DNA of 63,351 bases, the filler included, from Pelomyxa schiedti (taxonomy: Eukaryota; Protista; Evosea): NCBI GenBank assembly GCA_020536535.1. It is 5 parts of 5 records of this genome, joined end to end, with 100 filler letters (N's around TTAATTAATTAA, not from the genome) between each part and the next. Parts side by side here need not be neighbours in the genome. Positions count along the whole stretch, not along the records: positions 41,400 to 57,081 come from JAHLWZ010001151.1; 4 more parts are not named here. One strand, given 5' to 3'. The position numbers and the translations under genes were made by a program. Below, one piece after another: positions 1 through 63,351 of the stretch; within the stretch, counting starts at the first letter, position 1, and the number at the start of each line of letters is the position of its first letter. The notes beneath the pieces are model-generated. The model was not told the origin of the DNA. It did not search any database and saw only the letters and a program-made list of their open reading frames with translations.

Positions 1-278
1 GTATCCTATATACTCATGGCCACCTCTGAATCCACATCAGCATCACAGTCACTATCCTCACACACCAATTTCCCTTCTTCCTTGTCATCACTATAAGCAA
101 CAACACAATAATTGTTCTTATCCCCCCAAGATTTCACAATCAGAGAAATCTGCCTGAGACTGGTCCAAGAAGGTTAAGAACAATGTCAAGACTGAGGAGG
201 CGGGTATTTCCACAGTGTAACCAGTAGAGCTTTGGTATTATTGATTGTGGGTCAGAGAATTGCTGAGATTCAACGGCG

Positions 279-2386
279 ATGCAGATTTTCGTTAGAACGG
301 CGACGGGTGGTACTATAACGCTGGATGTGGAGCCAACTGACACCGTCAGGTCATTGAAAGCAAAACTGGAGGGTGTGCGGGCATTGTGGGACATTAGCTC
401 ATGTCCTGACAGCGCGTTTTCATCGGCGAAACAACGTCTTGGGACGCGTTCCGTCTCTCACATGAAACAAAAATAAAAATCAGATCGCGGTGAGATTTCT
501 GTGGAACAACAGAGGCTTGTATTTTCGGGAAAGGTGTTGGAGGATGAAAGGGCACTCCATGAGTACCGCATTCAAAAGGAATCAGTTGTGCACCTCGTGG
601 TGAGACTGAGGGGTGGCCCTGGATATTACATACGGTGCACTCTTCCAAATGGAAAGAAATGGCATTCTGACTACATTACACCTGACACCAAGTTCAAGGT
701 TGGCCACATTTCCTGTATATTTTTGCGAATAGGCACCTGCTTTTCATTTTCCGTGTCACAGACATAAAAAAGGTGAAGGACTTGATTGCGGAGTGTAAAA
801 AACGAGTTGACCAGGATTATGACGTGGAAATTAATGGATGCCCAGTCAGCGACCAGGAGCTCATTATCGACCAACACTTTCACTCAGGCAGTGTCACTGT
901 GTTGTGTCAGTATCATTCTGCCAAAGTTGAACTACAACAACTAAAAGCAGAGATTGATAAGCTCACAGAACAAGTAGTACTGAAGCAGCACCAGATAGAC
1001 CAACAACATGAACAGATAACACAGCTCCAAGTACAGGTTGAGGTGATGATTAGAAGTGAAACTAATGCATTTCATCAGGTCGAGGATCTGAGCACACAAC
1101 TGCACAACCAAGTTGAAGCTAACCTGAATCTAAGAAAACAACTGGAAGAGCAGACTGGGGTACCAGTGACATCAATAACCACACACCGAAACAGTGTTAA
1201 TGCACAATCACTTGCTCTGACTCTGCTTGGATCATTTGACAAACATAAATCACTTCGAGAAACGCTTGTGAATGCGTTGAAGGAAACAGATACATATTTC
1301 TCGTGGCTCTCCAGTACTCGTTACATCATTTCCAGTGTTCAGACTGCAATCACAGAATCAGAAGGAATGAGGGAGAAACTCAGTGAGGGTGCTGAGAAGT
1401 TGAATGCTGCCAATCTGAAATGCAGTGCAACGTTGCAACACATCCTTTGCGAAGACCTGTCAACAAAAAACACAGAGCAAGAGCTTGAGAACGCGAGCCA
1501 AACTCTTCTTGAACTGATGGTCAAATGTTCTCAAATCAAAGTCAACGTGGAGCCCCCTTTGCCTGGAATTAGAAACAAGAGCAGTGCCCCTGAAGCACAA
1601 GTGTGTCACTCCTGTTCATCACTCTCTCAACTCTTTTCAGAATTTGGAATCGCTGCTCAGTTCCTTGACAAGTGACGGAATTGTTGATGCGAGAGGGATT
1701 CAACAAATTCAAGAAATGCCAAGCTTGACTCACCTTTCACGGCTCCCAAAAGAGGTTTCTGCATTTTGTTCTCACTTTCCAGCCGATCCTTGCAGTGACA
1801 TTCAGTATGAAGGACAAATGGCTGTCAAAGAAATTGAAGAAACAAATTCCAAGCTTGCAGCAGCAAAACAAAATTTGCAGAGTGAACAAAAGAGGTGTGA
1901 AAACATTCTTCAGCAATTCAATGATGCCAGTGGGTTCTTCACAGCACTTCAGTGTGACGCAACAGCAACAATGACGCCAGAGATGCACGAAAAAGTGAAG
2001 TCATCTCTTGTTGCGGCACAGAAACAAGTCATGCTCCTTTTGGCAATGAAGAAAGTTGCTTCACTTCAAAACCCACTTGTTGGTGCACCTGGAACAACAA
2101 CGGTCTCTCCATTTTCACCGGCAACCACACCCAGTGACCATAACCGCACACTGTGCACTGAATGTGACAGTGAGCCCATTTCGGTTACATTCCACCCCTG
2201 TGGCCATTCTGTGTGCTGCTCCTCTGTGTGTATCCTTCTCCTTCCACTGTTCCTGGTTGCCTTTCCAACAACAACACACAGTGTGCCAACGTGCTGAAGA
2301 AATGTCCATTTCCCCTGTGCAGAGTACCCATTCAGGCTCGAAATGGTCTGATTAATGGACTGACTCTCAACAAACAGAACTCTTGA
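279..2386 (+). CDS. Ubiquitin-like + second beta-grasp-like domain + coiled coil + C-terminal RING protein (multi-exon), copy 1
   Basis: [30 protein letters not shown], intron ~373-483, then [13 protein letters not shown]...[12 protein letters not shown]-rich coiled coil follows. C-terminal [38 protein letters not shown] is an IAP/MDM2-like RING pattern split by a GT-AG intron. Stop TGA at 2384-2386. Confidence 0.85.
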
Positions 2387-2508
2387 CGGAATCATACAGG
2401 TTAGGGGACTAGAACACAACCACAATGAACAGAAGACAATAACATTGTAACTACAGTACTCCAATGCAGCCATCGAAGTTTTTTGTCATCACACATCTTT
2501 TCTCCAAA

Positions 2509-4708
<2,200 letters not shown>

Positions 4709-4743
4709 CCCCCAACGACAAAGTCACCGAAATTTTCCTGTAA

Positions 4744-7700
4744 ATGGAAATTTACATCAGACATTTGACGGGAGAGACGATAACGCTTGAAGTTGAACAA
4801 AATGAGAGTGTTGCCCGTGTGAAAGCAAGAATATATGGTGTGCGTTGTCGCGCTGCACGTTTTATTTCCCTTTGGTGATGGGCGTAACGCAGTGCTCCCT
4901 CACATCAAAATAAGCCAAGGAACACATCCCCCCCGACCAACAGCGGCTGTTTTATATGGGAAAACAATTGGAGAATGAAAGAACACTCGCCGATTACGGC
5001 ATTTATCGGTACGAAGCACTGCACCTTGTTTTGAGACCTTTTCGTAAGCCTGGGTATTTCATACAGTGCACCCTTCCAAATGGGCAAAAATGGGATTCCG
5101 GTTACATTGGGCTTGAATGCGATTTTAAGGTTAACCTACCAATTTACTGGTGCATCAATTCATTTTCAGATGGGTTTTCATCCAACACAAAAAGGTGAAG
5201 GACCTGATTGCAGAGTGTATAAAACGAGCTGACCTTTATACGGTCGAAATTAATGGGTGCCCAGTCGATGACAAAGAGCTCATTATTCACCATAAATTTC
5301 CCTCAGGGGGTGTTACCCTCACCGTCACATGTAAGGACCGCCTAGCTGAAGTGGAGGCACAAAAAACCAGGGACCTCGAACAGCAACTTCTACATCATAG
5401 ACAAAATTTTCAGAAACTGCAGGCAGAGGTCGATAGCCAGATACAACTGTTGGCACGGCAGCAACAGGAAATTGACCATCAAAATCAACAGATAACACAG
5501 CTGCAAACACAGGTCCAATTGCTAATAAAAGAAGTGGACTAACGATATTCATCAGGTTGAACAGCTGAACACGCAACTGCACAACCAAGTGACAGACAAT
5601 TTTCGTTTACAACATCAGCTGGAAGAACACACGACAAAAGGTGAACTTGACCGCCAGAAACGGAATGAAGAAGTGTGTTTGTGTTTGTTGTTTAATTACA
5701 AAATCTCCATCTGCACAGCTCCACAGGGTACAAGAACAGCATCTGTCGGGCTTGACTGCAAAAAACGAGGGTTTTAACCTTTCTCTTGTTGTTAACTTCT
5801 CAACACCACCTTTCCCAAAAAAAAAGAATTGATGGAACTGATAGCAACATTGGAGGAAGAAAGTGCAAATAACTTGAAGATCTTTTGTGACGACAGAGCA
5901 TCTGACCAACAAAGACTTCGTGATCTCCAACACTGTATGTGGCCCAATCTCACCCGACCACATGATAACCCACTCTAACTGTCAAGCAGACACAAATCAT
6001 GTGTTGTCACATGTTGAACAAGGAGAAGGCACGTGGTGCAACATTCTCCCGAACAACAGCTGCAGGCGTTCACAAATCAGGATTGCGTTTGAGGATATTC
6101 CATTTTTTGATGAAATTGTGTGTGGGTCCTGTCCTCTTCAAATGGTACTTCCCCCAGTTTTTCCTGTTGTTTGCTGTTGCTCACTGCCACAGGTCGTAAA
6201 GCTCATCATTTCAAGGAAGTTTGGAGTTGAACAAACACAACAAGCCATTTTCACTGTTGGTTCACATAACAACTCTGAAGAACTGTTGACCGATTCATCC
6301 AGAACCTTGGATGACATCAAACAGCAACAAGGCACCAGCACAGATCGTATTTTTCTAGTCAAGGTGAGAATCAAATCAACCATGGCGATACAAGAGAGAG
6401 ACCTCAAAGTTGTTTCCACACTCGGAGTGGGATCGTATGGAACTGTTTTCAAGTGCACCTTCCACAATGCGGCTACTTCCTCAGAAACATTTGTGGCAGT
6501 GAAATCACTTCACGAAATCATCAAGTCTGAGTTCAACATCACCAAATTTCAGCAGGAAGCCCTGGTAAGAGAGTTCTGATCCTGTGTTTCATTCAGAAAC
6601 TCACTCTACACAGATTTCGTCAACCTTGAGGCACCCCAACATTGTGAGATGCCTGGGGACGTGCATAACCAGCACAGGGGCACTCTGGATCGTCTCTGAA
6701 CTCATGGAAACTAGTATCAGACAGCTCCTTCAATATGTTGTGCTCCTTGCTCCTTGTGTTGGACTCACAATTATAAATATAAATATGCGTTGTACAGAAA
6801 AATTTAGCATTCACGGAAGTTGTGGCAGTCTCTTCAGGAATTGCCAAAGGAATGATTGCCCTCCACAGGTTTCTTTTTATTGTTGTGTTTACCAAATTTA
6901 TGCAACAGGAGGAATTTCATGCACCGGGACCTGAGCAGCAACAATGTTCTCCTGGATTCTTGTGGAATTCCAAAAATTGCTGATCTTGGTTATTTATTAT
7001 GACGACTTATTCGCATTTCGTAATTTGTGATTGCAGGACTGTCGAGAGCTCTCCCAAGCTATGGTGGCCCAGGCAGTGGTGCTCTACTTCGGACTTTCAC
7101 AAATGGGGCTGGAACACCAGTTTACCTGCCACCACAGATGGCCACTCATCACTACGGAATTCGAGGTTCGGAAAACACCAGACACCCTCGCACTGATCTT
7201 CCATCTAAAGGTGACATGTGGCAGTTTGCAGTTTTATTGAGTGAACTTCTCAGAGGCACCATTCCAGAGGCCACTCCACCAAAGGCTGCCAGTCAGATTC
7301 TCGAGTTCATGAGGATCCAGAGAACCCAGCTGTCACCCCCCGAAATTGCCGGTTCGTTTTCTGCCGAAGTCGAAGTCTCCCTCTCTGACTTACAACACAC
7401 TCACAGAAGTAAACCGGCTTTGCAGCGACGCCGGAGACATTTCCATTGCGGAGTGCCTCAGCCGGAGGAATGCAATCATTGACGCACTGCACTTGGACCC
7501 AAAGTTGCACAACACTGACCCGGCGTGTGTTGGTCAGTTTTCACTCGTTGTTGAGTCTTGCCTCTCAATCCTTGGTTCGTTATTCCCCCCGATCCAGTTA
7601 AATTAATTATGAAAAATACAGTGCCGGACCCAAAATAGCTATTAAATTTAAATTAATCGCTCGTATCCTCAGATAACACTCACACGCCACACAGAGATCA

Positions 7701-7930
7701 ACCGGCCATCGTTTCCGGTGATTGACAGAATGCTTATGACATGTGCGGAGATCATATTCGCCGATTGTTGGGACGCCTCCACAGCCACCAACACCGCTCC
7801 CATAATAACCACTGATAACGACGTGGCCACTCGCGTTGCTGCGTGCCTTGCAAATCTCGCTACATCTTTCCCTGGCAGGCACAATCACCCTCCACCATCA
7901 ACAACTGCATCATCTTCCCGGTCGTCATGA
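4744..7930 (+). CDS. Ubiquitin-like + UbL + coiled coil + protein kinase (TKL-like), multi-exon
   Basis: [23 protein letters not shown] ubiquitin-like start. Kinase motifs [38 protein letters not shown] and GTPVYLPPQ lie across short introns. Confidence 0.8.
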
Positions 7931-8128
7931 TACACACCAACGAGAACAGTAGCTACTCATGAATACTAACACAAAAGACCCCTGCCCCAGGATCTCACGT
8001 TTGGTTTCCTGAGTGGAAAAGTAAGAGTCCGTGCAGTGTCAAAAAGCAAAAAAAAAAAAAAACGCCGTGATCGACATCTAATCAATTTCCACGAAAGCAA
8101 GCATTGCTATTGAAATATTTCTTCTGAA

Positions 8129-10504
8129 ATGAAAGGTATGCGTGCACTCCGTCCTCAAAAAAAATATGTTTAAATAATAGAGAAATAATTTTTGTTTACC
8201 TTTCTCTCCACACAGGCCAACAAGTGGACAACTCCAACCGCGACACAACAACAACAGCAACCACAGTTGCGTTCACGAACCCAGCCACGGCTAGCACACA
8301 CCCCACAAACCACCGCACAACCCCCCAAAGCGTTGTTGCGATGTCACGGATAGTGTGGGACTGGGTGGTGCCGTGGCTCATACCGCGGCACCATCGGCAC
8401 CACCTACCACTGTCGCGCAACCAGTGGCCCGCCCTCCACCAAAAGCACGCCGCGCGGCTGTGCGCCGTGGCCGAGGGACTGTTCCCGCTTGTTTCGCGGG
8501 TGTGCTCGTCACTCGTGAGCCACTATGACAGCCACTACCAAGTACTCACCGCAGCTGCCGCTGCCGGGGCCACGTCGTGTATAAGCTGGCTTATCAAGAG
8601 CCACAACATGGGCCGGGGCACAAGCGGTGATATGAATAGCACTGGTGCTACGGCTGATGGATGGGAGCGAGAGGGCTGTGATGGAGAGGAGAGGGTTATT
8701 GTGCTGAGGAGGATGAGGAGGAGAGCAGAAAAGGAGTTCATTCGTGTGCTTGGGGGGTTGTGTTTTGGGGGTCATTTGGAAGTAGCACAGAAGCTGGTTG
8801 ATGGGTACTTTCCAGGGATTGTGTGGCCAGGTTGCAGTGACAGGGGTGAAAGCAGCAGCGCCGTTGCTTTAGAGGTTAAACTCAGTGATTACGTTAGGTC
8901 TTCTGACCTGTTGGAAAGGGTGTGCGCAATGGGGCACACTGATTTGGTGAAGTGGATGGTTGACCAATTCAACATCAGGGAGCCTTGGGAGTTTGTGCAG
9001 CCTTTCGTGCAGGCTGTAGCGGGAGGCCACTTAGATTTGGCCAAGTGGATGTTCAATACATTCAATTTGCTGCAAATACTCAGTAAATCGGATGCGTTTG
9101 ACACCTTGGAGATACACCAAAGTGCTTGTTACAGTGGGAACCTGGATGTTCTCAAGTGGTGCATGGAAATCTTCCCTCTGGAAGATGATGAAGACATGGC
9201 CTGGGATTTATTTTCATCTTGTTTAAGGGGAACCAACAGTAACTGTGTTGATGTGTGCCAATACATCAAAGACCACCTCCCTGTTCCTTCCCTACTATCC
9301 TCGTCACCATTCAAAAGAATCAAGAGGCTTGATGTTCTGAAGTGGGCGATTTCTTCATTCCCTTCTTTGTTCAGCACTCCACGCACCTTTAAGCATTTGG
9401 AGGATCTTTGTGCAACCCCAGATGGGCTTACATATGCCGTGGAGGTGCTCCCACCATCAACATCACTGCTTAGAGTGGTATGCAGAATGAAGAAAGGCAA
9501 CAACACTCCAGTTGTGAAATTGCTGTTATCGAGGATGACACTTTCCCAAGAGGAGGTCAGTGAGGCTTTCTGCACCTCATTGGCCAACAACAACGTCTCG
9601 ATTGCATCTTGGTTGGATGAGACCTTCCACATCCTGAATACTAGCTCGCGATCCACTTCTGTAGGACCTATTCTTGTTGAGATGTGCAAAGCAATCAGTT
9701 CTCCTTCCGGGGATTTCCTGAGTAGAGAGGGTTTGGAATGGCTTGTGAACCACCCGTCAATGAGAGGTGTTGAGGAGAGGTTCGTAGGTGAAGCTATTGA
9801 GAAACTTGTATCGAGGGGAATGTGCCACATCCCACTCCTCATGATTGAAAGGTTTCCAATCTCGGAGCCAAAGAGGTCAAAACTACTGGTTAGTGTTCTT
9901 ACCGGAAGTATCCAGTGGTACACAATCACACAAGTGAAGAAGGTCATTTCAATGGGAAACTTCACCAAAGAGTCTGTTACCATGTGCCTCACAAATCCTA
10001 CTGGTGCGCAGTCAACCAAAGTTGTGAAGTGGCTGGCCTCACATTTCCAACTCGGACACAAGCACACCACAGCTGAGAACAACAGCCTGATGTACAACTT
10101 GCTCATTTGGGGACAGGGGAGTTGCGCAGAATGGCTCATAAACAAGTTCCACATCACCCTAACTGAGGTTACTTCCTTGTCCCCTATCTACAACCAACCC
10201 TTTTTCTCAGTTTTCTGGCTTCTCATCATTGGAAACGCCCTCTTTCCTTGAGACTGACTTGGCCACCTGGAAGACCTTCCTCGAGGTGTTCCAAGGCATA
10301 ACAACAACTCTGATCAAGAAGAACTTCTTCCTTCAATTTGCGTGCCAGTCACCAATCATTGCACAGTACACAATGAGGAGATTTCCTGACCTGACCATGC
10401 ATGACATTGTCAATTTCTGCTCCGAAACACCAAAGTACAACCTCTCCCTGAATACCATTTTTTGGCTGCAGCAGATCCACCCCAACATTTGGGCTTCACC
10501 TTGA
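8129..10504 (+). CDS. Degenerate ankyrin-like/helical repeat protein, lineage-expanded family
   Basis: 675-aa ORF with repeated (C/A)xxGHL(D/E)(V/L)xKW motifs. Probable first micro-exon ATGAAAG at 8129. An intron at ~10168-10210 joins it to ORF 10229-10504. Confidence 0.7.
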
Positions 10505-12279
10505 CCTCAAAAAAAAAAAAGCTGTGTGGAATAAATGGCTGAATACAAAAAACTCCGTACCGTCGCGTTTCTAAAGTTGAGCTTGTGTTGATTCGATCAG
10601 GTCGGTACACATCGAATTCAAAGAATAAGCGGGTGATTGGACGTAACAACAAGCACGGACATGGAGCGTTTTCACACACAAGTGAAGGAGTGCCTCGTGC
10701 AAAACATCAACCAAGGAATGCAATCATTTTTGCTGCAGCAGGGTTCTCAACGTCGGAAGACATTGAGTACACTAAGCAGTGTTGTTCAGTTGTAGTTAGA
10801 ATAGTATGCTATGATACAGTGGCCCACTGTTGTGTGTTGTATTTAAACTATATATCTACCCTGCATATATATCTTTGAGTCCGGGTGTATAATTTTACCG
10901 TTAAAAGACTGGGAAATTTAATTTTTTTGGAATTTTTTTTTCGAGATCTCCTCAACAGGACCTGCTTGCCCGCGGGTGTGTGGCTGTGTTCATGGGGGTT
11001 GTCAAGTAACCCCCGAGGGCCCCTGTTGGGGCACCCAAGTCCTTGCTGTTGTTGCAAAAAAACGAAATTGCCTTATGTTAGCTTCTGTGGGCTCGAGAAT
11101 AAGCCCCACAGAGGAAGAAAACGAGTGAGAGTGAAGAGAATAAAGGGTTCTCTTGTTTGTTCTCGTCGTTGTTGTGTAAAGGGATAAAAAGGGAGTGTGT
11201 AAAATCTCGCAGAGCGGTTGTGCGATTGGGTTAAAAGGCTGCGATGTTCAAATGGATTCTCGGACAAGTGTGCATGTAATCAAAACTGCCTGCCACGTTG
11301 TTGTTGCTGTATTTGTGCGCCCAGCTGCGCTGTGCGCTGATCATTACCTTCGCTGTCTCATTCTGGTAATAGTCCAGATTCGGCTCAGTCCTCAGTCTCT
11401 CCAATCCCGCTAAAGTGCACCAGACTTCAGAGCCTCGCGAGCAAGGCTGAGTTTGTGTACTTTGTGGAAGTACACACTTATCAGGCAAATTATGCACCCG
11501 GACTCAAAGAGATATGTGGTCAATTTTAACATCGATTTCTTCTTCTTCCAGGGGGACATTCAAGGACAAAATGCCTTGATGTCAACAATCAAATTCCCAA
11601 CATCTCCTTCTGATGGGATTGACATGGCACAGCTTCAACTTATGTTCAAGAAATTTGTTGAAGAGCACACAAGTGCCAATGGCAGAAAAGACCACCAAAT
11701 GGCTCACTAGGACACTCCTGCACATTGTTGGTCACATCCCACAGGAGACTTTGAAATGACACAAGCTCCACTTCAGCAACAAATAATAGTACACATTATT
11801 AGAGAGGACTACTACTTACTATTCACCGGCTACTACTTCTACTCCTCTTATAATAATATCACTGACATATAATACACAGCTATTATTATTATTGTACAAA
11901 TAGTAAATCCAGGATACCAGAAATTTATAAACCTCTACCACACACACTCTTACTTACTTGTACTATACAGGCCTATATATGCATTCTGAGGAGGGGGAGG
12001 GGGATGCACATGTGGGGATACACTCTGTGGAAGGGTGTATCATTCACACACACCTGGTATTCTGTTTATAGAACCCACACCTGCACCCCTCCTCCCTCAT
12101 TCTCCTTGTTCTCCAGTGTTCTCCCACTACCCACCCCAATGTAATGATTGTCATGGCTTGTGTGAGTAGTATCTTGGTGTTGTTCTTGGACTCTGTTTTA
12201 GAAAAAAAAGGAAAAAAAAATTTGGATGTTAGAAGTGCAAATTAAAAATTTGAGCCAAATTACCTCCATCACCAGAAAT

Positions 12280-12500
12280 GCACTTGAAAGTGAAGTCGGC
12301 TTTGCATGTGGCACAGAAACAAGTCATGCTCCTTCTGGCAATGAAAAGGATGCCTGCCAATCAAACAGCTCTGCACCCTGCACTACCCCATCTCACCAGA
12401 TGGAAATTCCCCATCCTCATACCCACTGTGCATCGAATGTGACAGGGAGCCCATTTCAGTGCATTCCACCCTGTGGTCATTCTGTGTGCTGCTCAGCTGT
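12280..12500 (+). pseudogene. Frameshifted relic of the 3' (RING) end of the Ub-RING family
   Basis: Sequence matches ~4358-4575 (GAAATGCAC..GAAAGTGAAGTC...TGTGACAGGGAGCCCATTTCAGT...TGTGGTCATTCTGTGTG) with indels. No upstream exons are present. Confidence 0.75.
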
Positions 12501-12566
12501 GTGTTCTTGTCAGGGATTGTCCTCATTCTGCCTGGCCACAGTGTCGAGATTGATCTTTCGTTGAAA

Positions 12567-14667
<2,101 letters not shown>

Positions 14668-14906
14668 CCAGGGGAGATTGTTTGAAAAAGCCAAGCAGTG
14701 CCCTCATATCTTCTGACCAACAATTAAGCAATCTTTCTAAAGAATAAGACGGAATGCCATAACACTAGAAAAAGTAAAAACTTGGTGCACTCACCAGGGC
14801 CAACTGGTCTGGTGCAACTTGTCAGAGAAGAATCGGCTCATTCTCTGACAAGCTCCACCAGGCAAGAAAAGCCCCGAGTGTCGCCTGCAAAAAAAAAAAA
14901 AAACAA

Positions 14907-16347
14907 ATGGGGAACAACCAGCCACCATCACTCAAGAATATTGCTGACAGCAGTAACAGTGACAGGAACCATAATGGCACGGACACGGGAACCAGGAGGG
15001 CTGGCGGTAGTGGTAGTATTAAGAACAAGCCGTTGATAACTTGTAGTGGGGTTGTTGAGCCGTGGGACGGTCGTGGTGACGTGTACGACAAGTTGGTACT
15101 CATCGGCGAGACATGCACCGGCGCAAAAACATCACTCGTTAACAGGTTAATAAAATCGAGCCATCCAATTAGTATTTCTTCATTGTGGGTGGGGGCTATT
15201 GCTATTTCTTTTGTTTTGTATTTTCTTTGGGTTGTGGTGATGTATTAGTTAGGTTCACAAGGGACGCGTTTATAGAACCAACTGAATCGACCATAGGGGC
15301 TGCTTTTCAGGTACACTCTGGCCGTCACTCTTTGCCAGGGTATAGTCCCTTCATTACCAACTGCTATCTTCGTAATTACGGACCTTGTAATTTCCCACAG
15401 AGGCAGGATCAGGCTGGAACTGTGGGACACTGCAGGTTGGTTTCTTCCCCTCGCTGCAATGAGTTAAATGTATGCACTCAGGTCAAGAGAGGCAAGTTTT
15501 TTTTGTTTTTTCACGGTCATATTTCCCCCAAGATTTGATTCTCTCACGCCAATGTATATCCGCGGATCAGTTGTGGCTATTGTGGGGTATTTTTTCCTGT
15601 CCAAACTTTGAAAAAAAAAGAGTCACCCTGATAGTTACGAGATAACAAACGCCGAGACATTGAAGAGAGCTGAGGTGTGGCTCTCACGGGTAATTCTTCA
15701 TTCCACTTTCCTGAATTCAGTTCCACGAGCTTTTAGATGGTAGAACGGCATGCACAATGCCATACGGTGATACTAGTTGGAAATAAACTAGATTTGGCAA
15801 ATCGCAGATTAGTACCGAAAGCCGCTGCAGAAGAGGTAGCAAAGCAATACAGTATGTTTCTTCGTCTCTTCCGGATTTCCTAATGCGTCACACAGAATTC
15901 TTTTTCATTGAAACAAGCTGCAAAACAGGACAGAATGTCCGCGAAGCATTTTCCGTTGCCGTACTTCTAGCCATGCTACACGACTGCTCCTCACGATTCC
16001 TAGCATGCCGCGAGTCACCAAAGTGGTGCACCGACTTCCGCAAGCACATATACAAGTTACACACCAATCCTGAAACAGGCTACCCGGTATTTGGCACCGT
16101 AGTCGAACCAGAATACCTTATGATGTGGCTAGAATGGTATCACATACACCACTTACTGATTCCGTTCCTGTGCACCCGGCATGCCAGTATTCTACCCACA
16201 TTCACACGCAGGGACATATTATCGTGGGTGTATCCATGGGCCCTACCCTGGCTATCTCACCTCAGGAAATTGGGCCTTATTGATCCATCACCACCTCAGT
16301 TACAGCCTCTGTTCATACATTTGGCCATGGGACTAATTCACCTATGA
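14907..16347 (+). CDS. Atypical Rab5-related small GTPase with N-terminal Gly and C-terminal extension
   Basis: KLVLIGETCTGAKTSLV, ESTIGAAF (Rab5-type effector loop), WDTAGQERF, GNKLD and ETSCK assembled across about 8 short introns. Confidence 0.8.
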
Positions 16348-16733
16348 CGATTCAGTGAGCAGATGAAAATCCCCCCACGTCATCACTTGTGATTTATGAA
16401 CACCAGTCACACCTGTGAGTTACAGTACTTTTTTTTTTTTTACAAAATAACTAACCCAACGGAGGAAAATCTTCTGACCACAACACCTTGAAGTCCATCT
16501 ACGTGATTGGCGATAGCTAATGACTTATGTGCTTTGATGTTGTTGTGCTCAGGAAACACCTAACCTGGGCCCATCGTGCTGATACGGAAATAACATAACT
16601 ACCAATAGAGATGGTCTCGGATCCTCCCTCAGGTGAGGGGTTTCAGCTATTTAAAGAGCTTCTGATTGCTTCTTTCGAGAATCACAAAACAAAAACAAAA
16701 TCAAAGAACACAAAAAAGGGGACGTAGGCGGAG

Positions 16734-19700
16734 ATGTCGGGTGCCAAATACTTCACGACAACAAAAAAAGGTACGTGTATTAACACCGGTCTCTCTTAAA
16801 CGGATCTAACACGGCCGGCCGTTGAACAACTTTTTTTTTTTTTCCCTTTTCGTTTTGACATCGTTTCCCGGACGCCACTCTAGCTGCGTTAACATTTCGT
16901 AAATTAAGTACAAGAATAAAATTAACCAGTACACTAAAGGTGAGATCCATGACTTGAAGGAGGACCTCAACAGTGGTCGGGAAGATCGCAAGGTGGACGC
17001 CGTCAAGAGGATTATTGCCGCTATGACCGAGGGAAAGGACGTCAGCGTGCTATTCACGGATGTCGTCAACTGCATGCAGACTCGCAATGTAGAGCTGAAA
17101 AAACTCGTCTATCTGTACGTTATGAACTACGCAAAAAGCCAACCGGACAGGGCCATCCTTGCCGTTAACACTTTCCAGAGGGTTTGTAACTGTACATGTA
17201 TTGTGTATTGGCGTGAGTGAACGTTTATATTGTAAAAATTCCACTGTTCACTTGCCATTACATGACCAACATTACAGGATGCCTCTGATCCAAATCCTCT
17301 CATTCGAGCCCTTGCTGTAAGAACTATGGGGTGTATCAGAGTTGACAGAATTGTAGAATACCTCACACAACCACTTTCTCTGTGCCTTAAGGTTCACCAA
17401 TTTCCACGAACTGTATTCCTCTAACCAACCTAAGGATTCGGATCCTTACGTACGAAAAACAGCAGCTGTCTGTGTTGCCAAATTGTTTGATATCAACCCA
17501 GAACTGGTTGTTGCTCAAGGTTTCTTGGATCAGCTCAAGGTAAGCTGCACATGGAAAAAGATAAATTGTGATGCGTTATAGGAACTCATTGCCGATCCTA
17601 ATCCAATGGTTATCGCAAATGCAGTTGCCGCTTTAACTGAAATCTCGGAAGTGAGCAAAACGGATGTATTCAAGATTGATGCAACCAATCTTCTCAAATT
17701 ACTTGCTGCCCTTAATGAATGCACCGAGTAAGTTAGTACTTGCGGATATCAGAAAGGATTAATAAAACTTCAGATGGGGGCAAGTCTTCCTGCTCGATTC
17801 CCTCGCCAAGTATACCCCACGCGATGCACATGAAGCAGAGATGATATGCGAACGTGTCACTCCACGCCTCAACCATACCAACAGCAGTGTTGTTCTTAGC
17901 GCTGTGAAAGTTGTAATGCTCATGATTGATCACATGTCGGCGCCCGATGTTGTATCAGCTCTCTGCCGAAAACTCTCTCCGCCTCTTGGTGTGTAATTTT
18001 TACCTCGTTCTCCCACTAAGAATGCGCAGTTACACTGCTTTCTGGAGCAAAGCAGCCGGAGATACATTATGTGGCCCTTCGTAACATTAATATCATCATC
18101 CAAAAACGACCTGAGATTTTGCAGAACGATGTCCGAGTGAGTACCCAATTTTAGTAATTACCTCTTTATTTAATGGAATAAGGTATTTGTATGCAAATAC
18201 AACGACCCGATTTACGTAAAAATGGAGAAACTTGACATCATGATTATGCTAGCATCTGAAAGAAATATCGATCAAATTTTACCTGAGTTCAAGGAATATG
18301 CGACAATGGTTGATGTGGAGTTCGTAAGAAAGAGTGTTAGAGCTATTGGAAGGTGTGCCATAAAGCTTGAGCCTTGCGCCGACAGATGCATACAGGTGTG
18401 CATTATCCCAGGAACCTAATTAGTGACGTGTTGTAGGCCCTGTTGGATTTAATCCAAACTAAAGTTAACTATGTTGTGCAAGAGGCTGTAATCGTTATAA
18501 AGGTTTGTTTTGTTTTTCCGTTGTATTTATTTGTGACTTCTCTTCAAGGACATCTTCCGGAAATATCCCAACAGATATGAAGGCATCATTGCTACTTTGT
18601 GTGAGAATCTCGATTCACTCGATGAGCCAGAAGCCAAGGCATCAATGGTGTGGATTATTGGTGAATATGCTGAAAGAATCGATAATGCGGACCAGGTCGT
18701 TTCCATGTATTAATTTTTAGATCTGACCGACGATCTACAGCTACTTGCTGCTTTCACGGATTCATTTGCTGACGAAACACCTCAAGTTCAACTGCAACTC
18801 CTTACTGCCACTGTAAAGTTGTTCTTAAGAAGACCCAAGACAACTCAAGAGATGGTTCAACGTGTATTGAACACAGCAACACAGGTTCAAATTTCCCAAA
18901 TGCTTACACAAGCGCTGAGATACCTCCTTTGTAGAGTGACAACCCTGACCTTCGCGATCGAGGATTTGTATATTGGCGGCTTCTCTCAACAGATCCCGAG
19001 GCTGCCAAAGGGGTTATACTTTCTGAGAAGCCCCGTATCAATGATACCACTGTGTCTTTGCACGAGCCACTGCTGAGTGAGCTGATGGGTCACATTGCAA
19101 CCTTGGCGTCTGTGTATCACAAACCACCCGAGGCTTTCGTGTCGAAATCGAGAGCACAAGTATGCGCCACTGATTTCTTCACGATTAACTAACCACTTCC
19201 CAGGCAAAGCCCTTCAAGCTGCATGAAGACGATGACGAAGAGCAGGAGTATGACACTACACCAGAACAACCAGTGGTTACACAGGGAACAGGAACAACAC
19301 CAAGCACAGGCTCAAGCACAACCACAACACAAACAGCACCCGTGTCCGGGGCGAAGTCTGTCTTAGATCTCCTGGATCTAGGAACAACATCAACCCCCTC
19401 TACTCCTACGCCAGTCACTCAAGTACCACCCAAATCAACATCCCTGCTGGAGAATGAGTTTTTCTCACAAGCAGCACAACCAGTAAACCTCTGCTTCGTT
19501 TTTTTTTTCCCCGTAATCTTACCATTATCTCAGGTTGTTGTAAAGGAAGTCATCTTGCCGGCCGCAAAAGCAGGAGGAATGGAGCTGAAGGGTGCCTTTA
19601 CTCGCCGAGATAAGCAAGTTTTCCTGGATCTCACTGTTGTAAACGTTTCATCCACGGTGGCAATCTCTCAGCTAGCCGTTCAATTCAATAAAAATAGGTT

Positions 19701-20498
19701 TGCCTCCAGTAATCCAATCTTCACTCCGGTTAATTTATTCTTAGTTTTGGATTGACACCAGCGGCCCAGCCGGCAATGCCAACAACTGCTTTCTTAGGAC
19801 AGTCTGTTGATGTCTCCCTCCCAATTGCATTCAACGGACCTACCACCCCTCCTCCATGTAATTATCTCGATTTTATAAACGATTCGTTTAACAAAACAAC
19901 AGTGTCAAATAGCATACAAGTTGCGATCAAGAACAACGCCAACGTGGTGTATTACTTCGTACTGGAAGTACCTATTTCTGTTCTCCTTGTGGAAACGGGA
20001 ACAGTGGATCAGAACGCCTTCGTTGGAGCATGGAGACAAATACCAAACTCATCCGAGGTAATTTTACTCCCCCGCTCCGGCTTTCCCCCATACTAATCGC
20101 CACACCAGGTTGTTCGCCAGCTACCAATGCCACCCCAGCCCAACTGGTTCTCCGCCATCATGCCAGCAAAGTTCCGCGCTTCCAATATCTTCGAAGTCGC
20201 GCGTTTCAAGATGGAAAATGACGTAAGCTTCCCACCCACTCTTCCAATACGAACCACCCAAACCGCAAACCACAAAAAAAACCAACGCAAACCATAACCT
20301 ACCCATTCTCAAACCGCTAACACAACAATGACTACACAGGATATGATGTACCTCTCCATGAGACTAGTCGACGGCACCATCGTGTTCATGGAATGCACAG
20401 CCACGCCGGGAGCCACGTCGTGCACCGTGTCCGTGCGCTCCACAAACGCTGCCGCAGCCCAGCTCGTCGCTGCCTCTCTCATGAATCTCCTGAGATAA
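16734..20498 (+). CDS. AP1B1: AP-1/AP-2 complex beta-adaptin
   Basis: [22 protein letters not shown]...[45 protein letters not shown]. Also DPYVRKTAA and [24 protein letters not shown], followed by hinge and appendage domains. Confidence 0.95.
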
Positions 20499-20571
20499 AA
20501 ACACCCCCACTTTGTTTTTTCGTTTTTGAGTTTGAACTGAATTGTTTTCTTCTTGGAAACTGAAAACAAAA

Positions 20572-22304
20572 ATGATGATTGGGAAGGGGAGTTTGACGCC
20601 GGGAGGCAGTAGTTGCCTGCGAGGGTTTTGGGGTGTGACAGGTGGCATCTCGGCTGTCATTTTGCAAAATAAACGGGCGAGGGCGACGCGTGCATTGGCC
20701 GAGGATAGTAAACGCGGTGTGACGAAGACAGTGGAAGATGTGGAGGCAACGAGGGCACTGTATAGTGCGTAGAGGGCAGTTGGGTTTTTGGCTTAAAGGC
20801 ACTTATGAATCCACACATTAGAGGGCAAAGTCAGAGAGCACAGTGCGTTTGAGAAGATACCGTACCAGCATTACGATTACTCCCGGGTTGGCAATGCTTG
20901 TTGTGAGAATGTCATTGGGTTGGTTTCAACAACAATTATCCTCATTTTTTTAATTGGGGAAATAATCGCCACTTACAGGTACGTACCCGTTCCGGTTGGG
21001 CTTGCAGGCCCACTTATTGTTGATGGTGTGGAACACTTTATCCCTCTTGCTACTACTGAGGGAGCACTTGTTGCCAGCACTAATAGGGGCTGCAAGGCTC
21101 TATCTGCTTCTGGTATCACTATGTTATTTCAATATTTGTTAACAAGAAAAAATAAATTACCAGGTGGTGTGTCAACAGCATTGCTTCAGGACGGAATTTC
21201 GAGAGCACCAGTTGTGGAGATGGATTCCTTGGAGTCTGCAGTGAGATTGAAAAGTTGGGTTGCTGATAATATGGACTTACTTAGAAAAGCTGTTGGAAAG
21301 ACATCTCAGTACATACATCTATCAACTGCAAGTCTAGTAAAGATCGCGCTAGTTCTCAGTACTTGTAGGTTCACACAACTGTCGCAGGGCGGCTGGTGTA
21401 TCTACGATTTGTCTGCACAACTGGCGATGCCATGGGGATGAACATGATATCTCATGGCGTTGAAGAGGCACTTAAACTGCTACAATCCGAATTTCCTCGC
21501 TTGAGAGTATTGGCGTATGGACTTGTTGCCTTACTGTAACACTAAACAAATACAGAGTGAGTGGAAATATGTGCACAGACAAGAAACCTGCCGCAATTAA
21601 CCTCATCCAAGGAAGAGGTAAGAGTGTAGTGGCAGAGGCGACAATCTCTTCTGCGGTGTGTCGATCAATCCTAAAGAGCCGGCCTCAGGTATTCATACGT
21701 CATCATACCACCTCACTGAGATGCTTTCCAGGATATGGTCCGATTGAACGTGGCCAAGAATATGATTGGTTCTGCTCTGGCTGGAGCCTTGGGTGGTAAC
21801 AACGCACATGCCGCAAATATCGTCGCTGCAATTTTTCTTGCCACTGGTCAGGACTGTGCACATGTTGTTGATAGTAGCTGTTGCCTGACCCAAGTAGACC
21901 TTTGGCACCCATCCGCAAGCGAAGACACTCCTCAAGAGACCACGCAAGAGTCAGACCCCGGCTTGCTGGTATCCTGCACAATGCCATCCCTTGAAGTTGG
22001 CGTGGTTGGAGGAGGCACACAACTGGCTGCCCAGGTACATCTTTTATTGAGAAAATCTTTTCCTCACTTCTTCTAGTCAGGATGCCTCGAACTCTTGGGC
22101 GTGATGAAAGGAAAAACAGGATATGCCGAGCGATCACGAGCCTTGGCTCGACTGGTATACCTTCCTTAATTATACGTCTAGTAACATCACAAACATGCTA
22201 AGATTTGTGCATCTGTTCTGGCTGGGGAGTTGTCCCTTCTTGCTGCACTTACCTCAGGTGACCTAGTGAAAAGCCATCTCCGGCTGAACAGGCATAAACC
22301 ATGA
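20572..22304 (+). CDS. HMGCR: Class I HMG-CoA reductase, catalytic domain with no obvious membrane domain
   Basis: [73 protein letters not shown] and SHLRLNR. Contains introns. Start codon uncertain. Confidence 0.92.
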
Positions 22305-22456
22305 GAAAACGAGCGAGCCAGGACCGGCACTTGGGGTTTCACCAGCTTCTTCGTTGAGAATTGTTGTTTTTTCCTGTTTATTACAAGATCCCACACAGAA
22401 ATTTTTAAAAAAAGTCTGGATTTGGTAAAACGGTTTTTCTTTGTTATGCTCATTTT

Positions 22457-23176
22457 CTATGGTATCATGGTTGCATTGCACCAGCCAGACTTGAGTGTCC
22501 AATTCACAATATACAGGCCCGTTGTTGTGCGGATGTAGTACCAGTACATGCCACCATCTCTGTTGTAACACACGGTTGGAGACACTGTTGTGGTATCAAA
22601 CACCTTGCCCCGATACGAAACGCACGTACCGTGCCCTGGCTTCCACGCTAGAAATTAAGGTCAGGCAAACTCTAGTTCCGACATACCTAACTTGGGGGGG
22701 AAGAAAGAAGTCACACACTGAAGTCAAGCACGGTCCCATTATTGGTTTGCGTAAATACAGTTGGAGAATTCTGAACAGCGTGGAGGATTGTCTTTCCGGA
22801 CTGTATGGAACACATGTAGTTAGACACTTTTCAAAATACAGTTCTAATATTGTCAAGCTTTTTGATTAGACAGCCATAAACATATATATAGTAATGAAGA
22901 TATTTAATCTCAAATGGAATAAGAGTATATATCCGATTAGAGAAGATACCTTGAAGCAGTGGTACTTCTCGCCGGTCCATATGTACACCCAGCCGTCATG
23001 GGCGCTGAACACGGTGGGGCTTATCTCCTCCCTGGGGTACGACTTGCCTCCGTAGCACACGTGGGCGGGTGTTACGCTGAACATCGTGGACAGCTTCTCC
23101 TGCTTGAACGTGCCGCACGGCGCCACGGGCCCCCCCCCCTCGCAGCGCAACCTCGGGCACATCCCCCGTCGACGAC
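22457..23176 (-). CDS. 3' part of an unknown intron-containing host gene with two internal repeats, 5'-truncated by archaeal DNA
   Basis: Exons read HVCYGGKSYPREEISPTV...WVYIWT and TCVSYRGKVFDTTTVSPTV...WYYIRT, which are similar to each other. GT-AG donors at ~22949 and ~22686. Stop TAG at 22457-22459. Confidence 0.55.
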
Positions 23177-23309
23177 CCTTTACCGCACTTTCCAGCAGAA
23201 TAGGGTCAAGTCTCTGGTCAAACTCCATCACCCCACAGAGTGTGGCGTCGCCCATGATCCTGACAGAATTCGTGAACAGATCTAGGGCAGATGCCTCCCG
23301 GGTGTACAT
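23177..23309 (-). CDS. N-terminus of an archaeal condensation-domain/acyltransferase-like protein (truncated at the junction)
   Basis: MYTREASALDLFTNSVRIMGDATLCGVMEFDQRLDPILLESAVK has the FDxxLDxxxLxxA start typical of condensation-domain proteins. Confidence 0.5.
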
Positions 23310-23572
23310 GCACAAAACAAGTATTTTCGAATTAATAAATATGAACTATCGGGAGGATAGGAGCTGAAATGAAAAAGACGACTAGATGAGAGATAATCCC
23401 GAGGATCGCAATGAACCAGCCCGCCCCGTTGATGCCCCCCTGCTCTTTTGCCGGCCTACAGGAAAAACCGGAGTATCATGCGATATTGCATGGTTGATAA
23501 ATCGGGAATTGTCCCCTTTCCAAAACCCAGGTTTTCGGTAATCCCCAAAAATGCTTTCACATCGGCAACATG

Positions 23573-23666
23573 GATCGCGTTCTCGGGGGTCGTCCCGGTT
23601 TTATCCGAACACTGGATATCCAACCCCGCCATCTCCTCGATCGCGGAGAGCCTGTTGACGATCCCC
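23573..23666 (-). pseudogene. Fragment of a P-type (H+-type) ATPase
   Basis: GIVNRLSAIEEMAGLDIQCSDKTGT carries the phosphorylation motif (consensus AIEEMAGMDVLCSDKTGT). The rest of the ~800-aa protein is absent. Confidence 0.75.
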
Positions 23667-24027
23667 AGGAGGGAGGGAGGGAGGTGCCACTCCAAAGCGG
23701 GAGAGGAGGCGCCTCCTCCGTTTTCTGTGTGCGGGTAAAGGGTCGGAGGGGTACCTGTCACTTTCTAGGGCGGGGGAGATGTCCGGCATCTGACCGGGGC
23801 CCCTCGCTTTTTTCCGGTAGCCGCGGGAACAAAGGTTTGACGGACGATCGCGCCTGGGTTAATGGAATGAGACAAGGGAACCGGTACGGAAGGGAGGTTT
23901 GAATCTGCAAGGACAACCAGAGATTTCAGAATAATAGTTCACTCCTGCGAACCGGAAGGCCGATCTTCTGGGGGAGTCAGAGACAAATGCAAAAGTGTTC
24001 GGCTGGGAAGAAATGTACCAGATAAAG

Positions 24028-24099
24028 AGCCGCCGGGGGGAATTGAACCCCCGACCTGCTGATTACGAATCAGCCGCTATGCCGCTAAGCCACGGCGGC
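24028..24099 (-). tRNA. tRNA-Thr(CGT), archaeal type
   Basis: Reverse complement GCCGCCGTGGCTTAGCGGCATAGCGGCTGATTCGTAATCAGCAGGTCGGGGGTTCAATTCCCCCCGGCGGCT folds into a full cloverleaf. Anticodon CGT, no encoded CCA, T-rich 3' flank. TATA-like TTTTAAT about 32 nt upstream. Confidence 0.95.
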
Positions 24100-24161
24100 G
24101 CAATACCTCACAATATCCAACCTCAATCCTATTAAAAGTAGTGAAGAAAAGGAGCCATGAA

Positions 24162-24458
24162 TTATGAATAGCCGCTGAGGGTGGTGACATTCTCTTTGCC
24201 CTGTTGTTCCTTGGGTGCCGAGACCTGCCCGAACTTTTGCTCATAATCGTTCATGGTCTTGGTCAGCACCGCGAGCAGGTTCTTTGCATGGGTGGGGGTT
24301 ATGGAGACGATCGCTTTTGCCCGCGCCTGGTTGACCTGTGGGAGCTGGTGAAGAAAGAGGAAGGTGAACTCGTCTTCCTTGTAGGCAATCTGGATCATAT
24401 TACTGTATACGGGATCGAGGGTCTGGGGAATATTGACCGCAATTTCCTGATTTGTCAT
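24162..24458 (-). CDS. DUF3467 family protein
   Basis: QEIAVNIPQTLDPVYSNMIQI...EFTFLF...ARAKAIVSITPTHAKNLLAVLTKTMNDYEQKFG pattern. Confidence 0.85.
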   Translation of the reverse strand: MTNQEIAVNIPQTLDPVYSNMIQIAYKEDEFTFLFLHQLPQVNQARAKAIVSITPTHAKNLLAVLTKTMNDYEQKFGQVSAPKEQQGKENVTTLSGYS

Positions 24459-24544
24459 GAGGAGAAGATAGGCCTTTCTGGTATGAATATATTGGTCAGT
24501 TCTCCAGCCGGGTTTTTCCTGCCCTTCCCGTAAGTATAATCCGA

Positions 24545-25252
24545 TTGGTTCCCCAACCGGGAGGAGGAGGAGTTATCCTGTCGGCACAACGGGAGCATTA
24601 TACTATCTCGGATCTGGGGCGGGTCCATGCCTGCCCGGTCCGGTACTATTACGAACGAGACGATCCCATCCAGGAATCGGACCGGTACGCAATCTGTAAG
24701 CAGGTCTCGTACCATCTCGGAAAACCGCTCGATTCGGATCTCATCTGGAACGAGGTCCTTGCAGTGCGACCCGGGATCGATATCTCCCTGAGGGAACTTC
24801 TTGAAATGAGCCTCGCAGCCTGTAATAAGAGCTCTTGGAAACCCGCTGTCCAGTATGATGCCCGCGTTATTTCCGATAGACTGGGAATTGCCGGGATGAT
24901 CGACCGGATCGACGCAGATGGGGCATTTTCGATTGTCCGGCCTTCCGGGGCTATGCCGTTTGGGGTCCCTTCAGCCGACCGGCTCCGGATAGCTGCAATC
25001 TCCTTCTGTCTCGAAGAGATGACGGGAAAGGTGGTTGCGGGAGGGTTTCTCGAATATATTCCTGATGGTGTATCCCGGTTTCACGAGGTCCAGCCCCGGG
25101 ACCGACGACAGGTAATTGCCACCCTCCACAAGCTCAGATCGATTCATGAGGGGGGGATGCCAAAGCACCCCCTCAACGCGCCGTGCAACCGCTGTAAATA
25201 CAGGGAAAAATGTGAGAGCAGCGGTGGACACCGGCTCAGCGAACTGCTGTAA
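24545..25252 (+). CDS. Solo Cas4/Dna2-like Fe-S PD-(D/E)xK-fold protein
   Basis: N-terminal ISDL..HACPVRYY, central GMIDRI and C-terminal CNRCKYREKC give the 1+3 Cys 'iron staple'. GGAGG RBS-like run near 24560. Exact start uncertain. Confidence 0.8.
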   Translation: MVPQPGGGGVILSAQREHYTISDLGRVHACPVRYYYERDDPIQESDRYAICKQVSYHLGKPLDSDLIWNEVLAVRPGIDISLRELLEMSLAACNKSSWKPAVQYDARVISDRLGIAGMIDRIDADGAFSIVRPSGAMPFGVPSADRLRIAAISFCLEEMTGKVVAGGFLEYIPDGVSRFHEVQPRDRRQVIATLHKLRSIHEGGMPKHPLNAPCNRCKYREKCESSGGHRLSELL

Positions 25253-25434
25253 CTCAATTCATCTTTTTCTCGCAGGCAAACGTCACCTTGCAGAACCTCC
25301 GGTCTGTTTTCGCGGCCGATACCGGCTGGTCGCATCCTTCCTGCGCTTATGCCACGGGGTAAAGAATTAAGTGAGAGGACGGGCCCTTGAAGGATGAGTT
25401 ATCGGTTGAAACAAGCGCATACCATCGGGGGCAC

Positions 25435-25628
25435 TCACTTTCCCAGCAGCGTTTTTGAGATTATGTACTCGCCGCGGGCTTCGCGCGTAGTCCCGACAAT
25501 GAGCCAGGCTTCGTTCCCGTGCCGCTCGCATATCCCCCGGGCCTCGATAATCTCGCCTTTGAATGCCTGGCCGCTGTACGTATGAGTGAAGGAGAGGACC
25601 CGGCTCACGACCGGGTGTTCAACTTCAT
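25435..25628 (-). CDS. C-terminus of an archaeal predicted nucleotidyltransferase-domain protein (COG1665-like), partial
   Basis: VLSFTHTYSGQAFKGEIIEARGICE...LIVGTTREARGEYI. Cut by an N gap. Confidence 0.65.
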
Positions 25629-25728
25629 NNNNNNNNNNNNNNNNNNNNNNNNNNNNNNNNNNNNNNNNNNNNNNNNNNNNNNNNNNNNNNNNNNNNNNNN
25701 NNNNNNNNNNNNNNNNNNNNNNNNNNNN

Positions 25729-26490
25729 GACGCAACAGCAACTCTTATACCGGAAATGCACGTGAAAGTGAAGTCTTCTCTTGTTGCGGCACAGAAACAA
25801 GTCATGAGCCTTTTGGCAATGAAAAGGATGACTGCCAATCAAACAGCTCCGCACCCTGCACTACCGGATGGCAATTCCACATCCTCATACCCACTGTGCA
25901 TCGAATGTGACAGGGAGCCCATTTCAGTGACATTCCGTCCCTGTGGCCATTCTGTGTGCTGCTCAGCTGTGTGTACCCCCTCTTCTTATTGCTATCCCTC
26001 CTTCACCTCCAATCCACAGTGTGCAAATGTGCTGAAGAAATGTCCATCTCCAATGTGCCGAGTGCCCATTCACGCTCGCGCTCGCAATAACTTTGTTGGG
26101 GAGTGACCCCCAACGAAGTCACCGAAATTTTCCTGTAAATGGAAATTTACATCAGACCTTTGACGGGAGAGACGATAACGCTTGAAGTTGAACAAAATGA
26201 GAGTGTTGCCCGTGTGAAAGCAAGAATATATGGTGTGCGTTGTCGCGGTGCACGTTTTATTTCCCTTTGGTGATGGGCGTAACGCAGTGCTCCCTCACAT
26301 CAAAATAAGCCAAGGAACACATCCCCCCCGACCAACAGCGGCTGTTTTATATGGGAAAACAATTGGAGGATGAAAGAACACTCGCCGATTACGGCATTTA
26401 TCGGTACGAAGCACTGCACCTTGTTTTGAGACCTTTTCGTAAGCCTGGGTATTTCATACAGTGCACCCTTCCAAATGGGCAAAAATGGGA
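25729..26490 (+). repeat. Near-identical second copy (allele or recent paralog) of ~4334-5096
   Basis: Same RING end, intergenic region and MEIYIR start, with a few SNPs and small indels (e.g. SVCCSA vs SVCSA). Confidence 0.92.
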
Positions 26491-26590
26491 NNNNNNNNNN
26501 NNNNNNNNNNNNNNNNNNNNNNNNNNNNNNNNNNTTAATTAATTAANNNNNNNNNNNNNNNNNNNNNNNNNNNNNNNNNNNNNNNNNNNN
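26491..26590. other. Artificial contig linker N44-TTAATTAATTAA-N44 (also at 41300-41399, 57082-57181, 59244-59343)
   Basis: Identical 100-nt construct with a six-frame stop 12-mer occurs four times. Confidence 0.98.
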
Positions 26591-27771
26591 GCTAGACTTG
26601 GCGACCGCGTTTGCCGACGACGTCTGCGGTTGCTGGGGCTCCTCGCCATCCTCTAGTTCCTCTCCTTCCTCTCGCTCGTACGCTGCGATCTTGGGCTCCA
26701 CCGCACCAGACGCCGACATCTCCACCTGGTGTATTTATTTTTTGGAAAGGTTCTTGGCCAAGAAGACGGGGAATTTTCCTTCTTGAGTTCTTTCCCACAA
26801 CTGGTTCTCAGCAGCATTTTCAAGGAGAAGAAGTCTCCTGCGGGAGGCTTGTTTTCGGGGCTCCCGCTCCTCTTGGGTTCATGGCAGAACGTTCCTTGTC
26901 TTAGCCTGTGTTAGGCCGAGGGCCGTTCCATCATGAACACAGGCAACAAACACGGAGGTTAATTTTTTCTTCCCACTCCGCAGCTCACTGTACAGCACAC
27001 CTTTATTTTGGGTTCACAACACACAAACAGTTTTCTTTCAATTTCTATCCTTTGAGGAAACAAACTTTTCATTCAGTTGCTTTGTGTTATGGGTTTTCGT
27101 TGTGACTGTTTTTGCATAGAACTCTGCCTTGGTGTATGTACACAGGTAGTCATGGTACTAGGAGATCAGTGGGGTGGTATTTGTCACATCACTGTTCTCA
27201 TGAGTTGTCAGAGGGTAGGGTCTCTTCAGGGTCAGGGTCTTGATCCCTGGGCTCCTTGACATCAACATCTTCTCCATACCTTCAGTTTTTGGTTAGCGTG
27301 CTGAATGGTAGTTGTTATGACAATAATAACAATAACATACTGGATAGCATGGTCCGCGTGAGCGAGAATCAATTCCACACTGTCGGGATCATTGCTGGAG
27401 AGTGGTAGGAAGTTCACCATGCTGTATGTATCAAGCTAAACAGAGTGAGAGTGCGGAAAATAAAGGGAATGCCTACAAGGGAACATATAGCTTTGTTGAG
27501 CTTTGTAAACCTGCCACCGGTTTCTTTCTCTAACTGATGCATTAATGTCGGCATATCTGGTTCCAGAAATCTTTATCCTTATTGAGTATTTGGGAAAAAA
27601 CTAGTCAAATTAATAGAAATTGATATTTCCCAAACAAAAAATAAATACACCAGGAGGAGATGTCGGTGTCTGGTGCGGTGGAGCCCAAGATCGCAGCGTA
27701 CGAGCGAGAGGAAGGAGAGGAACTAGAGGATGGCGAGGAGCCCCAGCAACCGCAGACGTCGTCGGCAAACG
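26591..27771. repeat. Divergent duplicate of ~28278-29335 (GPN3 3' end and neighbour gene start), ending in an inverted copy of its own start
   Basis: Exons are nearly identical and intergenic parts are more diverged. 27640-27771 is the reverse complement of ~26607-26740. Confidence 0.85.
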
Positions 27772-27871
27772 NNNNNNNNNNNNNNNNNNNNNNNNNNNNN
27801 NNNNNNNNNNNNNNNNNNNNNNNNNNNNNNNNNNNNNNNNNNNNNNNNNNNNNNNNNNNNNNNNNNNNNNN

Positions 27872-28412
27872 TGTCGCCGTGGTCCCTCCGCGCGCTCCTG
27901 GCGTCGTCCCCCCTCGTCGACGATGAGGAGTGGTCGCCCTTGGCCGCGGCGGGGTCCCTGCTGCTGCTGCTGCCGCCGCGCGGCTCCTTCTCCTTTTCCT
28001 TGGGGCCCTCGGGCCTCCTCTCGGGCTTCTTCCCGCCGTCGTCCGCCGCCTTTTCCTTGTCGCGCTCCTTTTCCCTGCCGCCGCTGCTGCCGACGTCGTG
28101 CGCCGCGTGCTTGTTGTTGTTGTGGTGGTGTTTCTTGTTGTCTCTGTCGCCGCCGCCTGCCTTCTTCTCGTCGGGCGTAGTAGTCGTCGCCGCCGCTGCC
28201 GCTGCTTCGCCGGGCTGTTTTGACGACGACGCCGAAGGTTTCGTAGCGCTTGCAGTTTCCGTCGACGCGATCTCTGGGCTAGAGTTGGCGGTTGCCGACG
28301 AGGTCGCCGACGACGTCGGGGGTTGCTGGGGCTCCTCTCCGTCCTCTAGTTCCTCTCCTTCCTCTCGCTCGTACGCCGCAATCTTGGGCTCCACCGCACC
28401 AGACACCGACAT
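27872..28412 (-). CDS. N-terminal low-complexity (E/S/A/K/H-rich) part of an unknown protein, cut by a gap
   Basis: MSVSGAVEPKIAAYEREEGEELEDGEE... open frame with GC-rich codons. The start is conserved in the duplicate copies. Confidence 0.6.
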
Positions 28413-28890
28413 CTCCTCCGGACGTACTGTGTTTTTTTTTATGTTCTTGGCTTGGAGAAGAGGACAAGGGAATTGGAATTTTCCTTTTATTTCTTTCCCA
28501 CAACTGGTTCTCAGCAGCAAGTTTCGAGGAGAAGAACTCTCCTGTGACAGAGTGTTTTTCGTAGCTTCCGATCCTTTCATGAATTCATGTCGGGACTTCC
28601 CTTGTTGCCCCCCTGTGTTCAGTCGAGTCTCAACCCGAGATGAGCTCTGGAAAAGAACAAGGAGGTTCTTTTTGCTCCCCACAGCAGCTCAAAGGCTGCA
28701 CACCTTTGTTTTGTCACACCACAGCAAACAGTTTTCTATTGTGAGGAAACAAACTTTTCATTCATTCAGTTGTTTTGTGTTATGGGTTTTCGTTGTGACT
28801 GTTTTTGCATAGAACTCTGCCTTGGTGTATGTACACAGGTAGTCATGGTACCAGTATATCAGTGGGGTGGTATTTGTCACATCCATGTTC

Positions 28891-30279
28891 TCACGAGTTG
28901 TCAGAGGGTAGAGTCTCTTCAGGGTCTGGGTCTGGATCCCTGGGCTCCTTGACATCAACATCTTCTCCATACCTTTAGTTTAAGGTTAGCATGCTGAATG
29001 GTAGTTGTTATGACAATAATAATAATAACATACTGGATAGCATGGTCCGCGTGAGCGAGAATCAATTCCACACTGTCGGGATCATTGCTGGAGAGTGGTA
29101 GGAAGTTCACCATGCTGTATGTATCAAGCTAAACAGAGTGAGTGCGGAAAATAAACGGAATGCCTCACAAGGGAACATATAGCTTTGTTGAGCTTTGTAA
29201 ACCTGCCACCGGTTTCTTTCTCTAACTGATGCATTAGTGTCGGCATATCTGGTTCCAGAAATCTTTATCTTTATTGAGTATTTGGAAAAAAACCTAGTCA
29301 AGTTAATAGAAATTGATATTTCCCAAACAAAAACAAAAACCAATAGAGTGGAGGAGGTAGTACTTCTCTAGCCACTCTTCATCAGGTTTTTCACCCAATA
29401 AATCAACTTTTGAAAGAACGTTTAAATGCGGCACTTCAAGTCTCAGCATGGCTGATAGACAGGATAAAATACTGTAACCTGGTTAGTATAAACAGGATAT
29501 TTCATAGTCAATTAAAATATACCCCGAAATAAATTTGCTTGTGTCCGAGATGAAATGAGAGTCAATCATATAAAGAGCAACTACCTAAAAGGGATTTTTA
29601 ATAAGACCTTCCGACAAGTGTCAATTGTGAATACCTGATATCCACAATTTTGGAGGGCATCACAAACGGCCTTCATCACTGGTACGTGAGAATACAACTC
29701 AATCTGCCCTGAAAATATTCGTCAGGAGAGTTGTGTCGGCCAATGGTTTCGGATACAAGCATACCAGGACAGTCAAATATGAGGTAGTCGTCAGCGTAGT
29801 CATCAAGCTCGTCAGTGAGCCAGTCCATGTGGTCAACAAGGAACTCCATAGCATACATAAGGGCACCATTTGGGCCATATCCCAGTTCCTCCATCACATC
29901 ATCCACATTCACCAGTTCTCGAATATCTAGTAGTATGTGTTGTGAGGATTTTTAAGGTAGCAGTATGCATGCACAATGTTAAAGTAATTCATATATAATA
30001 GCCAATTGTAAGTCAGTTCAGACTTGGTACAAAAAATATACACAAGGCACAGACAGGCAAATTTCCCGCCCGAGTTAACGAGAGATTGGGGTTTGGGATT
30101 ATGGGATGAAGCAGGTATGTACCGATAGATGGCTCGTAACGGAGGTCCTCGGCCGCGGGATCTAGATTCACTACGTGGACCACTCGCTTCTGAGTCTCGG
30201 CGTACTTGGCCAGCGCCGCGCAGAACGTCGATTTGCCCGACCCTGCCGGCCCCATCACCATCTGTGCGTGCTTGCCCAT
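28891..30279 (-). CDS. GPN3: GPN-loop GTPase 3
   Basis: [56 protein letters not shown] and C-terminal [15 protein letters not shown] across introns. Confidence 0.93.
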
Positions 30280-30512
30280 AATTCCCTTGTACACTTACTC
30301 CACGACACCACACAGAAACGCTGAAACACTCTCTGGACTTCACGGCAAACTGGAAATTGTGATTGTAGAACAGATCGAGAAAGTCTGGCACGCTCCTCTC
30401 CTCTTCCATGCCAAAGTTCTTCTTTCCCCTCCATTCCCATCGTATTAGAATGACCGAGAGTGCGAGATGGCTAAGTGACAGAGAAGAGCTGCGAAGCAGT
30501 TCATTTCGTGAA

Positions 30513-33500
30513 ATGAGCGCAACTAATAGCCGGGTACCAACACCACCCTCACAGCAACCCCCACCCTCACAAACCACCTCATCAACGCCCCCGGCTCAGG
30601 CATCATCCACAACATCGGCTGACACCAACAGCCGGCCATCCACAGCATCCCATAATCACCAGGCGCCGCCGCAGAATGCCGCCACCCCGTCGCCACCGCC
30701 TACGGCGCCCGCGGCCGCAGCGACTGCAGTGCCCCTGTCCAAAGAGCAGCTCCCACAATTGGGATTGTCCTCCTCGTCGTCGTCTCCGCCCCCGCTGCGC
30801 CTGCCTCAATCCGTCATTCTCACGACGTCCTCGCCACTCGCCCAGTCGTCCAATCCCATAATCGCCAGCAGCACCCACCATCACCAGCACAATGTAAGTA
30901 ACACCAACAACAACGGGGGTGATTCTGATCATCACCATCATCACAGCAGGCACGTGAGCACGATGGAGAGGGCCGGGGTTGCAATTGGTAGTTTGGTGGC
31001 CGAGATTGATTCCCCTGATATTGTGTCAAAGCCCAATGGCGAAAAAAGCTCCCCGAGGGATAAAGTTAAAAAGGTTTATTTTTCAGTTTCCCTCCCTATG
31101 TGTGTCTATTTTTTAATTTTTTATAGTGGTATGTAACAAATTCGTAGTACAGTTAGAGAGCGATTTTAAAGTTATCCAATTGGTTACTGTTGATAATAAA
31201 ACTTACTTTTCGGATTGAGGTTGTGGCAGCACACCAGACAAAAGGGGCACCGGCCGTTATTCTAAAGCAATTCAATATGAATAAAATTACTGTAAAAACT
31301 CCGAGGTAGGTTTATCCTGCAAATAAGAAGAAGTAACAATTAATTAATTAATTAAGGGAACAGACAGCGTTGGCTGCCAAAGATGCATTGTATTATCTCG
31401 AACAAACTATGGCTCAAGCTCAGAATGTCAACTCAATGGCTCCAGATCCGGCTTCCATAAAGCCTATATTAGAACAAGAGCACTACCTCGCAAACTTGCA
31501 TCACACGAAGAAGAAGTCCTCTGTGGACAAAAAAGTATCCTCACCCCCAACTGTATTATGTTCCGACAAAAAAAAAAGGTTTGGATCTTACTCCCACTTG
31601 TCATGTGCGCTTCCTGGGTAGTTCTTCTGCTGTGTTTTGGTGTGGATAGATTCACTCAACTGTGGAAAATTCCCCACGCAAGTGATGAAGTCGATGATGT
31701 TATAAGCCATTATGACTACTCCTTTTCTGCCTTTATTTATACTCTTCTCAATCCAACTCCAAATCAAGGTTAGTAACACCCCTATTCTGCCCTATTCATT
31801 ACCTCCACTGATGTTTATCAAAGCGAGAGCCCTTTTGCAAGCCGTCACAAATACCATGGTACCCTCTTGCTCACTATTTTGTTTTTGTTTTGCTCACAAA
31901 ATTCGAGGCTTTTCTCTTTGGCCTTTTAGTGTCTATAATTGGAATTATCCTTCAATTTGCTTCGGATAAGATAACTTCACATGTTACCTCACTGGTATGC
32001 CTTTGCATCGATAATGCATGCTTTCTAACAATACTCAAACAGTTTTTCCGCGACAAGCTTGTCCTTGCAGCCATCACATTCGTTCTGATTGGGAATGCCT
32101 TTTCCATGTGGGTATATCTGGAACTTGGTGACTATCATTCTCCCAGGAGTGCTGTTGGTGAGACCGCCCTTCACTTTGCCGTAATACGATTTTAGTCTTC
32201 TGTTTCTCATTGCACAATATATATACTCCATCCAGTTCTTACGGTGTTGCTTGTAAATATACAACTTGTCATGTTGTTCCCTTTCCTTGCCTACCTTTTC
32301 TTTTTCTTGGACGCTGAAGAGGTTGTCACAATCATCAAAGACAACGGCTTGTCTGCTGTAAAGAAAGCACTTACATCACAGCTCGGAAACAGAACCGTCA
32401 ATGAGAAGAGTCAAGTTAGTTGTGTCCTCTCTGATTGCAATTAACAAAAGCCAGCTTGAAACAACACTCTCGATTGAATATCTCATGGACAGTGCAGTTG
32501 CCAGTATAAAAAAGAAGAATAAAAATGTGTCATCCCAAATTGTTGATGCCCTTGAGAGCTTCTGTGTTGAATACATCCAGATGAAAAACCAAGTTCGGAA
32601 CTTTTTTTTCCCCCAAAGCTGACTGTTATCAAAGGCTCCTGAAGAATGGTTCAAAATGCCATTGTGGCTCAAACAAAGTCCGGACTTCCTGATTCTGTAA
32701 TTCTCCATCTTTTTTTACTGCAAAAATTCTCATTGCTAAATCTTTATTTTCTTTTTGCAGAGAAAAATCCAGCTTGAAGGAGATAAAGAAACGCAAACTG
32801 TGGGTTGAATGGAAAGTTCTCAGACAATACCAGGTTTATTTTTTTGCAAATTCAAATTTCACCAGTTAACTAACCATCTCCCACAGACCCTGTTTTCTGA
32901 GGTAATAACAATGTAATTAAAAATCCAAGTCATTCAACACGTTGCAGGCATTGCGTTGGTTCAAAGAGCTGTGCTATCACCTGTGCATCAACACCCGGCT
33001 CATTGGCGAAGCTGCAGCCAAAAAAAATGAATACAATGTACTTGACCTGTCCATAAAGTTCTTCAACACCTTTCTGCGGGCAAGCATCAACCTGAACGAA
33101 GCGAGGGTTGTGTACAACAGCCTTTTCCAATACCGGCAGCTTGCTGAGGCTTTGTTGGACAAAAAAAGTGGTGGTAAGGGATTTGTTGTATAAACTTTCT
33201 TCTCACTGGTAAATAGGAGCAAACCCAACTCTCACACCACGTGCTGTGAAGATTGCCAAGTTTCTCCGATATTACGCTTCATTGTGTCACAACAAGAGGC
33301 TGTTTTTCTTGGTTGAGACTGTGGCCCACGATCTGAGGGTGCTCTGTGAAGTTGCAACAAAGAGCATTCCAAGTGTATGCTTTTACCCAGTTTTAGCACT
33401 TTCCTCACTCCACTATAGGAAAATGGGACTGGACCGGATCCATTTTACAAGGAAGTGCACAACAAACTTCTTGAGGTTTTGCTCCCGCTCTGTTCTCTGT

Positions 33501-34278
33501 TTCTGAGAAACCAAAAAGGTGTTTCTGAGCCTTGGAGACTTTGCCAACAGTGATCCAGCAAGCCAGAGAGGTGTTATGAGAGCACAGGTCATTCTCGCAA
33601 CATACTACTGCCATCAAAACCTCATCAGCTTTGCCCGGAAAGTCCAAGCAAGACTCGATAGGTAAAATTTCCCCTTTCCAAATTACCGCAGTCAATTCCA
33701 AAAACAACATCCGAAAACTACCTCGCTTCCCATCTCCACCCTGCCGGAACTATTAGTTCATATTTTGTCCTTTAAATTAATAACTTCATTAATTTCGCTC
33801 ACCTTCTCTCTCCAAAAAAAGCAAAGAGAACAAGACCATTCTTATTTCAATCAAGGGGGAGCTAGCCATGACATCAACCAAAGAGTTCTGGGAGGTGTCA
33901 GAGCGCGGTGCCAACTTCACATACCTGGAACAGCACCTCCGCCGGCAGCTTGACACCTTCTACAGCTGGTTCACTGAGGCCAAGGTCATGTCCGCACAGG
34001 AGTGGGACAACTTCATGGAATCCAAAGGTTAGGTTACCATGCTTTTATCTTGTCAAAAACTCAACAACAACAACAACAACATAAACACTACAGAGGGAAT
34101 GGAGCTCAAGGTCAGCCAGCAGCTCATGAACTTTGACACCGAGATAGCCGTGGATGATGACGATGACCACGACGGGAGAGGGAACGGCAACAACGATGAC
34201 GACGCCAGTGACCTGTTCCCGTCAGAAGGCGACCCTGCTTCAACTGCGATGTCCTCTTTCTCTACCGGAAACAGATAA
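30513..34278 (+). CDS. Multi-pass membrane protein with a helical C-terminal domain, resembling bacterial DUF2254-type proteins
   Basis: Low-complexity N-terminus. Hydrophobic exons LFGLLVSIIGIILQFASDKITSHVTSL/FFRDKLVL... and MLFPFLAYLFFFLD. C-terminal EFWEVSERGANFTYLE...FYSWF. Family assignment is from memory. Confidence 0.6.
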
Positions 34279-34322
34279 ACCCATTAAATAACAGAGGTGG
34301 ATGTGTTTTTTTTTCCCCCACT

Positions 34323-37300
34323 TCATGAAGCACCGTCGTTTGGTGGTTGGTTCTTTTTCTTCTCTGCGTCAGGGTCGTCGGGATAGGGAGGGGTACCGGG
34401 AAACGGGTTGAAGGGTGGTGGAAACCACCTTGTTTCTGAGAGATAGGACAGGTTCCCATTGGGGGGTAATGATCCCTCAATGGAGGCAATCGTCGGAGCG
34501 AGGGATGACAGCCACCGTGTGATGTTCTCATCCACTTGGTCCTGTGTCGCACAGTTGGGAGAGAGGATGACGGCGCAACAACAGTAGAGAAGCCGCACAA
34601 TCACTGAGAAAGAAAGCCGGTTTCTTTCTGTTGTTGTTTGTTTGTTTGGTACCAGGAAAACGAAGATACACACCAAGAATGGAGAGGCAGGACTGAACAA
34701 CAATGAACACGAGGTCCCCCGCTGTTTCCGGCAATGCTGTTCCACACGACGTAAAGAGCGGAGATTCGGGAGAGTGCGTGAAATATTTCACGGCGTCAAG
34801 AGCGGCCTTCCTCCTGCTGAGACAGTGTGCAATCGCTGACTCACCGGCTTCAGAGCACAGCCTCCTCACCTCTTTTGTCTGTTGTTAGTGCCGCTCCCTC
34901 AAATTATGCAATAGATATATCGATCGTTTAATTTATTTATTATTTATCTTTATTATTATAAGGAGACATTGACTTCTTGATTTTGTATTTCTTATTATGC
35001 TAAATAATGAGAGAAAGAGCATCAAGCAAACCAGCCAAGTCTGGAGGTGAAAGGGTACTCATCGCTTCACCCAAGAAATTTGCTTGCATGTTATAAGGGA
35101 GGTTGTCAAGCGTGGAATCAACAATATCACCGTTGATCATCTCCGCCACGAGCATTCCAAAGCCCCACAAATCCCCTGTTGTATGGTGTAATAAAAAAGG
35201 AAGAAGTGTACACAGCCCACACCCTCGATCGCGTAGTTGTTTGTGAACATCTGCGGTGCCAAGTGTACCATGATTCCAGAAACAATGGTTTGTGGACTAC
35301 TCTTCAGGGATTTATGGTTCATTCCGCGGGATACTCCTGTTGAAGATCAGAAAGAAACAGCCTTGCGATCCATGGAACATACCTAAGTAACAAATTTTAG
35401 GAATTCCATGCACGTCAAAAAGAACGTTGTTGCTGCTCAAGTCGCGGTGCATGATGTTTTGCCTGTTGGGTTTTAAGTTTGTTTTACTGGGTTTACATCA
35501 CACACCTGTGGAGGCTGTCCATTCCATTGGCAACACCCAGTGAGATAGATACCAATTGTTTGAAGTCAAGTCGTTGTTTCTTCAAAAGCTGTCTCAGACT
35601 GCAAAACATTAGCTCAGAAACAATCAACAGTTTCTCAGATTTTGTTGTGCAGGTTCCAAGACACTTCACAATGTTTGGATTCCTCAGTCCACTCACGATC
35701 TGTTGGTTTGTTTTGTCAGGTGAATCAAAAAAGGGGGGAAAAAAAAAATGAAAACCTCAGCTTCCAATCGGAATCTCTCGACGTTGTGTGGTGTAACAAC
35801 CAATTCGAGTGTTTTCACAGCAACTTCCTTTGATGACGGAATGTGTATGTACTTGTAAACAGTTCCATAACACCCGCTATGCAATGTGGAAACATGGCTC
35901 AGATCAGACTCCATCATAGTCATCACTGGTTTCATCCTCACCTTCACTTGTGCCACTGGTGTGTTGCGCACTTCTTCTTCTTTTCCTTGTGTTGGAATGG
36001 GATGGCAAAACAAGAACAACAAACCTGGTGATGAGGTGGATTGTGGGAGAAGAGACAGTAACAGCTCTTCTTGGGTATCACCCACAACCAATAAGATGGC
36101 CTGTTGGCTTTCATCCACCCCAAATCGTTTCTCAACCTCCATCTTCACAATCTGATGTGTTTTGTTATTGTAAGCAAGTTCAAAAAGCTCTGATTTGAGT
36201 CATTCATTACCTTGTCAAGAGGGCACCTCATGCAAAAAGATTCATGAAATGTGATGTTGTGTCTTTCCAATGTGACTGACACTTCTTTCATCACACACCT
36301 GTTGTTTGAGTTTTCTGGACAGCTTGCTTTTACCCACATCCCCTTTTGAAGGTGCTGCAATGTGTGTTCAAAATCTGTTGATTTGTGGTGTTGGACAGTG
36401 GGCAGAAAAGGAAAACACATACTCTCCACTTGATCCTGCAACTGCTTGGTTTGTAGACCCATCACTTTTTGTGGAATCAATATGAAATGTTGATGGAAAA
36501 CTTCATACACACATTCTGTTTGCTCCTCAAATTTGTGTTGAGTTCTTTTTGTTTCCCACAATGCTTCCTCTTTTTCTTTTGACAGAGTTTCCAGAATGTT
36601 GGTTAACTCCTTTATTTGTCTGACCATCACTGTACATAATATTTAAAAAAACACAGTGAAACAAAAAACTACACACCCTCAGTTTGTTCCTCGAGTTTCT
36701 TTTTAAGAGTTTCAAAAGTCTGTGTTGATTTCAACAGGGCCTCCTGTTTTTCTTTGGACTGTTGATCAACTATGCCTTCAAGCTCCTTGACCTCTCTTTC
36801 CAAGGTTATTGCTTTTTCCTGTTTACAAATGAATGTTGTTTAGGAACACAAGAAGTTAAAGACCCACCTCCAATTGAAAGTCACCATGTCCAATGCTGCA
36901 ACAGAGACCCCATCCACCACCACATTTCGTTTCTTGGAAAACGTTCTCTTTGAAAGTACCAACAAGTGTGATTGTATTGGTTGAAGAAGGCCCACCACAC
37001 CGGAATGTGGCCATGCCCTCCCCACACAAGCCATTCACTGCGAATTTCCCAGTGAATTCGTCACCATTTGGCCACCTCTTTGTTCCTGACACAATGTCAC
37101 CATTCTTCCAAACACCTGCGATTGAAGTGCCATCACGTGCCCACGTTTTTGTGCCTGCCCCATTCTCCTTCTCACTCACCCAATCTCCCTCGTATCTCGT
37201 CCCATCGTCCCAAATCCTGACACCTCTCCCATGGAACACGTCGTCTTTCCACCCACCAACATAACTCCCTCCACCCAATTTGGCATCACCAAACAGAATC

Positions 37301-37742
37301 CTCCCATATCCACTCCTCTTGTTGTGATCAAACTGACCATGGTAGATGTCACCAGTGTGAGGTGAGTACCATGTGCCACACCCATTCCACTCGTCACTCT
37401 CCCACTCACCCTCATACACTGTGATAGAACTGTTCATTGTTTTTCCACAAAGGTGGTGAGCAGTTGTTCCCGTGATATTCATCACTCTCTTTTGCACACC
37501 CCAACCTTGCATCTGGGGAGGATCTTTCGTTTCATTCCATTCTCCATCCAATACATCGCCATTTTTGCTGTAGAATCTGCCCCTATTGAGTGGTCACCCT
37601 TCCACAGCCCCTCGCGCCAGCTGCCATCAACGTAGTGGTACACGCCCCACCCGTCGCACTTATCGCTGTTCCACTCGCCCCCGTAGCTATTACCGCCGGC
37701 CCACCTCATGAACCCTCTTCCGTGCCTCACACCACTCTTCAT
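34323..37742 (-). pseudogene. MORN repeats + coiled coil + kinase, probably degenerate
   Basis: Many YxGxW MORN repeats. The kinase is paralogous to that at 4744-7930 ([10 protein letters not shown]). A frameshift near 37580 has no intron to explain it, and the DLG motif is changed to YLG. Confidence 0.7.
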
Positions 37743-37923
37743 CTCACCATTGTAGCCTACGACGTCGTTTTCTGGCGTTGCTGCTCTACTACTGCCCCAT
37801 AACCACGACCATTTCTGTGATGTCCGTTGTTGTGGTTGCGTGATGAAGAATCAACGGATCTGAAACTGCTGATCTCACTGAGGAACCAGCGTTCGATCCC
37901 CACTTGATGTTTTCATTTTTCGG

Positions 37924-38045
37924 ATGAGTGGTGAGACGTATGATGGTAATCGGAAGGATGGCCTGATGCACGGCCGAGGTCTGCACACATGGGCCAATGG
38001 CAACACCTACGTCGGTGAGTGGCACAAGGGCAGGACGGATGGGAA
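37924..38045 (+). repeat. Short duplicated fragment of the MORN coding region at ~38470-38590
   Basis: GAGTGGTGAGACGTATGATGGTAAT..GGAAGGATGGCCTGATGCACGGCCGAGGTCTGCACAC is shared. Confidence 0.85.
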
Positions 38046-38088
38046 GGGAATCACAGACCTGAGCAACCCTCAGAAGTCGGACAACTTC

Positions 38089-38191
38089 TGGGAATTCAAT
38101 GGCACATGATGCTGTGCTGTGCGAGGATGTGGTCTGTTGATTATTTTATTCAGTGACGCACAGCACAGCATCATGTGCCATTGAATTCCCA
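38089..38191. repeat. Perfect 35-bp inverted repeat with a 33-nt loop
   Basis: TGGGAATTCAATGGCACATGATGCTGTGCTGTGCG (38089-38123) and its reverse complement (38157-38191). Confidence 0.95.
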
Positions 38192-38354
38192 CACAGATGG
38201 AATTCATGAGAGACAGGGCTTATAGGCGACACCACTTGGCTGAATAAAATATCCCTCCTTATCTCGCTACGAACGTGTTCGTCACTCCCCGTTAGGGACA
38301 CCACTCACAACCAAACGAACCTGTTCATTTTTCGTTTTTCTCCAGTAAAGTGTC

Positions 38355-40844
38355 ATGGCGGCAAAAGGTGTGGTGATGGTGGTTAACAACATCACGTCGT
38401 CTGGTGGGAGTGTGTACACTGGACGTCTTGTAAACGGCACGCGCGACGGCAGCGGAACGTGCACGTGGGTGAGTGGTGAGACGTATGATGGTAATTGGAA
38501 GGATGGCCTGATGCACGGCCGAGGTCTGCACACAGCGGCCAGCGGCAGCACCTACATTGGGGAGTGGCACAAGGGCATGGCGGATGGGTGGGGCGTCCGC
38601 CGAAGCGCCAGCGGCGGGTGGCATGAGGGGTTGTACAGGGACTGCGAACTGAAAAGGGGGACGTGGCACGACGGCAACGGCGTGGACGTGTGGGACGGCG
38701 AGTGGGTGTGGAAGGCAACGACAAACCAGTATGAGATGCAGGGCTGGGGTGTGCAAAGAAGGACAGTAACAATAAGGGGAGCCACTGCAATTGACACTGT
38801 GTATGAGGGTGAGTGGGACAGGAACCGGTGGCACGGCATCGGAACGTGGAGGTCGCCTGATGGCTCAGGTGACATCTACCATGGCACGTTTGAAAACGGC
38901 AAGAGGAGTGGAGCAGGGAGCATTCTGTTTGGTGGTGGAGGAGGGAGCTACGGTGGGGAGTGGAAGAATGACATGTCCCATGGTCAGGGTGTGAGGCTGT
39001 GGGCAAACGGTGACAGGTATGAGGGCCAGTGGGCGCGTGGCAAGGAGAATGGCGAAGGAACAAAGACGTGGTCCAGGGATGGATCATCATTCACTGGGTT
39101 GTGGGAGAGTGGTGTACCAACAAAGGGGACAAGGAAGTGGCCAAATGGTGACATGTTTGAAGGCACCTTCACAAGATGCGGTGATGGGAGTGAATGGGCG
39201 TGCCGTGGTGAGGGTGTTGCAACACTGTCATCATCGGCATCAGCCATTCTGAAGGGCACCCTCAACAACGACCTTTTTCAAAGTGGGAACTCAGACGTGC
39301 AACATCAGATGGGATCATCACTCCCACAGTTTGAACACCATCTCCAGATTGAGGTGTGTGTTGTTTTCCCCTTCTCTCTTCCTTCTCTTGTGGTTGTTTG
39401 TGCTCACAAACAAAATCCAGAAACTGAAACAAGAACTCTCCAAAGAAAAAAGTGATTTCAAGGCAAAACTGGAAGAAGAAATGAGAGCAGCCGAAAAGGA
39501 GTGGCAGGTGTGTCAGTATTACTTTCCCATCAATTTTCACGTCTCATTTTCAACAGAAAGCCACAGAGAGAAACAACCAACAACATACCGAGCAACTCGA
39601 CGAGATGAACAAAAAGCTCCAACAATTGCAAGACGACCTTCAAAAGAAACAAGAAGAGGAGGAAACAAGAGCAACAATGGAGGGGAAGGCACACCCTGAA
39701 CTGAAAGAAGCTTTCACTTTGACCACACTCTTCCAATCCCAGTTGCAAAAATTATCACCCAAGATTGCATTGCTTGAGGAATCACTTGCAAAACTGAACC
39801 AGAGACTCCAAGGAGCCACAGAAAGCAACGAGGCACTGGCATCAAGGCTGAAAGAACTCACTGATCTGAAGGCCACACTGGCAAAGAAACTCGACGAGTC
39901 TGATGACGCATGCAAGAAGCTCCTTGGGCAGACACTGACCGTGGGGAACAGTGAAGCTGAGATTCAGGAGTGTGCCAGGAACATCTCAACGTTGATGAGA
40001 AAGATTTTGGATATCAAGTCCTCCACAACAGGACTGGAGAACAGCCTCACTGTTCCACCACCACAAGAAGGTAAAAACACTCTGCAGTGTCACTCTCATT
40101 TGACAAACAAAAACACAGAGAACGATAGAATTCTGATGAAACCTCTCCCTGCAGTGCACTTTTCCGAGCAACCACAGTTTCAACTCGAGCATACATTCAC
40201 ACCCCCGTTCCAGTTGCTGATTGCTCTCTCAGACACTCTTGCGCAGCTCCAAAGGTGCCAGTTTCAGGAATGCGGAAAGCTTGCTGACAAACACACAGTG
40301 CTGTCAAAGGAGCTGCCTGAGCAGGTTTCAATTGGAGGTGCACTCCAAAAGGCCATCGAGGAGACACAGAGGGAATGTTCAGAGCTTCAGAGGGAATTCA
40401 AGGGCAAGTGGAAGCTTCAGCGAGGGCTGGAGGGTGACGAGACGTTCATTGGGATGCCTGGTGTGTGGTCAATGCTCTCTGAGTTGCTCCCTTTGGCTCA
40501 ACAAGCCATGTTTGACTTGATGGTTTCGAGACACAGTCTGGAAGCTGTGGCAAGCCGCACTGCTGCCACTCTTCCAGGATGCACAGGCACAGTGACCATG
40601 GCACCAACCTCAGTTGCATTGAACAACAACAGCCGTAACAGCAGCACTGCTTGTATGGAATGTGATGAGAGGCCACGAAACGTTCGGTTCCAACCTTGTG
40701 GTCACGTTGTCCTATGCTCTCAGGTACTGTGTGGTTTCTTTTATTCTCCCAACTGACTACAAAACACAACAAAAAAAGTGTGCCACATTCATGAAGAAAT
40801 GCCCTGATTGTCGTGCTTTCATCAAGGACAAAATCAATTTGTAG
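38355..40844 (+). CDS. MORN repeats + coiled coil + C-terminal RING protein
   Basis: About 10 MORN repeats (YTGRLVNGTRDGSG, YDGNWKDGLMHGRG...). Coiled coil. CMECDERPRNVRFQPCGHVVLCSQ/CATFMKKCPDCR. Confidence 0.87.
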
Positions 40845-42264
40845 AAAGATGGAATCGTCGCCAACCCATACCACAGGATTTTTAACCCATTCCCTCATTT
40901 TTGGCCATGATGAGGGAGAAAGAGAAAACCTGGTGTGAGGCAGCAAACTGGGGTAAATACAAAAAAGACCAGTTTCCTGAGTGACAACAAGAAACACATG
41001 TGATGGTGACACACGACGTTCAGAACGAAACCATCTTTTTGATGGTTTTCGGCGTCTTGTCAAAAAAAGCTGTTTTTTTTTGGAATTCCAAAGTCACAAC
41101 AGGCCTGTTGGTGATGGTGGTGGTTGTGAGGGAGAGGAGGCAGAAGGGGGTGTGGAGGATGTTATTGCAGGAGCGAGTGACGACAGCCACTGCGTGATGG
41201 TGTGGTCCACTTGGTCCCGTGTAATCACACTCGCAAGAGTTTCTTCACTTGGTGCGGAGGAGGAAAGTGCAATGGAAGCTGATGTGCAGCAACAATGCAN
41301 NNNNNNNNNNNNNNNNNNNNNNNNNNNNNNNNNNNNNNNNNNNTTAATTAATTAANNNNNNNNNNNNNNNNNNNNNNNNNNNNNNNNNNNNNNNNNNNNC
41401 ACTCGTGTCCCCACACCCGTTGCACCGTTCCCCTCACCCACGGCCGTCGTCACTGTGCCTGCACCCATCTCTGCCCCCATTTCCGCACCACCCGTCATCG
41501 TGGTCGCAGCGGTTGCACCCGTCCCCACGGCCGCGATACCCACAGTCACACCCGTTGCCATGGTTGCACTTGTCACAGCCCCCCTCATCGTGGTTGTTGT
41601 TGCTCCCGTTGGTTTGTTGTGCCCCATCACTGGTTTTTTTTTTATTTATTTATTTATTTTTTTTTTAAATCCTTCGTACCAACCTTACAGCTCCCACAAG
41701 GTCCGAAGTAAGCCCATTGTGATTGCCTATGACAAAGGAGCAGGACCAGACCTTTCCGAGTGTGGAAAGTAACGTAGGCACTGACCCCAAAAAAAAAAGG
41801 GCGGAGGTTTTTCCAGGAATCTGAGAGGAAAAAAAAACCTCCGCCCATTGACCCAGATATGTAGTGATCCCAGGTCCGGAGACACCCTGGACGTGACGCA
41901 GTCGGTTGCCCACCGCTGCAGAGGAACGAAGAAGAACCTCTGCGTCCGGTGGCAATAACCCCACACGAGCCTGATTGCCAATGACGATGGACTTGTCGTG
42001 CACCATGATGAGGAGGAGGATGAGTTGGACCCATCACCACCACGATACCACGGAGCGCCACAGCAGCGGGTGTGACATCAACAGCCACTTGTAGCTCTCA
42101 CCATAAGGAAGCAATCACTGAGAAAGTGCCACACAGATCTCTGCCCTGTACAGAACGTCGCAGGGAGGCCTTGCAGGGCGCATTTGCTTTGCTGTGTTGC
42201 CAAAATACAAACATAGTTCGAGTGAATTGAAGCATTTGAGGAAACAAGTAGTGTTGTACACTAT

Positions 42265-45200
42265 CTAGCTGGAATTGTGGTCTGAATTTTCCGGGTCACT
42301 GCTGGAACTGAGGCTTTCCATCTCTATTTCGTCTGGTTTTGGTCGAGGCTTGTGCCTGTGCTCATCTTTGTGCTTGTGGTGTCCGTTCCCATGATGCCGG
42401 TGGTGCGAACTTGACCTGCGCTTGTTTTTGTTGTGTCGGTGCCTGTGCCGGTGCCTGTGTATGTGATGATGGGATTCCTTGCTCTCTTGTGTCTCGTCCA
42501 AATCTGCCAGCATAGACTTCAACACTGACACGATCTTGAAGAACTCGGGCCTGTGGTTGGGGTTCTCGTCCCAGCATTGCCTGATGAGATCCGCGTACTG
42601 CTCAGGGCAGTCATCTGGTATTATGGGACGCATGCCAGACGACACTTTCTGTGGAATTTCCCAAACTACAGTGTCAGTCCAGGGCTCTTCATGTGTCCAC
42701 ATTTGGTGAAGACATGAGCCCATGCTATATACGTCCACCTAAAAGTTCCTTGAATCCAAGGGGATGGGTTTTTTATGTGGGAGGCTGTGTACCTTTGTAT
42801 TGTACATTTTCGTGGTAAAATACTCTGGGGCCTTTTTTTTGTGGGGGGGTTATCATGGTGTGTTGGAAGAATGTTAAACTACCATGTAAATCAAGGTGCC
42901 GGCTCGATTTGTGTACTTACGCACGATTTCAGGATCATCTATATGCCTTGCTGTTCCAAAGTCTTTTGCTTTCTTAGTTACCAAAAACCTTTAAGTGGTA
43001 CATACCACAAAGCTTGCACGTCACTTGAGCTTCCGGCAGTGTTGATACAACAAGCACGTTTGAGCATTTCTTGGGAGTGTTAGATAATCATTTGTACGAC
43101 TGAAAGGTACTAAATCACGGTAAATGAAATTGTTGCTATGAAGATAAGCCACCGCTTCTGCAATGTTGGTGGCAAATTTAAGCAGGAGAGAATACGGGAT
43201 ATCAACTCCGGACGTGAGAAACTTGCCCAAGTTTCCATTGGGAATAAGTTCGGTGCAAATACAAAGTTTTCCTTCAAGGTATTCTAAACTAGGAAGAGTA
43301 TTGAGAAATCAAACCTGGTACATAACAAGCGCCTATGTAGCCCTGTGAATATCAGCTTGAATTAGGGAGTAAACAAGCGCTTACCACAATATAAGGGTGG
43401 TGAAGTCCAGCCATGACATCACACTCATTGACGAATTCATTCCTTTCACACTCCTGAAGGTCACCTTGGTTTTTCAAAACCTTTACAGCAATAATTTGTG
43501 CCCTGTATCGACCTTTGTAAACTGACCCAAAGGCTCCAGATGCTATTGGAGCTGTATGCAACTGTCAGAAAAAAGAGGACACCAAAAAAATCACCTGGAT
43601 CCAGCTTTATCTCAGCGGGATCAAGCCTTGTAGATAATGCCCCATCAAGGTTGACATCAAACAGTATAGGTTTGCCCATTGTTATACCGATGTTGTCCAG
43701 AACATCAAGTTTGATTGGTAAAGTGAAATGGGTGGTATACATAAGGCAAACTTTAATGCTGACTGTGATTGCACTTCCAGGATTTATAACGCCTCGGCCT
43801 GGTCTGATGTCGAATTGTACTGTGTCCGGAATATCAGGTACACTGAAGATAAATGATATAGGCTTTTTTTTTGCGGAGAGTGTAATTCTATCCTCTTTCC
43901 ATTCCAGAATAGGTGTTTTTACTTTTGAAGAGTTTCCAAACGCCAACACAGTGTGGTTTACTTCCACATTGTACTCTTTAAGTAATCCTTGTACTTCAGC
44001 CTCATCAAAATGTAGGCCTTCAAATTCGTTGGGAGGGGTGAACTGGGCAGGTTCATTTAAGGCAGATAACTTTTTGGCCCGTTTCTGTTTAAGCCAGCAC
44101 CATGAGAAGATAGTGACCGCCGTACACACTAGTGCAAGCACTACAATGCCCATTATGGCAGTAAATACTCGTCCCAATATTGGCATTTCCCTTCGACTAG
44201 TTTTGTATTGAACAACAAAACCCGTTCCTGCAGTGGCGTAATCAGCCTGCAGAACAAGTGCAATTCTTTTAGATCGTATGCTCAGGGGAGTAGCATTCAG
44301 TCCACTGAGAGACGTAATCAATCCATCAGGGGGTAAGTTGGAAACTGAGTTAATTTCTGCATCAGGTTCGATACGATATATAGATAAGCTGTCAGAGTAG
44401 TCAACTGAGAAAGAAAGGAAGTCCAAATCAATGGTCCAAAAATCTCCTGGGGGAGTGATCATCCAGATACAAGATGTGGAAGGTATGTATGTGCGGGACT
44501 GCTCGTGTTCGGGAAGTGGATTGTCACTCTGGAGAACACCACTAGAATTGAATACTTCATGAAACCCGCTGCAACCGCGGGAGCAGTCAAACCAGAAATG
44601 GGAGTCCAGACAAGAGCAGGTTGAAGTATCTACGTTACACTCCCCATATCCGAGTTCCGAGTGGCAGGTATTTGTTTTGTCCTCTCCGCACTCAATGTCT
44701 GTGAATCCGCAGCTGCCCCAATCTGTGACCCATAAATCCGGGAAATGGAACGAAAGAAACTAACCCTTAATTATAAACGGAATAGAAAACAAAGAATACG
44801 ACAGAGAATCTGATTCACGAGTATTAGTTATTCACAGCACGAATATCAAGGCATACCAGAGGATACATCAACTTGATACAGACCTGGCCAGAGAAACATA
44901 TTTGCAGTCCTGTTTGATGCACTAATATCGCTATCTCTTCCTGGGTCGTTTTCAGCCAGTGCAGAAGTTGTCCAAGTTGAGAGAAACCGCCACTCGGGAT
45001 GATAATGCCAAGTTAAATCAAGAACTCCATACCAGGCATAGTTAACTGCAAGTATACCCTCTATGTAAGCCCTGCAATAGTGTAAGTAAAAAGAGAAGGC
45101 AAAAGAGCATTAACGGTATGAAGTATGAAGCAACTAATTGTTCCTGAGGACATATTTCAATTTTCGCAAGTTCAAATTGGATAGCACAGTATGTACCGGT

Positions 45201-45886
45201 CCAAGTGCCATTGCATAAACATTCCCCAAGGAGATATTCGCAAACGCCACCGTGGTCTCCACAGTGAGAGGAACACCCTGGCAAAGCACATTCCCAGGCG
45301 AGAGAGGCACTCAGTATGCTTGCGTTGAATGAGTCCTGATTGAATTCCAAGCCGGTCAAGGCAAGATACAGATCCACAGATGCAGTGAAAGCAGCATCAC
45401 AAACAAGAGAGAGTACAAACGAGGAGGGATCACTCGAAATTACTCCGGTTCCCGGCGCATCCAGGGTGAATTCTGTGGCCCCAACATTCTGGCCATCAAC
45501 TGTCCCAGCAGCTTCCGTGATTCCAAGTGAGGCAAACATGCTATAGCTTACATTTGAGTGACCAATTGAGCTGCTGTTCCACCACCAAGTCATTGTCACA
45601 TTCTGTACTCCAGCAGACACAAAAGAAGGTTTTCTCTCATAGTGGTTCACTGTGGCCAAGAAAGGTTCCTGCACCTCTCCACAGACTATGACGTCACCCA
45701 CAACCTCCTGAGTGACCATTCCCACAAATAAAACTATTAGAACCCTATCCATCCAACAGAACAACAACATACATTGGAGTCGTAGTCATAGTAATGGGCC
45801 TGGATGTTCAACCCACAATCGCGGGCGAGCGAGTCCCCATTAAACACACTTAGCAGGGAGAACACGGCGAACAACGGCCAGTACAT
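42265..45886 (-). CDS. Receptor-like transmembrane kinase: signal peptide, EGF-like, CUB-like, TM, TKL kinase, His-rich tail
   Basis: MYWPLFAVFSLLSVFNG signal peptide. CGDHGGVC...CLCNGTWTGTYC (EGF-like). CIWMI...LQADYATAGTGFVVQY (CUB-like). TM VFTAIMGIVVLALVCTAVTIFSW. Kinase GAFGSVY, AVK, YRDL and DVYSMG. Confidence 0.88.
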
Positions 45887-45969
45887 CGAACTGAACTTGT
45901 GATTGATGGGGGCAGGGAAAAACCTCAGATTGATTTCCCCTAACTCCAGGATGAATCAGAAATTGAGCG

Positions 45970-45977
45970 TCCCATAA
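45970..45977 (+). promoter_or_regulatory. DUSE-like element TCCCATAA
   Basis: Matches WCCCAYAA. Lies 61-63 nt before a structured element, close to the spacing at the U1 genes. Confidence 0.5.
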
Positions 45978-46030
45978 GCCTCCTCACAGGAAACTCCTGA
46001 TGGCAATCACACATACCAAGGGAGAAAAAT

Positions 46031-46180
46031 TACCCTCACCATCGGATGGCGCTGCGAATTGATACTTTGTAACAACTCGTATGATACTCCTCTTCATGTG
46101 GAGCCAATGATGTTACAAAGTGGAATCACGACTAAATTGATACCAACCACAGCGATTGGGACCGACACCCTTTGAGGGTA
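46031..46180 (+). ncRNA. Candidate unidentified structured ncRNA (~150 nt)
   Basis: Nested stems TACCCTCA/TGAGGGTA, TCGG/CCGA, CGCTG/CAGCG and ACTTTGTAACA/TGTTACAAAGT. DUSE-like motif upstream and T-rich 3' flank. Intergenic. Confidence 0.5.
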
Positions 46181-46388
46181 AGTTCTTTGTTTTTATCTTT
46201 ATTTTTATTTGTTTTTTGATTGTTAGTTGGAATGTTTGGTGATCCGAATAAAACAATTGGTCATTAGAGGAACAAACAGTGTTAGGGAAGTGCCAAAAAC
46301 ACAATTGGGTGGGTGTTTGTAGTGGTGTTTGTCTGGGGCACCACCGTTGTTGGGTTACATTTAAGAAGGTGGTGGTGGTTTGTGCTTA

Positions 46389-49300
46389 TTATGTTTTGGA
46401 GTTGATTGTTGGTAGTAGGTCAATGGTGGCAATAAAGGGTGGCCTGAGGGCCATCTTGGTGGCCCAGCATGCTGTGATAAGGTCTCTCCATTTGGCAGTG
46501 AGCTATTGAAGTGGTAAGAATGAAGCTGGCGATTAAGAATTCGGGGAAACTACCCCAGATGGAAGCGGGGGTCTCTCGTCAGACACAAGTATTTTCTGGG
46601 TTATCTAAAGGCAGCTAATTAGTTGCTAATTTGGGGAACAGGAATCATACTTGCTCTTTAGTGAGTCCAGAGAAAGGTACTTTGCCGCTGACCAGCTCAT
46701 AGAGTATAAGGCCATAACTGTATACATCAGCCCTTTCATCATACTCCTGACCACCAATCATTTCGGGTGGCATCCACTGCACATGCCCCAAAGTGAATAA
46801 AGAGATCATTCAATCAAATAATTGTGAAAGGCTGGGTGAGATACAGCAAAAGTGCCAACAGCTCCAGTGAGAACAGCATTTTCAGACTTAACCCGTGCTA
46901 AGCCAACATCGCATACCTTGCAATGTTCACCTTTTTCATCCAGGAGAATGTCTGTACTTGGTTAAGTTAACGCGTTTGTGACCTGTCAAAACGTACTGGC
47001 ACTTTTCAAGTCTCTATGGATGATGGGGGGTTTACTGTTGTGGAGATAAGCCATTGCTTTGGCCATATCGAGTGCAAAAGTTTGGCGCTGTTGAGGTGAC
47101 GGAATTATCCTTTTCTTGTATCTATGTAACCAATATTGATTAAATAAGAACTTTCGTTCAAGAACATACAACAAGTCAAAGAGGCTACCACCAACCATGA
47201 ACTCGGAAACCTGTTTGGGACTATCAACGACAATAAAAGTATTGAAGTCTCACCATAGCAAGAACCGGGGCTATAGATGCGCCAAGGAATAGAACGAGCT
47301 GTGGGTGATGAAGAGAGCGCAGGATGCTTACTTCCTTCGAGAATATTGCAATCTCTTGGGGGGACGCGGTGTCTCCACCCTTTAGAGTCTTGACAGCAAC
47401 CTCTGTGCCTCTCCAACGACCTCTGAATACCTTTTCCACAACTTAGTTTGATTGTATGGCCAAGTTGGGCATACCCGTCCAAAACCACCTTCCCCAATTT
47501 GGTCCTGGAGCTCTAATTCGCTGAAGTCGATCTGCCAGTTTGGACGTTCGTTCTTAAGATGATCAAGACGTCTTTGTGGTTTCAGTCAGGTGGTCAGATT
47601 AAAGATTATTATTATATTGTCTGTCACCTTTGGGCTTCCAAATGGCGCTCTTTCCTCTTCAATTCTTCCTGTGCATGTATCATTTTTTGCAGTCTCATAA
47701 ATGGAATACTTGTTTTTTTTCTAATTCTAGTTCGGCCTCATGCAGTGCAATAATTTTCTCTTGTAAAGCTTGGTCTACATTTGTCTCCCCAACCGGAAAT
47801 ACTGTGGTAAGTCCTCCTTGCATTCCCAATTGCACACCCCCCAAGACTCCTGGCTGCATCATGATATTAGGCTGTAGTCCACCCATTGCTTGCATTCCCA
47901 TCATAGGTCCAATCCCTCCTTGAGCAAACTGCATTTGTTGATACAAGAGTTGCTGTTGAGTGAGTTGAGGAGGTTGTTGGGCAAGCTGGTGATGTTGTTG
48001 GAGGAGTTGTGGAGGTTGTGGTGTTGGTTGAGTTGATTGTGGTGTGTGTTGAGGTCGTGATGAAGATTGTGGTTCGGTGGTTTGTGCTGGGGGATCTGTC
48101 GAAGTTGCGGGCAAAGCTGGGGCATCAGGTTTTTTCCACTGTGTAGAATTAGGATACAGGAGGAAGGAGAAAAAGAACCTGTGACTTCCTTGTATGTACA
48201 TTTACATAATAATATTTTCCAGACACTTTATCAAACCCAAGCTTCCACCCAGACGGAAGGGTTGCCAAATCGGGGTGTGCAGAAGGGGGGCTTGCACTTG
48301 CTGCCGCCGTTCCATTAGAAGCAGTCGTTGGTGTTACAGAGCCAAGTGGTGTGACAGGTGGAATAATAAGAGCAGGTGTTGTCGATTCCGGTTTGTCTTT
48401 CTTTCCCTGTGAAAATCAATAAAAATGAGTTCTAAATTGATGGCACCATGTACAGAAGAAAGGTGAAGTCTTTTTTTGGCTGCATATAGGAATCCCTTGA
48501 AATTTTTATTAGTAACACGTCAAAGTTACACATAGGGTTCGGTGAATTACATGCTTTTTCTTATCCTGAATATACATTAGAAAGATGTTAATACATTTAT
48601 AAATCAATGTTACCTCTTCAACAACCTTGACGGCAGGTGTAGATGGGGTCTTGCAGAGAAAAGAAGATTTAGAGAAAGTTTAAAATATTTCTAATTACCG
48701 GTGTGTTGTTGGAAACTGTTTCAGAACTGGACTTTGGAGTGACCTGGTGTTTTAGTAAGATGATATAGAGAGGACTGGGTAGACCCTAAAAGCAACCTCA
48801 TTATATGGGGTAGCTCCTGGCACTCCAGGGAGTGGGTGCGTGTCGGAGACTGCCAGAATTACAATTTGAGATGCAGGGACAAGCCCTTTTTCCTTGCCTA
48901 GAATTCCCTCGATCCAACCTTCCTTGTACACAGATACAAGATGAATTTTATCTCCCTTGTTGAATTCCAACAGTACGTCGTTACCTGAGAGGAAGACAGG
49001 TGAGGACACATTGCCACTCCCGAAGTACAACAACTTGCCTCGTTGGTCTTGAGTTGCCTTTCCCTTTAGGAAAAAAGACTCCATTGAGCCCTCCTGAGTC
49101 GCTTCAGGGATTTCAGCGGATAGGTTCATAAATTCGGCATTTTCTATAAGGAGCCGTACAAACATATTCGCAGCATCTCGTTGCAGTGTGGGATTTTGCG
49201 GTGCGGGTGATGGAGCAGAAGCTCCAGATTGTGAATGGGATGGAGGACGGAGGAAGAAGGGCATGAATACAGAAACAAGGGTATCGAGTTGTATCCCTGT

Positions 49301-51626
49301 TGCAGACAAAAATGCACACAGTTTACATATGATACTCCGAGGAATTGGAGGCAGCTTGATAATAAGAATGCGAGCTTGGTGGGATCTGTGTGCTGTATGT
49401 GGTATACAAGCTATCCGCAATGCTAAGGTTGTAAGAACGTTGTTTCAATTCTCTTCAAAGAGGGAAGGAACCTGTATGGAAGTAACTTGGTGGCACAAGT
49501 GGGTGCGGCAACATTTTTAAGTATAATATAAGAACAGCAGCTACAATCTATATGCCAAATCAGTGGATAACCAGAAATCTGCGCCATTACTTGTGGAGTG
49601 GTAACAGCATCTATCGGTGAAGGCATTGCACTTGTTGAATCAAATTCTTCCAAAGCCACTTTAAGCCTTTGAACGTCAGGGTGGGTTGTGTCCATGGAGA
49701 AAAGCTCATCTCGGTTGACTGTATCTTTGCTTAAATACTCAATGCATTTGCTTATTACATATGGCATAGTGGAGCCTGGGATTACTGCCTGTGCAAGGGT
49801 TCGTCCAAATTCATTCTGATATTGACGAAGGTCAATGAGGAAAAAAAAAAAGTTGCTGTGTGGAATACAAAACGGACCACAGATTTTTTGATGGGCTCTT
49901 CAACTGGTGTGGACGTGAGTGGAATATCTTGGGGGGAGCAATGTTCTTGGGGAGTAGCAGGAATTGTAGGATCGTTTGGGGCAGTATGTGTAACGGGCAC
50001 TTCAGAGGATAGATTTGGCTTTATCTCAATGTTGTGAAGAGTGGGAATTGTGATTGGAGAAGAATGTGGTGAGTCATAGTGTGCTATTCCAGGTATTGCT
50101 TGTGGAGAAGTCCCTAAAGAGGTAGCTAATCTTGGCTCAGTATCAACTGAAATGGATGCAAAAGATTCCACCATAGATCCAGATTCACTGCTTGACACTT
50201 TACTCTGCAGATCTTAGTAGGGGAGGGGAAAGAAATGACATACCTCTTCCAACTGGAGTTTAGAGGAAGATGACAAATTATCTGGTGAACACATTGAGTG
50301 ACTGGTGATTATTTCCAACTTACCAATCAGCATTTGTTGTAGTTTCTTGTTAGCACAGGATAAAGGCGTTCTGCCTGCACTGTTCTTGAGAGATTGGTCA
50401 GCTCCATGTTGAATAAGGAACTGAGATATTTCAAAATGATTTAAGCGACAAGCAATATGCAGGGGAGTGTCCTGTAATTGTGTTATTGAAGACAATGATA
50501 AGGGATTATACCATCTACAGAGTGTATTGGTGTGGAACAAAGAAAGAATTTGTATCATTGAAAGTAAAATTGGAAGAAGGAACATACTCTCTGCACTGTG
50601 GTGAGAAGAAGCAAGGAGAAGAGAAAATACCGGCTGCACAAAACCAGGGTAAATGGAAAAATATGAAATCAGTTCCAAAACACAGATAGATAGGTTTATT
50701 CATGATGTATTAATAACAGAAAACTTGAAGCATACCCCCTAGAGAGGGATTAAGATGAAGAAGGAGTTTGAAAGGCCTACATTCTAAAAAAGAGTTAGAT
50801 TGAAAAAGAAATTTAGAGAAATGACCTTGAACTACACAAAAAGTGTGGGAGCAAATTATTTTGGTGTCAAATGATTGTCAATTTTGTATTCTTGGTTTTT
50901 GTTTGACTTTTTTTTTGTGGAAAGAGTGTTGTGAATACCCACTACCGAAGTTAGAAATGTTTTTTCCAGGGAAAAAAAACTTGCTTACTTGCTAAAGTTG
51001 TCCCAATAGATGGAGAATGAAGAAAAAAGAGAAGAAAGAAGTTAAATAGAGGAATATAGAGAATATGATGACTCACATCCTGATGGATAGTGAAAAGGAA
51101 TATGGGAGTAAAGTGAGGTACACACAGGCTACACAGGGAAAAAATGAGTTACAGTAGAAGGAGGAAAGTTAGACTCAGCAAGTAAGGAGGGATGAATAAA
51201 CAGAATAAGTGATACCAGCTGTAACCACAGTTAGGTTTCAATAACCAAATTGCATTTGCACACCTGCTACTTGATGTTAATTCAAGAAGAGAAGCACAAT
51301 AAGAATAAGAAGAAGACGAAAGGGGACAAAAAAAAAAAAAAAAAAAATTTTTTTTTTACAGTGTTCAAGTTGTCACCCCTAGTGATGCAGGCGAGTATCT
51401 TCTGCAAGTTATTCTTCTGAGCATAAGTGTGCAGAGCGTAAGGGGGTGAATCCAGCGCAGAGGCGTCACTACACGCGCTGCTGCCGTCGTGGTGATCGAC
51501 GCACGCCACGCCCGTGCTGCCACCGCTACTACCGACGCCCGCACCGCCTCCACCACCACCAACTACGCACGACGCAGATCCCGCCGTTGATTTTACGGGA
51601 GCCACTCCCGTAGTGAACGTTGCCAT
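46389..51626 (-). CDS. Ankyrin + RhoGAP-like + SH3 + WW + TKL kinase multidomain protein
   Basis: DTPLHIACRLNH (ankyrin). MPYVISKCIEYL (RhoGAP). LEFNKGDKI...GWIEG...GLVP (SH3). LPSGWKLGFD..GKYYYVN...TQWKKP (WW). Kinase VAVK, HRDLKS, CDVGLAR and APE. Confidence 0.85.
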
Positions 51627-51855
51627 CCGTGTCGATGACGAGTTCCCTGAAACTGGCTGATGATCGGTTCCGGGAAGAAGATCCCTCTCTGACTAGGCAG
51701 GTGTGTAAGTCCCTCTGACGATCAGAGGGTGTGGGTAACATGAGGAAACTTGAGGTGTGTACCAGTAGGATGCTTGGCCGGATGCACACCTTGAAGATTC
51801 GCCTTCGTTTCGGGCACAGTTGCGTGTAGATATTAATTAAAACGCGCCGTGGTGC

Positions 51856-53371
51856 ATGTCTGGGAGAGGGGGCAAAGCCAAGGGCAAGGGCAAAGCAGCC
51901 ACGTCGGCATCCGCCGACATCAACAACGGCAGCGCCAAGAACAAGAACAAGAGCAGCCAGAGGCGCGGGGGGGCCCGGGCCCAGGCGGTCGCGGACATGA
52001 GCGACGCCGACTCGTCGGCCGGGGAGGAGGCCACGAGGAGGGAGGCGGGCAGGAAGCGGCGCAGCGTCGACACCACAGCGGAAAAGGAACGCCTGGTGGA
52101 GCGCGAAATCCGTAAATCGTGGGTTTCTTTTTTTCTTTTTTTTTTTTTTTTTTTTTTTTGGTGGTAGTGGTGCTGGTGTTGTGTGATTCCACAGAGAAGG
52201 TTATGGGATGCTCCTTGTATTGGTGTCCTTTTGGTGTCCTTTGTGGGTTCCATTTGTTGGTTGTTTTCTTTGTGTCTTACGGTTTTCTTACAGAGGAAAA
52301 GGCTCGCCAAAAAAAACGAAATCTGCCCGTCCAAAGATTACATTAACGAGTTACACTTGCACGGCATTCCGTAAACACCCTACTGAAATTCAAAAGGGTG
52401 ATGGCAGGAAACTGAAGCTTATTCACGCTGGTTATTTACCCAGTTCCACATTTCTGACTAACTTTGAGACTTTCTGGTGTCACCTACAGTTATCAAGCAA
52501 TTCAAGGAACGAGAGGATAGGGATCCAACACTCCTTGCCCTACATCGAATTGCAATCGGGAAAATAACCAGGAAAACTAGTATAAAGGTATCTTTGCTAA
52601 ATTCTCCCTTACAGGGGTTCAATTTTGTTGTAGGCTAATCTTCTTGGATTCAGTGGCCTTGTATATGGGGCTGAGATGACGAAAGAATCCGTGGAAACGA
52701 GCCTGAAAGCCTGTTGTACTTCACGTTTACAGGATATGTGTACAGTGCTAGGGATCAGCGCAGAGGGCTCCAAGGGCGATCTTGTTAAGAAGTTGGTGAA
52801 CTTTCTGGAGAAACCAAAAGGATCAGCATACAGAGAGAGGGATCCCGAGAGAGACAAAGCGGAGAAACGCAGAAAACGGGAAGAATCCCAACCCCCACCG
52901 GCTGCTAGGGTTAGTGATTCAGGCTTGTAGAGTCATCTGCACTCACCCTTTGTATAGAAAGCCAAGAAACTGCGCATATCTGGGCCCATTACCCCGTTTA
53001 TTCTGTTCTCTCAGGAAGTGAGGTGATTATGCACGAGTGTTTTTATCATTGTTAACCTTCTCATCAGGGATGGAATGAAGGCGCAATTCCCGTCCATTGG
53101 ACCTGTTGCCCTGGCTAAAAAAATCTCCGATTTGTGGAGAGGCATGGATGATCAGCAAAAGCAGCGATGGGAAACCCAAGCAGAACAAATAACTGGCAAG
53201 AAAGCAGTGAAGGAGCGAGCTGAGATAGAAGAAGAGAAGGAAAAGAAAAAGAAGGAAGCACGGCTTGCTGCCATAACTAGAAGACGGGCCAAACGTGATG
53301 CCAAGAAACCCGCCCCAAGACCATCATTGACTATGGGCAAAAAGAGAATCAAAATGCCCAAAAGAAAGTGA
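51856..53371 (+). CDS. DEK-like (SAP-type) chromatin protein with a C-terminal HMG box
   Basis: LLALHRI...IKANLLGFSG...RLQDMCTVLGISAEGSKGDLVKKLVNFLEKP is DEK-like. PITPFILFSQEVR...AKKISDLWRGMDDQQKQRWE is an HMG box. Confidence 0.75.
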
Positions 53372-53602
53372 TAGCACACAACCCCCAGTCTTATTGTTGT
53401 CAAGTCTTTTTTTTTAACAATTTTTCGCGGCCACAACTTGTCCGAAATTCGACCAGCCACTTGGCAACTTGGGTCCGACAAGATAATCTCCAAAACATTC
53501 CCAGAATCGACACCCCGTTTGGAGCAGCACTTGACACACCGTCGCACCGAACGTTGTTGTCGCACAACCCACTCAGCGGCTTCACCTCGCCAAATAGGAG
53601 AA

Positions 53603-54903
53603 ATGGCTGCTGCCACTGCGTTGCACATGTATGGTATGAGGTGCAGCTCTTTCCACACCTTCCCCTCTCACTCCTGGAAAGAGGAACCGAGTGGCATCTT
53701 GCATATAATTGTTAATAACAAAGAGTACCGCGCCAATGTCAGAACTGACTGTTTATCGCCCTTACGGTGCTTGTGCTTGTTCTTTCTTTCTTTATGGTCA
53801 TTTTCTTTTCTTACTTTTGATGTCAACAGCCCCAGCGCCTGTAGTTCTGTTTACAAAGTAACACACAACAATCATATATTTGTGGCAAAAATTATCAAAA
53901 TATCATCCGCATCACTTCAACATATTGTATCACCTGCCGAAGGAAAGAGGCACAAAAATTTACTAGAGCTACTGGATGTAGGATGGAACCCGGAAGCAAT
54001 TTGTTTAATAACGGAATAGTGCGTCATTTCGCCCTTGATGCATTAGTAATAACTACTGCAGCTGTGCTGGGGGTGATCTTTACCACTTCATCCGTGTGAA
54101 TACTGACATAGAGGAAGACATTGCTGCAGAGATAGTATTTCAATTAGTCGCTGGGCTTTCATTCTTGCACTCCTGCAATATTGCCCACAGGTTGCTTACA
54201 AGCTAATTTAACAGCAACGATACATAAATTCTTCACCCGAACGCTTATTTAAAAAACCCAGGGATATGAAGGTTCTACTTTACTTCCCTGCCCTCATCGC
54301 GTATCATTCTCACTTTATTGCAGCCGGCTAATGTTCTACTGTCTGAAGATTACAAGATAGTGAAAATTGCGGTTTCCACCCACACTTAGAGGAGCTACTG
54401 TAACTTGTTCTGTAGGACTTCGAAATGTCCAAGATTCTTCAACTTGATTGGCTTACCACTTTATGTGGAACCCCTGGTTATATGGGTACTAACCTCTTCA
54501 CCATCAATAAATTCTAATAAATTTTAGCACCGGAGGTGTTAGGTGGGCAATACGATTTAAAGGCGGACCTTTGGGCGCTTGGTGTTATTACATACAATCT
54601 GTATGGCCATCTCCAAGTTCGTTCAAAGTTAATTTCTTGCCACACAGGTTGTTTAGGGCTGAACCTTTCGAAGGGACAACCGTGGAAGAGATAAACAGAA
54701 ATGTGCGGGCATTCAACATCAATAAACCACCCAAGGGTGTTAGATCACCAGCAGGTATTCTCCAAATATTAAATCACCTTAAACAACACCAAAAAGCAAC
54801 TGCCTTCATCTTCTCCTTACTGGTACCTCTTGCTTCAAGGCCTGATGCAAAGACGACTTTGAAACACCCCTGGCTCTCTAAAGCTGTTTGTAGAAACTAT
54901 TGA
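53603..54903 (+). CDS. CAMK-like Ser/Thr protein kinase, divergent
   Basis: VAKII, HKNLL, GGDL, AHR/DMK/PANVLL, DFE (for DFG), CGTPGYM/APE and DLWALG across micro-exons. Confidence 0.8.
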
Positions 54904-55041
54904 CATCACCTCTTCTCATTTCCTTTATAGAGAATTAAGCTCAGAAACACTATCTATGCCGGGCATTAATGCCACACCTTGCACTGCTAATGCCACACAG
55001 TGTCAACACAAGAATGGAATTTTCTTCGTTTTTTGTTTCGT

Positions 55042-55179
55042 GTGGGGTTGCGCATTTCGCAGACCCCGCTCCAAAAATAGTGTACTAGATATCCCCACCT
55101 CTGCCCAGAGTGCAAGAGAAAAGGTGTTGATACACAAGGCACCCTTGTTGATCAGTGCCTGTGAGTACTAGGTAAGTTT
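55042..55179 (-). ncRNA. U1: U1 snRNA, canonical 5' end (AAACUUACCU), lacking stem-loop III
   Basis: Reverse complement shows AAACTTACCTA, helix H GTACT/AGTAC, SL1 loop GATCAACAAG (U1-70K site), SL2 loop TTGCACTC (U1A site), Sm site ATTTTTGG and SL4 GGGGTCTGCG-AAAT-GCGCAACCCC. Confidence 0.9.
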
Positions 55180-55234
55180 GAGATTCGAGTTCCGGTAAGG
55201 GGGCGGACAACGGAGACAATATTTCGTTGGACGA

Positions 55235-55254
55235 TTATGGGTCGTAACCCATAA
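55235..55254. promoter_or_regulatory. Palindromic pair of DUSE-like elements (TTATGGGT-cgta-ACCCATAA), bidirectional snRNA promoter
   Basis: The two ACCCATAA elements begin 63 and 64 nt upstream of the two U1 5' ends. This matches the Dictyostelium DUSE consensus WCCCAYAA and its ~-63 position. Confidence 0.85.
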
Positions 55255-55310
55255 CTGCCGTTGTTCTGCGGGCACCCTTTTCTGCGAGTGGTCAGCCTGG
55301 AATCGAACTC

Positions 55311-55449
55311 ATACATACCTAACTGTGCACACCGTTGATCAGGAAGGACTGGTGTGCTGTTGTGGCTTCTGACTTTGCACTCAAGTCTGAGACCACGATA
55401 TCAGCAGTGGAATTTGTTTAGTAGGAGTTTGCGTTTTGCGCAACTCCTT
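55311..55449 (+). ncRNA. U1: U1 snRNA variant with AUACAUACCU 5' end, lacking stem-loop III
   Basis: ATACATACCTA, helix H ACTGT/GCAGT, SL1 GCACACC...GGTGTGC with loop GATCAGGAAG, SL2 loop TTGCACTC, Sm site AATTTGTTTAG and SL4 AGGAGTT...AACTCCT. Confidence 0.9.
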
Positions 55450-55651
55450 CACAAAGATAACAGAACACGGCCATTTGACGGAATAAAAAAAACCCAGACC
55501 GCCAATCATGAAATCCGCACTATTGCATTCACGGAAGTGGGGAAAGGAGAAAAAAAATGACAACGTGGGCACTTCGTTGTTCGTCCATCACTTTTAACGA
55601 GGAGATGCAACAAAAAACAAAACAAATAAAAAAGAAAAACAACACAACTAA

Positions 55652-56268
<617 letters not shown>

Positions 56269-56733
56269 TTAGACTGAATTTATCTCCAATCATCGTGTAT
56301 TTAATGTTCTCACTTGTGTGGGAACACTGTCAATGTAAAAAAAAAGTATTTCCTTCCATGTTAAACCTATTACTACCGGAGGTATTATGACGTGGTATTA
56401 TTGTGTTTCTTGGGGTATGTGTGGAAAAGACCCAACCAAGTAGTGGGAGGTTCCAATGAGGGAGACTTTGGATATGGGACTGAATCCTCCAACCACAGGG
56501 TTTCAACATCTAGACCTAGTTTTACCCAGCCAGATTATGATGGAAGAAGTTCTGCCCAGTGTTGTGGTTTTGTTTTTTGTTGCATCTCCTCGTTAAAAGT
56601 GATGGACGAACAACGAAGTGCCCACGTTGTCATTTTTTTTCTCCTTTCCCACTTCCTTGAATTCAATAGTGATTCAGATTGGCGGTCTGGGTTTTTTTAT
56701 TCCGTCAAATGGCCGTGTTCTGTTATCTTTGTG

Positions 56734-56872
56734 AAGGAGTTGCGCAAAACGCAAACTCCTACTAAACAAATTCCACTGCTGATATCGTGGTCTCAGACTT
56801 GAGTGCAAAGTCAGAAGCCACAACAGCACACCAGTCCTTCCTGATCAACGGTGTGCACAGTTAGGTATGTAT
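56734..56872 (-). ncRNA. U1: Second copy of the ACAUAC U1 variant
   Basis: Reverse complement of 55311-55449, with its own ACCCATAA starting 64 nt upstream (56929-56936). Confidence 0.88.
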
Positions 56873-57408
56873 GAGTTCGATTCCAGGCTGAGCACTCGCA
56901 GAAAAGGGTGCCCGCAGATCAACGGCAGTTATGGGTTACCCATAATCGTCCAACGAAATATGGGTAAATAAAAAAAACACCAGACCATCGGGTTTCTAAA
57001 GTTTAGGTTTTGTTGCTAATCACAACAGATTCGATTAGATCGGTGCACATCAAATTCAAAGAATAAGAGGTGATCGAATCGNNNNNNNNNNNNNNNNNNN
57101 NNNNNNNNNNNNNNNNNNNNNNNNNTTAATTAATTAANNNNNNNNNNNNNNNNNNNNNNNNNNNNNNNNNNNNNNNNNNNNTTTTGGTGCGAGACGCGGG
57201 TGCCAGGGTGACTACCGGCGCAGCTTGGCGCCGCCTGTGCCCTGGTTGCTTGTGACCCGAGTTATGGGAAGGCATCGAGCACTCCAACAAAACATCGGCC
57301 CGTTTGCGTGTTGGTAGGTCGAACGACATCAATGTGGGTTTTTCAGGGAAGAACGAGTACGTAAAAATTTGGGCGCTGCGGTACGGGTTGTGCACCATGA
57401 AATCCAAA

Positions 57409-57637
57409 TGGCTGAATAAAAAAAACAGCAGACCGCCGATCCTGAGCGATAACGAAAATTACAGCGTTCTGGTCTGTTGATTATTATTTTATTCAGCCAA
57501 GTAATAATACAAAAAAACAACTTCAAAAATAACACACTTAAATATTTGGCGGAATAAAAAAAACACCAGACCGCCGATCCTCAGCTACGAGAACGAAAAT
57601 GACAGCGTTCCGGTCTGTTGATTCTTTTATTCAGCCA
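57409..57637. repeat. Two tandem ~90-bp elements with inverted ends (57409-57499, 57547-57637), MITE-like or paired regulatory motifs
   Basis: TGGC(T/G)GAATAAAAAAAACA(G/C)CAGACC...GGTCTGTTGATT...TTTTATTCAGCCA, with shared interior GCCGATCCT...AACGAAAAT.ACAGCGTTC. Confidence 0.8.
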
Positions 57638-57675
57638 TTTATTATTCCTCGTTTTACATTGTGCTATTAGCTCGA

Positions 57676-58494
57676 TCAATGTATTTCTACTTTGTGGTTT
57701 TCAGGCTGAGGAGGGACAGGTGGCTTTGGGACAGTGACGCTGAGTGTTCCGTTCTCAAATGAGCCGGATATCTGTGAAACATCAACACCCTTGGGCAGCC
57801 TGAATCTCCTCGTGAACTGACCGAATGACCTCTCTGTTGTGTGCCAGGTGCCCTGCTCCGTGGTTTCTTCCTTGGTGTGGTTCTTGTTGCCTGATATGAC
57901 CAGGAACCCATCGGGCGTGACTTCAACTTTCACATCTTCTTTATTGACCCCGGGAAGTTCGGCGATGACTTGTATGTTGGACTCTGTCTCCTTCACATCT
58001 GACTTTGGCCACCACAGGTCCCAGCGGTTATTCCACCAGAATCCGGCTCTCTTTGGCTCTGCTACTGCAGCTGAGGAATCTTTGGGGACGGTTACAGCGG
58101 AATTATCCTTTGCTGCCGATGCTGATTCAGCGTTGGATGGTGAGGCATCAGAAGTTGCCGGCTCTGCCTTGGGCTCACTGGTACTCTCTGCTTCCTTCTT
58201 GTCTGACTCCATTGGTTGTGTTGGGGTAGTGCAAGTACTGCTCTGACATGATTCACCCTCGCTTCCCTTTGCAGGTTGTTCCACTTTGCTGGGGTCGCTC
58301 TCCATCGGAACTGGCTTCTCGGTACCTTGAACTGGAAGTGGCTGAGTCTGACTGGTACAGCGAGAACAGGGTGCGTAGCATTCCCAGTACGGATCCTCAA
58401 GTGCATCCAGGAGGTGAGACATTTGCCTGTGAATGCGGTTCATCTCTGCCCATGGGTCCATCATTCCAAAGAATGGTGAGTATCTGAATGCCAT
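57676..58494 (-). CDS. Small heat shock protein (HSP20/alpha-crystallin), intronless
   Basis: WPKSDVKETESNIQVIAELPGVNKEDVKVEV...ERSFGQFTRRFRLP...FENGTLSVTVPK, with a C-terminal VEI motif. Confidence 0.95.
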   Translation of the reverse strand: MAFRYSPFFGMMDPWAEMNRIHRQMSHLLDALEDPYWECYAPCSRCTSQTQPLPVQGTEKPVPMESDPSKVEQPAKGSEGESCQSSTCTTPTQPMESDKKEAESTSEPKAEPATSDASPSNAESASAAKDNSAVTVPKDSSAAVAEPKRAGFWWNNRWDLWWPKSDVKETESNIQVIAELPGVNKEDVKVEVTPDGFLVISGNKNHTKEETTEQGTWHTTERSFGQFTRRFRLPKGVDVSQISGSFENGTLSVTVPKPPVPPQPENHKVEIH

Positions 58495-59402
58495 CTTTTT
58501 ACAGCAATTGTATTATATATTATTGTTTCGTTGGTTGTTGTGTATTTGCTTTTGTTTTTTTTTTTTTTTTTGTTGTTGTGGTTTTTCCAAGTATCAACGC
58601 TTATAAAGAGGTGAGGTTTGTTTTTTCTTTAGTGTTCTGCTGTTTCCCTTGTAAAGTTGTTCGGTGTTCCAACCATCCAAACGAAAAATAAAAGAAATCC
58701 CAAATGGCTTTGTTCTATCCCAAGTTCTATTCTGTTCGCAGTATGATCACACTGAGGCCTCCTGATGAGAGGCAACTCAAATCAGTTGCCGGCTTCCTGA
58801 CACTTTTCCTTTTTAAGTAATTTGCGGCTTCGAATTTTTTTTCGTTCACACTTGGAGTTATTTAAGCTTAAATAACTCTGAAAATACACATCCCCCTGAG
58901 TTGAAAACCCTGGTGCCTGCTAATGACACAATTGTCTATCAAACCCTCTGATCAAATTGAGTGGGTAACCGTGGGGTTTATGGTGTCTGTGACAGATCGG
59001 ATTTCCACGAAACCAAACAAAAAAAAAGGTTTGATCGTGACAGGCGCCGTTGGTGACAAGCGGTGTTGGTGGCGAGTGGTGTTTTATTTTTTTTAGTTGT
59101 TTGGAAAATTACCATGGGACGGGTGTTAGCTGATGTTTTTAGTATATTTTAAAATTAATTTCGGTTTAAGCTCAAAGCGTCAACAATTGCTTTGAGAACT
59201 AGATTAAGTGGAGTTAGAAAGAATCGTTGGAAGGTTTTTTTTANNNNNNNNNNNNNNNNNNNNNNNNNNNNNNNNNNNNNNNNNNNNTTAATTAATTAAN
59301 NNNNNNNNNNNNNNNNNNNNNNNNNNNNNNNNNNNNNNNNNNNCACGTGGTTCCCCTCGCAACAAGGCCCCCTTGTCGTTCCGGCATTACGGCGTTCAGC
59401 AT

Positions 59403-59945
59403 CTAAACCCACAATTCCCCTGGCTGCCTGTGAGGACCTACAACAGATCCGAATTTCGGAGCCCTGAGCGCCACATCGACGGTGCTGGTCACAGCACGGC
59501 ACACCCTGCTCACGACGTGGAGGCAGTCGGGTGCCACGCAGCAACTATGGGACACGAAGCTGCCCTCGTCCCACTCCTGGCTCACGATCACGTCCCCAAT
59601 CACTCCCCCGAGCACATCTGACACAGCAAACGACACGAGGACGTTCTTCACCATGTAGCTGGGACCTGCTTCATCAAAGTCACCAGAACAGGGAGAACAG
59701 GACGAAACCACAATGCCAAAGGAAGTGGCTTTAGATGCTGAACGCCGTAATGCCGGAACGACAAGGGGGCCTTGTTGCGAGGGGAACCACGTGTCCCACA
59801 ATTGCAATGCAGCGACTGGGACGGACATGAGGCAGTGTGCGGGGCTGCGGGCTCCGCAACGCGGGTGACCCCCTATTGCAAGGGCAAGGAATTGCTCGCG
59901 AGAGTACACAGCACAAACGGAAATTGTGCGCTCAACGGTGGCCAT
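59403..59945 (-). CDS. Uncharacterised lineage-specific family protein, 5' part
   Basis: N-terminal YSREQFLALAIGGHPRCGARSPA. The 3' end is disrupted by an inverted duplicate at the contig edge. Confidence 0.55.
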   Translation of the reverse strand: MATVERTISVCAVYSREQFLALAIGGHPRCGARSPAHCLMSVPVAALQLWDTWFPSQQGPLVVPALRRSASKATSFGIVVSSCSPCSGDFDEAGPSYMVKNVLVSFAVSDVLGGVIGDVIVSQEWDEGSFVSHSCCVAPDCLHVVSRVCRAVTSTVDVALRAPKFGSVVGPHRQPGELWV

Positions 59946-60163
59946 CAGAACAGGAGGACCGAGGATCTGTTAATTGAAAAGAAATTGTACCGAACAACAA
60001 GTCAGTTTAAGAAATACTGGAGTTCGGGTCTGTTGATTATTTTTCCACTTTTGATGGACTAGGAAGCTGCTACTAATTAATTCCTCTTTAAAAAAACTGG
60101 ATTACGCAAGTATTCGGAAATACGCAGCCGCACATGTGTTTCAGATATTTCAAGAGATTAGTG

Positions 60164-63100
60164 ATGAATACCAAAGTTCATGAAGTTGATGCGCTTTCTG
60201 AACTGTCTCACCCCGATGTCACTGACAGCAACAAGTATAAGATACTCGAACCCTCTTGAAAAGGGAAAAAATACCGATGACCAGGCTGGCGACGAATACT
60301 TTTCCAAAGCAAAACAGGCACTATTTCAATCGACTTGATTTTGGGGTGAACGGAAAGTGGAGTTCAGGCCACTTGGTATGAAAGGGTCATATCATCTAGT
60401 TGATAACTTCAAACCCTGGCTGTTAGTGCATATTTTCAGTTTCTGGAAATTGATGGACTGGCTCGTACAAATGAACCCCACAGGAGAAAATACTCTAAGT
60501 CACAAGAATTGGAAGATCTTCACCTTGAAAAGAGTTTTTTCCCCAAGTGAGAATGGAGTCCTGGTTTATTCACATCCATGCATCAATCTGCATAGAGGGT
60601 GTTGAGAAGTTATACGTCCCCAAGAAACCAATTGAAAACTGCTGTTATGGAAGCTGAATTTGCTATGGAAGGAATAATACCGTAATGGTACTTTCCTAGC
60701 GAACACTGTTGCAGCTCCAAAAACTGCACAGGCTTTTTCCCCAAAATTTTGAAGGCAGCTTTGATTGTTAAAGTTATTGCATGAGTGACACATCTCTGAA
60801 AACCGCAATGAGACCCACACTTTATGGTGGATCGCAGAGTTATTTTTCAGGGATGACCTGAAGAGCTACACATCCAATCTTTGACGTTACAGAATATGAC
60901 CTCAGGAGTATTATCTATCCTCTAGCTAGTTTCCATATCAAGTCCTATTATAGCATTTCCCCAGTATTTGGCACATGACAATGGTAGCTCTTTAACTTGT
61001 AGCAATTAGACAATAATGGGGTCTTGTTGTATCCTGTTGTCTTTCTTTATGTTACTACTACAGCTACTTCTCGTCATTCAGCTGACTTACTCCTTGGGCC
61101 ACCCCACAGTGGAAGACTTGCATTACTTTGCTGTGTGTCTTTCACTTCCTTATGAATGCTTGTGGTTGTTTCTTACAACTACCATTTAACTACAAATAAT
61201 GACACCAAACCCTCACCGAGTCTGCGGGAGAGGGAACTCAAGTTCTCACTGATAGTTACAGAAATTGCGAAAAAACACTTAAGGTGCTCCAGGGCCCACA
61301 CTCGAGTTGAGAGACCATTAGGCAAAAACCTATGGTTAAATGACTTTGATGGGTAGAAGACCCAACTTGACTCTACATGTCCAAATAACTAAAACTCTTC
61401 CTGAGTTACCTTGTAACGCACTGTCTGTTATCAAAAATTCCCAGTTTAAACTTTCGAAAGTAAAATGAGAGGCTGCTGGAAAATACCTCCACCATGAAGG
61501 AAAATTACTATCTATTACACAATTGACGTGCCAGGACTACATTTTTTCTTTTGTTGGATCATCCACTTTTCTTCTTCCCAGCTCCTATCTGCACGAGCGC
61601 CCAGTAATATCTTCACTGTGGTTCTTAACAGGTAATTTGCCCTATTTTTCCTTTCATGGTCACGGACCTGGTTATAGAACCATTCGTCTATGAACTTGGA
61701 TATCTGGCTTAGTGCATTTGAGGCTCAGATCTTGGCCGCATTGTGATGTTATTGAATCAGCCAAGCTTTCTGGGGGTGGCTATTGGATGATTGCAGAATA
61801 TCACAACCTGTTCTTGCAAACTTAGAATTCACTGATTATTTTCAGCATTAATAGTGGTAATCGAGTGAAGAAACTGCATACAAGGTGGGAAAATAGGATT
61901 TCGTTACAGTACATATGAGCCCAATTGCTCAAATCTGGGTCATTCCAAGGCTATACTCTCCACATTAGTGGAGATAATCCACGAAAACACAATAATGAAC
62001 TCTTGTAAATGCGTACCAAGTTATTCCAACTGAGGCTTACCTTTTACAAATACCACTTCGAATGTAAGTTCTCACACCTCCCTTCTGAGTACCGTGACTT
62101 TTCATTGTTCAAAAGAAAGTAGTCCCAGTAGCTCACCAACTGTCACTCTCCATGGAAATATCGGAGACTGCAGAAAAGAAAAACCTTAGTGAACAGTTGT
62201 CGGAAAATAGACGGTAAAAGCACACTCATCTAGAAAAAAGACAACCAACCCTGCCACGGAGGTGCCACTGAAAAATACCTCAACACAGTTACCAAGCCCA
62301 TTCTTACCTGAATATTTATATCTTACATGGAGCTTCATGGAATACCAGTTGATATTTTAGTACCCATAATAAGTCCCATGAAAGCGATGCTCTTGACTGC
62401 AGATATGACTGGTATCTGGATGCCTTGAAGACTTCGGCCGATTCATTTCTGCAAGTGGATATCTAACACTACTGCTTCTCTCCCAACTCAGCATCGCTTT
62501 TTTTTTTATTGTGAGTTTATCAAATGGAGCTCACGTGATGCTCTTTACTCTGTTTCAAATCCTTTTATCTTCTATTCATATTCCAGAAGAGCCTTTATAT
62601 GCTTGGATGATTTTTTCATATTTTCCTCTGCTTCCGGGAACCAACTGGGTGTACTTGATTAAGTATTTCCACTGCTCTGAGTCGAAGTGCTTTACCGCTC
62701 AAATTATTGACCCATCTACCTATCTATTGTATATACCTAGATATATATTCTTAGATTCAGCATCGAACTCAGAAAAACCAATGGGTTCCAGTTCTCTGAT
62801 TTGTTTTCGTCGCACCTTAAAATGGAATGCACTTTTATCTTTTAAAGGGGTGCAAAATACACTTCATAGGGAACAGGTCAACCATGATCGGCTACGTATT
62901 TTTATCGAAGCAGGAGTTTTTATCTCTTTTAACTGAATTAGGACCATCTGAGTGTCTACTGCAGCTTTGCAAATCCATGGTGAGAGTGGCACAGTAGAAA
63001 CGCCGCTGTTGGCCCTCAAATCGGCACCACGGACTACTACAGCCTGCTGAGAATTGCCAACGCGCTCAAAAGTGGTAAATTATTCCCTCCCCTTTTCCCT

Positions 63101-63351
63101 TTCCTATTCAAATCCGGTTCCGGCTCTCTCACTCGCACCCAACGCCAGGACCAAAATCGGAAACGGGAGTTCAGATATGTTGTATGCCAGTTGACTTTGG
63201 AATTATCTTCATTCATTTGACACGAAGTGTAGGGAAGTTGCTCTCAGCCATGTGCCACGACTCTGTGGTTGTTAGTGTGATTTCTTGTTTTGACTGCACA
63301 TGGATCCAGGTTTCTGATGGGAACAACCGAATCCCTATCGCAACCAAATCC
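60164..63351 (+). CDS. Possible highly intron-rich gene (or degraded gene) of unknown function
   Basis: Short plausible exons flanked by GT/AG (e.g. QLTCQDYIFSFVGSSTFLLP, AVGPQIGTTDYYSLLRIANALKS). I could not build a full model. Confidence 0.3.

Follow-up and report, generated by a model that had tools for sequence, protein, structure and literature searches.

Two head-to-head U1 snRNA genes of reduced fold, with different 5' splice-site recognition sequences, in Pelomyxa schiedti

Does an organism that carries two kinds of U1 snRNA use them for two kinds of 5' splice site? The wider question is whether natural U1 variants steer the choice of 5' splice site. Saccharomycotina yeasts switch between A and U at donor position +4 while their U1 and U6 sequences stay invariant, METTL16 and SNRNP27K being linked to the switch (Parker et al., PMC10581693), and human variant U1 snRNAs, for which an effect on splicing has been proposed, are recent and very rare in spliceosomes (PMC8457000, PMC13172311), too rare to decide the matter. 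The question is raised anew by Pelomyxa schiedti, in which two old, equally conserved U1 genes differ at the base that pairs with donor position +4, and both corresponding donor classes are common in the genome. The pair comes from contig JAHLWZ010001151.1 (15,682 bp, taken whole; assembly GCA_020536535.1), which occupies positions 41,400–57,081 of the window, i.e. of the entire 63,351-nt stretch of DNA that was analysed.

The two U1 homologues, hereafter A and B, are 139 nt each and lie head to head, their starts separated by 131 bp (table 1). The RNAs begin with AAACUUACCU (A) and AUACAUACCU (B), and the portion complementary to the 5' splice site (ACUUACCU in A, ACAUACCU in B, one change) is single-stranded. 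Both carry a GAUCAnnAAG loop on SL1 (U1-70K site), the SL2 loop UUGCACUC of the (A/U)UUGCAC type (U1A site), and helix H, an Sm site and SL4 in the expected order. The original prediction had recognised the two protein-binding loops, the Sm site and SL4, and had overlooked that SL3 is gone: 26–27 positions of the RF00003 model are replaced by 3 nt between SL2 and helix H, and the folded junction is three-way rather than the four-way junction of U1. The search with the Rfam U1 model that had been proposed as a check did return U1 at both genes, the sole Rfam family listed at these positions, with scores under the gathering score of 69.5 bits. A, B and a further copy, C, fall below this cut-off because SL3 is replaced by 3 nt, and A and B are filed here as reduced U1 homologues, not as canonical members of RF00003. 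An identity as U11 was ruled out, as Rfam keeps U1 for all three matches and both U1 protein loops are present. Like U1 and U11, A and B would be two paralogous donor-recognising snRNAs of one cell (P. schiedti has approx. 90 minor introns; PMC10639083); unlike U11, each of them has both protein-binding loops of U1, for U1-70K and U1A, and its 5' end is of the U1 type.

Table 1. Features of the U1 locus and its surroundings; positions are those of the window.
Feature	Position	Strand	Evidence or remark
U1 paralogue A	55041..55179	(-)	RF00003 51.6 bits, E 1.4e-10; fold z -3.2; 139 nt, without SL3
A recognition sequence ACUUAC	55177-55172	(-)	
U1-70K binding loop of A (SL1), predicted	55144..55153	(-)	Rfam match and fold
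U1A-protein binding loop of A (SL2), predicted	55107..55115	(-)	Rfam match and fold
Sm site of A, AUUUUUG	55072..55078	(-)	sequence and Rfam match
Proximal element directly before A (GGAACTCGAATCTC)	55180..55193	(-)	
DUSE-like box for A, at -63	55235..55242	(-)	consensus and distance as in PMC3188802
DUSE-like box for B, at -64	55247..55254	(+)	sequence
Proximal element directly before B (GGAATCGAACTC)	55299..55310	(+)	
U1 paralogue B	55311..55449	(+)	RF00003 54.8 bits, E 1.7e-11; fold z -2.9; 139 nt, without SL3
B recognition sequence ACAUAC	55313-55318	(+)	base backed by DNA contigs in runs X1 and X2
U1-70K binding loop of B (SL1), predicted	55337..55346	(+)	Rfam match and fold
U1A-protein binding loop of B (SL2), predicted	55375..55383	(+)	Rfam match and fold
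Sm site of B, AAUUUGU	55411..55417	(+)	sequence and Rfam match
Copy C, identical to B	56734..56872	(-)	Rfam U1 match, 139 nt, E 1e-10 to 1e-11
Inverted duplicate of 55219-55623	56567..56961	(-)	sequence comparison and X1/X2 contigs
Kinase gene	53603-54969		one flank of the U1 pair
ARF1 gene	55679-56268	(+)	other flank of the U1 pair; outside the U1 system
ARF1 intron	55916-55965		donor GUGUGU

As had been proposed, the stems of the two RNAs have diverged strongly and still fold alike. Independent folds of A and B have 24 base pairs in common at the same coordinates, of which 14 are changed on both sides, six on one side and four not at all, so that 20 pairs are changed yet still paired; in helix H (12–16/94–98 in both RNAs), four of the five pairs are changed on both sides. 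Identity between A and B is only 15/53 (28%) at paired positions, versus 27/34 (79%) at unpaired ones. When the 55 letters by which B differs were shuffled (1000 trials), shared pairs averaged 0.5 with a maximum of 12, and none of the trials reached 24. Taken together, the shared pairs, the contrast between stems and loops and the shuffle control indicate that the duplication is old and that both copies have been under purifying selection, which a pseudogene would not show. Both genes are very probably functional. Human variant U1s are likewise altered paralogues, but in Pelomyxa the divergence runs deep and the stem changes are compensated in either gene; the pair offers U1 RNAs that are conserved without SL3. 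No placement of the Pelomyxa U1 genes in a tree was obtained, U1 sequences being too short and the branches long.

A DUSE-like box (ACCCATAA) begins at -63 from A and at -64 from B and C, in agreement with the distances originally given. Dictyostelium snRNA genes carry the DUSE, WCCCA(Y/W)AA, approximately 63 bp upstream (PMC3188802, PMC7919456), and although conservation of this box or of its distance outside the Dictyostelia was not expected (PMC7919456), Pelomyxa shows both. Given how densely the box occurs in 216 kb of Pelomyxa DNA from elsewhere, the probability that it falls by chance in an 11-nt window before both genes is approximately 6e-6. A putative DUSE-type promoter, recognised by sequence and distance, extends to the Archamoebae. 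The two boxes stand back to back with CGTA between them; what had been described as a palindrome reduces to two outward-facing boxes, and the proximal element before both starts had escaped notice. This element (common form: GGAA(C)TCGAA(T)CTC) is absent from 216 kb of further Pelomyxa sequence, and its B version, read as the reverse complement, resembles a Pol III B box. In D. discoideum, snRNA genes are also found as divergent pairs. That A and B might be co-regulated is a guess from their proximity.

The assembly was presumably made from amplified single-cell DNA, and window positions 52170–57081 were compared with four runs of one study, all as contigs: two DNA runs (X1 and X2) and two RNA runs. 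The variant base, A5 of ACAUAC, is backed by raw-run DNA contigs: an X1 contig matches 56692–57081 without differences, through the variant base in copy C, and an X2 contig matches 55163–55321 exactly, the entire A–B spacer included. The second copy of B had been offered as further support for this base and loses that role, not being independent. Indeed, long contigs of both DNA runs depart from the window at 56578, in a 12-nt T-rich overlap with the inverted repeat, and copy C may thus be an allele joined on by the assembler; the inverted duplicate as a whole is either such a joined allele or a real duplication. Copy C has both DUSE boxes upstream (56929–56945), without a partner gene A.

The spacer varies between the runs. 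In X1, the DNA upstream of A departs from the window at 55222, just past ATAT, which parts A from its DUSE and leaves the window's A–B junction absent from this run; the sequence beyond is identical at 18 of 30 positions to that following ATAT at 56961, and the X1 allele of A also differs next to the Sm site. A repeat inserted at an ATAT target site could account for these contigs. ATAT occurs at both ends of the inverted duplicate, with related flanks containing CCAGACC (55219–55222 and 56958–57081), and the X2 depth of approximately 1200 at 56926–57081 fits a repeat there; together these features suggest that a repeat or DNA transposon ends here and is inserted in the spacer in X1. X2 contains more A-to-B joints with other spacers (55182 to 55299, rejoining the window exactly at the start of the B proximal element; 55197 to 55288, lacking both DUSE boxes), an A variant of greater depth, and additional A-type copies whose Sm-like site is intact. 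In a B-like contig of this run, the sequence turns at 55401 into an 18-nt hairpin, precisely where SL3 would stand, and a third, SL3-bearing U1 type may therefore be present in that sample. Among the X1 contigs, no extra joint, deeper A variant or SL3-bearing B-like contig of this kind was found. Both DNA runs have B-type sequence at greater depth than A-type sequence. Five introns are confirmed by the two RNA runs, which contain no contig over the U1 genes; their libraries may not capture snRNA, and this absence is weak evidence against expression. Elsewhere, approximately 168 kb of other Pelomyxa loci held no further snRNA gene at the Rfam gathering threshold, which would miss genes like A and B, and a pattern search of other Pelomyxa loci gave no U1.

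Computed duplexes bear out the preferences that had been read from the two 5' ends. The strongest partner of A is GURAGU and that of B is GURUGU, by a margin of 3–6 kcal/mol (GUAAGU: -10.8 versus -8.0; GUAUGU: -7.0 versus -12.4, for A and B, respectively). The donors against which these preferences were set number 533, of which 89 belong to annotated introns, placed by exact spliced alignment of nine Pelomyxa proteins, and 444 to introns predicted from known gene ends and protein lengths by a model blind to intronic donor letters; five more introns came from RNA. In leave-one-out testing the model had a precision of 73/84, a figure that is probably too favourable because it was trained on paralogous genes; in the window genes that it covered, it recovered all four donors verified by RNA. 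AAG is a frequent intron end in Pelomyxa, at times following an A-run, and intron length is mostly 40–60 nt; one GC donor occurs among the 89 annotated introns.

Pelomyxa donors are degenerate, with +5G in 38% and no hexamer above 3.4%. Both classes of interest are enriched, about equally (GURAGU: 24, 9.7x; GURUGU: 31, 8.9x), and GURCGU (9, 3.9x) and GURGGU (3, 2.5x) less so. Position +4 among the +5G donors is U in 103, A in 59, C in 22 and G in 21; this share of U (50%) is above the level expected from base composition (p 1e-4) but equals the UG dinucleotide background (p 0.89), which makes +4 a weakly constrained position. For 127 donors pairing with A is the stronger by 1 kcal or more, for 116 pairing with B, and the remaining 290 lie within 1 kcal; the two RNAs together lower the proportion of weakly paired donors from 26–30% to 23%. 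Covariation of +7 with the A2/U2 difference was null (p 0.83), the predicted +7A preference of B-type donors having failed. Two complementary U1s would predict that both donor classes are enriched, as observed, and a choice driven by U6 would fit this too; the donor data are compatible with a division of labour.

Among relatives, the claim that ACUUAC is near-universal in U1 proves weaker than stated. U1 reads ACAAAC in Entamoeba and ACGUAC in Mastigamoeba balamuthi, U1 and donors having changed together in both, and Physarum polycephalum has standard and ACAUAC candidates, 'to be presented elsewhere' (Roy and Bowser, bioRxiv 10.1101/2022.06.08.495308); several other eukaryotes, described below, have ACAUAC genes. 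Entamoeba and Mastigamoeba are Archamoebae like Pelomyxa, with a U1 change opposite donor +3/+4 that matches their donors, but each has one reported U1 type with four stem-loops, whereas Pelomyxa keeps the canonical sequence beside the variant; Entamoeba, moreover, has A-rich DNA and no DUSE upstream of U1, in contrast to the DUSE-like box of Pelomyxa. The archamoebal series thereby gains a third state: ACGUAC, ACAAAC and now ACUUAC plus ACAUAC. Physarum is likewise an amoebozoan with both U1 types, and has common GUAUGU donors where Pelomyxa has no dominant hexamer; its two U1s were mentioned without gene arrangement, promoter or SL3 loss. A literature search, outside which most subscription journals lie, found no paper on Pelomyxa U1 genes or on multi-specificity arrays.

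A pattern scan of metagenomes for ACAUAC-type U1 gave 36 matches, many of them near-copies from few lineages; 29 look like real U1 genes (22 confirmed above the Rfam cut-off), and seven were set aside by eye as chance (L009, L019, L020, L029, L033, L034, L043). Genes with ACUUAC and ACAUAC lie close together in nine loci. Scans of viral contigs gave no variant and six canonical pattern matches, none of them U1 by Rfam, and so provide no baseline for the frequency of the variant. Loci L010/L023, L013 and L017 we take to be plant-type, from the land-plant box TCCCACAT at about -73. Plant-type ACAUAC U1s (L010:8812-10348, L013:6944-7753, L017:2-1121, L016 and L024) stand beside a canonical U1 in three loci. 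One clade (99/97) unites four of the plant-type ACAUAC genes, which suggests that plants conserve a U1 subfamily with this sequence.

A second set (L022, L040, L031, L032, L036) belongs to one protist lineage, apparently marine; at -56 to -59, most of its genes are preceded by a CCCATA(A/G) box similar to the Pelomyxa DUSE at -63/-64. L031 and L036 carry ACGUAC besides ACUUAC and ACAUAC, and L032 holds ACAUAC, ACUUAC, ACUCAC and ACGUAC within 2.3 kb; the compact arrays with three or four recognition sequences span L032:240-2060, L031:224-1440 and L036:418-1425. The ACAUAC genes of these three loci, which score below the Rfam cut-off, were called by pattern and motifs. Paralogue classes group across L031 and L036 (95/95 for ACAUAC), and in L017 and L032 there are signs of separate origins or of gene conversion. 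The two-U1 state has precedent and recurs, and the Pelomyxa pair is not unique; the marine arrays may even be the better finding. The paired metagenome loci are tandem arrays, and all of them retain SL3, unlike A and B; the back-to-back DUSE pattern was found only in Pelomyxa.

Other U1 contexts were met in the same scan. Dense clusters of U1, U2, U4, U5, U6, SRP, 5S and tRNA genes occur in L035 (38 tRNAs), L028, L037, L042, L012 and L018, where ACAUAC is the sole U1 type seen; U6 keeps ACAGA where it was read (L012, L026, L028). The stretch L021:906-3882 holds an animal-like ACAUAC U1 of 152 bits, with U2, a 5'-truncated second U1 and a histone stem-loop nearby, and a putative tRNA-Val at L008:4412-4484 has the T-loop GAUCGA in place of GUUCGA.

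In our favoured reading, A and B would be functional, anciently duplicated U1 genes whose fold is reduced to a three-way junction (helix H, SL1, SL2, Sm site, SL4), each probably driven by its own SNAPc-type DUSE box, back to back in the spacer. Both RNAs, once expressed and capped, would assemble into U1 snRNPs with an identical set of proteins (Sm ring, U1-70K and U1A). Differing mainly at nucleotide 5, opposite donor +4, A (U5) would favour GURAGU and B (A5) GURUGU, and together they would widen the early recognition of very degenerate donors, by overlapping preferences rather than by a strict split. We regard such a division of labour, with both RNAs in U1 snRNPs biased to one donor class or the other, as a proposition whose chances are evenly balanced. 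The original two-U1 proposal keeps its constrained paralogues and their different pairing; both donor classes are enriched, and linked ACUUAC and ACAUAC genes do recur in unrelated eukaryotes, with classes kept across L031 and L036. The joint change of U1 and donors reported for Entamoeba and Mastigamoeba and the two variants of Physarum also speak for it. Against a division of labour are the RNA runs in which no contig lies over either gene, the weak constraint on +4, the null result at +7, the small drop in weakly paired donors, the yeast precedent and the interrupted spacer between A and its DUSE in X1.

Several of these points would suit U1s that are both functional but interchangeable, a reading that we consider somewhat unlikely. 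A Psi-U or A-A mismatch at +4 would be tolerated, the mixture of A and U there would be set later by the U6 ACAGA box (m6A state, METTL16, SNRNP27K), and both genes would be kept for dosage or stem differences. The behaviour of +4 and +7 favours this account, as do the 290 of 533 donors that A and B pair with almost equally and the yeasts that switch +4 with invariant U1 and U6 (PMC10581693). However, several lineages repeat the change from U5 to A in a gene next to a canonical one, on two or more occasions within the plant-type set; each of the four variants of L032 is complementary to a plausible donor; and archamoebal U1s track their donors.

It is decidedly unlikely that the pair reflects a replacement in progress or stage-specific use (cyst versus trophozoite), with B as the main U1 and A minor or stage-restricted, or the reverse, and a spacer that is a relic of inverted duplication without co-regulation. 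A main U1 of type B would agree with other archamoebae, with U as the commonest +4 base and with the greater depth of B-type sequence, and the X1 allele of A has no DUSE context and differs beside the Sm site; yet A retains every loop, its stem pairing and a DUSE at -63, X2 has more A-type copies with the Sm-like site intact, and GURAGU donors are as enriched as GURUGU donors. That one gene is a pseudogene, or that the variant base or the head-to-head join is an artefact of assembly or amplification, is most improbable: the amplified DNA, the lack of the A–B junction in X1, the doubtful join of copy C and the scores below the Rfam cut-off would allow it, but for the variant base and the fold it is largely refuted by the compensatory evolution of the stems, the exact X2 contig across the spacer and the X1 contig across the variant base.

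Beyond Pelomyxa, many eukaryotes could possess a repertoire of U1 snRNPs with different bases at positions 4/5, selected like tRNA isoacceptors and dividing the donors of the major spliceosome; cases would be the SL3-less, jointly promoted Pelomyxa pair, plants (two types) and the marine protist lineage (three or four types per array). This generalisation is tentative, although the plant-type and marine loci suggest that the arrangement recurs, and plants would make testing practical.

Next to the U1 pair, the idea that U1-B and ARF move as one unit was ruled out, as six other ARF loci have no U1 nearby. Many near-identical ARF1 genes occur in P. schiedti, and they share a conserved motif, ATGACAACGTGGGC..TTCGTTGTT, a possible hairpin approximately 120 nt upstream of the start codon (window 55545-55623; L045-L048, L054). 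An A-run plus the motif CCAGACCGCC is common to the ARF upstream region (55481-55511) and to an intergenic stretch (L050:4194-4223), possibly as a promoter element.
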